A stretch of 63,983 nt of DNA, counting the filler, from Collodictyon triciliatum (lineage: Eukaryota), in the NCBI GenBank assembly GCA_043381765.1. It is 14 parts of 14 records of this genome, joined end to end, with 100 filler letters (N's around TTAATTAATTAA, not from the genome) between each part and the next. Parts side by side here need not be neighbours in the genome. Positions count along the whole stretch, not along the records: positions 55,422 to 60,528 come from JBHJMP010005479.1; 13 more parts are not named here. The stretch is one strand, 5' to 3'. Both the position numbers and the translations under genes were made by a program. Of this stretch, positions 1 to 63,983 are shown in pieces (the stretch's first letter is position 1; each line of letters opens with the position of its first letter). The notes beneath the pieces are model-generated. The model did not search any database, was not told the origin of the DNA, and saw only the letters and a list, made by a program, of their open reading frames with translations.

Positions 1-88
1 CGCAATCATCACTCGTCTCGCACAAAATTCTACCATCGCTTGTATCACAAAAGCCCATTTTCGATTCCATTCTTGGAATGGCACCTTT

Positions 89-176
<88 letters not shown>

Positions 177-269
177 ATATATCTTTTTTTTTAATTAAAT
201 ACCAGGCTTTAAAATACTATTTTACTATTATTTTTAAAAATAAATTGAAATGATTAAGTTTAAGTTTAA

Positions 270-3200
270 ACTCTTTTGTTTTTCGTCACCACTGTCCCTA
301 ACCCTACTCATATATCTTTTAACGATGGTATTACCAAACCATCTTATGTAAATCGAGCTCAATAACACCGATGCATGGTGTGCGTGGAGAAGAAAACTTC
401 ATAGCTTCGGCTGTATTTCTGTTAGGATTTTATGTTATCTTTAGAAAAACGGTACACTGCTTATGCTAGCGGAGGGTTCAAAGAAAGAATAGAAAAGGCC
501 TTTTCGGATTTGGTACAGTTTCCTGAAGATAGGTCTTGCGATTATCCGTCCCGAGGGGCATTTGACCTTTCGAGTTGCACGATGAGGGTTTTTAATTCCT
601 ATTTGAAAGTATGTGATGAGGAGTTGGTTGGAATAGCACGGATGCCAAATCAGATCTGCACAACGGTGTGTATCGTCACATTGCTGCTTTACTACATTCT
701 AGTGCACCATATTTGCTTCACCTTCTGATCCTCTTTACTGGACCCAAACAAATAGCAGACATCATCCACGAACTTTTCGACCTTTTCCAGAGGGTAACCA
801 AACTTCGTCATGTGGTCGATGATGCGCGCCAGGCGATTGAAATTAAACTTTGATGGAGATTCCTGCCGATTGATAATACAAAGGAAATGAAACAATGATA
901 ATTAAATGCATAGAATTCTGCCGCACTTCTCTTTATTGTCAATCCCTTGCTTGGTGCTGTTTGTTTGTGATACAAAAGTAATGTATGCTAGTACTGAAGA
1001 CTTACCTTTCGATAGACCGGGGATTGTGGGCTGACTTCGTGATCACCTTTAAAAAAAAGTATTAAGCATATGTATGTATCTATACTGTATTTGTGTCCAT
1101 ACTTCTATTTCTATTTCTATTTCTATTTCTATTTCTATTTCTATTTCTATTTCTATTTCTATTCAATATAAATGAGAGGGCCAATTATTGTTGTGGGCCA
1201 CTCAGTTATTCGGCAGATGGATTGTACGTTGTAAGTTGTAAGCATTGGCCCAAAACTCCTTCTCAATCCAAATTTGGTGATGCCTTAAGCGTTGGTAAAC
1301 AAATACATTTTCACATTTGGCGGTGGATTTGTAAAACAATGTAGACATTTCCATGACCACGAATGCTGTTTTAAAATCTATATATATGAAGTAGCCACAG
1401 CGATAAGAAGAAACAGTAGCATCAAATACCATATTATTTTTTTTTTATTCACGACAGACTTAGCTGTTGGCGCCCATGAGCATCAAATACCATATTGAAA
1501 ATAAATATGAAAATAAAAATAAGACAAGTAAACAATCAAAAATAAAAATAAAAACCTTTCGTCTTCCAACAACGATGCACAACATAATTCAAAGAATCTG
1601 ATATAGAATCGAAGCATTTCTCAGGTAGTGGATGACGATGCTGCAAATATTCAAAAAAAAAACCCAGTTAGAGAATACATTTTTAGATAATATTGTCAGA
1701 AGGGTGTATCTAAGATATTAAATATATATATTTTTTTTAAAAAAAAAAAAAAAAGAGGAAGAATTGGAATATACGTATGTTGTCAGTTTCTCAGATAATC
1801 CAATCATCAGAAGTGATATGCCAGAATCCATATCGATCAATGAAAAAAGCATCCTTTTCAATTTTCCATCTAGATATCATCACAAATTCGATGGACAGTA
1901 ATGTTTTCGAAAATGAGATAAAGGAAAGAGAAGCCACAAATTGGTTTGTATATATATATATATATATTGTCTTCGTTTTTAATCCATTTTTTGACAAAGA
2001 TTTGTACATTACCTATGGGAGCTCCATCCATAACGCTGCTAACTAAATTTCGAACAACTGACATTTTTTCGTCTATTTCATTGTCGTTTACATTAATATC
2101 AAGCCTATCAAGAGCATAAACCAAGCTGTGGGGAATTCCTTTTTCGCGAAGGGGGCTTATGAGGAGGCGCACATGGTCTTTTTGTTTCTGGCTGCCTCTG
2201 TTCAATTTTGGAGTTTGGAATGATCCGTGGACACGAGGAGAAGTTTCAGGACCTTGCAGCCATTAAATGAGAAGCTTAGAAAGAGTGTATAATTATATCA
2301 AAGAAGCCAAAAAAAAAATCATCTGTTACGGGAAATGGTAAATTTATATATTGAGGTTGGGGTAATACTTGATTGCGTCATATTAAGTGCGAGCAAGCGG
2401 AGGCTGTCAGAAGAACGAATGTTTGTGTCAACATGGTCTGGGAGTCCAAAATATTCAAAGAAAGTGGGGACCTATTGTTCTGAAGAATTTAGAAGGGTCG
2501 AATGTATGACATAAATCATAGAGAATCACCTTCATAGAATCTCCAAAAACGACAGTGTCTATGTAGTCATCGAAAACATTAATTCCATGTGCTCCATTGG
2601 TAAATTTGGATGATATAAAGTGGTAGAAGGCAGATGTTTGCACAAATTCTTTCAAAAAATCCTAATGTAAGCTAAATTTAGTTCATACGTAATCAACCAT
2701 TTTTCTGAGTGTTTAATTGTTCATCGACCAAGCATTGCAACTAATTTTTTTGTATGGAAAGAAATTATCTTAACATTTACACAAGCTTGGGTAATAAAAA
2801 GAATTTTAGAGAAAGCAAACGAATTATTTTTCAATATAAGATAAAAAATGAACTTGGTCATTTTCATGTGCTTCTTGAATGAATCGTGTTGTATTGAATA
2901 TTGTTTCCATGAGCGGTCTAGATGGGAGATAAGAATAAGAATTGAATGTAAGAGGCAATACATTATAATTTCAGGGAAGAGTGTCGATGTGGCATTAATT
3001 ACGCAGTTAATATTAATAATATTTCAATGTGTGATTGAATTTTGTCATTTAAAATACCAAGGCGCCAAAAAAAAAAATTTTTAAAAAAAATGTGAATACT
3101 AAGGACACTCACATTTGTTCACCAGAAACTACCTCGGGGGGGATGAGATACTCTCTATAAAGCTTCAATAAGTTTGAAAAAAAGTCGAGAAAAGTTCGTC

Positions 3201-4947
3201 GAATTCTCATAGAGTAAACACTATCGTCCATGAGGCCTTCTTGGTCTTGCTCCCGGATATCTGTTAATGCTTTGTACAACTAAATCGAATGAAACTGGTG
3301 GTTAACAATAAAACGAAACGGTTGCGTTAAGATATATGGTAAATATTATGAAACCTGTTCAACACGCGACGAAGGCATATCTGGAACCCAGAAACTCTGT
3401 GAATAGTGCAATTTATCCTGGTCGATATCGAAGAATACAACATCGGGTAGATGTTGAATTCGCTCTTTAATATTTCTGCTCCAAGAAGAAAATAAAATGA
3501 AAATTGATAAAGTAAGAACCAACTGCACATGTAAAGCAATTAATGTATAGTATCCTACTCGACAAAGATGATTGCGATAAAGATATGTGTACCCAATTAC
3601 TGATGAATGCAGCCCCAATAGGAATGATGTAGGTGCGTAGATGAACTCTTCAAAAGCAGGAGGCAAAACGGGAGAGTACACATGTTGGTAGCGAAAGGGA
3701 TACTTTATGCACAAAAGAAAAAAAGCCTTTAAAATTGGACTATAAGATACAAATTAGATGACATTGACAAAAGAAAAGGCTGTGGTTTGAGCACTAGGCT
3801 TACCATTAAAATGCAGAGGGTTTGAGCTAGTTTAGTTAGTTTTATGTAGGAAGACGAAAACAGTAGAATGGAGCGCTCCAGAAGAATAAAGTGGAATAGG
3901 TTTATCAAGTTTTCTGGTGATATTTCGACAGCAATCGGGCGGAGTGGATACTACACACATTTTGGGGTGATTGCAATTATACTTGAATAAGATTTATAAA
4001 TTTATGGGATTGAATAAATAATTAAATCGTGTGTGCTAAATATATGTGTATTTTAAAAATTACATCGATGAAAGGGAAATCGGTAATAGGAGATCCTAAA
4101 AATTGAATTTCTCTATCCTGAAAGTTTCCGAGCCTTATTAGCGTTCGAAAAGTAGATGGAAATACTGCGTTGCGGTGAAAAGATGCCGCCATAGGAAGAA
4201 TATCCTCATCAAAAGTAAACCGAATAATATCTGCTTTGGACTGATCAACAATAAAATAAAAGTAAAAAAAAAATTAGATACGTCGAAAAGTAAATAAAAT
4301 GTAATCATGCAAGCAAGTCATCCTAGATGACTTGCTTGTTAATAAGTATATAGATTATTTTCTGTGAGCCAAGTAATTTCTTTTGTAAAGAAATTGTCTT
4401 CGAGGCATATTCATGTCAAAGTCAAACTTATACTCTATGGATTCCAGAGTTTTTCATCCAAGATTGCATGTAAACCTTCTGAATAGATTCAAGTAAATCT
4501 GTTTGGAAGGTAAAAATAGGATGTCTTGAGAGGATACAAATGCACATAGGAACAACTTCCATAGACTTTTTTATCGTCATTGCGAATCGACGGAAAGAAC
4601 TGGTCTTTCTTAATTTTTCTGAATCTTCGGGTGTGGCTTGAGGGCTCTCTGTCTGCTTCTAAATTTTGGTATGATTTAATCAAATCCTTATCTAAAATTA
4701 TCTTCAAAACAAACCAAAAAAGTGTGTCTTTTAAAGGCAGGGAAGAGAAGAAATCATGTGAAATGGATTATAGAAAGGATAAAATGTCTGAGAGGGATAT
4801 TCTTGGCTGATTTTTTTTCCTTAATTCGATTCAAAGATTTTCAGTTGTAAATTAAAATATACCTGATAAAGAGAAAATGGGGATAGTCGCAATGATAGGA
4901 ATCTATTGGGGGATGTCCTTCTAGAACCAATTGAACAAGTATTTGCA
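270..4947 (-). CDS. DENN-domain Rab GEF-like protein with SBF1/SBF2-type C-terminal domain, multi-exon, 5' partial
   Basis: Exon peptides YPFRYQHVYSPVLPPAFEEFIYAPTSFLLGLHSS and LPDVVFFDIDQDKL (cDENN), KEFVQTSAFYHFI (dDENN), FVYQRLRHHQIWIEKEFW and IIDHMTKFGYPLEKVEKFV (SBF2-like); GT-AG introns; ends approximate. Confidence 0.8.
4811..4836 (-). mobile_element. Degenerate copy of the short poly(A)-tailed retro-insertion
   Basis: Minus strand CTTTGAATCGAATTAAGGAAAAAAAA matches the 3' half of the copies at 9555 and 11525; no clear TSD. Confidence 0.5.
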
Positions 4948-5116
4948 TATATTAAAAAGAGAGAAACTGTAATTTAGAGTAAGGGGAAAATAAGTAAAAG
5001 AAAAAGCATGAGGGGATAGAAAAATGAAAAATGAAAAATGAAAAATGAAAAATGAAAAATGAAAAATGAAAAATGAAAAATGAAAAATGAAAAATGAAAA
5101 ATGAAAAATGAAAAAT

Positions 5117-5216
5117 NNNNNNNNNNNNNNNNNNNNNNNNNNNNNNNNNNNNNNNNNNNNTTAATTAATTAANNNNNNNNNNNNNNNNNNNNNNNNNNNN
5201 NNNNNNNNNNNNNNNN
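5117..5216. other. Artificial contig linker (N-run, TTAATTAATTAA, N-run); recurs at about 8405, 13621, 18836, 24049, 29262, 34475, 39686, 44898, 50110, 55322, 60529 and 62123
   Basis: Identical 12-mer with stops in all six frames inside ~100-nt N spacers; most intervening contigs are 5107-5116 bp. Confidence 0.98.
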
Positions 5217-5221
5217 GTGTA

Positions 5222-5312
<91 letters not shown>

Positions 5313-5323
5313 GGGTATGGGTA

Positions 5324-5372
<49 letters not shown>

Positions 5373-5410
5373 GGGTATGTGTATGGGTATGTGTATGGGT
5401 ATGTGTATGT

Positions 5411-5475
<65 letters not shown>

Positions 5476-5528
5476 AGTATGGGTATGAGTATGAGTATGA
5501 GTATGAGTATGAGTATGAGTATGAGTAT
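5217..5528. repeat. Compound hexamer microsatellite (GTGTAT/GGGTAT/GAGTAT)n
   Basis: Direct inspection; source of spurious HT/YV/MC ORFs. Confidence 0.95.
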
Positions 5529-5618
5529 CATGTTTACATATCAGGAAGCGCATGAATTATTTTCTTAAAATGCCTGATATTTTCATCAAAAAATATATAA
5601 AGAAAAATCACTTCATAC

Positions 5619-8266
5619 CTTCAATTGAGGATCCGTCACTAGTCTATAATAAAAATCGTCTACGACCCTTGAAAGAATGGATTCTCCACCAATAGCCTGT
5701 AGTAAGGTCCCTGGGTATGGTTCCGGGAGTAACTCTCTGGCTTTTTCCTCTAATATGATATCTTGCTCTAAAATGGAAGACTGTAATGACTCTGCACTAG
5801 CATTCGGTGATATCCCCCAAGAATACCACATAAATTCCTCATTCTAACTTCATCCATGGCTTGTATCAGCTCATTTCTTGTAAACCCATTCATCGATAAC
5901 CTAATATCAACTAAAAAGAAACCATTGTCCTCAAAATTTGGTGCATTTGATCGAGGTGCCATTGACTGGTATGGATTATCATGGATTGCACGTAATATGG
6001 CTGTTAACCCTTCTTTCTTCAAGTCATTCCATTCCAATCGAAGTCGTAAGTGCGTTGGTTCCATGGACCGAATGGCAGTAGATAAAATGGATGCCCCTTC
6101 TGCGCGTATCTTATTTCCTCTCAGACTTAGTTCTCTAAGGTGTGTTTTATTTGCGCATTTGACCAATTTTGAAACAGGCCGAGCTGCTTCAAAGTCTAAA
6201 TCACAGAAATCCAGAAGCAGTCTGCTCAGTCTCGAACTTGGGTTGGAGATAATTCCATCAACAAGGGTTTCGAGACCTTGTGTACCAAGCAAAGGATTTT
6301 CATTCAAGCTTAAAGTGCGCAATGTTCTGTGGTATTGTATCAATACCGAAATCCAAACTGCAGCATGATTCCCTATGTAATTATGACCCAAATCAAGTGT
6401 CTCGATTGGGATTTTCTGAGAAAGTAGAGATAAACTCAAAATTTTAATATCCTTTGTGTCCAGCTCATTTCCTCTTAAATCTAGACTTTTAACTTTTAAA
6501 AGCCACATCGTTCCGTCAAATTGAGATGGGTTGGACAGAATGCTGCACCATCTATTTGAAAACATGGCCTTCGCCCCTCCCAAGGCGTGTGGTAACTTAA
6601 TTTGTTCGTAGTCGTTTTCATTTGTTTTCCTTGTTTGATTCTTGGCACCCAGAACCCAAGACAAACCATTTCTGAAGCAATCCTTGGATTCTTGTATTAT
6701 ACAATAGCTGTGGTTCCTTGATGACTGAATGTCCTCAAAGAAAATGCATGTGTACTTTGGCCAAGAGGCTCTTGCAACACAGAGTATGTAAAATATCAGG
6801 AAGGTAATCACTGTGCTACCGCACAATACCAACGGACTTGTAATTGTCTCTGATAGAGCCCACCAATGAGACACTGAGGCAGAAATCAACAGAGCGCTCT
6901 GTAACCCATGTGCCCTGACATTCGTAAAGGAAATCCATGTATTTGTGACGATTACGCATATTAATAAGGTTATCAAATTTGTCCACAAGAACACTGCCTT
7001 GTGTTTAAAAGCTATGAAAGTGGATGTGATGCAAAATATTGTCTTTGTGACCAGGAGCCCAAAAAAATAAGCCTGATTTTTCTCATAAAAGAAAGCCATG
7101 GAAGACACTTTTGCCCTCTCTAAACGCGAATAAACTTCCATTCTTTTAACAACAAAAGCGTAATAGAATAATAGTAAACTTGACATCGCCCCAATTATTA
7201 ATGCAATATGTGAAACCCCCCAGCAAACAATGGTGGGGTCAATCTGGTGAACAAGTGTTGTGGTAGATGAATGTCTGCACAGAAAAATAGATAGCAAAGT
7301 AGATATAATCGGCACGGAGAGAGCAATCATGGTGAAATACCATAGGCCACGACCATACACACAAAGGGTGGAGCCAAAAGTAGCCAAGAGTGTCTTTGTT
7401 GGGATGAAGGACAAGACTGCTCCAAACGTGACAAAAATAACTAGCCCGGAAACACATCCCAGGTATGCTTTATGTAGGAATCGAGGTGGAAAGCTGTATT
7501 CATGGAACGCCCGTGATATCGCGTCTTCTGTCAAAATTACCGCACCAGAGCCAACTGGTGCCCAATACAATTGACTTGAGCCAATAAATACAGTAAAAAG
7601 CTGCCAAAAGAAAAATAATTTTTGTGATAGCGGCTTAGCTATTGTCTCTCGGACAATTGCAAAGTCTGATATTCTCTTTTCCACTTCACTGTTGTCTTCA
7701 GACTCCTCCGCACCCGCCGCACAAAAATTTCTCCCTTCTAAGGATGAGTCAGCAATTCCGACCCCGACACTACCCGAGTGCCTCGGGGTGGCCTCATGAT
7801 ATGCGCTTTTTGGATAATGGATCGATGAAGGGTTTATATCGGATACTGAAAAGATTCTCCTGACAGACTTCATACTTGACTTGAGTGAAGTTGACAATGT
7901 GGATTGTGAAACAAAACTCGAGCTTAGTGAGCGATTTTCCTGGTGGGTTGCAGTCGTGCGAGATGTTTGGGTATTTTCGAGGTTAGTCATGCTCGTATTT
8001 GCAAGATTTTGGACTTTGTGAATCCGTTCTGTGGTAGGGTTTTTCTGTTTGGATCCTTTAATCGACATAAAATTAAGGAAGGAGAAAGCATCTTGAAGCA
8101 CAATTACAGGGAATCTGTGAGTCTTTACACGACCCATCTTCGTAAGGTCACAGATTCCGTCTCCTGTCCTCAGTAATTGAGGTCTTTTCGTGTGCTGTGT
8201 GTTCTCATTGCTCAATGGATTTGAGCAGTGGGCTATTGAATCTTTTTTATCTGCGAATGACCTCAT
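5619..8266 (-). CDS. Multi-pass membrane protein + RNI-like LRR domain + probable group I truncated globin domain (3' partial)
   Basis: 832-aa ORF with about 8-10 hydrophobic segments, then LRRs (LDLRGNEL, LDLGHNYIG, LSLNENP, LSLRGNKI). A 59-nt GT-AG intron at 5826-5768 joins it in frame to exon 5767-5619 encoding TLLQAIGGESILSRVVDDFYYRLVTDPQLK. Confidence 0.75.
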
Positions 8267-8504
8267 CCTTATCTTTGTTATGAATCGTCCTATGCGTGTT
8301 CATAAAGAGAGTATATGCGAAAAATCATTTACTCATTGAATGATTGATTTTATTATTTTATTTTATTTTTTTGCTTATTTTTACTTATTTAACCCCCCCC
8401 CCCCNNNNNNNNNNNNNNNNNNNNNNNNNNNNNNNNNNNNNNNNNNNNTTAATTAATTAANNNNNNNNNNNNNNNNNNNNNNNNNNNNNNNNNNNNNNNN
8501 NNNN

Positions 8505-8552
<48 letters not shown>

Positions 8553-9538
8553 CTCCCCCCCCCCCCCCCCCCCCAACCCCTTCTATTTATGTGATGAATT
8601 ATCATGATGTCAGAAGTTCCTCGTTGCTTGATGAGCAAAACTTTATTTAGATAAACTACAATCGTTTTATCATCTGAAGAACAGGTTCTTCAAAAAAGAT
8701 TGCCTTTTGTGCTTGTTAGATCTATTATTGTTCTGATTATTAGTGAAGGTTGATGCCAAGATTGTTTTTCGTTATCAATTGTCAAGGGAGGCTACTTTTT
8801 CTTTTCTTTTTTTGATTGGCGGTTCGGGAAAGAAACTAATTTAAGAACAGGAAGCTAAACCATTTTTTAAATAATAGTAATGGTAATTATAATGATGATA
8901 ATGATAATGACAATAATACTAAATATATATAAGGCACCAATTAAGAAGGCATTGGCTATTAAGCATTTTGTTTTGAAACCCAATATTCAAGAATAGTCGA
9001 TCCAAATGTGCATTTTTTTTATTATTTTATTCTATTTTTTTACACACGAGTATATTCTCTTCTATCGCTTATGCAAAGGCTTTGTATCGAGGATATGTCT
9101 CAAAGAAAAAAAAAAGTATCCATACTGGATTTTTTTTCTTTATGTCGATAGCATCATGAGAGCGAAGAGAGTGCTTGTAAAGCTTGTCTGGAGTGCAATT
9201 GAATCAATTCAGAGCATAGAGGTCTTTGTGAAAACTAAAGAATAACACTTGGGGGTGAGTCTTGTTATTAGTCAGCCAGTCACCATGATAGATGATTGCC
9301 CCTGTTCTTGAATAGAGTGAAGAATAAGGCCCCCAATCTAATCCAAAAAATAAAAATAAAAACATTGCACAGTGATTGTATCCTGTTGTTGAATCACAAG
9401 ACACAACTATTTAAAAAAATCTTAACAATGAGATTATCAGCCAACGACCCACCCAGCGAAATTAGCTCAACCTCAATAAATCAGACGATTCCAATCACCT
9501 CTACGGACATGTGGGCAATATCCGAAAGAATTTCTAGG

Positions 9539-9607
9539 GAATAATTTTGTCATTTTTTTCCTTTATTCGATTCAAAGTGTAGCGAGGTTAAGAATAATTT
9601 TGTCATT
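9539..9607 (-). mobile_element. 37-nt poly(A)-tailed retro-insertion with 16-bp target-site duplication
   Basis: GAATAATTTTGTCATT at 9539-9554 and 9592-9607 flanks an insert reading (minus) TTAACCTCGCTACACTTTGAATCGAATAAAGGAAAAA. Confidence 0.85.
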
Positions 9608-11053
9608 ATGCGCAAACAAAAACCGAAATAGTCCATGTGGGTTCATCAAATAGAATATTTTATATCAAAACAACCGACTTGATAACGATTTATCTAACAA
9701 GCTCACATCTTTGTGCATTTGAGAGACAACCCGAAGCCAGGTTATTTCATAAAATTGAAGAAAAAAAGGAATTTACAAGGAAAATCAAAAAAAAAATAGC
9801 TCCAAATGGCCTTCTGGTCGTGTGGAACAAAAGAGACCAATAGAATTAATAGCGATGTTATATAAGCTGTGAAAATCTCCACAAAAAAATAGGCCTGATT
9901 CTACTTCTATTCTTCCGGTGACGCCCTGCCGCCGCAATGTGACGGAAAAAAACGAACCTACAGCGCATTCCCTAAAGCCCAAATAGCAATATTTTCCATA
10001 TTTACCTCAACCATACTCAATTGTATATATTCCCTGGTGAAAAAAATCCAAACTCGGCGTTCGTCGCTCAAACCCACTCCCCTCCGACCTGCTGCCATAT
10101 TGACTGCATGCGCTTCTGTGGTCATAAAGAAGAAAACAAGGTGTGCATCGACAAGGTGTTTGTCATTGCACCGTCATAGTGACAAGAGCCAACAAGAAGA
10201 GAATAAAAGAAATTACCTACGTCATGAGTCATGAGGGTGGCCGAGAAAAGCATAATATTTTCGTTTGTGTTGAGGGGCGTGAAGCCAGAGCGATGCGGAA
10301 CCTACTTTCGATTCTTTGATGAATGTGGAAGAAACATTAATTTCCGCGTACAATTCCAGCTCTACTCTTTTTTTAACACACTACCATCTCAAAAAGTTGC
10401 CCTTCAATAAGTTGATAGAGACAGCATCACAGGTGATTTATAAGCCCCCAAATCACAAACTTCCTAAGAAATCCGCCCATCACAAGAACTGCCTGGGGTG
10501 TGTTCGCGCACTAAACTTTGGCCGAGCTACCGAATATTGCCACTTTGATATCGAATCAAATTATATACGAAAGCTAGTGAAATATCATGACAAATACATA
10601 TATCTAAGGTTTAATATATTGTTATAAAGTCATTTACATCTTAATTTCTATGCTCCATAACAAATCTACTATAATTTCCACAAATGATATATAGTCTACA
10701 AATAGATATAGTAGATATATTATATCTACTAGATCTACTTAATCCAATTTTACTATATTGTAGTACTATTAGTAACTATAGTAATAAATCGAGAGACATT
10801 TTAGCGTCATTTAGTAGACACCGCTTCCATTGCTATCTATTCGGCTCCAACGGGCGCACAAATATAGAAAAGCCGTTATTTGAACCTGGAAAACTTTTCT
10901 CCTCTCTCCAAGCAATATAAATAACCTCACAATGATCACCCTTTCTCGCACTAAACATAAATATCACACAAACGCCCCAGCCCAAGACCCGATCACAGCC
11001 GCACGAGCCCGGAACCCTACCCCAAAGAACCACCAAGCAGCCCAGAACATCAA

Positions 11054-11323
11054 ATGTCTGAACGCAAGGCCGTTGTCAAGAACGCCGACATGTCTGAGGA
11101 CATGCAGCAGGACGCCGTCGACTGTGCCACCCAGGCCATGGAGAAGTACAACATTGAGAAGGATATTGCCGCCTACATCAAGAAGGAGTTCGACAAGAAG
11201 TACAACCCCACCTGGCACTGCGTCGTCGGCCGCAACTTCGGCTCCTACGTGACCCACGAGACCAAGCACTTCATCTACTTCTACCTCGGCCAGGTCGCCA
11301 TCCTGCTGTTCAAGTCCGGTTAA
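11054..11323 (+). CDS. DYNLL: Dynein light chain LC8
   Basis: 89 aa, [25 protein letters not shown]...[40 protein letters not shown]; intronless. Confidence 0.99.
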
Positions 11324-11510
11324 GCAGCCCCACTGCCTCCCGACGCCCGGACGCCCGATAAACGCCTCTGCCCGCATCCAACACGTCCGCGTAGCAGGGC
11401 TGCCGCCAGTTGTATAAAGCCAAAGTTTTCGACACAACTTGTCTCCGTACCAATGTCCCGAGGCCTGAAAGAAACTGCGTGACTGGCTGCTGAGAATGGC
11501 TCAGTCATAT

Positions 11511-11580
11511 AGCGAGCGTGCTGTTTTTTTTTTTCCTCTAATCGATTCAAAGTGCAGCGAGGTTAAAGCGAGTGTGCTGT
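11511..11580 (-). mobile_element. 42-nt poly(A)-tailed retro-insertion with 14-bp TSD (1 mismatch), between the convergent LC8 and Ran genes
   Basis: AGCGAGCGTGCTGT (11511-11524) and AGCGAGTGTGCTGT (11567-11580) flank (minus) TTAACCTCGCTGCACTTTGAATCGATTAGAGG-A10. Confidence 0.85.
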
Positions 11581-11751
11581 CTAGCGAGCAGGGGCTTCAC
11601 CAGATATGAGGCAGAGAGTGGCAGAGACAGGTTGTTTTATTGGGACCTTCCGGAAAGCAAGGTGTACATAAGATGGGTAGGGGATAGGCAGCCGTGGGCG
11701 GCAGTACTACAACCGCCGAGGAGCCTGGGAATCAGCCTGGCCGGACCGGGC

Positions 11752-12632
11752 TTAGAACTCCTCGTCGCCCTCGGGAAGGGGGGCCGACTCAGCAGCGTGC
11801 AGCTCCTGCTCCTGCTGGGCGATGTAGGCGGGGTCGATGGCAACCTCTGGGGGGAGGGTGCTGGGCTGGGCCGTGAGGGTGAGGGCGGGGTCGCCCACCA
11901 GCTTGCGGGCAAGGCCGAGGAAGGGCTTCTCGTACTGGTAGTTGCTCTTGGCCGAGACCTCGAAGTAGAGCAGGTTCTTCTTGCGGTGGAAGACGATCTG
12001 GCCGGCCTTGACCTTGCGGTCCTTGACGTCCACCTTGTTGCCCACCAGCGCGATGGGGATGTTCTCGCAGACGCGCGTCAGGTCGCGGTGCCAGTTGGGG
12101 ACGTTCTTGTAGGTGGTGCGGCTGGTCACGTCGAACATGATGATGCCCGCCTGGCCGCCGATGTAGTAGCCGTCGCGCAGCCCGCCAAACTTCTCCTGTC
12201 CGGCCGTGTCCCACACGTTGAAGGCCAGTGCCCCGCGGTTGGTGAAGAAGCGCAGCTTGCGGACTTCCACGCCCACGGTGGCTGTGAAGGCGTTGGAGGC
12301 GGACGCGTGAGTCGGTGATGCAGAGGCCTTTGGGTGTGAGTGTAGGGGGCGCGGCATGGGGAAAGAGGGGAAGGCAGAATACGTGACTCGCATCACCCAC
12401 CTTCGTATTTCTTTTCGAATTCCCCGGTGATGTGGCGGGTGACAAAAGTGGTCTTTCCGACGCCTCCGTCTCCAACAAGGACGAGCTTGAATTCTGGTTC
12501 TTGGGCGGCCTGGGCGTGGAAGCAGCGTCAGTGAGTGTTGCCAAAAGGTTGGGCAGTCAGAAGAGGCGGCAACTGTGCTTGTGAGTGTGTTGGCGGGTGG
12601 GGTGCTGGGATGAATTCTGGAGGTCTTACCAT
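11752..12632 (-). CDS. RAN: Ran GTPase, 3 exons (12632-12630, 12509-12401, 12281-11752), 213 aa
   Basis: [45 protein letters not shown], acidic tail [12 protein letters not shown] junctions sum to 642 nt. Confidence 0.98.
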
Positions 12633-13161
12633 TGCTACGATAGGGTGCCTGGTTGCAGCGGGAGAGCAGGTGTCTGGTTCGGTTATGTGGTGGGTGAATG
12701 AATGAGTGAGTGGTTTGGACTTGGGGGGTGTGCGGTTCGGGCAGCGGCAGGGACAACGGTACCAGGGAGATCTTCTGAATTGCACGGCGATTTGCGCGTG
12801 CTTTTGGTATCGATAGCAAGGGCAACTGTTTAAATTGCCACTGCATGGCGAGTTGACCACAGCCCCGTGTGTGCGTGAATATTCCAGAAGGCGGGGAATT
12901 TTCGCATTCAAAATCTCTAAAGGTTTAACACGTAATTCAAATGTTCAAATAGGTTGCAGAAAATATTTTGATATTATATTTTAGTATATAAAAGTAATAT
13001 TTCCATTATAAATATTGAATTTTTCTCAATTATAGCCGATGATAATACTTGATAAAATAAATTCCACAAATAATTGAGGTTCCTTTTGCGTGTTCATTCG
13101 ACGTTCCGGCTGTATTGTGGTGGAAATGTTTGCTATCTGGTTCGTGTGGTGGTGTGTATGT

Positions 13162-13620
13162 AAAGTGTAGCGAGGTTATGCCATACAAAGAGGCTAGATA
13201 GGTGCGCATGGGAGAGAGCAAACGCGAGTAAGAGAAGACACTATTGTGGAGAGGCTAGCACTGGAAGGAAGTCAGTGATAGCGAGTTGGTCGGGTGGGCG
13301 TCCCAACTGGTTGATTGGATGCGTGGGTAGCAGGGGTTGGATATGCTGTGGGAGATATCGCACGACACATTCCCGCACCTCTCTTCGCTTGCGGTCAGAG
13401 TAGCGAAGAATGTGAGCGTGTTTCAGCAAGCTGTTCAGGAAGCTGTATTGCACGAGGTTCTCAAGCCTGGATACATTGATTTCTCGTTCGGGTGAATCAT
13501 TAGAGCGAGAGAATGCTCATACACTCCATAAGAACCACAGCATATGTCCCCTTGTGACTGTCCAGAGTATTCTAGAGTCGTGGGTCATTTGGTATTGTGG
13601 GCCAAACAGGATGTCAGACG
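13162..13620 (-). mobile_element. Degenerate 3' end of a non-LTR retrotransposon (L1/Tx1-like ORF2 C-terminus + 3' UTR), cut by the contig end
   Basis: Broken reading SDILFGP...ILWTVT.../LWFLWSV*AFSR...LENLVQYSFLNSLLKH resembles the Trp-rich ORF2 tail; 13162-13178 is identical to 17 nt of the TSD-flanked insertion at 9574-9590. Confidence 0.55.
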
Positions 13621-13720
13621 NNNNNNNNNNNNNNNNNNNNNNNNNNNNNNNNNNNNNNNNNNNNTTAATTAATTAANNNNNNNNNNNNNNNNNNNNNNNN
13701 NNNNNNNNNNNNNNNNNNNN

Positions 13721-14381
13721 CGTCTTCTTTTATTTCTTCTTCTTCTTCTTCTTGTTCAGTTTGTGCAATGTCCATATCACTCGGGGCTGGTCCTTCACTT
13801 GGTGCTACTCCTTGTAAATTTCGTGCGTCTTCATCAAATGGGTATTCGTCTGCTGATTCAAATACATTTTCTTGTTGTTCAGGTGGTGATACTGCTCTTG
13901 AAGGGGCTGCTGTACTAGGCAAACTGTCGGGTTCTTCTGGAACAGTACCTCTCTTGGGTGTGGGTGCCTGAGCTGAAGGTTGTGCCTGAGGGGGTGCCAT
14001 CGATTGCGAGAGGTCTGGTTTTCTCAGTGCTTCAGGAATTTCAGGGATGAACCTAGAAGATTTATTCCATGCTGTAATTAGTTTATTTCTGAGTGTATCA
14101 ATATGAGGGAATTTACCTGGTTCTATACCATAGACACTAAGAAAGTATTGTTCATTGTTATTTGCTAAAGCTGCTTGTTGCGCAGCTTTATAACTCCCAT
14201 ATTCAGTTATGGCGATTTCATTTATAATAGCAGCAGATAGACTTCCGTTGTCGTTTCGTGTACCGTATACAAACTTTTTAATTTCTGGAACTAGAAGTAT
14301 CTGAGGCGATTGGGTCGCTGTTGTATACATCCTTTTAACAAACTCAGTAATTTTTTGTTTTCTCTCCTCTGCTGAGCTCAT
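13721..14381 (-). CDS. Viral hypothetical protein with Pro/Ala/Glu-rich C-terminal region (3' partial)
   Basis: Open frame from MSSAEERKQKITEFVKRMY to the contig end; ATG at 14381 preceded by TCT-N10. Confidence 0.7.
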
Positions 14382-14413
14382 GCTATACCCTAGATTTTTA
14401 TCTGTGCCCCAGT
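14382..14413. promoter_or_regulatory. 32-bp bidirectional promoter-like element between divergent viral ORFs
   Basis: GCTATACCCTAGATTTTTATCTGTGCCCCAGT carries TCT exactly 10 nt before the ATG on each strand. Confidence 0.6.
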
Positions 14414-14773
14414 ATGATTGTAAACTACGCACAACGAGGAGCACGAGGGGTAGGGCGGTTCCTTACTACATCAACTGACAGAGCGATACGACGACTAGAG
14501 GGACTCAACAACGCATATGTGAAACTCGACGATGCCAGCATGGGGTTAGTCGACAATTTATTGACGAGCACCGGAGTGAAGCCCGCCATCCAGACCATCA
14601 CCAACCCCCTGGTCAGCACTATCAAGGCAGCCAATTATCTCGGTAGGGGGCTGAGCACTCTGGGGGACCTAGACATTAAGAAAATGAATACAAAGAGTTT
14701 AGGCTCTGGCATACATGACCTGGGTCAGGCTTATGCGCTGGCCACTCACGGTAGGGAATTGAGATTTAGGTAA
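14414..14773 (+). CDS. Viral hypothetical protein, 119 aa, basic/amphipathic (possible core or membrane-interacting protein)
   Basis: Intronless ORF, TCT-N10-ATG start context, upstream of the MCP gene; function is inference. Confidence 0.65.
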   Translation: MIVNYAQRGARGVGRFLTTSTDRAIRRLEGLNNAYVKLDDASMGLVDNLLTSTGVKPAIQTITNPLVSTIKAANYLGRGLSTLGDLDIKKMNTKSLGSGIHDLGQAYALATHGRELRFR

Positions 14774-14807
14774 ACAATGCAGATCCCCTGTAAATGTCCT
14801 GCAAATC

Positions 14808-15059
14808 CCCCAGAAGAAAATGGGCATTCGGGTATTCCCTTACTTCTTTTAGTCTTGTACCTCTTTGCAAATGTCCTGCAAATCCTTACTTACAAATCTC
14901 TAAAATATAGAAAGTAGAATGATAAATATACCTTACCTTACCCTACCCAATTTTATCTAAGGTAGGGTCAAATAAAAATAGTTTTGGAAGGGCCCTAAAA
15001 GGGGACATTTGCAAGGGACATTTGCAAGGGAATACCCGAATGCCCATTTTCTTCTGGGG
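14808..15059. repeat. Perfect 34-bp inverted repeat (14808-14841 / 15026-15059) with GCAAATGTCC-type short repeats
   Basis: CCCCAGAAGAAAATGGGCATTCGGGTATTCCCTT and its reverse complement, 184-bp AT-rich spacer. Confidence 0.9.
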
Positions 15060-15094
15060 TGCGTTTCAGATAAAATTAATTTCTCGGCATATGC

Positions 15095-16687
15095 ATGGAG
15101 TATCCTAGCGAGGCAAAGTACATGAAGATTCGGAACTATAATGACAAAGTTCTGGCAAGACACACCACCAAAGTAACCCCATTTAATGGCGGAGAATTCG
15201 GCCCTACCCGAGTAGACAGAATCCTGTGGAATATTCCTAGCGAGACTGGCATGGAAATAGACATGGACACGTTGATGATTCACTTTGACGTCACCATTGT
15301 TCCAACAGCGGTGGGTAATGCTGCCACACACGATTATTATTTCAACAACTCGATTGAATCAATTATTCAAGCACTTCGGATCAGGAAAGGCACGTCTTTT
15401 TTACTCGAAGATATTCAAAGATACAATTACCTTGATTCAATGTTTATGAACTACGTGGCGGACGACTACAACAAGTGCGTGGGTGCAGCGACAATGGGAA
15501 TCGGAGATGTGTATGAACGAATCAGGAATCATAAACAAGATCAAAATAACTTGGCTTCTGCTCTAGTTGCAAGAAATTATGCGATACCTCTGCGCCTGTC
15601 AGGAATCAGTCAGTACTCGGGACTAATATCTACGTCCTTGATTGACACCGTCGCAGCGTTTCAAATAGAGATAGAACTAGCCCCAGCTAATCAGTGCCTT
15701 CAGGCTTATGCTTCGACTGTGGCTGAAGCTGCTATAGCTACCATAGGAACAGCCGACTTAACCGCTTCTTATACTGTAAGCAAATGTTATATTTCGTACG
15801 ACCTGGTTCGAATGGCCCCAGAGTATCATGCACAGCTACAGAGCTCAATCAGCAGAGGTGTCCCGCTACAGATTCCCTATAAGACGTGGCGCACTAGTCT
15901 TTACTCTCTTCCCAGCACGACAACATCAAGTATAGTGTATAACATCAACGACACAGTGAAGAGCCTGAACGCGGTCTACGTGGCATTTTTTGATGCTGCT
16001 GAGCAAAATCAGATTACTATTCCAGGTCGAGACAGAAAGCATTTCCCGACTAATTTGAAAACAGCACAACTTCAGCTAGGTTCATTTTATTATCCTCTCC
16101 AGCCAATGGACTGTGAGAATAGGGCGAGCCAAGTTTTTTTGGAAGTTCAGAAAGCAATGGGTCTCACATTTGTGCGCAGTGAATATACAGGGCCGTTTGG
16201 CTTTGACGGCGACGAGTTTACTACACCATACCCGGGTGGTACTTTTGATTTACAAACTGGATTTGCTGCTAATGCACCAGCTCAACGCAGGAGAAACGGT
16301 GTTTCAATATTTGAACCTTACGCTGCACAAGGAGTGAAATTTGGCGCAAATGCTTATGCTGGGCCACTATTGCGTGCAAACAACGATGCACTTGGCACAG
16401 CAGGAGGTGCTAACGCAGCCACAGAGACTGCTTCTTGTGTTAGGTTCATGCGCGAGGCTACACAGAATCCTTGTGAGTTCATGTTAGCATTTAACTTGCG
16501 TAAAGTTCTGGACGTGGCGGAGGGTGAGATAGTGGGTACGGATATCCAGTCTTCCGGCAGCGGTCTGATGAGTTTGAGATTAGAATTCAGTGGGGCAGTT
16601 GGCAAAACTTATAATGTGATCGTGGCTAGTCTGTACGATGCCGTGCTGGAAATCCAGAGCAACCAGCAAACCTTCCGTGTCGAATAA
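15095..16687 (+). CDS. Major capsid protein, double jelly-roll type, Polinton-like virus
   Basis: 530-aa intronless ORF; N-terminal TPFNGGEFGP..ILWNIP..IDMDTLMIHFDV..IIQALRIRKG..LLEDIQRYNYL; central QLQLGSFYYPLQP; C-terminal FMLAFNL..IVGTDI..MSLRLEF..YDAVLEI; this pattern is typical of PLV capsids. Confidence 0.8.
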   Translation: MEYPSEAKYMKIRNYNDKVLARHTTKVTPFNGGEFGPTRVDRILWNIPSETGMEIDMDTLMIHFDVTIVPTAVGNAATHDYYFNNSIESIIQALRIRKGTSFLLEDIQRYNYLDSMFMNYVADDYNKCVGAATMGIGDVYERIRNHKQDQNNLASALVARNYAIPLRLSGISQYSGLISTSLIDTVAAFQIEIELAPANQCLQAYASTVAEAAIATIGTADLTASYTVSKCYISYDLVRMAPEYHAQLQSSISRGVPLQIPYKTWRTSLYSLPSTTTSSIVYNINDTVKSLNAVYVAFFDAAEQNQITIPGRDRKHFPTNLKTAQLQLGSFYYPLQPMDCENRASQVFLEVQKAMGLTFVRSEYTGPFGFDGDEFTTPYPGGTFDLQTGFAANAPAQRRRNGVSIFEPYAAQGVKFGANAYAGPLLRANNDALGTAGGANAATETASCVRFMREATQNPCEFMLAFNLRKVLDVAEGEIVGTDIQSSGSGLMSLRLEFSGAVGKTYNVIVASLYDAVLEIQSNQQTFRVE

Positions 16688-16703
16688 AAATGTTTGTGAG
16701 CAT

Positions 16704-16847
16704 ATGGAACCTGTGACTTTGATTGGACTATTGTTTACCGTGGTGTTGGTGGTAGAGAGGCTGTGGAAGTATACACTGAAACATGTGAAGCGCAGCAAGT
16801 GTTGCGGGAGCGAGGTAGAGTTTGATAAGGGGAGTGATGATGTGTGA
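16704..16847 (+). CDS. 47-aa viral membrane microprotein with KRSKCCG motif
   Basis: MEPVTLIGLLFTVVLVVERLWKYTLKHVKRSKCCGSEVEFDKGSDDV: one TM helix, basic patch, di-Cys; TGT-N10-ATG start context. Confidence 0.65.
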   Translation: MEPVTLIGLLFTVVLVVERLWKYTLKHVKRSKCCGSEVEFDKGSDDV

Positions 16848-17048
16848 TGCTTTGTGATGTTACAATTTAGTATTGCGTACCAAATTGTATCGAGGGCGGA
16901 AGATGGATATATATGGAAAGTGTCCGTTGATGAAGGGTGGAAGGCGGCCGCATATGGAAGGCAGGCGTTAGTTAAGGGTGTAATGTTCTGTGGTCAAGGG
17001 CGGAAGACAGTATATAAAGGACTTAATTTGGCGGGTTGAAAAGGCCGC

Positions 17049-17091
17049 TGTGGAAATTGAAACTCCATAATATATAGTTTCAATTTCCACA
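17049..17091. repeat. Palindrome with perfect 16-bp arms and 11-nt spacer at the virus/host boundary
   Basis: TGTGGAAATTGAAACT-ccataatatat-AGTTTCAATTTCCACA, followed immediately by (AAAC)n. Confidence 0.85.
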
Positions 17092-17260
17092 AAACTAACA
17101 AAAAACAACAAACAAAAAAAAAACAAAAAACAAAACAACAAACAACAAACAAACAAACAAAAACAAACAAACAAACAAACAAACAAACAAACAAACAAAC
17201 AAACAAACAAACAAACAAACAAACAAACAAACAAACAAACAAACAAAACAAAAAAAAAAA
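17092..17260. repeat. (AAAC)n microsatellite
   Basis: Direct inspection. Confidence 0.95.
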
Positions 17261-17304
17261 CTAAAAAGAGAGACCCACTGAGCCAGCCCAGACACAGGCA
17301 CAAG

Positions 17305-18576
17305 ATGGAGCGCCACCTCGCCGTGCATCTGGACGTCAACATGACGGTGACGGCCTTCGACTCGAAAATGGGGTACAGCCCGGCAGTTGTGCTCAACCGG
17401 CACCTCGTGAGCACGACGTGGCTCGCAGCAGAGCACACACAGGGCACTGCCGCACAGAGGGACGCAGACGCCGGGACGGACCACGCGCTTCTGGCCGAGA
17501 GCGGCTTCCGCTTCCTGTCTGACAAGCCCAGCGTCGATCCGCCCGCCGTGCCGCCGCACATGGACCCAAGGACGGTGGGCAGCTTCCACGACTTCATGAG
17601 CCTCTTTGCGCCCATCCGCTCACCCACCGTGTTTGGCACCCGCTCGCGCGGCGAGTGGCGCGACCATTACACACACACAGACTCCCCGGGCGCCCGCTTC
17701 CGCCCCCACTTTGCAGCCCTCCACCACGCGCTGCTCTGGCCGCAAGAGACAGAGGCAGACCCGGACTTTACGTTCCAGCCGCACATCCACAACCACAACC
17801 GCAGCCACAGCCGCAGCCACAGCCACAACCGCAGCCACAGCCACAGCCACAACCGCAGCCACAGCCAGCAGTGCTACCACTTCCTCCTCCCGTCGTTCTG
17901 CTTATTCTTCCTTGACATCATCCGCAGCCCCCGCTCCTTCACAATCGTCCTCCGCACATTCGGCCACGACGGCCAACGAGTCCTCCGCTGCCTCGCCCGT
18001 CTGGCCAATGGCGAGCATCCGCTCTTTCCTCTGCGTCCTGGAGACGAGAAGGCGCCCCTGGCCTTCATCCCCTTTGCGTTCCACCTGCGGCATGAAAGGG
18101 GCGGCAGCGTCGCTCTTGACTACGCGCCCGACGAGCCAAGCTTGATTCCCAAGCATCTGCTCGGCAGGTTCTGCCCGGAGAGCGTCGTCTCTGAGGCCCG
18201 CAAGTGCCGCACGCTGCAGGCGCTCCAACGCATGCCGAGAACTGTGGCTGTTGTGCTTGATGACTACTCCCATTGGAACCGGCGCGGAGGCAAGCAGGTG
18301 GGAGGCAAGCCCCTCTTTGTGGACGAGACCGACGACACTGTCCACCCGCTTTTGTTTGATGACCACATATGGTTCGACCCAGAGGACAGCATCGCAGACC
18401 TTCGCATCCGCAACCCGCAATCCGGCCTCTATGAATCTGTCCACGACCAGATTCCCTACCGGAACATGTACCTTGTTCGGGCTGCGCTCATAGAGTCCGT
18501 CACGCAACCAGACTACTATATGGCCAATATTGCTCGTTGTGAGGAGCGCCGGAAAGAACGGGACACTCAAAAATAG
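17305..18576 (+). CDS. Conserved hypothetical protein, HAD-like motifs, His/Ser/Asn/Arg repeat insert
   Basis: 423-aa intronless GC-rich ORF; LAVHLDVNMTV, FTIVLRTFGHD, GGKPLFVD, LLFDDHI motifs. Confidence 0.75.
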   Translation: MERHLAVHLDVNMTVTAFDSKMGYSPAVVLNRHLVSTTWLAAEHTQGTAAQRDADAGTDHALLAESGFRFLSDKPSVDPPAVPPHMDPRTVGSFHDFMSLFAPIRSPTVFGTRSRGEWRDHYTHTDSPGARFRPHFAALHHALLWPQETEADPDFTFQPHIHNHNRSHSRSHSHNRSHSHSHNRSHSQQCYHFLLPSFCLFFLDIIRSPRSFTIVLRTFGHDGQRVLRCLARLANGEHPLFPLRPGDEKAPLAFIPFAFHLRHERGGSVALDYAPDEPSLIPKHLLGRFCPESVVSEARKCRTLQALQRMPRTVAVVLDDYSHWNRRGGKQVGGKPLFVDETDDTVHPLLFDDHIWFDPEDSIADLRIRNPQSGLYESVHDQIPYRNMYLVRAALIESVTQPDYYMANIARCEERRKERDTQK

Positions 18577-18935
18577 GCAACGCACAATAGCATCCAATTG
18601 TGCGTGTGTGTCCAGAGAAAGAAAGAGAGGGGATATTAACGACCACAGATAAATGAAAAACAAAAATAGAAAACACAAGATAACTTTTTTTTTTTTTAAA
18701 AAAAAAAAAAAGGGGGTATAGCTCTTGCAGCTTTCAAAAAAAAAAAAAAATTGAGCCCATCATTACCAGGCTTCATCCACGAAGGTGCTTGTATGGTGCA
18801 TTTCTGTCGCTTTTTGAGAGATAGAGCGAACCACANNNNNNNNNNNNNNNNNNNNNNNNNNNNNNNNNNNNNNNNNNNNTTAATTAATTAANNNNNNNNN
18901 NNNNNNNNNNNNNNNNNNNNNNNNNNNNNNNNNNN

Positions 18936-22677
<3,742 letters not shown>

Positions 22678-23399
22678 TGTTGGTGTGGTTGGATTCACAT
22701 CCAGATGTCTATCTGCTCAGTCAAGCAGCAACAGCATTGATAATCGATACTCTTCCAGTGCCTTTTTTTTATATATATTTAATGTTTTAAATTACCCAAG
22801 TTATGTTCTGTCTTTTGTCATCTTTCAACTTTTTTTTTGTTCTCTGCAAAGTAAGAAATAATTGTCTTTTCCTCATCCATTCTAATCTTAATTGATGTTA
22901 TAATTTTATCAGGAATAGTGTTGCTGTCATGTCTCCATTTTGTATGAACAAAGAAACAAAAAAATGCTCCTGCAATGTTTGTTGTTTTCATCAAAATCAT
23001 ATGATAAGATGCTTTTTTTGAATAATAGTTCGAAGACACACAAGCATATACGCGCACATACTAATCACTCTACACAGTCCGGTTTTTCGTTACACTTTTC
23101 GTTCTTTTTGTATAACTATCTCATCACGAACGAAACTTTTAATAATAAAGGATAAAGACAGAGTAATTCAAAAATTAAATAGGTCTTATTTCGGTGTGTG
23201 TAGATGAATCCTTTTTTTTTTAAATAAAAGGAATAACAATAAATTATACGTATCTACAAGCATATATAAATGTACCACCATAACATTCTCATCTTTTCTT
23301 CGATTTTTTTTTGTTTGGTTTGTTTGTGTGTTTATTATGCATGCTCGTAGTATAAAAGGAAAATGTATTGCTTGGAAGGTCTTTAAAGGAACGAAATGT

Positions 23400-23864
23400 A
23401 TTTCAAGATATTCTTTAGAGATAAAAATGAAGAGATGATGGGAGCACAGCACAAAAGTTCGTCGAAACTGACTGCATTCACGGACCAAGATAGTCTTTTG
23501 TTTAGACCATTTGGTTTTTGAGAGAGCCGTCGCAAAGCCGTTTGCTGAGTGCCAGAAGAAAAATATGCGTGTTGTTATCCAATAAACTTTGAGTGTAAGA
23601 ATGAGATGAATCGGCGTAGGTCAAACACAACTCCTTCGTACTCAACCTGCAATATATCCTCAGTTTATAGAATAACTAGACAACCCTTCACGCGAATAAA
23701 TAAACTGTTTTTTTTTGTTTTGTTATTGAAACATATCGATAAGACTATGGGAAGGTCGTTCTTGTCCCCTCCTTTAGAACGAAATCTCACCGTATCTTTC
23801 ATGATTAGTTCATCCATCAGCTGTGATATGTCCAGCACAAATACTCTTGAATCCCCTTTCATCT
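23400..23864 (-). CDS. 3' exons of an unidentified gene
   Basis: Short GT-AG-bounded exon-like blocks (..VFVLDISQLMDELIMKDT / VEYEGVVFDLRRFISFLHS); no family recognised. Confidence 0.35.
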
Positions 23865-24184
23865 GAAAGAAACAAGAAATAAATTAGATATTGATGGTCA
23901 AGATAAGGTGATATGCCTTTTTTCATTTCATATCTCTTGTTTCAGTTGGTCAAAAAAAAAAAAAAAAAAAAAAAAAAGTCTCGCATGTGTGGGGAGGGGG
24001 GCATCTACAGGCATTAATGAACAAAACGCAAGGGAAGAAAAAATTTTTNNNNNNNNNNNNNNNNNNNNNNNNNNNNNNNNNNNNNNNNNNNNTTAATTAA
24101 TTAANNNNNNNNNNNNNNNNNNNNNNNNNNNNNNNNNNNNNNNNNNNNCCATCTCACACAAATTAAAAGGAAGAAAAAAACCAA

Positions 24185-27100
24185 CCCGGCACCCAGACAT
24201 TCCTAACTCTTCCAGAGAAGTCATGCACTCGAACCATTCTGAATAATCAGTAATCTGACACAAAAAGTCATGAAGCACATGCGGCCATAATCATAAGTAA
24301 TAAATAGATAATAGTTCAATCGGCGATAAATCATATCGCTTTAATGGCGTAGTCTTTGCAATTAATCAATCAAACGTATTAATAGTTATCAGGTGAGTGA
24401 CATGAATAAAAAAAAAACCTGGTTGTTTGAGAGGTTAAGAGCCTTCAATCCCGTAAACCGACAAATAACCTCAGGCACAAGCTTAAACTATGGTTTTTAT
24501 AAGTAAATAAGCCTGATTTATCATGTAAATTGACTCTCATTTAGTTTCTATCTTTAACCTCATTGCCACTAAGGTTAAGTTTGGCCAGATGTGCCAGCGC
24601 TGAAATTTCTTGAGGTAGATCAGATATCTAGATTGATTAATATTTACAATTTTTGATGTGTTAGCACCCGTTGAGTATAATTATGCATCAGGAATTTTGT
24701 TGTATTTTTTTTCATAGGGTAAAATCAAATAAAAGAGCTTTAAATGACCTGGTTGGTGGATATATCAAGTGATACAATGAGTGTTAACGTGCAGATGGCT
24801 GCAGGAAATGTGTCGAGCTGAAGTGTGTATGCGTTTATAAGTCCACTTTCATTTATGATGCACCATGCCTGCTGTTTTCAGGATATGTATTCCAATATTT
24901 ATATACCTTGTTGTTGCTGATACTCAGATTTGTGAGATTTGTCAAGCTCGATATGTTTGCTGGCAATGCAGATATCTGTTTATTTTATTTTTTAAAGAGG
25001 GGTTAGTTACAATCAATTACTAATGAAATAGATTAACGAATATTGGGAATTTTTCTTTTTTGTAAATGGAAATGAATTTAAAAAAACCTGGTTGGCGGAT
25101 ATATCGAGTGATGCGATGAGTGTTAATGTGCAGATGGCTGCAGGAAATGAGTCGAGCTGAAGTATGTGTGTGTTTGTGAGTCCACTATAATCTATGATGT
25201 GCGACGCATCCTATTACCTTCATATATATTCCAATATTTGTCTACCTTGTTGTTGCTGATGCTGAGATTTGTGAGGTTCGTCAAGCTCGATATGTTTGGT
25301 GGCAGTGCAGATATCTATTATTTACACTTTTTATTTGTTGAAAAGCTGTAATAACAAAAATCAATCACTTGTAAGAGGAATCATACAAACACACGGTGTA
25401 TTTACTTATGAGTCATTATAAACCTGGTTGTTGGAAATGTCAAGTCTTTCGGGTTTGATGGGCAATATGAGCAATTCTCTCGGTACTTCTGTGATGTTTC
25501 GCCCAGATAGAATTATCTCATCGCTATTTGCAAGATCAACAGAGTCTAGGATCTGTTGACTGTGCGACGGAAAAGCGTTGTGCTTTGTGTCCAGCTTCTT
25601 GAGCTTCGTCAATGCGCGCAGGTCAGGCAAAGTGGATATCTATTCATTGAAGTGAGACTTGATTTCTTAGTATACACAACTGGTGAAAAAAATCGCAAGT
25701 AGATCAAATGATGTGTCGCTTAGTGCATGATTCAATTTATCCCGAACTATGTTCTTCGAATCAAACATCAAATGGCTTCTACCTTGTTGTTGCTGATACT
25801 CAGATTTGTGAGATTTGTTAAGCTCGATATGTTTGCAGGCAATGCAGATATCTGTTTATTTTATTTTTTAAAGAGGGGTTAGTTACAATCAATTACTAAT
25901 GAAATAGATTAACGAGTATTGGGAATTATTCTTTTTTGTAAATGGAAATGAATTTAAATGACCTGGTTGTTGCATATATCGAGCGATGCAACGAGTGTTA
26001 ACGTGCATATGACTGTAGGAAATGAGACGAGCTGGAGTGTGGATGTGTTTGTGAGTCCACTTTCATTTATGATATGCTACGCATCCTATTTCCTTTGAAT
26101 ACACACCAATATTTGTCTACCTTGTTGTTGCTGACATTGATATTTGTGAGGTTCGTCAAGCTCGATATGTTTGGTGGCAACCTGGATATCTATTATTTAC
26201 ACTTTTTATTTGTTGAAAAGCTGTAATAGAAAAAAATCAATCACTTGTAAGAGGAATCATGCAAATAAGTGTCATGTTCATTCAAGAGCCATTGCAAACC
26301 TGGTTGTTGGAAATGTCAAATCTTTCGGGTTTGATGGGCAATATCAGCAATTCTCTCGGTACTTCTGTGATGTTTCGCCCAGATAGAATTATCTCATCGC
26401 TATTTGCAAGATCAACAGAGTCTAGAATCTGTTGACTGTGCGACGGAAAAGCGTTGTGCTTTGTGTCCAGCTTCTTGAGCTTCGTCAATGCGCGCAGGTC
26501 AGGCAAAGTGGATATCTATTCATCGAATTGAGACTTGATTTCTTAATATACACAGCTGGTGAATGAATCCGCAAGTAGATCAAAAGATGTGTCGTTTAGT
26601 GTATGATTCAATCTCTTCCAAACTATTTTCTTCGAACCAAGTATCAAATGGCTTCCACCTTGTTGTTGCTGATGCTGAGATATGTGAGATTTATCAAGTT
26701 TGATATGTTTGCAGGCAGGACGGAGAGACCCATTCCGTAAAAGTTAAGTGATTGGAAGCCGACTTGTCTCGCATTTGGAATCCAGCCTGCTGTCATCATA
26801 TCTTCCTCCTTTTTTTATTTCTCAGTTTCTTTAATTTGTGAACAGTCTGTCTCATTTTTATAGCTGTATTTATGCTTTCTGATAAAAAAAGAAAAAGAAA
26901 AAGAAAAAGAAAGGAAGATACTCACAGGGGTTTCATATAGCTGAAGTTTTTTGAGGGCATCTGCAACACTCATCGTGCCTGATGAAGGTTTGTCCGTGTT
27001 CGTATAGCACGGAAGGATTGAAATGCCTCGTGGTGCATTTTTTGTGTTTGTCTGTCCCTTGCTCTCGATGATGAGCGTCTTTAGGTTTGTGAGCGCTGTG

Positions 27101-28507
27101 ATTTGGGGCGGGAGCTCTTCAATCTGAGTATATTGGCATTAGATGTCAGTGTTTTCTTAACTCAGAATGTATGCATTCTGGACAAACGTAGTGCTGTTTG
27201 CACGGTCATCTTCACCATTGTTGCGCCATGTTACTGTGATAATGTCGCCTTTTTTTTTTTTAAAAAAAAAAAGAATAAGTGAGGATGAGTGAAAAATTTA
27301 AACCTAATCATTCGAAGCATCGATTATCGCCACGGGGCCGCCATGCAGAAAGGTAATTAGTGTCAAATCATGTGGACTTGTTGTTTATCGATTACTAAGA
27401 TTTAAGCTTATTACGGATTTTGATTCACATACCTTGTTCTGGCTGATGTCGATGAAGCTCAGATTCACCAGGAGGGAGATGTTGGCTGGAAGCACGGATA
27501 TGTTTCTTCCGGTGAAATTCAGCGAGTGGAGCTGGATATATGCCTCGCTTGGTGTCCATCCCGGCTTTATAATTTCGTCTTCCTGTTTTTGTTTTTTTAT
27601 GTTTTAGGATACTTTTTTTTGGTTATTTATTTATCATTTTCTGGCTTACGGGATCGTAGAGTTGCAGCTTTCGGAAGGCGTTGGCAAAGCTCAGTGTCAT
27701 CCCAAAGCCTTTATCTGTGTTGTTCCACACTGGAAGGGCTGTAATGCCACGCGGCGCTCTCTTTATGTTAATTCCTCCACTGAGTTCGATCCAGAGCATC
27801 TTCAGATTTGTGAGCGCTGTGAATTGTGGTGGAAGCTCCTCCATCTGCATGTATCGTTGTCAGTCACTTTATCTTTTCAGCATAAATAAAGATAGTAATA
27901 ATAAATGAATAAAACATACCGGGTTGTTATAAACACTAAGATACGTGAGACCAGTCAAACACGATATTAATGGAGGCAGCGATGACAACTGATTGCCATA
28001 AACACCAAGCTCAATGAGACCAGTCAAGCAAGATATTTGTGGAGGCAGCGATGGCAACTGATTGCCACTAACATAAAGCCATATGAGACCAGTCAAGCAA
28101 GATATTTGTGGAGGAAGCAATGACAACTGATTGCCACGAACATTAACATATGTGAGACCAGTCAAACATGATATTTGTGCCGGCAGCGATGACAACTGAT
28201 TTCGTTGAACATAAAACTCAATGAGACCAGTCAAACACGATATTTGTGCTGGAAGCGATGACAACTTATTGTCACTAACAATAAGACCAGTGAGACCAGT
28301 CAAACACGATATTTCTGGAGGAAGCAATGATAACTGATTGCCATGAAGTTCCAATCTTTCCAGACCAGTCAACAAAAAAACGCCATCCGGAACGGAAGTC
28401 AGATTCTTGTTAATGAGATTCAGACTCTCGGAGCTTTTTAAAGAGGCGATGTCGTCTCTCCCGGCGATTTTTCGGACTTCTTCTAAAAGCGCATTCTGGT
28501 CGGCCAT
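24185..28507 (-). CDS. Leucine-rich repeat protein, multi-exon, 3' partial
   Basis: First exon with 23-aa repeats LSSLPxQISCLTGLxxLxVxxNQ; later 69-nt single-LRR exons (e.g. 24907-24975 ISALPANISSLTNLTNLSISNNK; 24749-24817). Confidence 0.92.
24905..26656. repeat. ~876-bp tandem duplication inside the LRR gene (exons plus introns)
   Basis: Near-identical ORFs at 25406-25630 and 26282-26506 offset by 876 nt; intron sequences also match. Confidence 0.9.
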
Positions 28508-29163
28508 GCCGACAGAAGTGGGGTGGGGGTGGTTTGGGTGGGTTCTGGGGGCTGTGTGGACGGGTGGACTGGGTTGTGTTAGTGCACTGCAGTGTTTATT
28601 TGTTTTGCGACTGCACTTGACAGGTCACACAGACTGGCGTTGCTCGGGTGAGAGCGGTGCGGTTGTGCACACAGAGAATAGAACGCGCATTGCGAATGAG
28701 TGATGCGATAAGGTAGCAAGAAAGAAAGAGCGCAAGGCAGCAGTGATTTCGACGGGACGAAGGTTAAATATCCCACAAAGGCCGGCGAAGCTTCCATCCG
28801 AATGAAGATGCGGCCATTTCAACATATAGCGGGCGGATTGGGCTGTGTGTCGCTCGTGTGCAGTGTGTGGCTCGTGTGTTGATTGGGAAGGCAGAACATT
28901 CTCGAATGCTCCAGGTGCGATATCTCCCATTAATGCACGAAGTGTATTCCTGCTGCAAAAATTCGGAAAATTTATGTCACAGTATTCGACATGCACCACA
29001 AGATTTGTATATACTGTAAATTCCACAGATTGAAAAATGTATGGTGATAATTGTACGGAGTATGACTAACCTCTTTCTCTTTTTGGATGAAAATTTGCTT
29101 CTTCATGCCATTAATGTCCATGTTTATTTCTATCTTTTTTTTTCGTGTTGCTGTGGTTGTGTT

Positions 29164-29261
29164 ACAAAAACCACGTTTCCCTTTGGTTTTGCACAAAAAC
29201 CACGTTTCCCTTTGGTTTTGCACAAAAACCACGTTTCCCTTTGGTTTTGCACAAAAACCAC
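29164..29261. repeat. 29-bp tandem minisatellite, ~3.4 copies, cut by the contig end
   Basis: CAAAAACCACGTTTCCCTTTGGTTTTGCA repeated head to tail with no spacers. Confidence 0.9.
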
Positions 29262-29361
29262 NNNNNNNNNNNNNNNNNNNNNNNNNNNNNNNNNNNNNNN
29301 NNNNNTTAATTAATTAANNNNNNNNNNNNNNNNNNNNNNNNNNNNNNNNNNNNNNNNNNNN

Positions 29362-29448
<87 letters not shown>

Positions 29449-29799
29449 CCAACACCAACACCAACACCAACAACACCAACAACAACACCAACAACAACAC
29501 CAACAACAACAACACCAACAACAACACCAACAACAACACCAACAACAACACCAACACCAACAAATAACAAATCCAAATGGCAACAAATTTTTTTATTTTA
29601 TCAGTGAACGAAAATTCGGTGTATATTTTATCAATTTTGTGTATTTAGGTTCCCTTTATTTTCTTTCCAAAAAATTTGTATCTCTCTGGGGTTGAATAAA
29701 TTTATTACCTGCGCTGAAAAGGAGCTTCGATTTTCAACTTCCGACAATTTTTGCAACCTGTGTTTTTTTTCTCTTTTTTAAAATCAAAACCCCCTTTGT

Positions 29800-32700
29800 T
29801 CACTTTCACTATAATAATTTTTAACTCGAGTCGGGTGTGGAGAGCCACTGCCCCTTTGGTTGAGAATCACTGCAAAGAAAAGTAAAAAAAAGGAGCAACA
29901 AACTTACTTAGATACAAAGGACATCAATTGTTTCCTCTTACTCATACCCGTGCTTCTTTTAAAGTCGACATTTCCCATATCATCACTCAGCGTATCAATA
30001 AGAGACTCTTTCATTAAATCAACCACATCCTACGGTGGTGTGAAGAGCACTTTAGCGCATTTCTGTGGATGAAATCTTTTTGTCTATTTCATTCATTTAA
30101 CATCCAAAATAATCTGTCAAAATTAAGCATAAAAACTAGAGAGCAGAAACCAAGGCATCGTCTCTTGTTACAATATCTCTCAACTCAATTTTAGCTCGTG
30201 CTTCTGCTAAACGTATCAGAGACTCCAGCTGCCTAATGAATACTTACGAATCAATAGACGATATGATATAAATATACTCTTCAACTGGTCATTCATTTTC
30301 AAGTGAAATAGAAAAAAAAAATATGGCCACATCGATGATATCCAATTATTACTTGATAACTCGAACGGAAGGGTTTGGGTGTGATAAAGTCTTGCTTACC
30401 TTGTTGTAATCGGAGTGCTGTCCATGCTGTGGTGATTACGTCGAAGAGAAAGGTAGAAATCACATAAGATAACCTTTGCCTCCTCTGACAACCTGATAAG
30501 CAAGTATATGAATGATAGTAACAGCATATGAGAGTGTATTTTTTTTTCTGAAAAGACATGTCATTTATTCTGGGGGGTACGTTCGATAAGCTTTGCGTGT
30601 TTGGATACATGTTTCATACTTGGGATGGACGTATTTCCGAGCGTAGCCAATATACTTCCTCAACAAATTTGTGGGTATGGGTGAGAATTCTGTCCCGGGT
30701 GGCACACGAAGCCTTTCTTTGATGTCCTGTGCTTTTAATAGTTCTATTAGTTGCTGAGGAATAATCGAATGCTAAAATAAGATGATGCAATCGAAACAAC
30801 ATACTTCTTTGTCTTCCATTCCCTTTTTAGCAGGGCTCATCAAAGGAGTCTTATCTGTAACATATTATAACAACGGAGTCAATAACTTTGAATCGAATAA
30901 AGGAAAAAAAAACAACGGAGTCAATATCTTTGAATTGAATAAAAGGAATAGAAAAACAACAGAGTCATAAAAATATTGAAATTAAAAGCCATATATCGTG
31001 ACACGTGTATATCAATAAACAAATACACACCAAATTCGATTCGTTGCTTCTTTGCATGCTTCCCAGAGTGTAGCTGTCATTTGTTTATAGAAGAAGACGA
31101 AGTGAACCCTTAATTTTCATTAACTTGTGTTTTTTTTTTCACATGAAATTACTTTATGAAACAATCTGTATATACAACCGCACCGCCATCACATGATCAG
31201 AAAGCATCTCGTCCCTTTCCGTGTCTGGCTTGTCCAAGAGAATAAATACAATATCAAATCGAGATAAAATTGCAGACCCCATGCGCAAGTTTTCATGAAC
31301 AGTTTTCGAGCGGCTAATATTTTCATGTAGGAATAAAATGCATATGATGTAAGCATAATGTGGCAGGGATATGTTTTGCTTTCATTTGTTTCGGCGAAAT
31401 ACATACTCATAATGACCACCGCACGGGTTAGCTGCTGCAATAATAGCTGTCCGAGATAGAAGGTTGCACACTATCCCTGCCTTTGCTACAGAGACAGACT
31501 ACACAGCATAATAAAATAAAGCACTTAAAGAGTAATATTATTATTTGTTTACAGGCGAATCGAATACTCACCTGCTGTTCCATGGCCTCAAGAAGCGCTG
31601 GATGTTCACTGCCCATCTTATCAAATTCGTCAATACAGCAGCAACCTTGGTCACCAAGAACCAGTGCCCCTACAGCGTCAAAAAAAAAAAAAAGAAAAAA
31701 AAAGAAAAAAGGAATATATTATTTCTAGTGATTATTTATATCATCGGTTGGGATAAAGTCACATATATTTTTTTGTTCCAAAAAATTCAACAGTTTACCA
31801 GCTTCGAGAGCAAAGTCACCGGAAATAGGATCTTTTAATACAGTTACTGTCAATCCTGCGCCGGTTGTGGTATTTCCACAAACATAGACGCCTCTGGGTG
31901 CTAGATTGCTAATGGCCTGAAGCATCTGACTTTTTCCAAGTCCAGGGTCGCCTGTAAATAAATGTGTTTTTTTTTTTAAAAATAATAATATTTTAGTGAG
32001 GTAAATCCTCGAAAAGCATCTTTCTATATAAAGTGCAAAATCACGCCAAATTACCGACAACAAGGACATGTATGTCTCCTCTCGTTGATATCTTGTTCCT
32101 CTCTGCTCCGGATTTTTGAACTCCACCAAACAAAGCAAGAACCAATCCAGCTTTACAATAGAGAACTCATCAACAATAAACTAAGGCAAGTAATAGCGAC
32201 TAATAATGAGGACTGACAGCCTCGGTGGGACTCTTTCACCGCATGTAAGTAATTTTCATGTTTGTGAGTCAGGCATACCTTTGACAACTTCGTGTCCAAA
32301 AATAGACGGACACACAGAGTTCACAACCAAACGAAATGGGTTTGGGTCGCATGCTATTTCCTGATTGCGGAATGGAGACATTCCAGGGGAAACCATGATT
32401 GGCATTTAATAATATCAAAATAAACCATGAACGATTGATAAATCTACTCATTTTTTTTTCACAAAATACTCATAGCGAATCAAAGCGAATGAAAAATGGA
32501 CATGAGTATTCTCTTTTTCTTGTGAGAGGATTTTACAGGCTTATACCCTAATCCCATACAAATCTTTCGTTGAAAATTGAAGAAGTTCCATCTTGCCCTC
32601 CTCCACTTGTTTGCTATTAACAACTGCATTTGCATCGATATAGAGCAGAAAAAGGCTTTTGGTTTTCGACCGACCTGAATTCATTATGCAAAGACAAGTA

Positions 32701-34380
32701 ATTTTGGATTTATTCAGAGCCTTGGTTGGAATTAATCCACATTTATCAGGTTCGATGCGTGGTTGTAAAAAAAAAGCAAAGATATATGTCATCTTTACGA
32801 TGATGAAAAATAATTTAAACACACGTGAACTTTCATACTATGAAAATTGATTTGACACGATAATATCATACCTGAGTCTCCATCAGAGCTCACAACCTTA
32901 ACTATACCAGACACAGTAACCATATCACCAGGAACGCATGAATCCACAAGGTCTTCAGTTAGTTCACATTCAATATTTCGGGGCATTCTACCCGCTTCTC
33001 GTTGGTCGTCTCCCAAAATCTCTTGTATTCTGCAATCACAAAATGTTGAGACCAAATTTTAATCTGAAGCAAGCTTCCCAGACTCTCGGCTGTGACATTC
33101 AAATGTTCAACGTATCCATTAATTATCAAAAATTAAAAATAGGTAGGAGGTTACTTAATCTTTTGCCAGTCTACAGATTTTGCACTCGATCGATCGGGAT
33201 GGAATGTAGTGCTTTTGCACCCTCCCATAGGACATTGCTCAGGAGGATTGTACTTACCATCCTGATAATTTTTTTTGGAAGAGATAAAATCTAGTCTTTA
33301 ACATAGAAAAGATCGCTTATTGAGTTCGTGTTTCCCTATATACCTTCAAAATTCTATGGGCCTTTGAATCGCATTTCGAGCATGTAAATAACATGGAGGA
33401 AATAAGTGGCTTGATGATACTGACACGGATAACAGTCCCCTTAATTGTGATAAATTTTCCTACATCATATGTCATCATTTATTAAGAATAGTTTGTATAA
33501 ACAGAAAAAAAAATCATTAGAACCAATTGAGCGGCATATTATGCTTTCGATTGTAACCTATGCTATTTGACTTTAAATTTTTAAGCGGGGTAACAGGCTC
33601 GTGATTGTAGACGCGGGCATGAATCTTCCGTGAATCAAATGGCCTGACAAGTCCCACTTTCTGTAATTGTGTATGGAGGTCAAATATAGAGTGTAGCATC
33701 GCGTAAATATTGCTGCATTTCTTTTAGTTCCATTCGAGAGTGGGTAAGTACACACTAGAAAACTAGGCAACGAAGCACTTTAACCTGCACAAAACCAATT
33801 GATATGCAGTCCAGAGCTTCTATTGGATTGTTCTCAAATAGAGGACCAAAACGACTGATTAGCGGGACATCAGCTCGCAGCAGGCCGTGGTCGATCCAGA
33901 TGGACATATTCCTGGATACCTCGGTCTTTTTTTTTTTTTTTAATAAGAACGCTATTAGTCTCACTAGTAATAAAAGATAATAAATAACACGTAAAATAAT
34001 AGAGTGGCTGTTTGATATAAGAAAAGAAAACGACTGTTCAAATCTACCCTCTTCTGAAAATGTATATTTTCAATTCTTCTATTTTTTTAGAATACATTTA
34101 TATACTTAGAAATCCATCCATCAATCTAATGAATAAAAAACAAATATTATTTTCATTTCTGTCAGATGAAAGAAAGTAGATCAAGGGGAGAAGGGTCTTC
34201 GAGTTGGAAACACACCTCATGGTACAGCTCCTCGTGCCGGCGGAAGAATCCTTCGAAAGCGAGGCATAGAGCAGTGCGCGGGTCGTTTGGAATGTCATCT
34301 TCATCATTCGGAAAGTAAAGGCTCCATGCAAGAAGCCTTGTTGCTCTGCTCATCACTAAAGAGTCTTGAACCGGTTGCTA
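29800..34380 (-). CDS. MCM8: DNA helicase MCM8, multi-exon
   Basis: [92 protein letters not shown] arginine finger; ends approximate. Confidence 0.9.
30869..30968 (+). mobile_element. Two tandem 5'-truncated copies of the short retro-insertion in an MCM8 intron
   Basis: AACAACGGAGTCAATA (30869-30884, 30911-30926, degenerate at 30955) separated by ACTTTGAATCGAATAAAGGAAAAAAA and a diverged second copy. Confidence 0.75.
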
Positions 34381-34400
34381 GAGTCAAAAAAAAACAAAAA

Positions 34401-34474
<74 letters not shown>

Positions 34475-34574
34475 NNNNNNNNNNNNNNNNNNNNNNNNNN
34501 NNNNNNNNNNNNNNNNNNTTAATTAATTAANNNNNNNNNNNNNNNNNNNNNNNNNNNNNNNNNNNNNNNNNNNN

Positions 34575-34634
<60 letters not shown>

Positions 34635-34729
34635 TAATAATAATAAAATAATAATAATAAAATAATAATAATACTAATTATAATAATCTCATGCATGAAT
34701 GTGGAAAAATACAGAAAATTATGACATAT

Positions 34730-37700
34730 ACTTTCATCAGTCTGTTGGGAAAGCTTGTACTCCAAGACGGGGACAAGAAAATTGTTCTCGCGGATTTCCC
34801 TGAAATAGTCTGACAGAGTATTTCCGACTGGATTCATCTCCTGCAATTATAGATTAAGGAAATATTATAAGTCAACATCATAGACATCTATTCATCTTCA
34901 TGTGAAAGCAATCAAGTTGTAAATAAAGGCACCTTCACGAGTTCACCATAGACTACTTTATGGTCATAGCCGTTCGCATTCAAATAGCGCCAGTACTCAA
35001 AAAATTCATAGCGAAAGCCGCTACCCAACACCAACGCAGCAATCTAAAAGCATTTGCAAATAAAAAAAACCATTGTAAGTAATATTACGAAATATGTTAC
35101 TGATACGATTTCTCCTAAAAGGAAAAAAAAGAGAGGCTGCCATATAATTATAGGGAAGTGAACGTAATTCAAGCAAAAATTGAATGAAAGGGTTTATGAA
35201 AAATAGAAAGGAAGAAATGAATCATCTAAGTAGCCAGACCTCTCCATTTTTCAAAATGTCTGCTAATAGGGCAATTTCTTTAGTGACAAATAATGTGTGG
35301 CATATTTCAGCGATTATATTGCTCTCCTTTTGCGTTCTGTCATATTGATTCAAGAGCCACAATCCATATTCTCTTGTTTCGCTCAACTGATGTTCTTCAT
35401 CGATAAAATAGTGCTCCTCAACAGACTTCAGCAGCAATTGGTGAGAAAATGAGTACCTTTAAATATGGAGTGAAATCATCAAAATATACTAATCAATATT
35501 GAAAGATGATTGTATGATCCAAAGGAATTGAAAAACTGTTCAAACAGCCATACCTCCCGTTCTGTAAAAATAATGAGTCTAGGAGAACGAAGAAAAACGT
35601 TCTCCTAAAATTGACTTAAAATCAATATATTGCCATCGTATTTATGCTGTGTTTTCTGAGTCCAAAATAAACTCCATGATAATTTCATACCATATGGTTG
35701 GTTCGTAGATTAGACCTCGCTTTTCCATTCGGTGCTTAACATAAGCATCCAGTTCGTTCTCATTTAAACCAATACGAGATAAGTACAAAACTCTTATGGA
35801 TGGACCCACAATGTCAATTCCTGTGGAAAATGTTATGGGATACTTAAGAAATTAACAAAACTTCCAGATAGCATATATGATGTTAAACAAGAGCAGTCAT
35901 CAAAAGNNNNNNNNNNNNNNNNNNNNNNNNNNNNNNNNNNNNNNNNNNNNNNNNNNNNNNNNNNNNNNNNNNNNNNNNNNNNNNNNNNNNNNNNNAAAGA
36001 AACACCCCAAAAAAAAAACTAACCGTATTTAATTTCCCACCGTCGGATGACTAATTCATACAGCTCTAAGACACCATTACGAGATAAAAGTTCATTCAGT
36101 TCAATATCAACCTTTTCGTAAATCCCAAAGATACGCAATTCATCCAGAATAATTCTCAGATAAAGAGGATGTCCTGAAAGTATAGATGCCAGTTTAGACT
36201 TAGATTGCCGATGTTTCAATGTTCACATCAGGAATTTCATTTATTGATATTTATGTCATTATGCAACTCATTTTCTGAAGGGAAATATTATACCAGTATC
36301 AGCTTTTCGGAGGAGTATCATATCGAGTTGACTATGATTCAGTATTTTGTTGTATCGGCAAAAGAACGACAATGCTGCATCTTTGATGCCTTCTTCGTCA
36401 AGTTTAGGTATACTCACAATTTTGGGGCCGAGAGACTTTGCAGCCTGTTTATGTTATTTAAAATTTTTATCTAGTACATTTAAAAGGAACATGATATTAA
36501 TATAGCTAGGCAAAATTCGAGAAGTTTTAGATAAAAATATGAATAACCTTAAACGAATCATGAGCGTATATGGTTGAAACGACCATCGCTGTTTTTGGGG
36601 GTAAACTACTCGGGAGCCAATCCAGGCGATGGACATTTGGATACTTTGGAGAGTTCATCAATTGATTTACAGCATCTATCACAATAACGATGCTTCGATC
36701 TCTGGAAATACATAAGTGCATAAATACATCATTGTTTATAAAAATGCCCACAACAGTAACGATTAAAATACAAACGTTTTCTCAGATGCAGATTTCAAAA
36801 TTGATGAAAGGCCCTCTTCTTTCAATCCTTTGGCTATGTGAAATATGTATAAGATTTATAAATCTAAAAAAATTCTAGAATAAAATGGTACATTTCTCAA
36901 GTAGAGCCAATTATGAGATCTTAAAGTAGATAAAGTCAATAAAAACCTTCTTCAGAATCATCAGAGAAGGTAAAAACTTTTGAGCGACACAAGAAGCGGA
37001 TAAATCTTTCCACCAAGCTTTATTTATTTATTTAAAAAAATTGTTACTTTGGCACAAAGCAAAGCCATTTCCTATTTTTTTTTTTTTTTTAGAAATAGTT
37101 TGTAATTTATAAAGACAAACTTTTCTACATAGTTGCTCAAATTACAGCAGCCAACGAAATGATACGCAATTAATATGCCTTCTTCCTCATTCTTCTGAAA
37201 GGTCTGAACCAAACCGCTCATTATGGAGGATTTCCCTATACCAGATTCTGCGCATACCATGATAATACCAGATTTTTCTTGGTCAAGTCTCTGTTTCGTC
37301 AATACCTTAAGCTGGTTCAATATCATTGCTCTGCCTTCTAACCCGATGAGGCGATGTCTCATGTACTGCTGATGAGGATGATCTTCGTTGTCGATATTCT
37401 AAAAATATAGGGCAATGGAAGGAAGCATGATTTTTTTTTTTGGTCTTTATGAGAAAGCAGATTATTGACAAAGATTCAAACCTCATTTTCACGAAAATCT
37501 TCTTCTATGGCTTGCTGAAGACAATGTATAATCATGATAACTAACTCGCTCGGTGTCTTGTATGTGGCGATGGGGAATCTCTGACTAATCTTTTCTTTCA
37601 ACCTCTCTTGCTTTTCTCCCTGGACAATATGATCAAAATCAATTTAAAAGACACACTTCATTAGATAAATGAAGCATTTGATACATCTAATAAATACAAA

Positions 37701-38820
37701 CATCCAAAGTATCAACAGGCGCGTACAATGATTTTTCTAGTTCATTTTCAGCAACATTTTCAACAGCATATTGCATATCCCGAGAGAAAAAGAATACTCG
37801 GCGAGCAACAGGATTCGCACATAATGTCCCATGCATAATCTTTTATTTTATTTAATACCATATGAACTTTCAAAATTAATTTACAGATTAGTTTATCCAT
37901 CAATAAATAAGAATTATGTGAAGTTAAATAAACCTCATAATCTGTGACGCTAAGCCCTTGAATGCTCTTCAAATATGGATATTTTAAGTAGGTTACTGGA
38001 TTCCATTCCTTTGGATTTTGCTCATTTGGAGACCATCCATATCTAGCCCCGAGAATGCACAGAAAGTAGGGACATTTCTCTATGGAATCCAAACAACTAA
38101 TGACCACCTAACGTGTGTATCATCTTGAAAACGTACTTCATCGACACATATAAGTAAAGAGTATTTTATTGGATGAAACAACTTTCTCGACATGTCTGGG
38201 TTGTGTGGATGAGTCGATAATTTCGGGTTTACCATTCCGTTCTCTGAAATTTCATGTGTCAACCCCCATCTTAAGTCGATAAAAACCAAAATAAGACCCT
38301 TCTTATTTGCAAACTCCTTTAGCCTAATATCAAATTATCATTATTATTTCTCCTCACAGATAGATTTCGGTGGGGACTATATGAAGAATAAAACACAAAA
38401 ATAAATCCAAAATCTACAGATAAAATACACCATTATGCAAGCATCTGCAAGAAATTTATAAGATTTACAACGCCGAAATGGGTTTTAAGAAAAAGCAAAA
38501 TAATTATACGCACTCTTTTTCTCCTGATTTGAAGAACGCATCTCTCTCCTTTTGCATATCTCTAAATGTAGATGAAAGAAATACTCGAAGCACTCTGTTT
38601 TCTCGTACATGCATCCATTCAGATAGTTGGTCAGAATACTTTGAGCCTGGAATTAGTGACGGCTTTGAACCGGACGTGTTCTCCATACTGGATGCCGGGG
38701 AAGTTTCTGGGATGTTTCCGATCAAGCTTTGAGTCACAAGTTGCTCGGCCTTTGGTTTTTTCTTTGGAAATAAGGAAGTTAGCGTTCGAACAGCATCCAG
38801 TCGGTAACTACCAAAGACAT
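34730..38820 (-). CDS. DUF4062 + NACHT/STAND P-loop ATPase protein (NPHP3/TEP1/NWD-like), multi-exon, 3' partial
   Basis: RVFLSSTFRDMQKER, FIDLRWGL, CPYFLCILGARYGW (DUF4062); Walker A AESGIGKS; Walker B IVIVIDAVNQL; GHPLYLRIILDELR. Confidence 0.88.
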
Positions 38821-39618
38821 CTACATTGTTTTAATATTTAGTGGACCTTTTCTGTGGTCAATTTACCTTCAAATTAATTTTAATCTTTGTCTGATGTATG
38901 TAAAATTGAAAGGAAATAAAAAGACAAATGAAGAAAGATATAAGTCATCTGGTGGGAATGTTGGAAGCGGTATGGCTATACTACTGTTCAAGAGTTAAAT
39001 CTTATCAAAAAAAAAAAAAAGCAAGAGTTGATAACAAAAAACAGAAGAAAAATTGGGCGACATGGGCACTCACTGTCTTTATCAAAAATTATTCTTAGGC
39101 CAGTCTCCTTTGCCTTTCCATTTAGGATATCACAAACCAGTTTCCTGTTTTCTGCCGCATGAAAAATGGACATGTTCCTTATATTATTTTATTTTTGTTT
39201 TAGTACGTACAAGTGAATGAGATAAAGCTTGATGTCTTTTTGGTTTACATAAGCTTACTTATACGAATAAAACAACAAAATCATTTTTTTTATTCTTCCT
39301 TTCAATTTTGTGCAGGATGGTGTAGATGAAAAAAAACAACAAAATCATATAACACAAACCCATCCTTCAATTTGTGATACCGGCCAACTCCTCTGATTCC
39401 CCATGACTCCAACAAGCGCAGAACCACCAATCCATCAAACAGATTTTCGGTGAGATCGCCAACATGGATGTCGAGGGGGAGAAGCTGCTCGTTCAGCCAG
39501 ACCAGGCACTTTTTTTCACATAGAGTATGTTAATAAGTCGCAAAATGATAAAGAAAAGAAGAAAAGAAGATAAAAAATTAAAAAAGGTAAAAAAAAAAGA
39601 TAAAAAAAGGAAAAAAAG

Positions 39619-39686
<68 letters not shown>

Positions 39687-39967
39687 NNNNNNNNNNNNNN
39701 NNNNNNNNNNNNNNNNNNNNNNNNNNNNNNTTAATTAATTAANNNNNNNNNNNNNNNNNNNNNNNNNNNNNNNNNNNNNNNNNNNNAAAGAAAAAAAAAG
39801 AAAAAAAAGAAAAAAAAAGAAAAAAAAAGAAAAAAAAAGAAAAAAAAGAAAAAAAAGAAAAAAAAGAAAAAAAAGAAAAAAAAGAAAAAAAGAAAACATC
39901 AAAGAAAACAAATTAAAAATGCAAGAAAAGAAATAAAGAAAAAAAACGAGAGATACTGAGCGAAATT

Positions 39968-55264: not shown

Positions 55265-55488
55265 ACAACAAATTAATAAACATAAATAATAAAATAAAGG
55301 TCATGAAAAAAAGCGAGAAGANNNNNNNNNNNNNNNNNNNNNNNNNNNNNNNNNNNNNNNNNNNNTTAATTAATTAANNNNNNNNNNNNNNNNNNNNNNN
55401 NNNNNNNNNNNNNNNNNNNNNAAGAAGAAAAAAGAAAAATAATTAAAATTTCCGATTTGCATATTGTTTTTTGTTCACCGACGAGTAG

Positions 55489-55527
<39 letters not shown>

Positions 55528-57383
55528 ATTGCTTCACGCCGAAACAGAATGAAAAAAACTGAACGAAAAAAAATAAAAGAAAATAAAGGCTTACTCGAGA
55601 AGGTAAAAGACGAGGAAGCTGAACATCTTGCTGTGTATGAAACTTGTTAGTGCGCGTATAGAAGAGTGGCGATCAGTTTGACGGAGCCTGTGTAAAAGAT
55701 ACGCGTCTTTGCCAAGAGACTCGTGGCCCAACCCCAGGCACCCGGCGCGTGATTTACCCTTTTTGTGGTTTTCGCGCTTGTGAGATCGGCTGTGATCAAC
55801 AAACTTGGGGAGTATTCTTGATCATTTTGATGTGCAGCGACCCATCCGAATGGAGAGACCTTGCTTCATTATGGGTTTGAATGGGTTGTCTATAAGCTAT
55901 ACCTGGACAGTTGAATAAGGAATCTTTGGTCTGTGGCGGCAACACACAGACATCCATATCCTAATTTGGAATATTAGGGCTTGATGCAACTTGTCCCGAA
56001 TCTTGGCTCTGATTTGTTTGGAGGTTTATTGCTTGCCAAAAGCTGGGCGTGGTTTTGGTTGCGTTTCGTTTCGTTTCGTTTCGTTTCGTTGCTTTGTTGT
56101 GGGTGTGAAAATGACAAGGAAAGCTGCTCAGATTCACAATTTTCTCTTCAGCGACGATGGTATGAATTTGCCTCAAGAATTGCCGTCGAAAAGGGGGTCA
56201 CGTCTTGGCTTCCGTATCCAGCGTTCTTTTAATCCAGATCCACTTGCTCGTACCAAAGCTTCGCCTTCTCGTCATCTCTCGACATTTTAAGGCCACTCCT
56301 CACGCGATATGAGGAAAGCGAAATCACCGCACACATACAAATGAGGGTTAACTCCAACATCGATGATAGACATCCATCACTTCGAAACATAAAAAGAAAA
56401 TCGAGCGATAACATTATTATAGACGTTGGTCATTCTCATGTGCTACAAGGCCATCCACAAGCATTGCAAGTGGCAGACATCGTGCGTAAACAAGCATGAG
56501 AGACTAGCATCTTATAAAACACTATTCTCGAACTATTTTCCTTTACAGCTTGTGTGGCAGAGAGGAAAAGTCAGTCATGCGTACACTGTGTTTTCCCACC
56601 CTTGTATGGCGACAATTTCTCTTGAGCCCATAAAGTCACGGACAGTCCAACAATGCACCCCTGATTAAAATAAACAGAGATATATTGAGTCACATCAGCA
56701 GCCCAAATTCATCAAGATGACGAAAACAGCTCTTCTTTTTTTTTTTTTTTTGATCCAAAACAAAAGACACTGTTGGTCTGGAACGTGAATCTCAAAGAGT
56801 TGGTTGGAACCAAGGCGTTCCCTTCACAGCGGCAATTACAAATTCATCCATGTCTTTGATTCGCCTTTGCGTCTCATCATAGCAGAAAATGAATGAAAGG
56901 TATGTCATCAACAAATGATGTTTCGTCTGGAATACATCAGAGTAGTAAACCAGTTTCAATCACCAAATTCAAGAGGTAATTGTATTGACGCCATCTCTGG
57001 TTCAGTCGGGAAGGTGCTGCAATTCTAAAGAAATTTATATAAATTTCAGGAGAAACGTCACTTGAAATATTCATAGATGTGCAAAATTAGAATTCTTCAA
57101 CACATATTTTAATGAAATGTCTGTGTAAATAAGTTTCGTGAGGTAACTGGGGCAAGGCAGGTAGAACAGAGAGAAAAAAGAGAAAAGAAGGAACGATACA
57201 GTTTTATCACGTGTGTATCCCGTGATTTTTTTATTGGCGGTAGTTTGAGCATCAACAAGGGTTTCAAAATGAAAATGTTAGTACACTGCGCCATATGGTC
57301 GTTCTGCAGCCAAAATTGCAACAGCTAATTTTTGTTGAATGAGTTTATTATCATATATTGTAACTATTTTGCCAACGCCAATA

Positions 57384-59673
57384 TTAAAAAAGGCCAAATT
57401 TCTGTCGGAGATTAAGAAGCGATTTGACAATCGACACAGCACTGTTTGATGAGTATCCGCCACTGGGAACCATAACAATCGGGATGTCTCGGGTGAAGGC
57501 ATATTCAAATACAAGCTCGTCTCTTTTGATAACTCCATCAATGGAGACAGACAGTTCACCTTACAAAATAGTAGAGATGAAGATAAAAAAAAAAAAAGAC
57601 GGAGAAAAATTTAAGACAATCTCTCGGATATGATACTCTCTGTGTTAGTGTCACAAGGACATAGAAAATCGTTTGAATATCATAGATTAAGCAGTTGTTT
57701 AACATAACCTTCCAAATTAAATTTTTTTTTTGGAAAATGATGAATGGTAGTTACCTATGGCATCGCCTTCCAATACGTCTGTTCCAGCGTTGTAGTATAT
57801 TATATCAGGGGAGAACTCTTCAAAGGCCTTTTTTTATTACAAAAGACGAATAGAGGAATTATTGTAAGTATTTTTACCAGTATTAAATTATCACTGGTTG
57901 TTTTTTTTAAAAAAAAAAAAAATAGTTCTACCGTCTTAATAGCATATTTTAGTCGTGCAAGGTATACATCATCCTTTGTACCAGGTTCAAGTTCAATCAT
58001 CTAGAATTTAGCAAGCAAGAGTTAGAGAAAGGCATGTCGATGGGGAAAATAATAAAATTAATAATATAATTCAAAAGACAATAATATTAAATAATCATTG
58101 GAAATATGGTAATAAAAGGAAAATGTCACATCTGCTAAAAAAAAAAAAGAAGCTTTTTTGTGGCAAACGGATAAAAGTTTGAGAAACTTTATGTCAGTTT
58201 CGTTTACCTGCTTGATGGCTTTCTTCGCAAAATGGTCCATAGGATAATTTTGATAATTATAAGCATCAAGAATGTAGATATTGGGATCATCCATCCAAAA
58301 GCGTTCAAACCCATTTCCCTACCATTTATTTTGCGTAAGTCAGTAGCAAAAAAAAAAAAAAACGAAATCGTCTGAGTTAATGTACAATAGAGTGAACGAT
58401 GTGCCGTAGAGTATGCTACTATCGATCATATTCGAAATACCTGGTGTGCGTCTAAATCGATGTACATCATTTTTTTCAAGTAAGGATAAGCCTGTTGCGC
58501 CAGAAGCCATGAATAGGGTATATCACCAAACATGCACCAACCACCTGCGCTTGTTGGAGTACTATGATGAAATCCTGAAAAATATTGTCCTCATCAAAAT
58601 TCGTTCGTGAGAGAAAAATAGACAATAGGCAACACAATACATCAACCAGCAAATTGGCGTAGCCAAGATAGACTCGTACCTCCTCCTAGATTGAATGACC
58701 AGCCGCGTTGAATAGCAAAGTGTGTGGCGACGATTGTTCCTGCCATAGCGACCTTCATAGGGACTACAACCTTTACTCGCCATGAAGTACATCAAATTAA
58801 ATCATCGAGATGTTGGATAAGAGAATACTGGTTATAGGAGCCCAGCTATCGTGCATTTGTTCACTGCGCTGGATATATGATTCATATCCTGAAAGCTCTT
58901 GAATATGAATGGGAAAGCTACCTTAGATTCAGTCAAAAAGTATGGGAACATCGCTATGGGAGGAAATTCGCAGACATGTGCAACGCCGGCCGAAGATGAT
59001 ATGAATCGGAGATAATCCTCAGAATGTATGAGGAGGAGATCATCTCGAGTTGGAACACTCCTTGTGGTAGGAAACTGATCTTCCTTCAATATCCTGCATA
59101 TAAATTGTAAGAGAAAATGGTGAGCTCACCGTTCTGATAGAAAAAATAAGGTGTAAAAACAGTCAGCTATACGAATAAGACCTTTAAATGATCAAAACAT
59201 GTAAGAAACTAAAATGCAAGATGTGTCATAATTGTGCTTTTCTCAGAGGTATTGCTGCACAAAAAAAAAAAAAAATCTAAGGGTTCAGAGTAATGCTAAA
59301 TATCTGGTAAACACTCACTTGTGTTCGTGCACAAGGGCATTTCGTATGCGCCGATACTTTTTCGTGTCAAACGAGTGAAGATTTTCTATGCCTTTATAGA
59401 GCCCATACTTTGATTATTTTTAACATGGTAAACGTCTGTCACAGTCGAGGTAAAAAAAAAAAAAGAGGGGGATGTGGTCTCGATTGAATTAATGCAGAGA
59501 TATGTCCGAACTGCCCCAATAATAATAACAATAACAATAACAATAATAATAATACCCCAAAACGAGATGTTTACAGCATCGTGGTAGATGATCGGCACTT
59601 GATCTTTCCTCAAAGGAGCGGTGAAGCGCTCATAAAATGGAAAAGCAGCGTCCTCCTTACTTGCAGCCTCCAT
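57384..59673 (-). CDS. HDAC11: Class IV histone deacetylase (HDAC11-like), multi-exon
   Basis: NISFWGIENLHSFDTKKY, NLGG/GFHH, GGWCMFGDI, YIDLDAHQ/GNG, YNAGTDVLEGD, RDELVF, MVPSGGY. Confidence 0.9.
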
Positions 59674-59944
59674 CTGTCGAAATGATGAGGCTTCAGTATT
59701 TGTGAGCAGTCCTCGACTATGCTTTCTGCCTTTCGCTCGGATTTGCGCGAGGTTCATCGGGCAAAAAGCCTCACAAGCGCTGTTTTTTCCTGTTTTTTCT
59801 TTAATTTTTTTTTTTTGGCTGTGAATAGGAATTTATTCGCACGGATAAATTTCAAATCATATACATATTTGGTATCATTAACGTTCTCCGCAGAAGCGCT
59901 TTTTATTATGTGTTTGATGCGCGAATTGGAGTCATCACGTATTT

Positions 59945-60072
59945 TCTAGGTCTACTGGAAGGGGTATATCACCTTTCGATTGGTAAACTTGGTGCGCCAG
60001 TATCCAAGATCTCACCACTTTTTTTACATGGTTATGTAGTGGTGAAGGCTGCCAGGAAAGACCCGACAGCCT
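59945..60072 (-). ncRNA. Candidate Fanzor omegaRNA scaffold
   Basis: Three abutting stem-loops starting at the nuclease stop codon: 60072-60046 (11 bp with two G-U pairs), 60045-60012 (8 bp + 4 bp), 60002-59953 (UACUGG/CCAGUA closing stem). Confidence 0.5.
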
Positions 60073-60528
60073 ATTTTTTAGAGGAAGGTGTATGAATATT
60101 TTGAATAATTAAAACAACTTTGTTGAGTATATTTATGGCGCTGTTAAAGTCCCTGTCAAGAATACAGTTTGTTTGCTTTCTGGGCGATTGCATTCTTTAC
60201 ATATGAGACATCTATACACTTTTTTTTTGAATTTCCTTTCGGTGTCATATATTCCAGTTCTTTTTCGCAGTTACGACTCGTCTTGGACGTTCTAAATTCA
60301 TCTGCACTTACTGTCTCAAAACCTTTGGATAGTATTTTTCGTAATCCTCTTCCGATTGTTGGCATAAAATGGTTCGTTCGACAATTTCTGCCCCAGTCTC
60401 CATACGCCAGTACAACATCCTCGCCAAATGTCTTTTCGATTCGGTTCATAAACAATTGTTCACTTCTTTTTGTATTAACATACTGTCTCCATCTCATCTT
60501 ACGAAAAGTTACTTGCCCATAAAATCTG
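60071..60528 (-). pseudogene. Fanzor (Fanzor1-like, TnpB-derived RuvC nuclease) C-terminal fragment with two frameshifts
   Basis: FYGQVTFRKMRWRQYVNTKRSE..VVLAYGDW (RuvC-I), DEFRTSKT(S)RNC (RuvC-II + Zn finger), shifted VYRCLICKEC, shifted RDFNSAINILN (RuvC-III). Confidence 0.85.
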
Positions 60529-60746
60529 NNNNNNNNNNNNNNNNNNNNNNNNNNNNNNNNNNNNNNNNNNNNTTAATTAATTAANNNNNNNNNNNNNNNN
60601 NNNNNNNNNNNNNNNNNNNNNNNNNNNNATATTCTCGTCATGGATTTGAAAAAAAAAAAAAAAAGGTGAGAAATTAGATCGAAATGAGAGCCATTCTCAT
60701 TTCCATGGCCATTGATGTCGCCATCACTACTTTTGAAATGTACTTT

Positions 60747-61312
60747 ATCATCACTTTCATCACCACCACTTTCATCATCATCACTTTCATCATCATCACT
60801 TTCATCACCATCACTTTCATCACCATCACTTTCATCATCACTTTCATCACCATCACTTTCATCACCACCACTTTCATCACCATCACTTTCATCACCACCA
60901 CTTTCATCATCATCACTTTCATCACCACCACTTTCATCACCACCACTTTCATCATCGCCACTTTCATCACCACCACTTTCATCACCACCACTTTCATCAC
61001 CACCACTTTCATCATCACCACTTTCATCATCATCACTTTCATCATCATCACTTTCATCATCATCACTTTCATCACCACCACTTTCATCACCACCACTTTC
61101 ATCACCATCACTTTCATCACCACCACTTTCATCACCATCACTTTCATCACCACCACTTTCATCATCATCACTTTCATCATCATCACTTTCATCACCACCA
61201 CTTTCATCACCACCACTTTCATCACCACCACTTTCATCATCACCACTTTCATCATCACCACTTTCATCATCACCACTTTCATCATCATCACTTTCATCAC
61301 CACCACTTTCAT
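60747..61312. repeat. 15-bp minisatellite (CTTTCATCAYCAYCA)n in an intron
   Basis: Direct inspection; generates spurious DESGG / MKVVV ORFs. Confidence 0.92.
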
Positions 61313-61347
61313 CCACACACAATAAGAAAAAGCAGGATGCAAGAGAC

Positions 61348-61938
61348 CTGGACCACTGCGCGAGGCCAGTGCCCGTCAGGAATCCAGCCGTCGTGGTCGA
61401 GGACGTCGACGAAGAGGGTGGAGGGCGGGGCGGGCGGGGCAGACTTTGCGAGGAAGGGCTGGCAGAGCCTGGGGAGGGCGAGGGCCTGGGCAAAGAGCAG
61501 GGGGCGTGCGGGGCGGGGCTGGACCAAGAGCAGCAGGACTCTGGGGGCGGAGGCTGCGTGCGTGCGGGGCAGCGACGCGAAGAGGGCGGCGGCCGTCTGC
61601 GCCACGAGGTCCGGGCGGGCGGGGCTGTTTGCGCGCGAGGACGCGGCGTCCACCGTGGCGACCGAGACGGACTTGACGGCGCCATCACGGAGGAACGGCA
61701 CGAGCACCTGCTGCGCCTGCGGCTTCTGCTGCTCCAGGAGGCTCTGCCCGAGCGGGCTGTCCAGCGCCTCCCCAAACGCCGCCAGGCTGCCGTGCGACTC
61801 CAGCGTGCGCCGCACCCCGCTCCCCTTCTCCTGCAGCTGCGGCAGCGTGCTTTCGCTGCACACAACAAGCACGTGGTCCACCGCCCCAAAGTTCTCTGCG
61901 ACGCAGAGGTTCACAAACTCGACTCGGTCTGGCCGCAT
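61348..61938 (-). CDS. First exon of an M17 aminopeptidase, NPEPL1-like N-terminal domain
   Basis: SSRANSPARPDLV..LFAQALALPRLCQPFLAKS resembles the NPEPL1 SRHNSP..ALARAFPLF pattern; GT donor after VVQ; catalytic domain not in contig. Confidence 0.55.
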
Positions 61939-62222
61939 CGCTCCTGAGGTGCTCTGGTGAGTGTGGAGTCTTTTGTTTTCGTTCATGCTTTTTGTTTTTT
62001 TTGGTATTTTTTTGGTTTTTTGGTGGTTTTTTGGTTTTTTTTTGGTTTTTTTTTGGTTTTTTTGGTTTTTTTGGTTTTTTTGGTTTTTTTGGTTTTTTTG
62101 GTTTTTTTGGTTTTTTTGGTTTNNNNNNNNNNNNNNNNNNNNNNNNNNNNNNNNNNNNNNNNNNNNTTAATTAATTAANNNNNNNNNNNNNNNNNNNNNN
62201 NNNNNNNNNNNNNNNNNNNNNN

Positions 62223-63010
62223 GGCGACTCGGACAAAAAGCGATACATCGTTGTTAGTCTGGTATTCACGGAAGTGGCGCTTGACCGTCCCCTGGTTTCG
62301 GGAACCATGCGTATTTGGTAATGGACTTTGCTTAACCGGAGTATGGATACGCGTTTGTGGTTTTAGAAACATACGCTCCTGCTTGCTCGGACTGTCTTTA
62401 GTGTGTGAAGTTCCAAGCTTGGATTCGACTTGTGGCATTTGTTCTTGCTCCTTGGTTCTCGGTGCGACGGGCTGGGGCAGGGTAAATGGACTATCTTTGG
62501 TGGGCGCTGGTTCTTTTGTTGGTTTTGTTTTGGGGTATCCTTTCGGATAAATAACGAAGACTGCCTTGATGCCTCCTATGTTAGCCATATTCACGTCAGT
62601 CTGAATAGGTAGTTTAAAGGGGGGTTCTTTCGGGGTTTGGAGATGCGCTGCTCTTGGGTCTTGCGATGTGCGGGATTGTCCAGCGTTGGCGGTGGATGGC
62701 TCGAGTGCGAGGATTCTGAAGAGGAACCGATATTTCCTTCCATGTCATTGTCGCTGTCGCTGTATGCGCGTATCTGCTGTGAGTCTTGTGGACTAGTTGT
62801 TGCCTGGCCTTGGCTTCCTTGACCCCGTTGCTGCTTGTCTGCTTGGTAGGTGTATTCTTTTGTGGAGCTTTTACTTGTCGTTCGTTCTTCGCGGCTGGCG
62901 GACGCTCTTTGAGGATGCGCTTTGGGCACTTTTTGCCCATGACCGTAAACTTTGCAGGGAGCTGGTTCTTGTGACAAAGAAGCTTCACCACGGCCGTGTC
63001 TGTGAAGAAG
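62223..63010 (-). pseudogene. Broken low-complexity ORF, possible retrotransposon ORF1/gag remnant
   Basis: ~50% GC block in AT-rich context; overlapping frame-shifted K/P/S/T/Q-rich ORFs with no splice pattern. Confidence 0.3.
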
Positions 63011-63983
63011 CCTTTATACTTTTCCTCTTTTATTATTATGTGATGGATACGCTTTATTTTTTTTGGAGCGAAATATCATTTCGTCGTATTGAGATGTTTA
63101 CCATTAGAATGCTTATTCCCTTCTTTTCAAACCTTTTACTTTTTTTGAACGACGATATTCGTGTGCGGTCTCTGTGACCCATTCTAGAAAAAAAAAAAAA
63201 AAGATTATATGGTTATGTCCACTCACAACAATACTGCAACGATGCAATCAAGGCGTAGTTTGGCGCAGTGATATCTTGCGGGTTGATTCTTCATACAAAG
63301 TGCCACCAAAGTCAAAGCATACGCAGTCATTCACTTTATGTTGCCTAACTGATATATTGGATTGGATTACGAAGGAAAGATATTTTGGATTATAAGTTGA
63401 ACCAAAAATGCGTGAAAATACGAGGAAATCAGTTCAAAAACAATATCTATAAAATATGATTATATAGAGAAATATTTTATTTTCCAGAAGTACTAACATT
63501 ACTTAGGTTTAATGAATATGTCCATTACTGGAATTACAATTATGCCCGTTGTGTGACTGGGTTTATCCAACGACACTCGAGCGATGGGTCAAATCAGCGA
63601 CGCCAAAACAGAATCGAAAAGCTAGGGTGGTAATCAATTCACTGCAATTCAGTAAGTAAACGAGAATCACGAAAGCAGCACATAGTCAAACAATGCAGAC
63701 GAATTTCGAAGAATTATCACGTTGCAGTTTATACTTTCGTGTTGGAAGTGGGCGCTGAGACATGATTCAACGAGGCAAACGGCCTTTTTTTTCTTTATAG
63801 TGGGCTGTGTGGGTTATTACCGCTTTTAGTTGGAATGAAGTTACAAAGATAAAACAAAAATCGATAAAGTCAAGAAAGTGTAAATGAAGATGATTTTTTT
63901 TTTTTTTTTTTTTTTGTAAAAAAAAAGTAACCTTTATTTTTATTAAAAAAAAAAAAAAATATAAAACAAAAAGAAAATAAAAA

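What the first reader, a model, noticed from the sequence alone, without database searches (positions are those of the whole stretch)
59930..60072. Structured omegaRNA candidate directly downstream of the Fanzor stop
Seen (minus strand): AGGCUGUCGGG-ucuuu-CCUGGCAGCCU (two G-U pairs that work only on this strand), UCACCACU-ACAU-aacc-AUGU-a6-AGUGGUGA, then UACUGG...UUACC-aaucgaaa-GGUGA...CCAGUA, followed by GACCUAG. Known: TnpB/Fanzor guide RNAs are encoded at the 3' end of the gene up to the transposon end, and the flanking DNA supplies the guide. Inference: the element ends near 59947-59953, and the next ~15-20 nt would be the guide. The CTAG could be a Helitron-type end, but this is unproven.
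Basis: partly seen in the sequence, partly recalled or inferred. Interest (0 to 1): 0.8.

Follow-up and report, generated by a model that had tools for sequence, protein, structure and literature searches.

The report
Dead Fanzor transposon's guide-RNA end

Summary
The hairpins are real and strand-specific (z -3.8 versus -1.4). They end one dead copy of a decayed, ~3.5-kb Fanzor1-only element with hundreds of relatives in this genome. Stems 1 and 2 keep pairing through double changes in giant-virus Fanzor1 relatives, supporting an omegaRNA scaffold; copies within the genome show almost no covariation. The cited stop is a minority allele (TAG 42, CAG 71 of 138), so the RNA overlaps the ORF end. 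A canonical Helitron is disfavoured: 8 of 30 two-ended copies pass a target-duplication test (0.85 expected; clearest cases 11-14 bp), and ATAA recurs at +7 to +10 of the flank. Most two-ended copies show no matching duplication, and a junction-anchored test was not significant. The guide may start after the duplication, near 59941. Expression, binding and the transposase are untested. The scan noted this family before on other contigs. Side finding: copies are linkage-free mosaics.

The parts
60071..60528 (-). 3' part of a broken Fanzor1 ORF (RuvC-II DEFRTS, zinc finger, RuvC-III RDFNS spread over three frames); cut upstream by an assembly gap
   Evidence: three frames; 67% identity over 102 aa to intact P0002, E 2e-48; P0002 hits GtFz1, PpFz1 and SpuFz1 chains at E 2e-28 to 4e-23
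60071..60073 (-). TAG cited as the stop; minority allele of a CAG codon
   Evidence: CAG 71, TAG 42 of 138 copies; P0002 continues KKQAVG
60046..60072 (-). Stem-loop 1 of the putative omegaRNA (11 bp)
   Evidence: in the window plus 4 viral relatives 8 of 11 pairs have a change on both sides, 96-100% of cells paired
60012..60045 (-). Stem-loop 2: 8-bp outer stem, inner hairpin, A-rich bulge, directly abutting stem-loop 1
   Evidence: a model built from viral sequences only picks exactly 60012-60045, but at E 0.3 and rank 2 of 3
59988..60008 (-). Possible 5-bp stem CUUGG/CCA(A/G)G whose loop holds the ACU(A/G)G that can pair with the terminus; predicted only
   Evidence: centroid; U-G 91 and U-A 39 of 138 at the variable pair; no double changes
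59969..59986 (-). Terminal hairpin with GAAA loop, weakened in this copy
   Evidence: loop inverted (TTTC) in 20 of 138 copies
59955..59965 (-). Right terminus of the element (family CCCCTTCTAG, here ACCCCTTCCAG); last base 59955
59942..59954 (-). Host flank; probable right copy of a 12-13-bp target duplication (T at +1, AGAAAA at +8 to +13). The left copy is not in the assembly, so it is inferred from the family pattern
   Evidence: the flank occurs only at this copy and one duplicate
59927..59941 (-). Candidate guide if the duplication is part of the scaffold (alternative: guide starts at 59954/59953)
   Evidence: Inference from PMC10711439 section 27; not tested

Best explanation
The stretch is the DNA template of the omegaRNA scaffold at the right end of a non-autonomous, Fanzor1-only DNA transposon of about 3.5 kb, in a dead copy. 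Shown here: position, boundary, fold, cross-family covariation of stems 1-2, a Fanzor1 ORF with the full catalytic set in intact relatives, no transposase in the element, decay of the copies examined. Inferred from characterised Fanzor1 systems: a transcript running through the ORF end into the flank is trimmed to a ~120-nt scaffold plus ~15 nt of copy-specific guide, binds Fanzor1, and cuts empty alleles so that the element is copied back. Inferred from anatomy: new insertions were made in trans by an unidentified transposase that needs both (dissimilar) ends and duplicates an oriented 11-14-bp target of the form T-N(5-8)-ATAAA. ATAAA next to the left end is then the likely TAM, and the guide most likely starts after the duplication.
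For: Boundary: AG|T in 28 of 30 aligned copies; information falls from 1.5-1.8 bits to 0.26 at +2 in 86 non-redundant flanks (87 of 107 ends could be anchored). Covariation: 86.7% of 150 cells paired, 11 of 19 pairs with double changes, 0 of 500 shuffles, slid controls 36-59%; stem 2 in 14 viral sequences alone: 6 of 8 pairs. Protein: D364, E555, D604 and four Cys invariant in 30 homologues; solved Fanzor1 hits. Duplication: 8 of 30 versus 0.85 expected, p 2e-4; 8 of 35 versus 1.84, p 5e-5; ATAA within +5..+14 in 54 of 116 right flanks versus 4-18 in five downstream windows; left flanks end A-T-A-A-A in 9, 9, 12, 12, 12 of 16. Internally deleted copies keep both ends (for example L028, L145, L172, L205; L179, L200).
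Against: No expression, processing or binding data. Among the genome's own 138 copies there are only 36 double changes in 5738 cells, and paired columns are not better kept than unpaired ones (0.898 versus 0.893). The structure was set from folds of these same sequences, which favours it, and stem 1 rests on 5 sequences. A sequence-only viral model missed the locus; the structured one found it only at E 0.3. The 3' half has no demonstrated homologue in the viral RNAs. About three quarters of two-ended copies do not pass the duplication test, and the junction-anchored test on the 16 of 40 copies that my pattern could call gave p 0.42 (p 0.014 on 19 copies). No transposase partner was found.
Confidence: 0.85

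Rival explanations
1. The element is a non-autonomous Helitron (or another HUH, rolling-circle element): the last hairpin and CTAG|T are the terminator, and the duplications are the non-canonical kind reported for Chlamydomonas Helitron2 and Replitron-1. This would change the carrier, not the omegaRNA call.
For: Hairpin about 11 nt before CTAG|T; left junction reads A|T in 12 of 16; right ends outnumber left ends among first-look candidates (334 versus 163 and 84); the genome holds RepHel matches (3 of 3 candidates); variable duplications are described for CRe-1,2,3 and Replitron-1.
Against: The left end begins TTT(G/C)CA, not TC; three RepHel loci (four stretches) share only microsatellite or T-run matches with the element, and CTAG|T sites at two of these loci sit behind other, GC-rich hairpin-like sequences; duplications occur at full-length left ends, whereas CRe elements lack them there; ATAAA on both flanks is unexplained by an A|T insertion without duplication.
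Confidence: 0.15
2. Copies spread by target-primed copying from the right end (LINE retroposition of the Fanzor mRNA, or aborted Fanzor homing), which would give a precise right end, a fuzzy left end and variable duplications.
For: Precise right and fuzzy left junctions; variable duplication length; fillers at some left junctions (L089, 44 nt).
Against: Of 25 copies with a break in homology, 3 scored >=9; by eye these are two internal deletions or rearrangements (L179, L034) and one match inside the element's own left part (L203), so no truly left-truncated copy showed a duplication at its break. No poly(A) tail and no carried-over parental flank.
Confidence: 0.07
3. The hairpins act only as DNA (transposon-end structures) or are by-products of the coding sequence, and no guide RNA is or was made.
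For: No covariation among the genome's copies; recurrent loop inversion suggests hairpin formation in DNA; no Rfam match (2 chance hits elsewhere).
Against: G-U-dependent strand asymmetry; the same stem 1/stem 2 layout with different sequence in mariner-ended viral elements with other termini; transitions that keep pairing outnumber those that break it, 80:52 and 92:54 (cells are not independent, weak).
Confidence: 0.06

Closest known systems
Fanzor1 omegaRNAs of SpuFz1, GtFz1, PpFz1 (Saito 2023 PMC10432273; Xu 2024 PMC11423790; passages read)
   Same: Structured RNA from the ORF end to the element end, followed by copy-specific flank; stem-loop 1 first, several further stems as in GtFz1 (150 nt); GtFz1 is the best solved hit of P0002.
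   Different: No inverted repeat at the end; stem 1 is predicted at 11 bp (7 bp in the structures); no intact copy seen; a long target duplication lies between end and probable guide.
Mariner-type Fanzor1 elements of giant viruses (loci L214-L238, 32-47% identical to P0002; PGv-1 group of Bao and Jurka 2013 named from passages)
   Same: Homologous protein; stem 1 abutting stem 2 with an AAAAG bulge; ORF reads into the RNA.
   Different: The viral RNAs run on about 50 nt further to a conserved ...GGTGTA end; this family has another, shorter 3' end (CTAG) and an 11-14-bp duplication in some copies.
MCi-2 of Mucor circinelloides (Bao and Jurka 2013, PMC3627910 section 12)
   Same: Unclassified Fanzor1 element without TIRs, 11-12-bp duplications with a fixed AT-rich motif plus free bases, fuzzy 5' ends.
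   Different: Motif as written there is ATAATTNNNN(N); here T-N(5-8)-ATAAA; 11 young copies there, hundreds of old ones here; no Crypton fragment here.
CRe-1,2,3 Helitron2 elements and Replitron-1 of Chlamydomonas (PMC3627910 sections 8-9; PMC10288648 passages)
   Same: Variable-length duplications, oriented insertion, one precise and one fuzzy end.
   Different: No asymmetric TIRs or terminal direct repeats noticed; duplications at full-length left ends; no shared termini with a HUH element found.

Membership tests
Fanzor1 omegaRNA | Lies at the 3' end of a Fanzor1 gene | tested here: met
Fanzor1 omegaRNA | Scaffold conserved among copies up to a sharp element end, flank variable beyond it | tested here: met
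Fanzor1 omegaRNA | Stem-loop structure conserved by covariation | tested here: met
   Stems 1-2 across viral relatives; not among the genome's own decayed copies; 3' stems untested across families
Fanzor1 omegaRNA | Expressed as a discrete RNA extending ~15 nt into the flank | not testable with these tools
   Only assembled contigs, none on record as RNA
Fanzor1 omegaRNA | Binds Fanzor1 and guides TAM-dependent cleavage | not testable with these tools
   Needs biochemistry
Active Fanzor1 locus | Intact ORF with D-E-D triad and C4 zinc finger | tested here: not met
   Window copy split over three frames; longest Fanzor-coding open stretch without N among 107 copies scanned was 271 aa, against 648 aa for P0002
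Helitron1 | 3' subterminal hairpin and CTRR end before T | tested here: met
Helitron1 | 5' TC start | tested here: not met
   Left end reads TTT(G/C)CA or TCTGCA in the junctions called
Helitron1 | No target-site duplication | tested here: not met
   8 of 30 and 8 of 35 two-ended copies pass the duplication test; most copies do not, and one search was not significant
Helitron1 | Termini shared with a RepHel-coding element | tested here: inconclusive
   None shared at 3 RepHel loci, which are partial and partly read N
Tc1/mariner or other TIR transposon | Terminal inverted repeats and fixed short duplication (TA) | tested here: not met
   By eye only 7 of 12 terminal bases are complementary; duplication 11-14 bp
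MULE / Crypton as trans partner | Matching transposase in the genome | tested here: inconclusive
   PF10551 and PF00589 gave 0 matches in an incomplete assembly
LINE-retroposed element | 5'-truncated copies with duplications and a 3' tail | tested here: not met

The most novel reading that the evidence does not exclude
Because the duplication (11-14 bp) is as long as the guide that SpuFz1 needs (plateau near 13 nt), a filled allele of this TIR-less element still holds a near-complete target in either guide register: at the left junction if the guide starts at +1, or at the right junction if ATAAA is the TAM and the guide starts after the duplication. The family's Fanzor would then have cut next to its own copies, and repair from non-allelic copies would have produced the damaged left junctions, the unmatched flanks and the linkage-free mosaic of lineages seen here. 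That would be a self-targeting OMEGA system that scrambles its own transposon family, carried by an unidentified transposase with oriented T-N(5-8)-ATAAA targets.
Probability: 0.1. Interest if true: 0.7.

Novelty: new member of a known kind. Interest (0 to 1): 0.35.

Why it matters
As an omegaRNA at the end of a dead Fanzor1 copy it is ordinary. Its value lies in the family: more than 100 independent insertion flanks give a target logo, a TAM prediction (ATAAA-like) and a test case for an open point, namely how Fanzor1 guides are set in elements with long duplications and no inverted repeats (MCi-2-like), whose transposase is unknown. An intact natural relative (P0002, 62% identical to a copy's fragment) makes the predictions testable.

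Tried and rejected
Rfam scan of 59300-60530: 2 chance hits outside the feature. Pfam gave no match over cut-off for the Fanzor fragments or P0002. An exact 8-mer search found no duplications and my first reading of 14 two-ended copies was 'no duplication'; both missed decayed matches and were superseded. Junction-anchored tests depended on a poor junction caller. P0002 found no loci in viral or metagenome contigs and a stem-1 pattern found none in metagenomes, so P0002's own RNA could not be compared as DNA. A sequence-only viral model did not find the locus among 84 matches up to E 10. No RNA holder listed; two runs guessed to be RNA cover the element with other copies' variants, which shows nothing about expression. 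No empty paralogue of this insertion site (2 of 2 candidates are filled). No transposase ORF seen in the left 1.4 kb of 25 full-length copies, by reading translations without a family scan, nor in 6 copies that leave the element early. Three loci picked by a terminal pattern were ordinary copies or were interrupted by another repeat, not a partner element. The terminal pairing ACU(A/G)G with C(U/C)AG is a double change in the window copy, but only 4 double changes occur over 4 pairs in 138 copies and the duplicate L002 lacks it, so I do not count it. Literature searches: Fanzor+Helitron, Fanzor+target site duplication since 2023 (93), Fanzor+non-autonomous+terminal inverted repeats+lack since 2024 (105), Fanzor+self-targeting (112), Fanzor+gene conversion (114); the listings showed no paper on this family or on self-targeting by long duplications, and most listed papers were not opened. 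No supplementary files were read; Bao and Jurka's additional files and Xu's Table S3 may bear on the MCi-2 and GtFz1 comparisons.

Full report
Observation. The strand folds at -47.3 kcal/mol, z -3.81; the other strand at z -1.44. The signal is carried by the first two stem-loops; 59954-60030 alone is no better than shuffles. Rfam has nothing for it.

The gene. Upstream lies the 3' part of a Fanzor1 gene, split over three frames and cut by an assembly gap at 60529. It is 67% identical over 102 aa to P0002, an intact 648-aa metagenomic protein, whose best solved relatives are GtFz1, PpFz1 and SpuFz1. The catalytic D, E, D and four cysteines are invariant in 30 homologues.

The family and its right end. 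The DNA query had 334 first-look candidates, 40 scored; a 137-aa query had 594, 150 scored; an exact 22-mer occurs 76 times against 0 for the control. 38 of the 40 scored matches stop at or before query position 201. 28 of 30 aligned copies end in AG followed by T. In 86 non-redundant flanks (87 of 107 ends could be anchored; the anchor contained the T, which inflates 83 of 86) information drops to 0.26 bits at +2. The last element base is 59955. 33 near-complete copies are 91.6-93.3% identical to their majority sequence, no copy scanned has a whole ORF, and the RNA region is no better kept than the ORF; the tree of 130 copies is star-like. Full-length copies are about 3.3-3.7 kb, start with TTT(G/C)CA and a (GTTT)n tract, and show no second ORF.

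Structure. It is met one level out. 25 giant-virus loci with 32-47% identity to P0002 were fetched. The nearest fold into an 11-12-bp stem abutting a second stem with an inner hairpin and an AAAAG bulge. On the window plus 11 viral sequences that I chose for this region, 86.7% of cells pair, 11 of 19 pairs change on both sides, 0 of 500 shuffles reach this and slid controls give 36-59%; on 14 viral sequences alone stem 2 has double changes at 6 of 8 pairs. Caveats: the structure came from these sequences, and stem 1 rests on five. A viral sequence-only model missed the locus; with stem 2 imposed it picked 60012-60045 exactly but at E 0.3.

How it inserted. With no junction assumed, the first 10-14 flank bases match the left-end region better than other copies' flanks in 8 of 30 copies (0.85 expected, p 2e-4) and 8 of 35 with gaps allowed (1.84 expected, p 5e-5). 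The clearest sit at or next to the junction: L142 13/14, L170 12/13, L140 11/12, L091 11/13, L172 11/13, L179 11/13. Right flanks have ATAA starting at +7 to +10 in 50 instances among 116 flanks, and within +5..+14 in 54 of 116 against 4-18 downstream; left flanks end in A-T-A-A-A. One duplicated target T-N(5-8)-ATAAA explains both. Against this: most two-ended copies match only in the motif, and the junction-anchored test on 16 of 40 callable copies gave p 0.42; it failed to call most of the best cases. Internally deleted copies keep both ends, and left-truncated copies show no duplication at the break, which points to a DNA transposon rather than target-primed copying. RepHel loci exist but share no terminus; MULE and tyrosine-recombinase searches were blank. 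The carrier is unclassified; a non-canonical HUH carrier is not excluded.

Mechanism. Shown: position, boundary, fold, cross-family covariation, decay. Taken from the literature: SpuFz1 RNAs extend 14-15 nt past a conserved scaffold; Fanzor1 RNAs of insect viruses extend ~15 nt beyond the duplication, which is read as scaffold; the RNP is thought to cut empty alleles and restore the element. Inferred: here the TAM is ATAAA-like and the guide starts near 59941, or else at 59954/59953. In both registers an 11-14-bp duplication leaves a near-complete target in the filled allele, since SpuFz1 activity plateaus near 13 nt of guide.

Unexplained. In 96 colinear copies (of 118), 66 of 1439 columns have a second allele at 20% or more (median 4%), yet mean r2 is 0.011-0.013, about 1/n, beyond 10 nt. 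P0002 carries the minor residue at 11 and the major at 16 of 58 coding sites (25 neither, 6 synonymous). The copies look like fine-scale mosaics of older lineages, which could also account for unmatched flanks. Site-rate variation and alignment error were not modelled. Self-cutting is the boldest reading of this (probability 0.1).

Papers. PMC3627910: abstract, passages, sections 8, 9, 10, 12, 15. PMC10711439: passages and section 27. PMC10432273, PMC10530073, PMC11423790, PMC10288648, PMC13565253: passages only. No supplements. Helitron1 'A|TC...CTRR|T' is partly recalled and partly.

Verdict. A real omegaRNA-scaffold relic of a known kind, in a dead copy, already noted by this scan on other contigs of the genome (152 notes fit the look-up). 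Interest 0.35, mainly for the family's target pattern and mosaicism.

Noticed in passing
family-wide, last 1.5 kb of 96 copies: 66 high-frequency second alleles in linkage equilibrium beyond 10 nt; the copies look like mosaics of older lineages.
   Followed up: partly
window 59978-59973 and homologous loop in other copies: The terminal hairpin loop is inverted (GAAA to TTTC) in 20 of 138 copies and these are scattered on the tree, suggesting recurrent micro-inversion or exchange.
   Followed up: partly
full-length copies, about 55-60 nt upstream of the Fanzor ATG: AAAATTGA, which I recall as the mimivirus early promoter motif; would fit a giant-virus origin of the gene.
   Followed up: no
L002 = G000:C9878; L046 and L004: The window's insertion and its flank are duplicated elsewhere in the assembly at 95-96% identity; L046 and L004 also share a flank.
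   Followed up: partly
run X3 contig over window 59820-59997: One environmental contig (5 differences in 178 letters) bridges the element-flank junction, so this insertion or its duplicate occurs outside the assembly.
   Followed up: no
L026, L030, L158, L161, L292: A second repeat with an A-rich tail has inserted repeatedly into these elements, once inside the RNA region.
   Followed up: no
L288 (G000:C6377), L289, L291: A Helitron RepHel frame open for over 1000 codons apart from N stretches, and two CTAG|T sites behind GC-rich hairpin-like sequences unrelated to this element.
   Followed up: partly
window 59389-59757 and 58835-59089, minus: Exon-like frames downstream of the element that recall a histone deacetylase (from memory); Pfam gave no supporting match.
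   Followed up: partly
window 60740-61986, minus: GC-rich frame with a weak M17 aminopeptidase N-terminal match (E 9e-4, below cut-off) followed by a long 15-nt GAT/GGT-GAAAGT tandem array, on another contig than the Fanzor copy.
   Followed up: no

Follow-up and report, generated by a model that had tools for sequence, protein, structure and literature searches.

Locus and surroundings

The window, by which we mean the whole 63,983-base stretch of Collodictyon triciliatum DNA that was analysed, consists of 14 pieces, mostly of ~5.11 kb and slowly shrinking in length, two of them short (3188 and 1494 bases). Between them stand 13 linkers of 100 bases (5117-5216, 8405-8504, 13621-13720 and onward up to 62123-62222), each built of 44 N, a 12-base word that puts a stop into every frame, and 44 N. 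As unrelated pieces have been joined here, distances and neighbourhoods across linkers mean nothing. Most pieces have a GC content of ~35%.

On the minus strand of the piece from JBHJMP010005479.1, at 60527-60032, we detected the C-terminal part (~165 residues) of a Fanzor1 (Fz1) nuclease in a decayed state (Table 1). Fanzor1 proteins are the eukaryotic and giant-virus relatives of the bacterial TnpB transposon nuclease. The Fz1 sequence ends at 60528, which is the end of this 5.1-kb assembly piece (55422-60528), and the gene is therefore cut at that position. The 5' three quarters lie beyond the end of the piece and are thus unseen, not necessarily deleted.

The remnant is read in three different frames (here A, B and C). 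An earlier sequence-only reading of the window had proposed a Fanzor remnant at 60071-60528 carrying the strings YGDW, DEFRTSK and RDFNSAINI and a split zinc finger. We recovered the three strings at those places and found the two cysteine pairs of the zinc finger divided between frames A and B.

Downstream of the remnant lies a multi-exon gene with a histone-deacetylase domain, whose candidate ATG is at 59673 (or 59757). The first of these lies 398 bp from the TAG that interrupts the Fz1 frame and ~270-300 bp from the point where similarity to related sequences ends (59941-59973); the earlier estimate had the element end ~270 bp upstream of the deacetylase start on the same strand. Since it adjoins this intron-bearing gene, the Fz1 copy sits in cellular DNA. 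An AAT/AAC-type microsatellite occupies ~59520-59562, in the apparent first intron of the deacetylase gene.

In the next, unrelated piece, imperfect tandem units of 12/15 nt extend over 60674-61325; read on the minus strand, this long array gives acidic repeats of Asp, Glu, Ser and Gly. It is followed by a GC-rich stretch (61340-62100, ~59%).

Table 1. Coordinates of the features at the Fz1 locus, counted along the window
Feature	Position	Strand	Remarks
Multi-exon histone-deacetylase-domain gene	57387..59673	minus	PF00850 on two exons, E 2e-7; outside the element
Approximate right end of the element	59941..59973		similarity to contigs of other runs stops
Predicted stem-loops	60072-60046, 60045-60012, 60009-59945	minus	within 59945..60072
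Former C-terminal tail and older stop	60032..60070	minus	12 codons, then TAA 60034-60032; from alignment of relatives
TAG stop	60071..60073	minus	replaces the family Gln codon
Frame C coding part	60074..60154	minus	RDFNSAINI 60154-60128, Asp 60151-60149, C-terminal region
Frame C open stretch	60196-60074	minus	R-D-F-N-S-A-I-N-I
Second frame break, B to C	60153..60154	minus	one base missing relative to the family
Frame B coding part	60154..60219	minus	Cys 60210-60208, Cys 60201-60199, spacer to second break
Frame B open stretch	60270-60136	minus	Cys-x-x-Cys after the A9 run
A9 run (plus-strand T9)	60220..60228	minus	first frame break, A to B
First zinc-finger pair	Ser AGT 60278-60276, Cys 60269-60267	minus	frame A
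DEFRTSK	60302 onward	minus	frame A; relocated RuvC-II Glu, GAA 60299-60297
YGDW strand	60404-60393	minus	frame A; vestigial RuvC-II (by alignment)
Frame A coding part	60222..60527	minus	equivalent to P0152 residues 479-580
Frame A open stretch	60527-60159	minus	123 aa; YGDW, DEFRTSK, then Ser-x-x-Cys
Filler between parts	60529..60628		44 N, 12-base six-frame stop word, 44 N

Identification as Fanzor1

Frame A alone matched the solved structures of Parasitella parasitica Fz1 (E = 1.1e-10), Spizellomyces punctatus Fz1 (SpuFz1; 1.7e-5) and Guillardia theta Fz1 (5e-5), and all its other matches in the structure library had E > 0.8. Among 1.84 billion representative proteins it has 1365 relatives at E <= 1e-3, of which 246 reach E <= 1e-10; the full-length ones are ~620-680 aa long and were matched near residues 455-570.

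A family profile of 651 positions, made from 65 hits of at least 560 aa, was scored on all 36 pieces that a six-frame translation of 59700-60528 gives. The hits of frames A, B and C fell on consecutive profile positions (462-573, E = 1e-46; 558-583, 1.3e-6; 577-607, 1.3e-5, respectively), and the remaining 33 pieces all had E > 0.1. Searches of the structure library with frame B alone or frame C alone returned no Fz1 and nothing relevant, and Pfam searches of the three separate frames (E <= 10) returned no TnpB or Fanzor family, just a chance topoisomerase match; the short frame pieces are recognisable through the family profile only. Given the E values of frame A, its 1365 relatives and the placement of the frames on the profile, the motifs and the colinear frames are far beyond chance. 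Both the family membership and the colinearity are direct observations.

We then joined frames A, B and C, with an X at each break, into a read-through peptide of 165 residues. It matched the family profile at E = 8.9e-61, so that the test named in the sequence-only reading, a comparison of the repaired peptide with a TnpB/Fanzor-type profile, came out in favour of a Fanzor remnant. Among the relatives in the protein library is P0152, a 648-aa protein from an environmental contig that is intact and keeps all three catalytic residues. The read-through is identical to residues 479-642 of P0152 at 106 of 165 positions (64%, E = 3e-71) and 68% identical to P0151, these two being its closest relatives. 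No second copy was found within the 63,983-base window by tblastn and blastn, and metagenome contigs scanned with P0152 gave a single distant locus with 21% identity.

Over most of its length P0152 matched the solved Fz1 proteins (2e-28, 3e-24 and 4e-23) and nothing else below 0.3. With a profile of 30 full-length relatives these matches had E values of 3e-99, 4e-89 and 1e-71, and the next after Fz1 was LaTranC, at 0.012 and 0.015. The Pfam family PF07282 (Cas12f1-like TNB) was found in several full-length relatives at scores around or above the cut-off of 26.3 (up to 32 bits). The expectation of a new Fanzor family was thus overstated, in view of the matches to solved Fz1, more than 1300 protein relatives and 520 matches in giant viruses (see below); judged by these similarities, the Collodictyon fragment is a decayed further member of a large and already known Fanzor1 clade.

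Catalytic residues and zinc ribbon

The metal ligands of SpuFz1 are given as D383, N385, E541 and D606 in an excerpt of the Nature 2023 paper. An excerpt of the Sci Adv 2023 paper describes the canonical RuvC-II Glu of Fanzors as replaced by Gly or Pro, with a substitute Glu tens of residues downstream. In our alignments the V-D-P-G motif of P0152 is matched by Asp 777 and Asn 779 of the MBP-fused SpuFz1 chain, which gave us a chain offset of 394. With this offset, the Glu of DEF in the Collodictyon fragment, which aligns to chain Glu 935, corresponds to SpuFz1 E541.

The fragment has Gly (60401-60399) at the position of the canonical RuvC-II Glu and carries both the relocated Glu and, in frame C, the RuvC-III Asp of R-D-x-N-x-A-x-N (Table 1). 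The RuvC-I Asp (SpuFz1 D383; P0152 D364) would fall ~115 residues upstream of 60527, past the end of the piece. By alignment, two of the three predicted catalytic positions, the relocated RuvC-II Glu and the RuvC-III Asp, are thus present in the fragment.

D364, E555, D604 and G521 (P0152 numbering) are invariant in 30 relatives, among which N606 and N610 are also conserved. The GDW strand corresponds in the alignment to G505-D506-W507 of SpuFz1; these residues are absent from the ligand list, and the strand reads GNW in the solved Fz1 of Parasitella and Guillardia. Its Gly alone is invariant in the 30 relatives. These alignments identify GDW as a vestigial RuvC-II strand that would be non-catalytic. 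The claim that all three RuvC acidic motifs are present in order therefore held for the order of the named strings and failed for their meaning, since GDW is not an acidic motif in this sense and RuvC-I lies upstream.

The zinc ribbon (TNB) keeps three of its four Cys, the first being Ser. By eye, 17 of the 19 conserved columns (invariant or at least 90%) in the covered part are kept; the other two are this Cys-to-Ser change and an Arg straddling the second frame break.

Lesions and a multi-copy family in other public runs

We found four lesions in 165 codons: a gain of 2 nt in the A run, a loss of 1 nt, the change of Cys to Ser, and the change of Gln to TAG. The A9 run is 2 nt longer than in relatives that are in frame, and the alignment with P0152 shows a gap of one residue exactly there. 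The lost base, at 60153/60154, is defined by comparison with the family. The TAG sits at a Gln of both P0151 and P0152, and the frame then runs for 12 codons to TAA. The copy had previously been called dead on account of frame breaks at the A9 run and near 60155 and of an AGT (Ser) codon at the first zinc-finger Cys; all three are confirmed, and the list has to be extended to four because TAG replaces the family Gln codon. Two frame breaks and an internal stop within 165 codons interrupt what would be an ORF of ~600-900 aa, and the Collodictyon copy cannot make Fz1 protein. A non-standard code with TAG read as Gln was rejected, as most family contigs read CAG and the relatives are open under the standard code.

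Contigs of four public runs were aligned on 59850-60528 (679 bases) at a likeness of at least 80%. Two of the runs, X1 and X5, represent two coded organisms (A and B) from one study, and the other two, X2 and X4, are freshwater metagenomes. No public sequencing run shares more than 0.09 of the sampled words of the stretch, and the contig readings come from other runs than the source reads. Matching contigs numbered 71 in X1, 126 in X5, 2 in X2 and 9 in X4. Because so many distinct and diverged contigs match, the remnant belongs to a multi-copy family, and this is probably also what caused the assembly to break inside the Collodictyon copy. The contigs of X1 and X5 range from 80% to >99% likeness, and the family is apparently highly repeated in both organisms. 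Some contigs have internal joints (for example, 60079 to 60316), which point to deletion derivatives.

We compared the readings of these contigs at each lesion by depth, which for short assembled contigs is a measure of neither copy number nor expression. At 60278 the plus-strand base is A, giving Cys, at full depth in X1 (137.3/137.3), X5 (125.4/125.4) and X4 (2.25/2.25). The extra base behind 60153 is present at 89.8/102.1, 147.2/183.1 and 13.1/13.1, and G instead of A at 60073, giving Gln, at 179.3/186.7, 158.8/240.4 and 2/4, respectively. A run that is 2 nt shorter, and in frame, was read at 60221 at 74/263.4 in X1 (5 contigs), 71.9/249 in X5 (6 contigs) and 0/13.1 in X4. Three lesions (Ser, the lost base and TAG) are private to the Collodictyon copy, and an A run that is broken or slippery may be common to many copies of the family. 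Versions without each lesion thus exist elsewhere, both in contigs of other runs and in P0152. The four lesions, and the multi-copy relatives free of the private ones, are observed directly.

The gene might still be intact in the organism if the breaks, and perhaps the substitutions, were sequencing or assembly errors at a low-quality contig end where repeats had collapsed. The first break lies inside a 9-base homopolymer, and taken singly could be a homopolymer sequencing error; the copy is at the very end of a 5.1-kb piece, where several copies of a repeat may have been merged into a chimeric consensus, and 17 of 19 conserved columns are kept. However, no homopolymer longer than 2 bases surrounds the second break, and two of the lesions are base substitutions at sites for which Cys and Gln are the readings of all or most contigs of the family. 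Usual error rates give fewer than four independent defects over 165 codons, and A/T runs of 13-15 bases are found elsewhere in the assembly without obvious trouble. We consider errors of this kind an improbable explanation for the state of the gene.

Relatives in giant viruses

Fz1 is known from protists and especially from giant viruses, as described in an excerpt of the Nature 2023 paper. With an alignment of 30 sequences as the query, we found relatives encoded in 520 of 540 candidate stretches of a viral collection. The best 80 of these 520 are near full length and 38-47% identical to P0152, and many of the 80 lie on contigs of giant-virus MAGs of up to 289 kb. The read-through peptide matched all of these best 80 loci at 33-54% identity. 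Viral contigs scanned with P0152 alone gave no match.

The abundance of these relatives, the near full length of the best 80 and their identity to the read-through would suit an origin of the fragment as endogenised giant-virus DNA rather than as a cellular transposon copy. Against this, the closest relatives, P0151 (68%) and P0152 (64%), were not found in the viral collection with P0152 as the query, and an intron-bearing cellular deacetylase gene lies a few hundred bases away. The many diverged and internally deleted copies in the runs of two organisms fit a resident transposon family, and the 3' block of the viral elements (see below) is undetectable in the Collodictyon locus. A viral insertion is accordingly very unlikely.

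Decayed copies and the A run

Several of the short relatives from environmental contigs are degenerate too. P0001 (209 aa) is a fragment with 64% identity in which the A run is read in the wrong frame and DKW stands for GDW, and in P0004 (134 aa) the first zinc-finger Cys is replaced by Tyr. Decayed copies of the family thus seem to be common in environmental assemblies. The A run looks like a recurrent hot spot of slippage or mutation, since P0001 also misreads it and does so with a wording that implies a different run length.

We give hardly any credence to the idea that the run is functional, with a programmed -1 frameshift of the ribosome, or slippage during transcription, carrying frame A over into frame B: the change from A to B is -1 (equivalent to +2), the run reads A AAA AAG in the 0 frame, which we take to fit the classical slippery heptamer, most contig depth is without the 2-nt shorter run and P0001 also crosses it in the wrong frame, ending in ...KKCI, but P0152, P0151, P0002 and P0153 encode the stretch in one frame, the different run length implied by P0001 resembles a recurrent mutation hot spot, and the Collodictyon copy carries three further lesions regardless.

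The best explanation of the locus, and one that we regard as highly probable, is that it holds the 3' end of a single decayed copy of a Fanzor1 element within a multi-copy family.

Element 3' end and a candidate omega-RNA

Just past the old stop, below 60034, the depth of related contigs is about ten times lower. Loose contig ends are found at 59973 in X1, X5 and X4, and a single X2 contig extends to 59941.

Folded as minus-strand RNA, 60140-59941 has a z score of -4.33, with none of 200 shuffles as good, and forms the three predicted stem-loops of Table 1. Of 154 segments of 130 nt from both strands of the whole piece, the best was 59972-60101 on the minus strand (z = -4.35), followed by one at -2.92. 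For 60072-59945 itself, z was -4.0 on the gene strand vs -1.8 on the plus strand. Judged by these predicted folds, 59945-60072 is a candidate omega-RNA scaffold that would overlap the end of the ORF and run to the right end of the element. An excerpt of the Nature 2023 paper places the omega-RNA of Fz1 at the 3' end, where it overlaps the last 17 codons in GtFz1.

The same region is strongly folded in giant-virus relatives. The 130 nt around the stop had a mean z of -3.9 in 77 of them, 69 being below -2, a count that overstates independence because the 77 loci are related to one another. Control segments inside the ORF had a mean z of -0.3 (4 of 77 below -2), and the reverse complement -1.7. 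RNAalifold returned no consensus fold on the viral 3' ends.

The viral loci (L002-L081) have a conserved non-coding block of ~110 nt, from ~60 nt before to 50 nt after the Fz1 stop. Across the 60 aligned loci the final bases of the block never vary, and directly after them similarity ends abruptly; additional GC-rich hairpins are inserted within the block in L033, L037 and L079. From this conservation pattern, the block would seem to be the scaffold of the omega-RNA, together with the right end, in the viral clade. An nhmmer search with the conserved 3' block of 60 viral relatives gave no match in 59945-60072. A resemblance to the viral 3' ends that had been seen by eye around an AAAGGTG word is therefore not supported, neither by a consensus fold nor by a match of the viral block in the 3' region of the remnant. 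Searches against Rfam gave a chance CrcZ match only, outside the element, and the short repeats that were detected look like chance.

Comparison with known systems

In TnpB, as in Fanzor, the guide RNA is made from the 3' end of the element. The Collodictyon family resembles Fanzor1 (solved for Parasitella, 9cf0, Spizellomyces, 8gkh, and Guillardia, 9cer) in the sequence similarity of the fragment, and of its relatives over the full length, in the G-(D/N)-W strand that replaces the canonical RuvC-II Glu, in the relocated Glu just before the T-S-K start of the zinc finger, in the R-D-x-N-x-A motif of RuvC-III and in the predicted structured non-coding 3' end on the gene strand. It differs in that the Collodictyon copy is cut short by the assembly and has four lesions, that by eye, in local alignments, fewer than one in three aligned residues are common to the family and the solved proteins, and that the candidate RNA, at ~128 nt, is short and includes the last 13 codons in its overlap with the ORF.

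The giant-virus Fz1 of the 80 IMG/VR loci (L002-L081) are near full-length relatives, and here too the 3' end folds strongly on the coding strand. In contrast, they have the ~110-nt 3' block that is undetectable in the Collodictyon locus, and they lie on viral contigs, whereas the Collodictyon copy adjoins an intron-bearing cellular gene.

With the prokaryotic TnpB of IS200/IS605 and IS607 elements and with Cas12f, the family has in common the architecture of RuvC and zinc ribbon (TNB), with relatives matching PF07282. However, the canonical RuvC-II Glu of TnpB is absent from the Collodictyon Fz1 family, which has Gly there, and the family proteins are ~250 aa longer. In the structure library, the family profile found no chain named TnpB or Cas12 at E <= 1; the marginal tail of this search held LaTranC (0.012 and 0.015) and a chain named 'Transposase' (9j09, at 0.76). 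A guide RNA from the 3' end of the element is described as common to TnpB and Fanzor in an excerpt of the Sci Adv 2023 paper.

Fanzor2 (for example, mimivirus ApmFz2) is similar in its relocated RuvC-II Glu and in its hosts, which are eukaryotes or viruses (excerpt of Sci Adv 2023). In contrast, the Collodictyon family clusters with Fz1, and no chain named Fanzor2 was found in the structure library at E <= 1 with the fragment, P0152 or the family profile.

Proposed mechanism and significance

By analogy with characterised Fz1, we infer an RNA-guided mechanism for the Collodictyon family. In an intact copy, a protein of ~650 aa would bind an omega-RNA for which the element's own 3' end is the template; the distal guide part of this RNA, derived from the flank, would find a matching DNA target beside a short TAM. 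The target would be cut by the RuvC-I Asp, the relocated Glu and the RuvC-III Asp, with magnesium. The Collodictyon copy itself would be a passive insertion ~270-400 bp upstream of the histone deacetylase gene, and the sole possible residual activity of the relic is transcription of the predicted folded 3' region.

We put forward tentatively, as a scenario that is possible though rather less than probable, that the source protist or its close kin (organisms A and B) carry a recently active, high-copy Fanzor1 family with intact 648-aa versions, whose compact omega-RNA of ~130 nt would overlap the ORF end and which would be sister to the abundant giant-virus Fz1 clade. If true, the passage of an RNA-guided nuclease between virus and host could be traced in this case, and the family would be a source for a new editing enzyme.

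The Collodictyon fragment is functionless and extends by one host locus a family whose presence in protists and giant viruses was already reported. It is a pointer to a multi-copy Fz1 family with an intact relative (P0152) and very common relatives in giant viruses, which, with a complete genome, could serve the study of Fz1 turnover, of virus-host exchange and of the small RNA at the end of the element.
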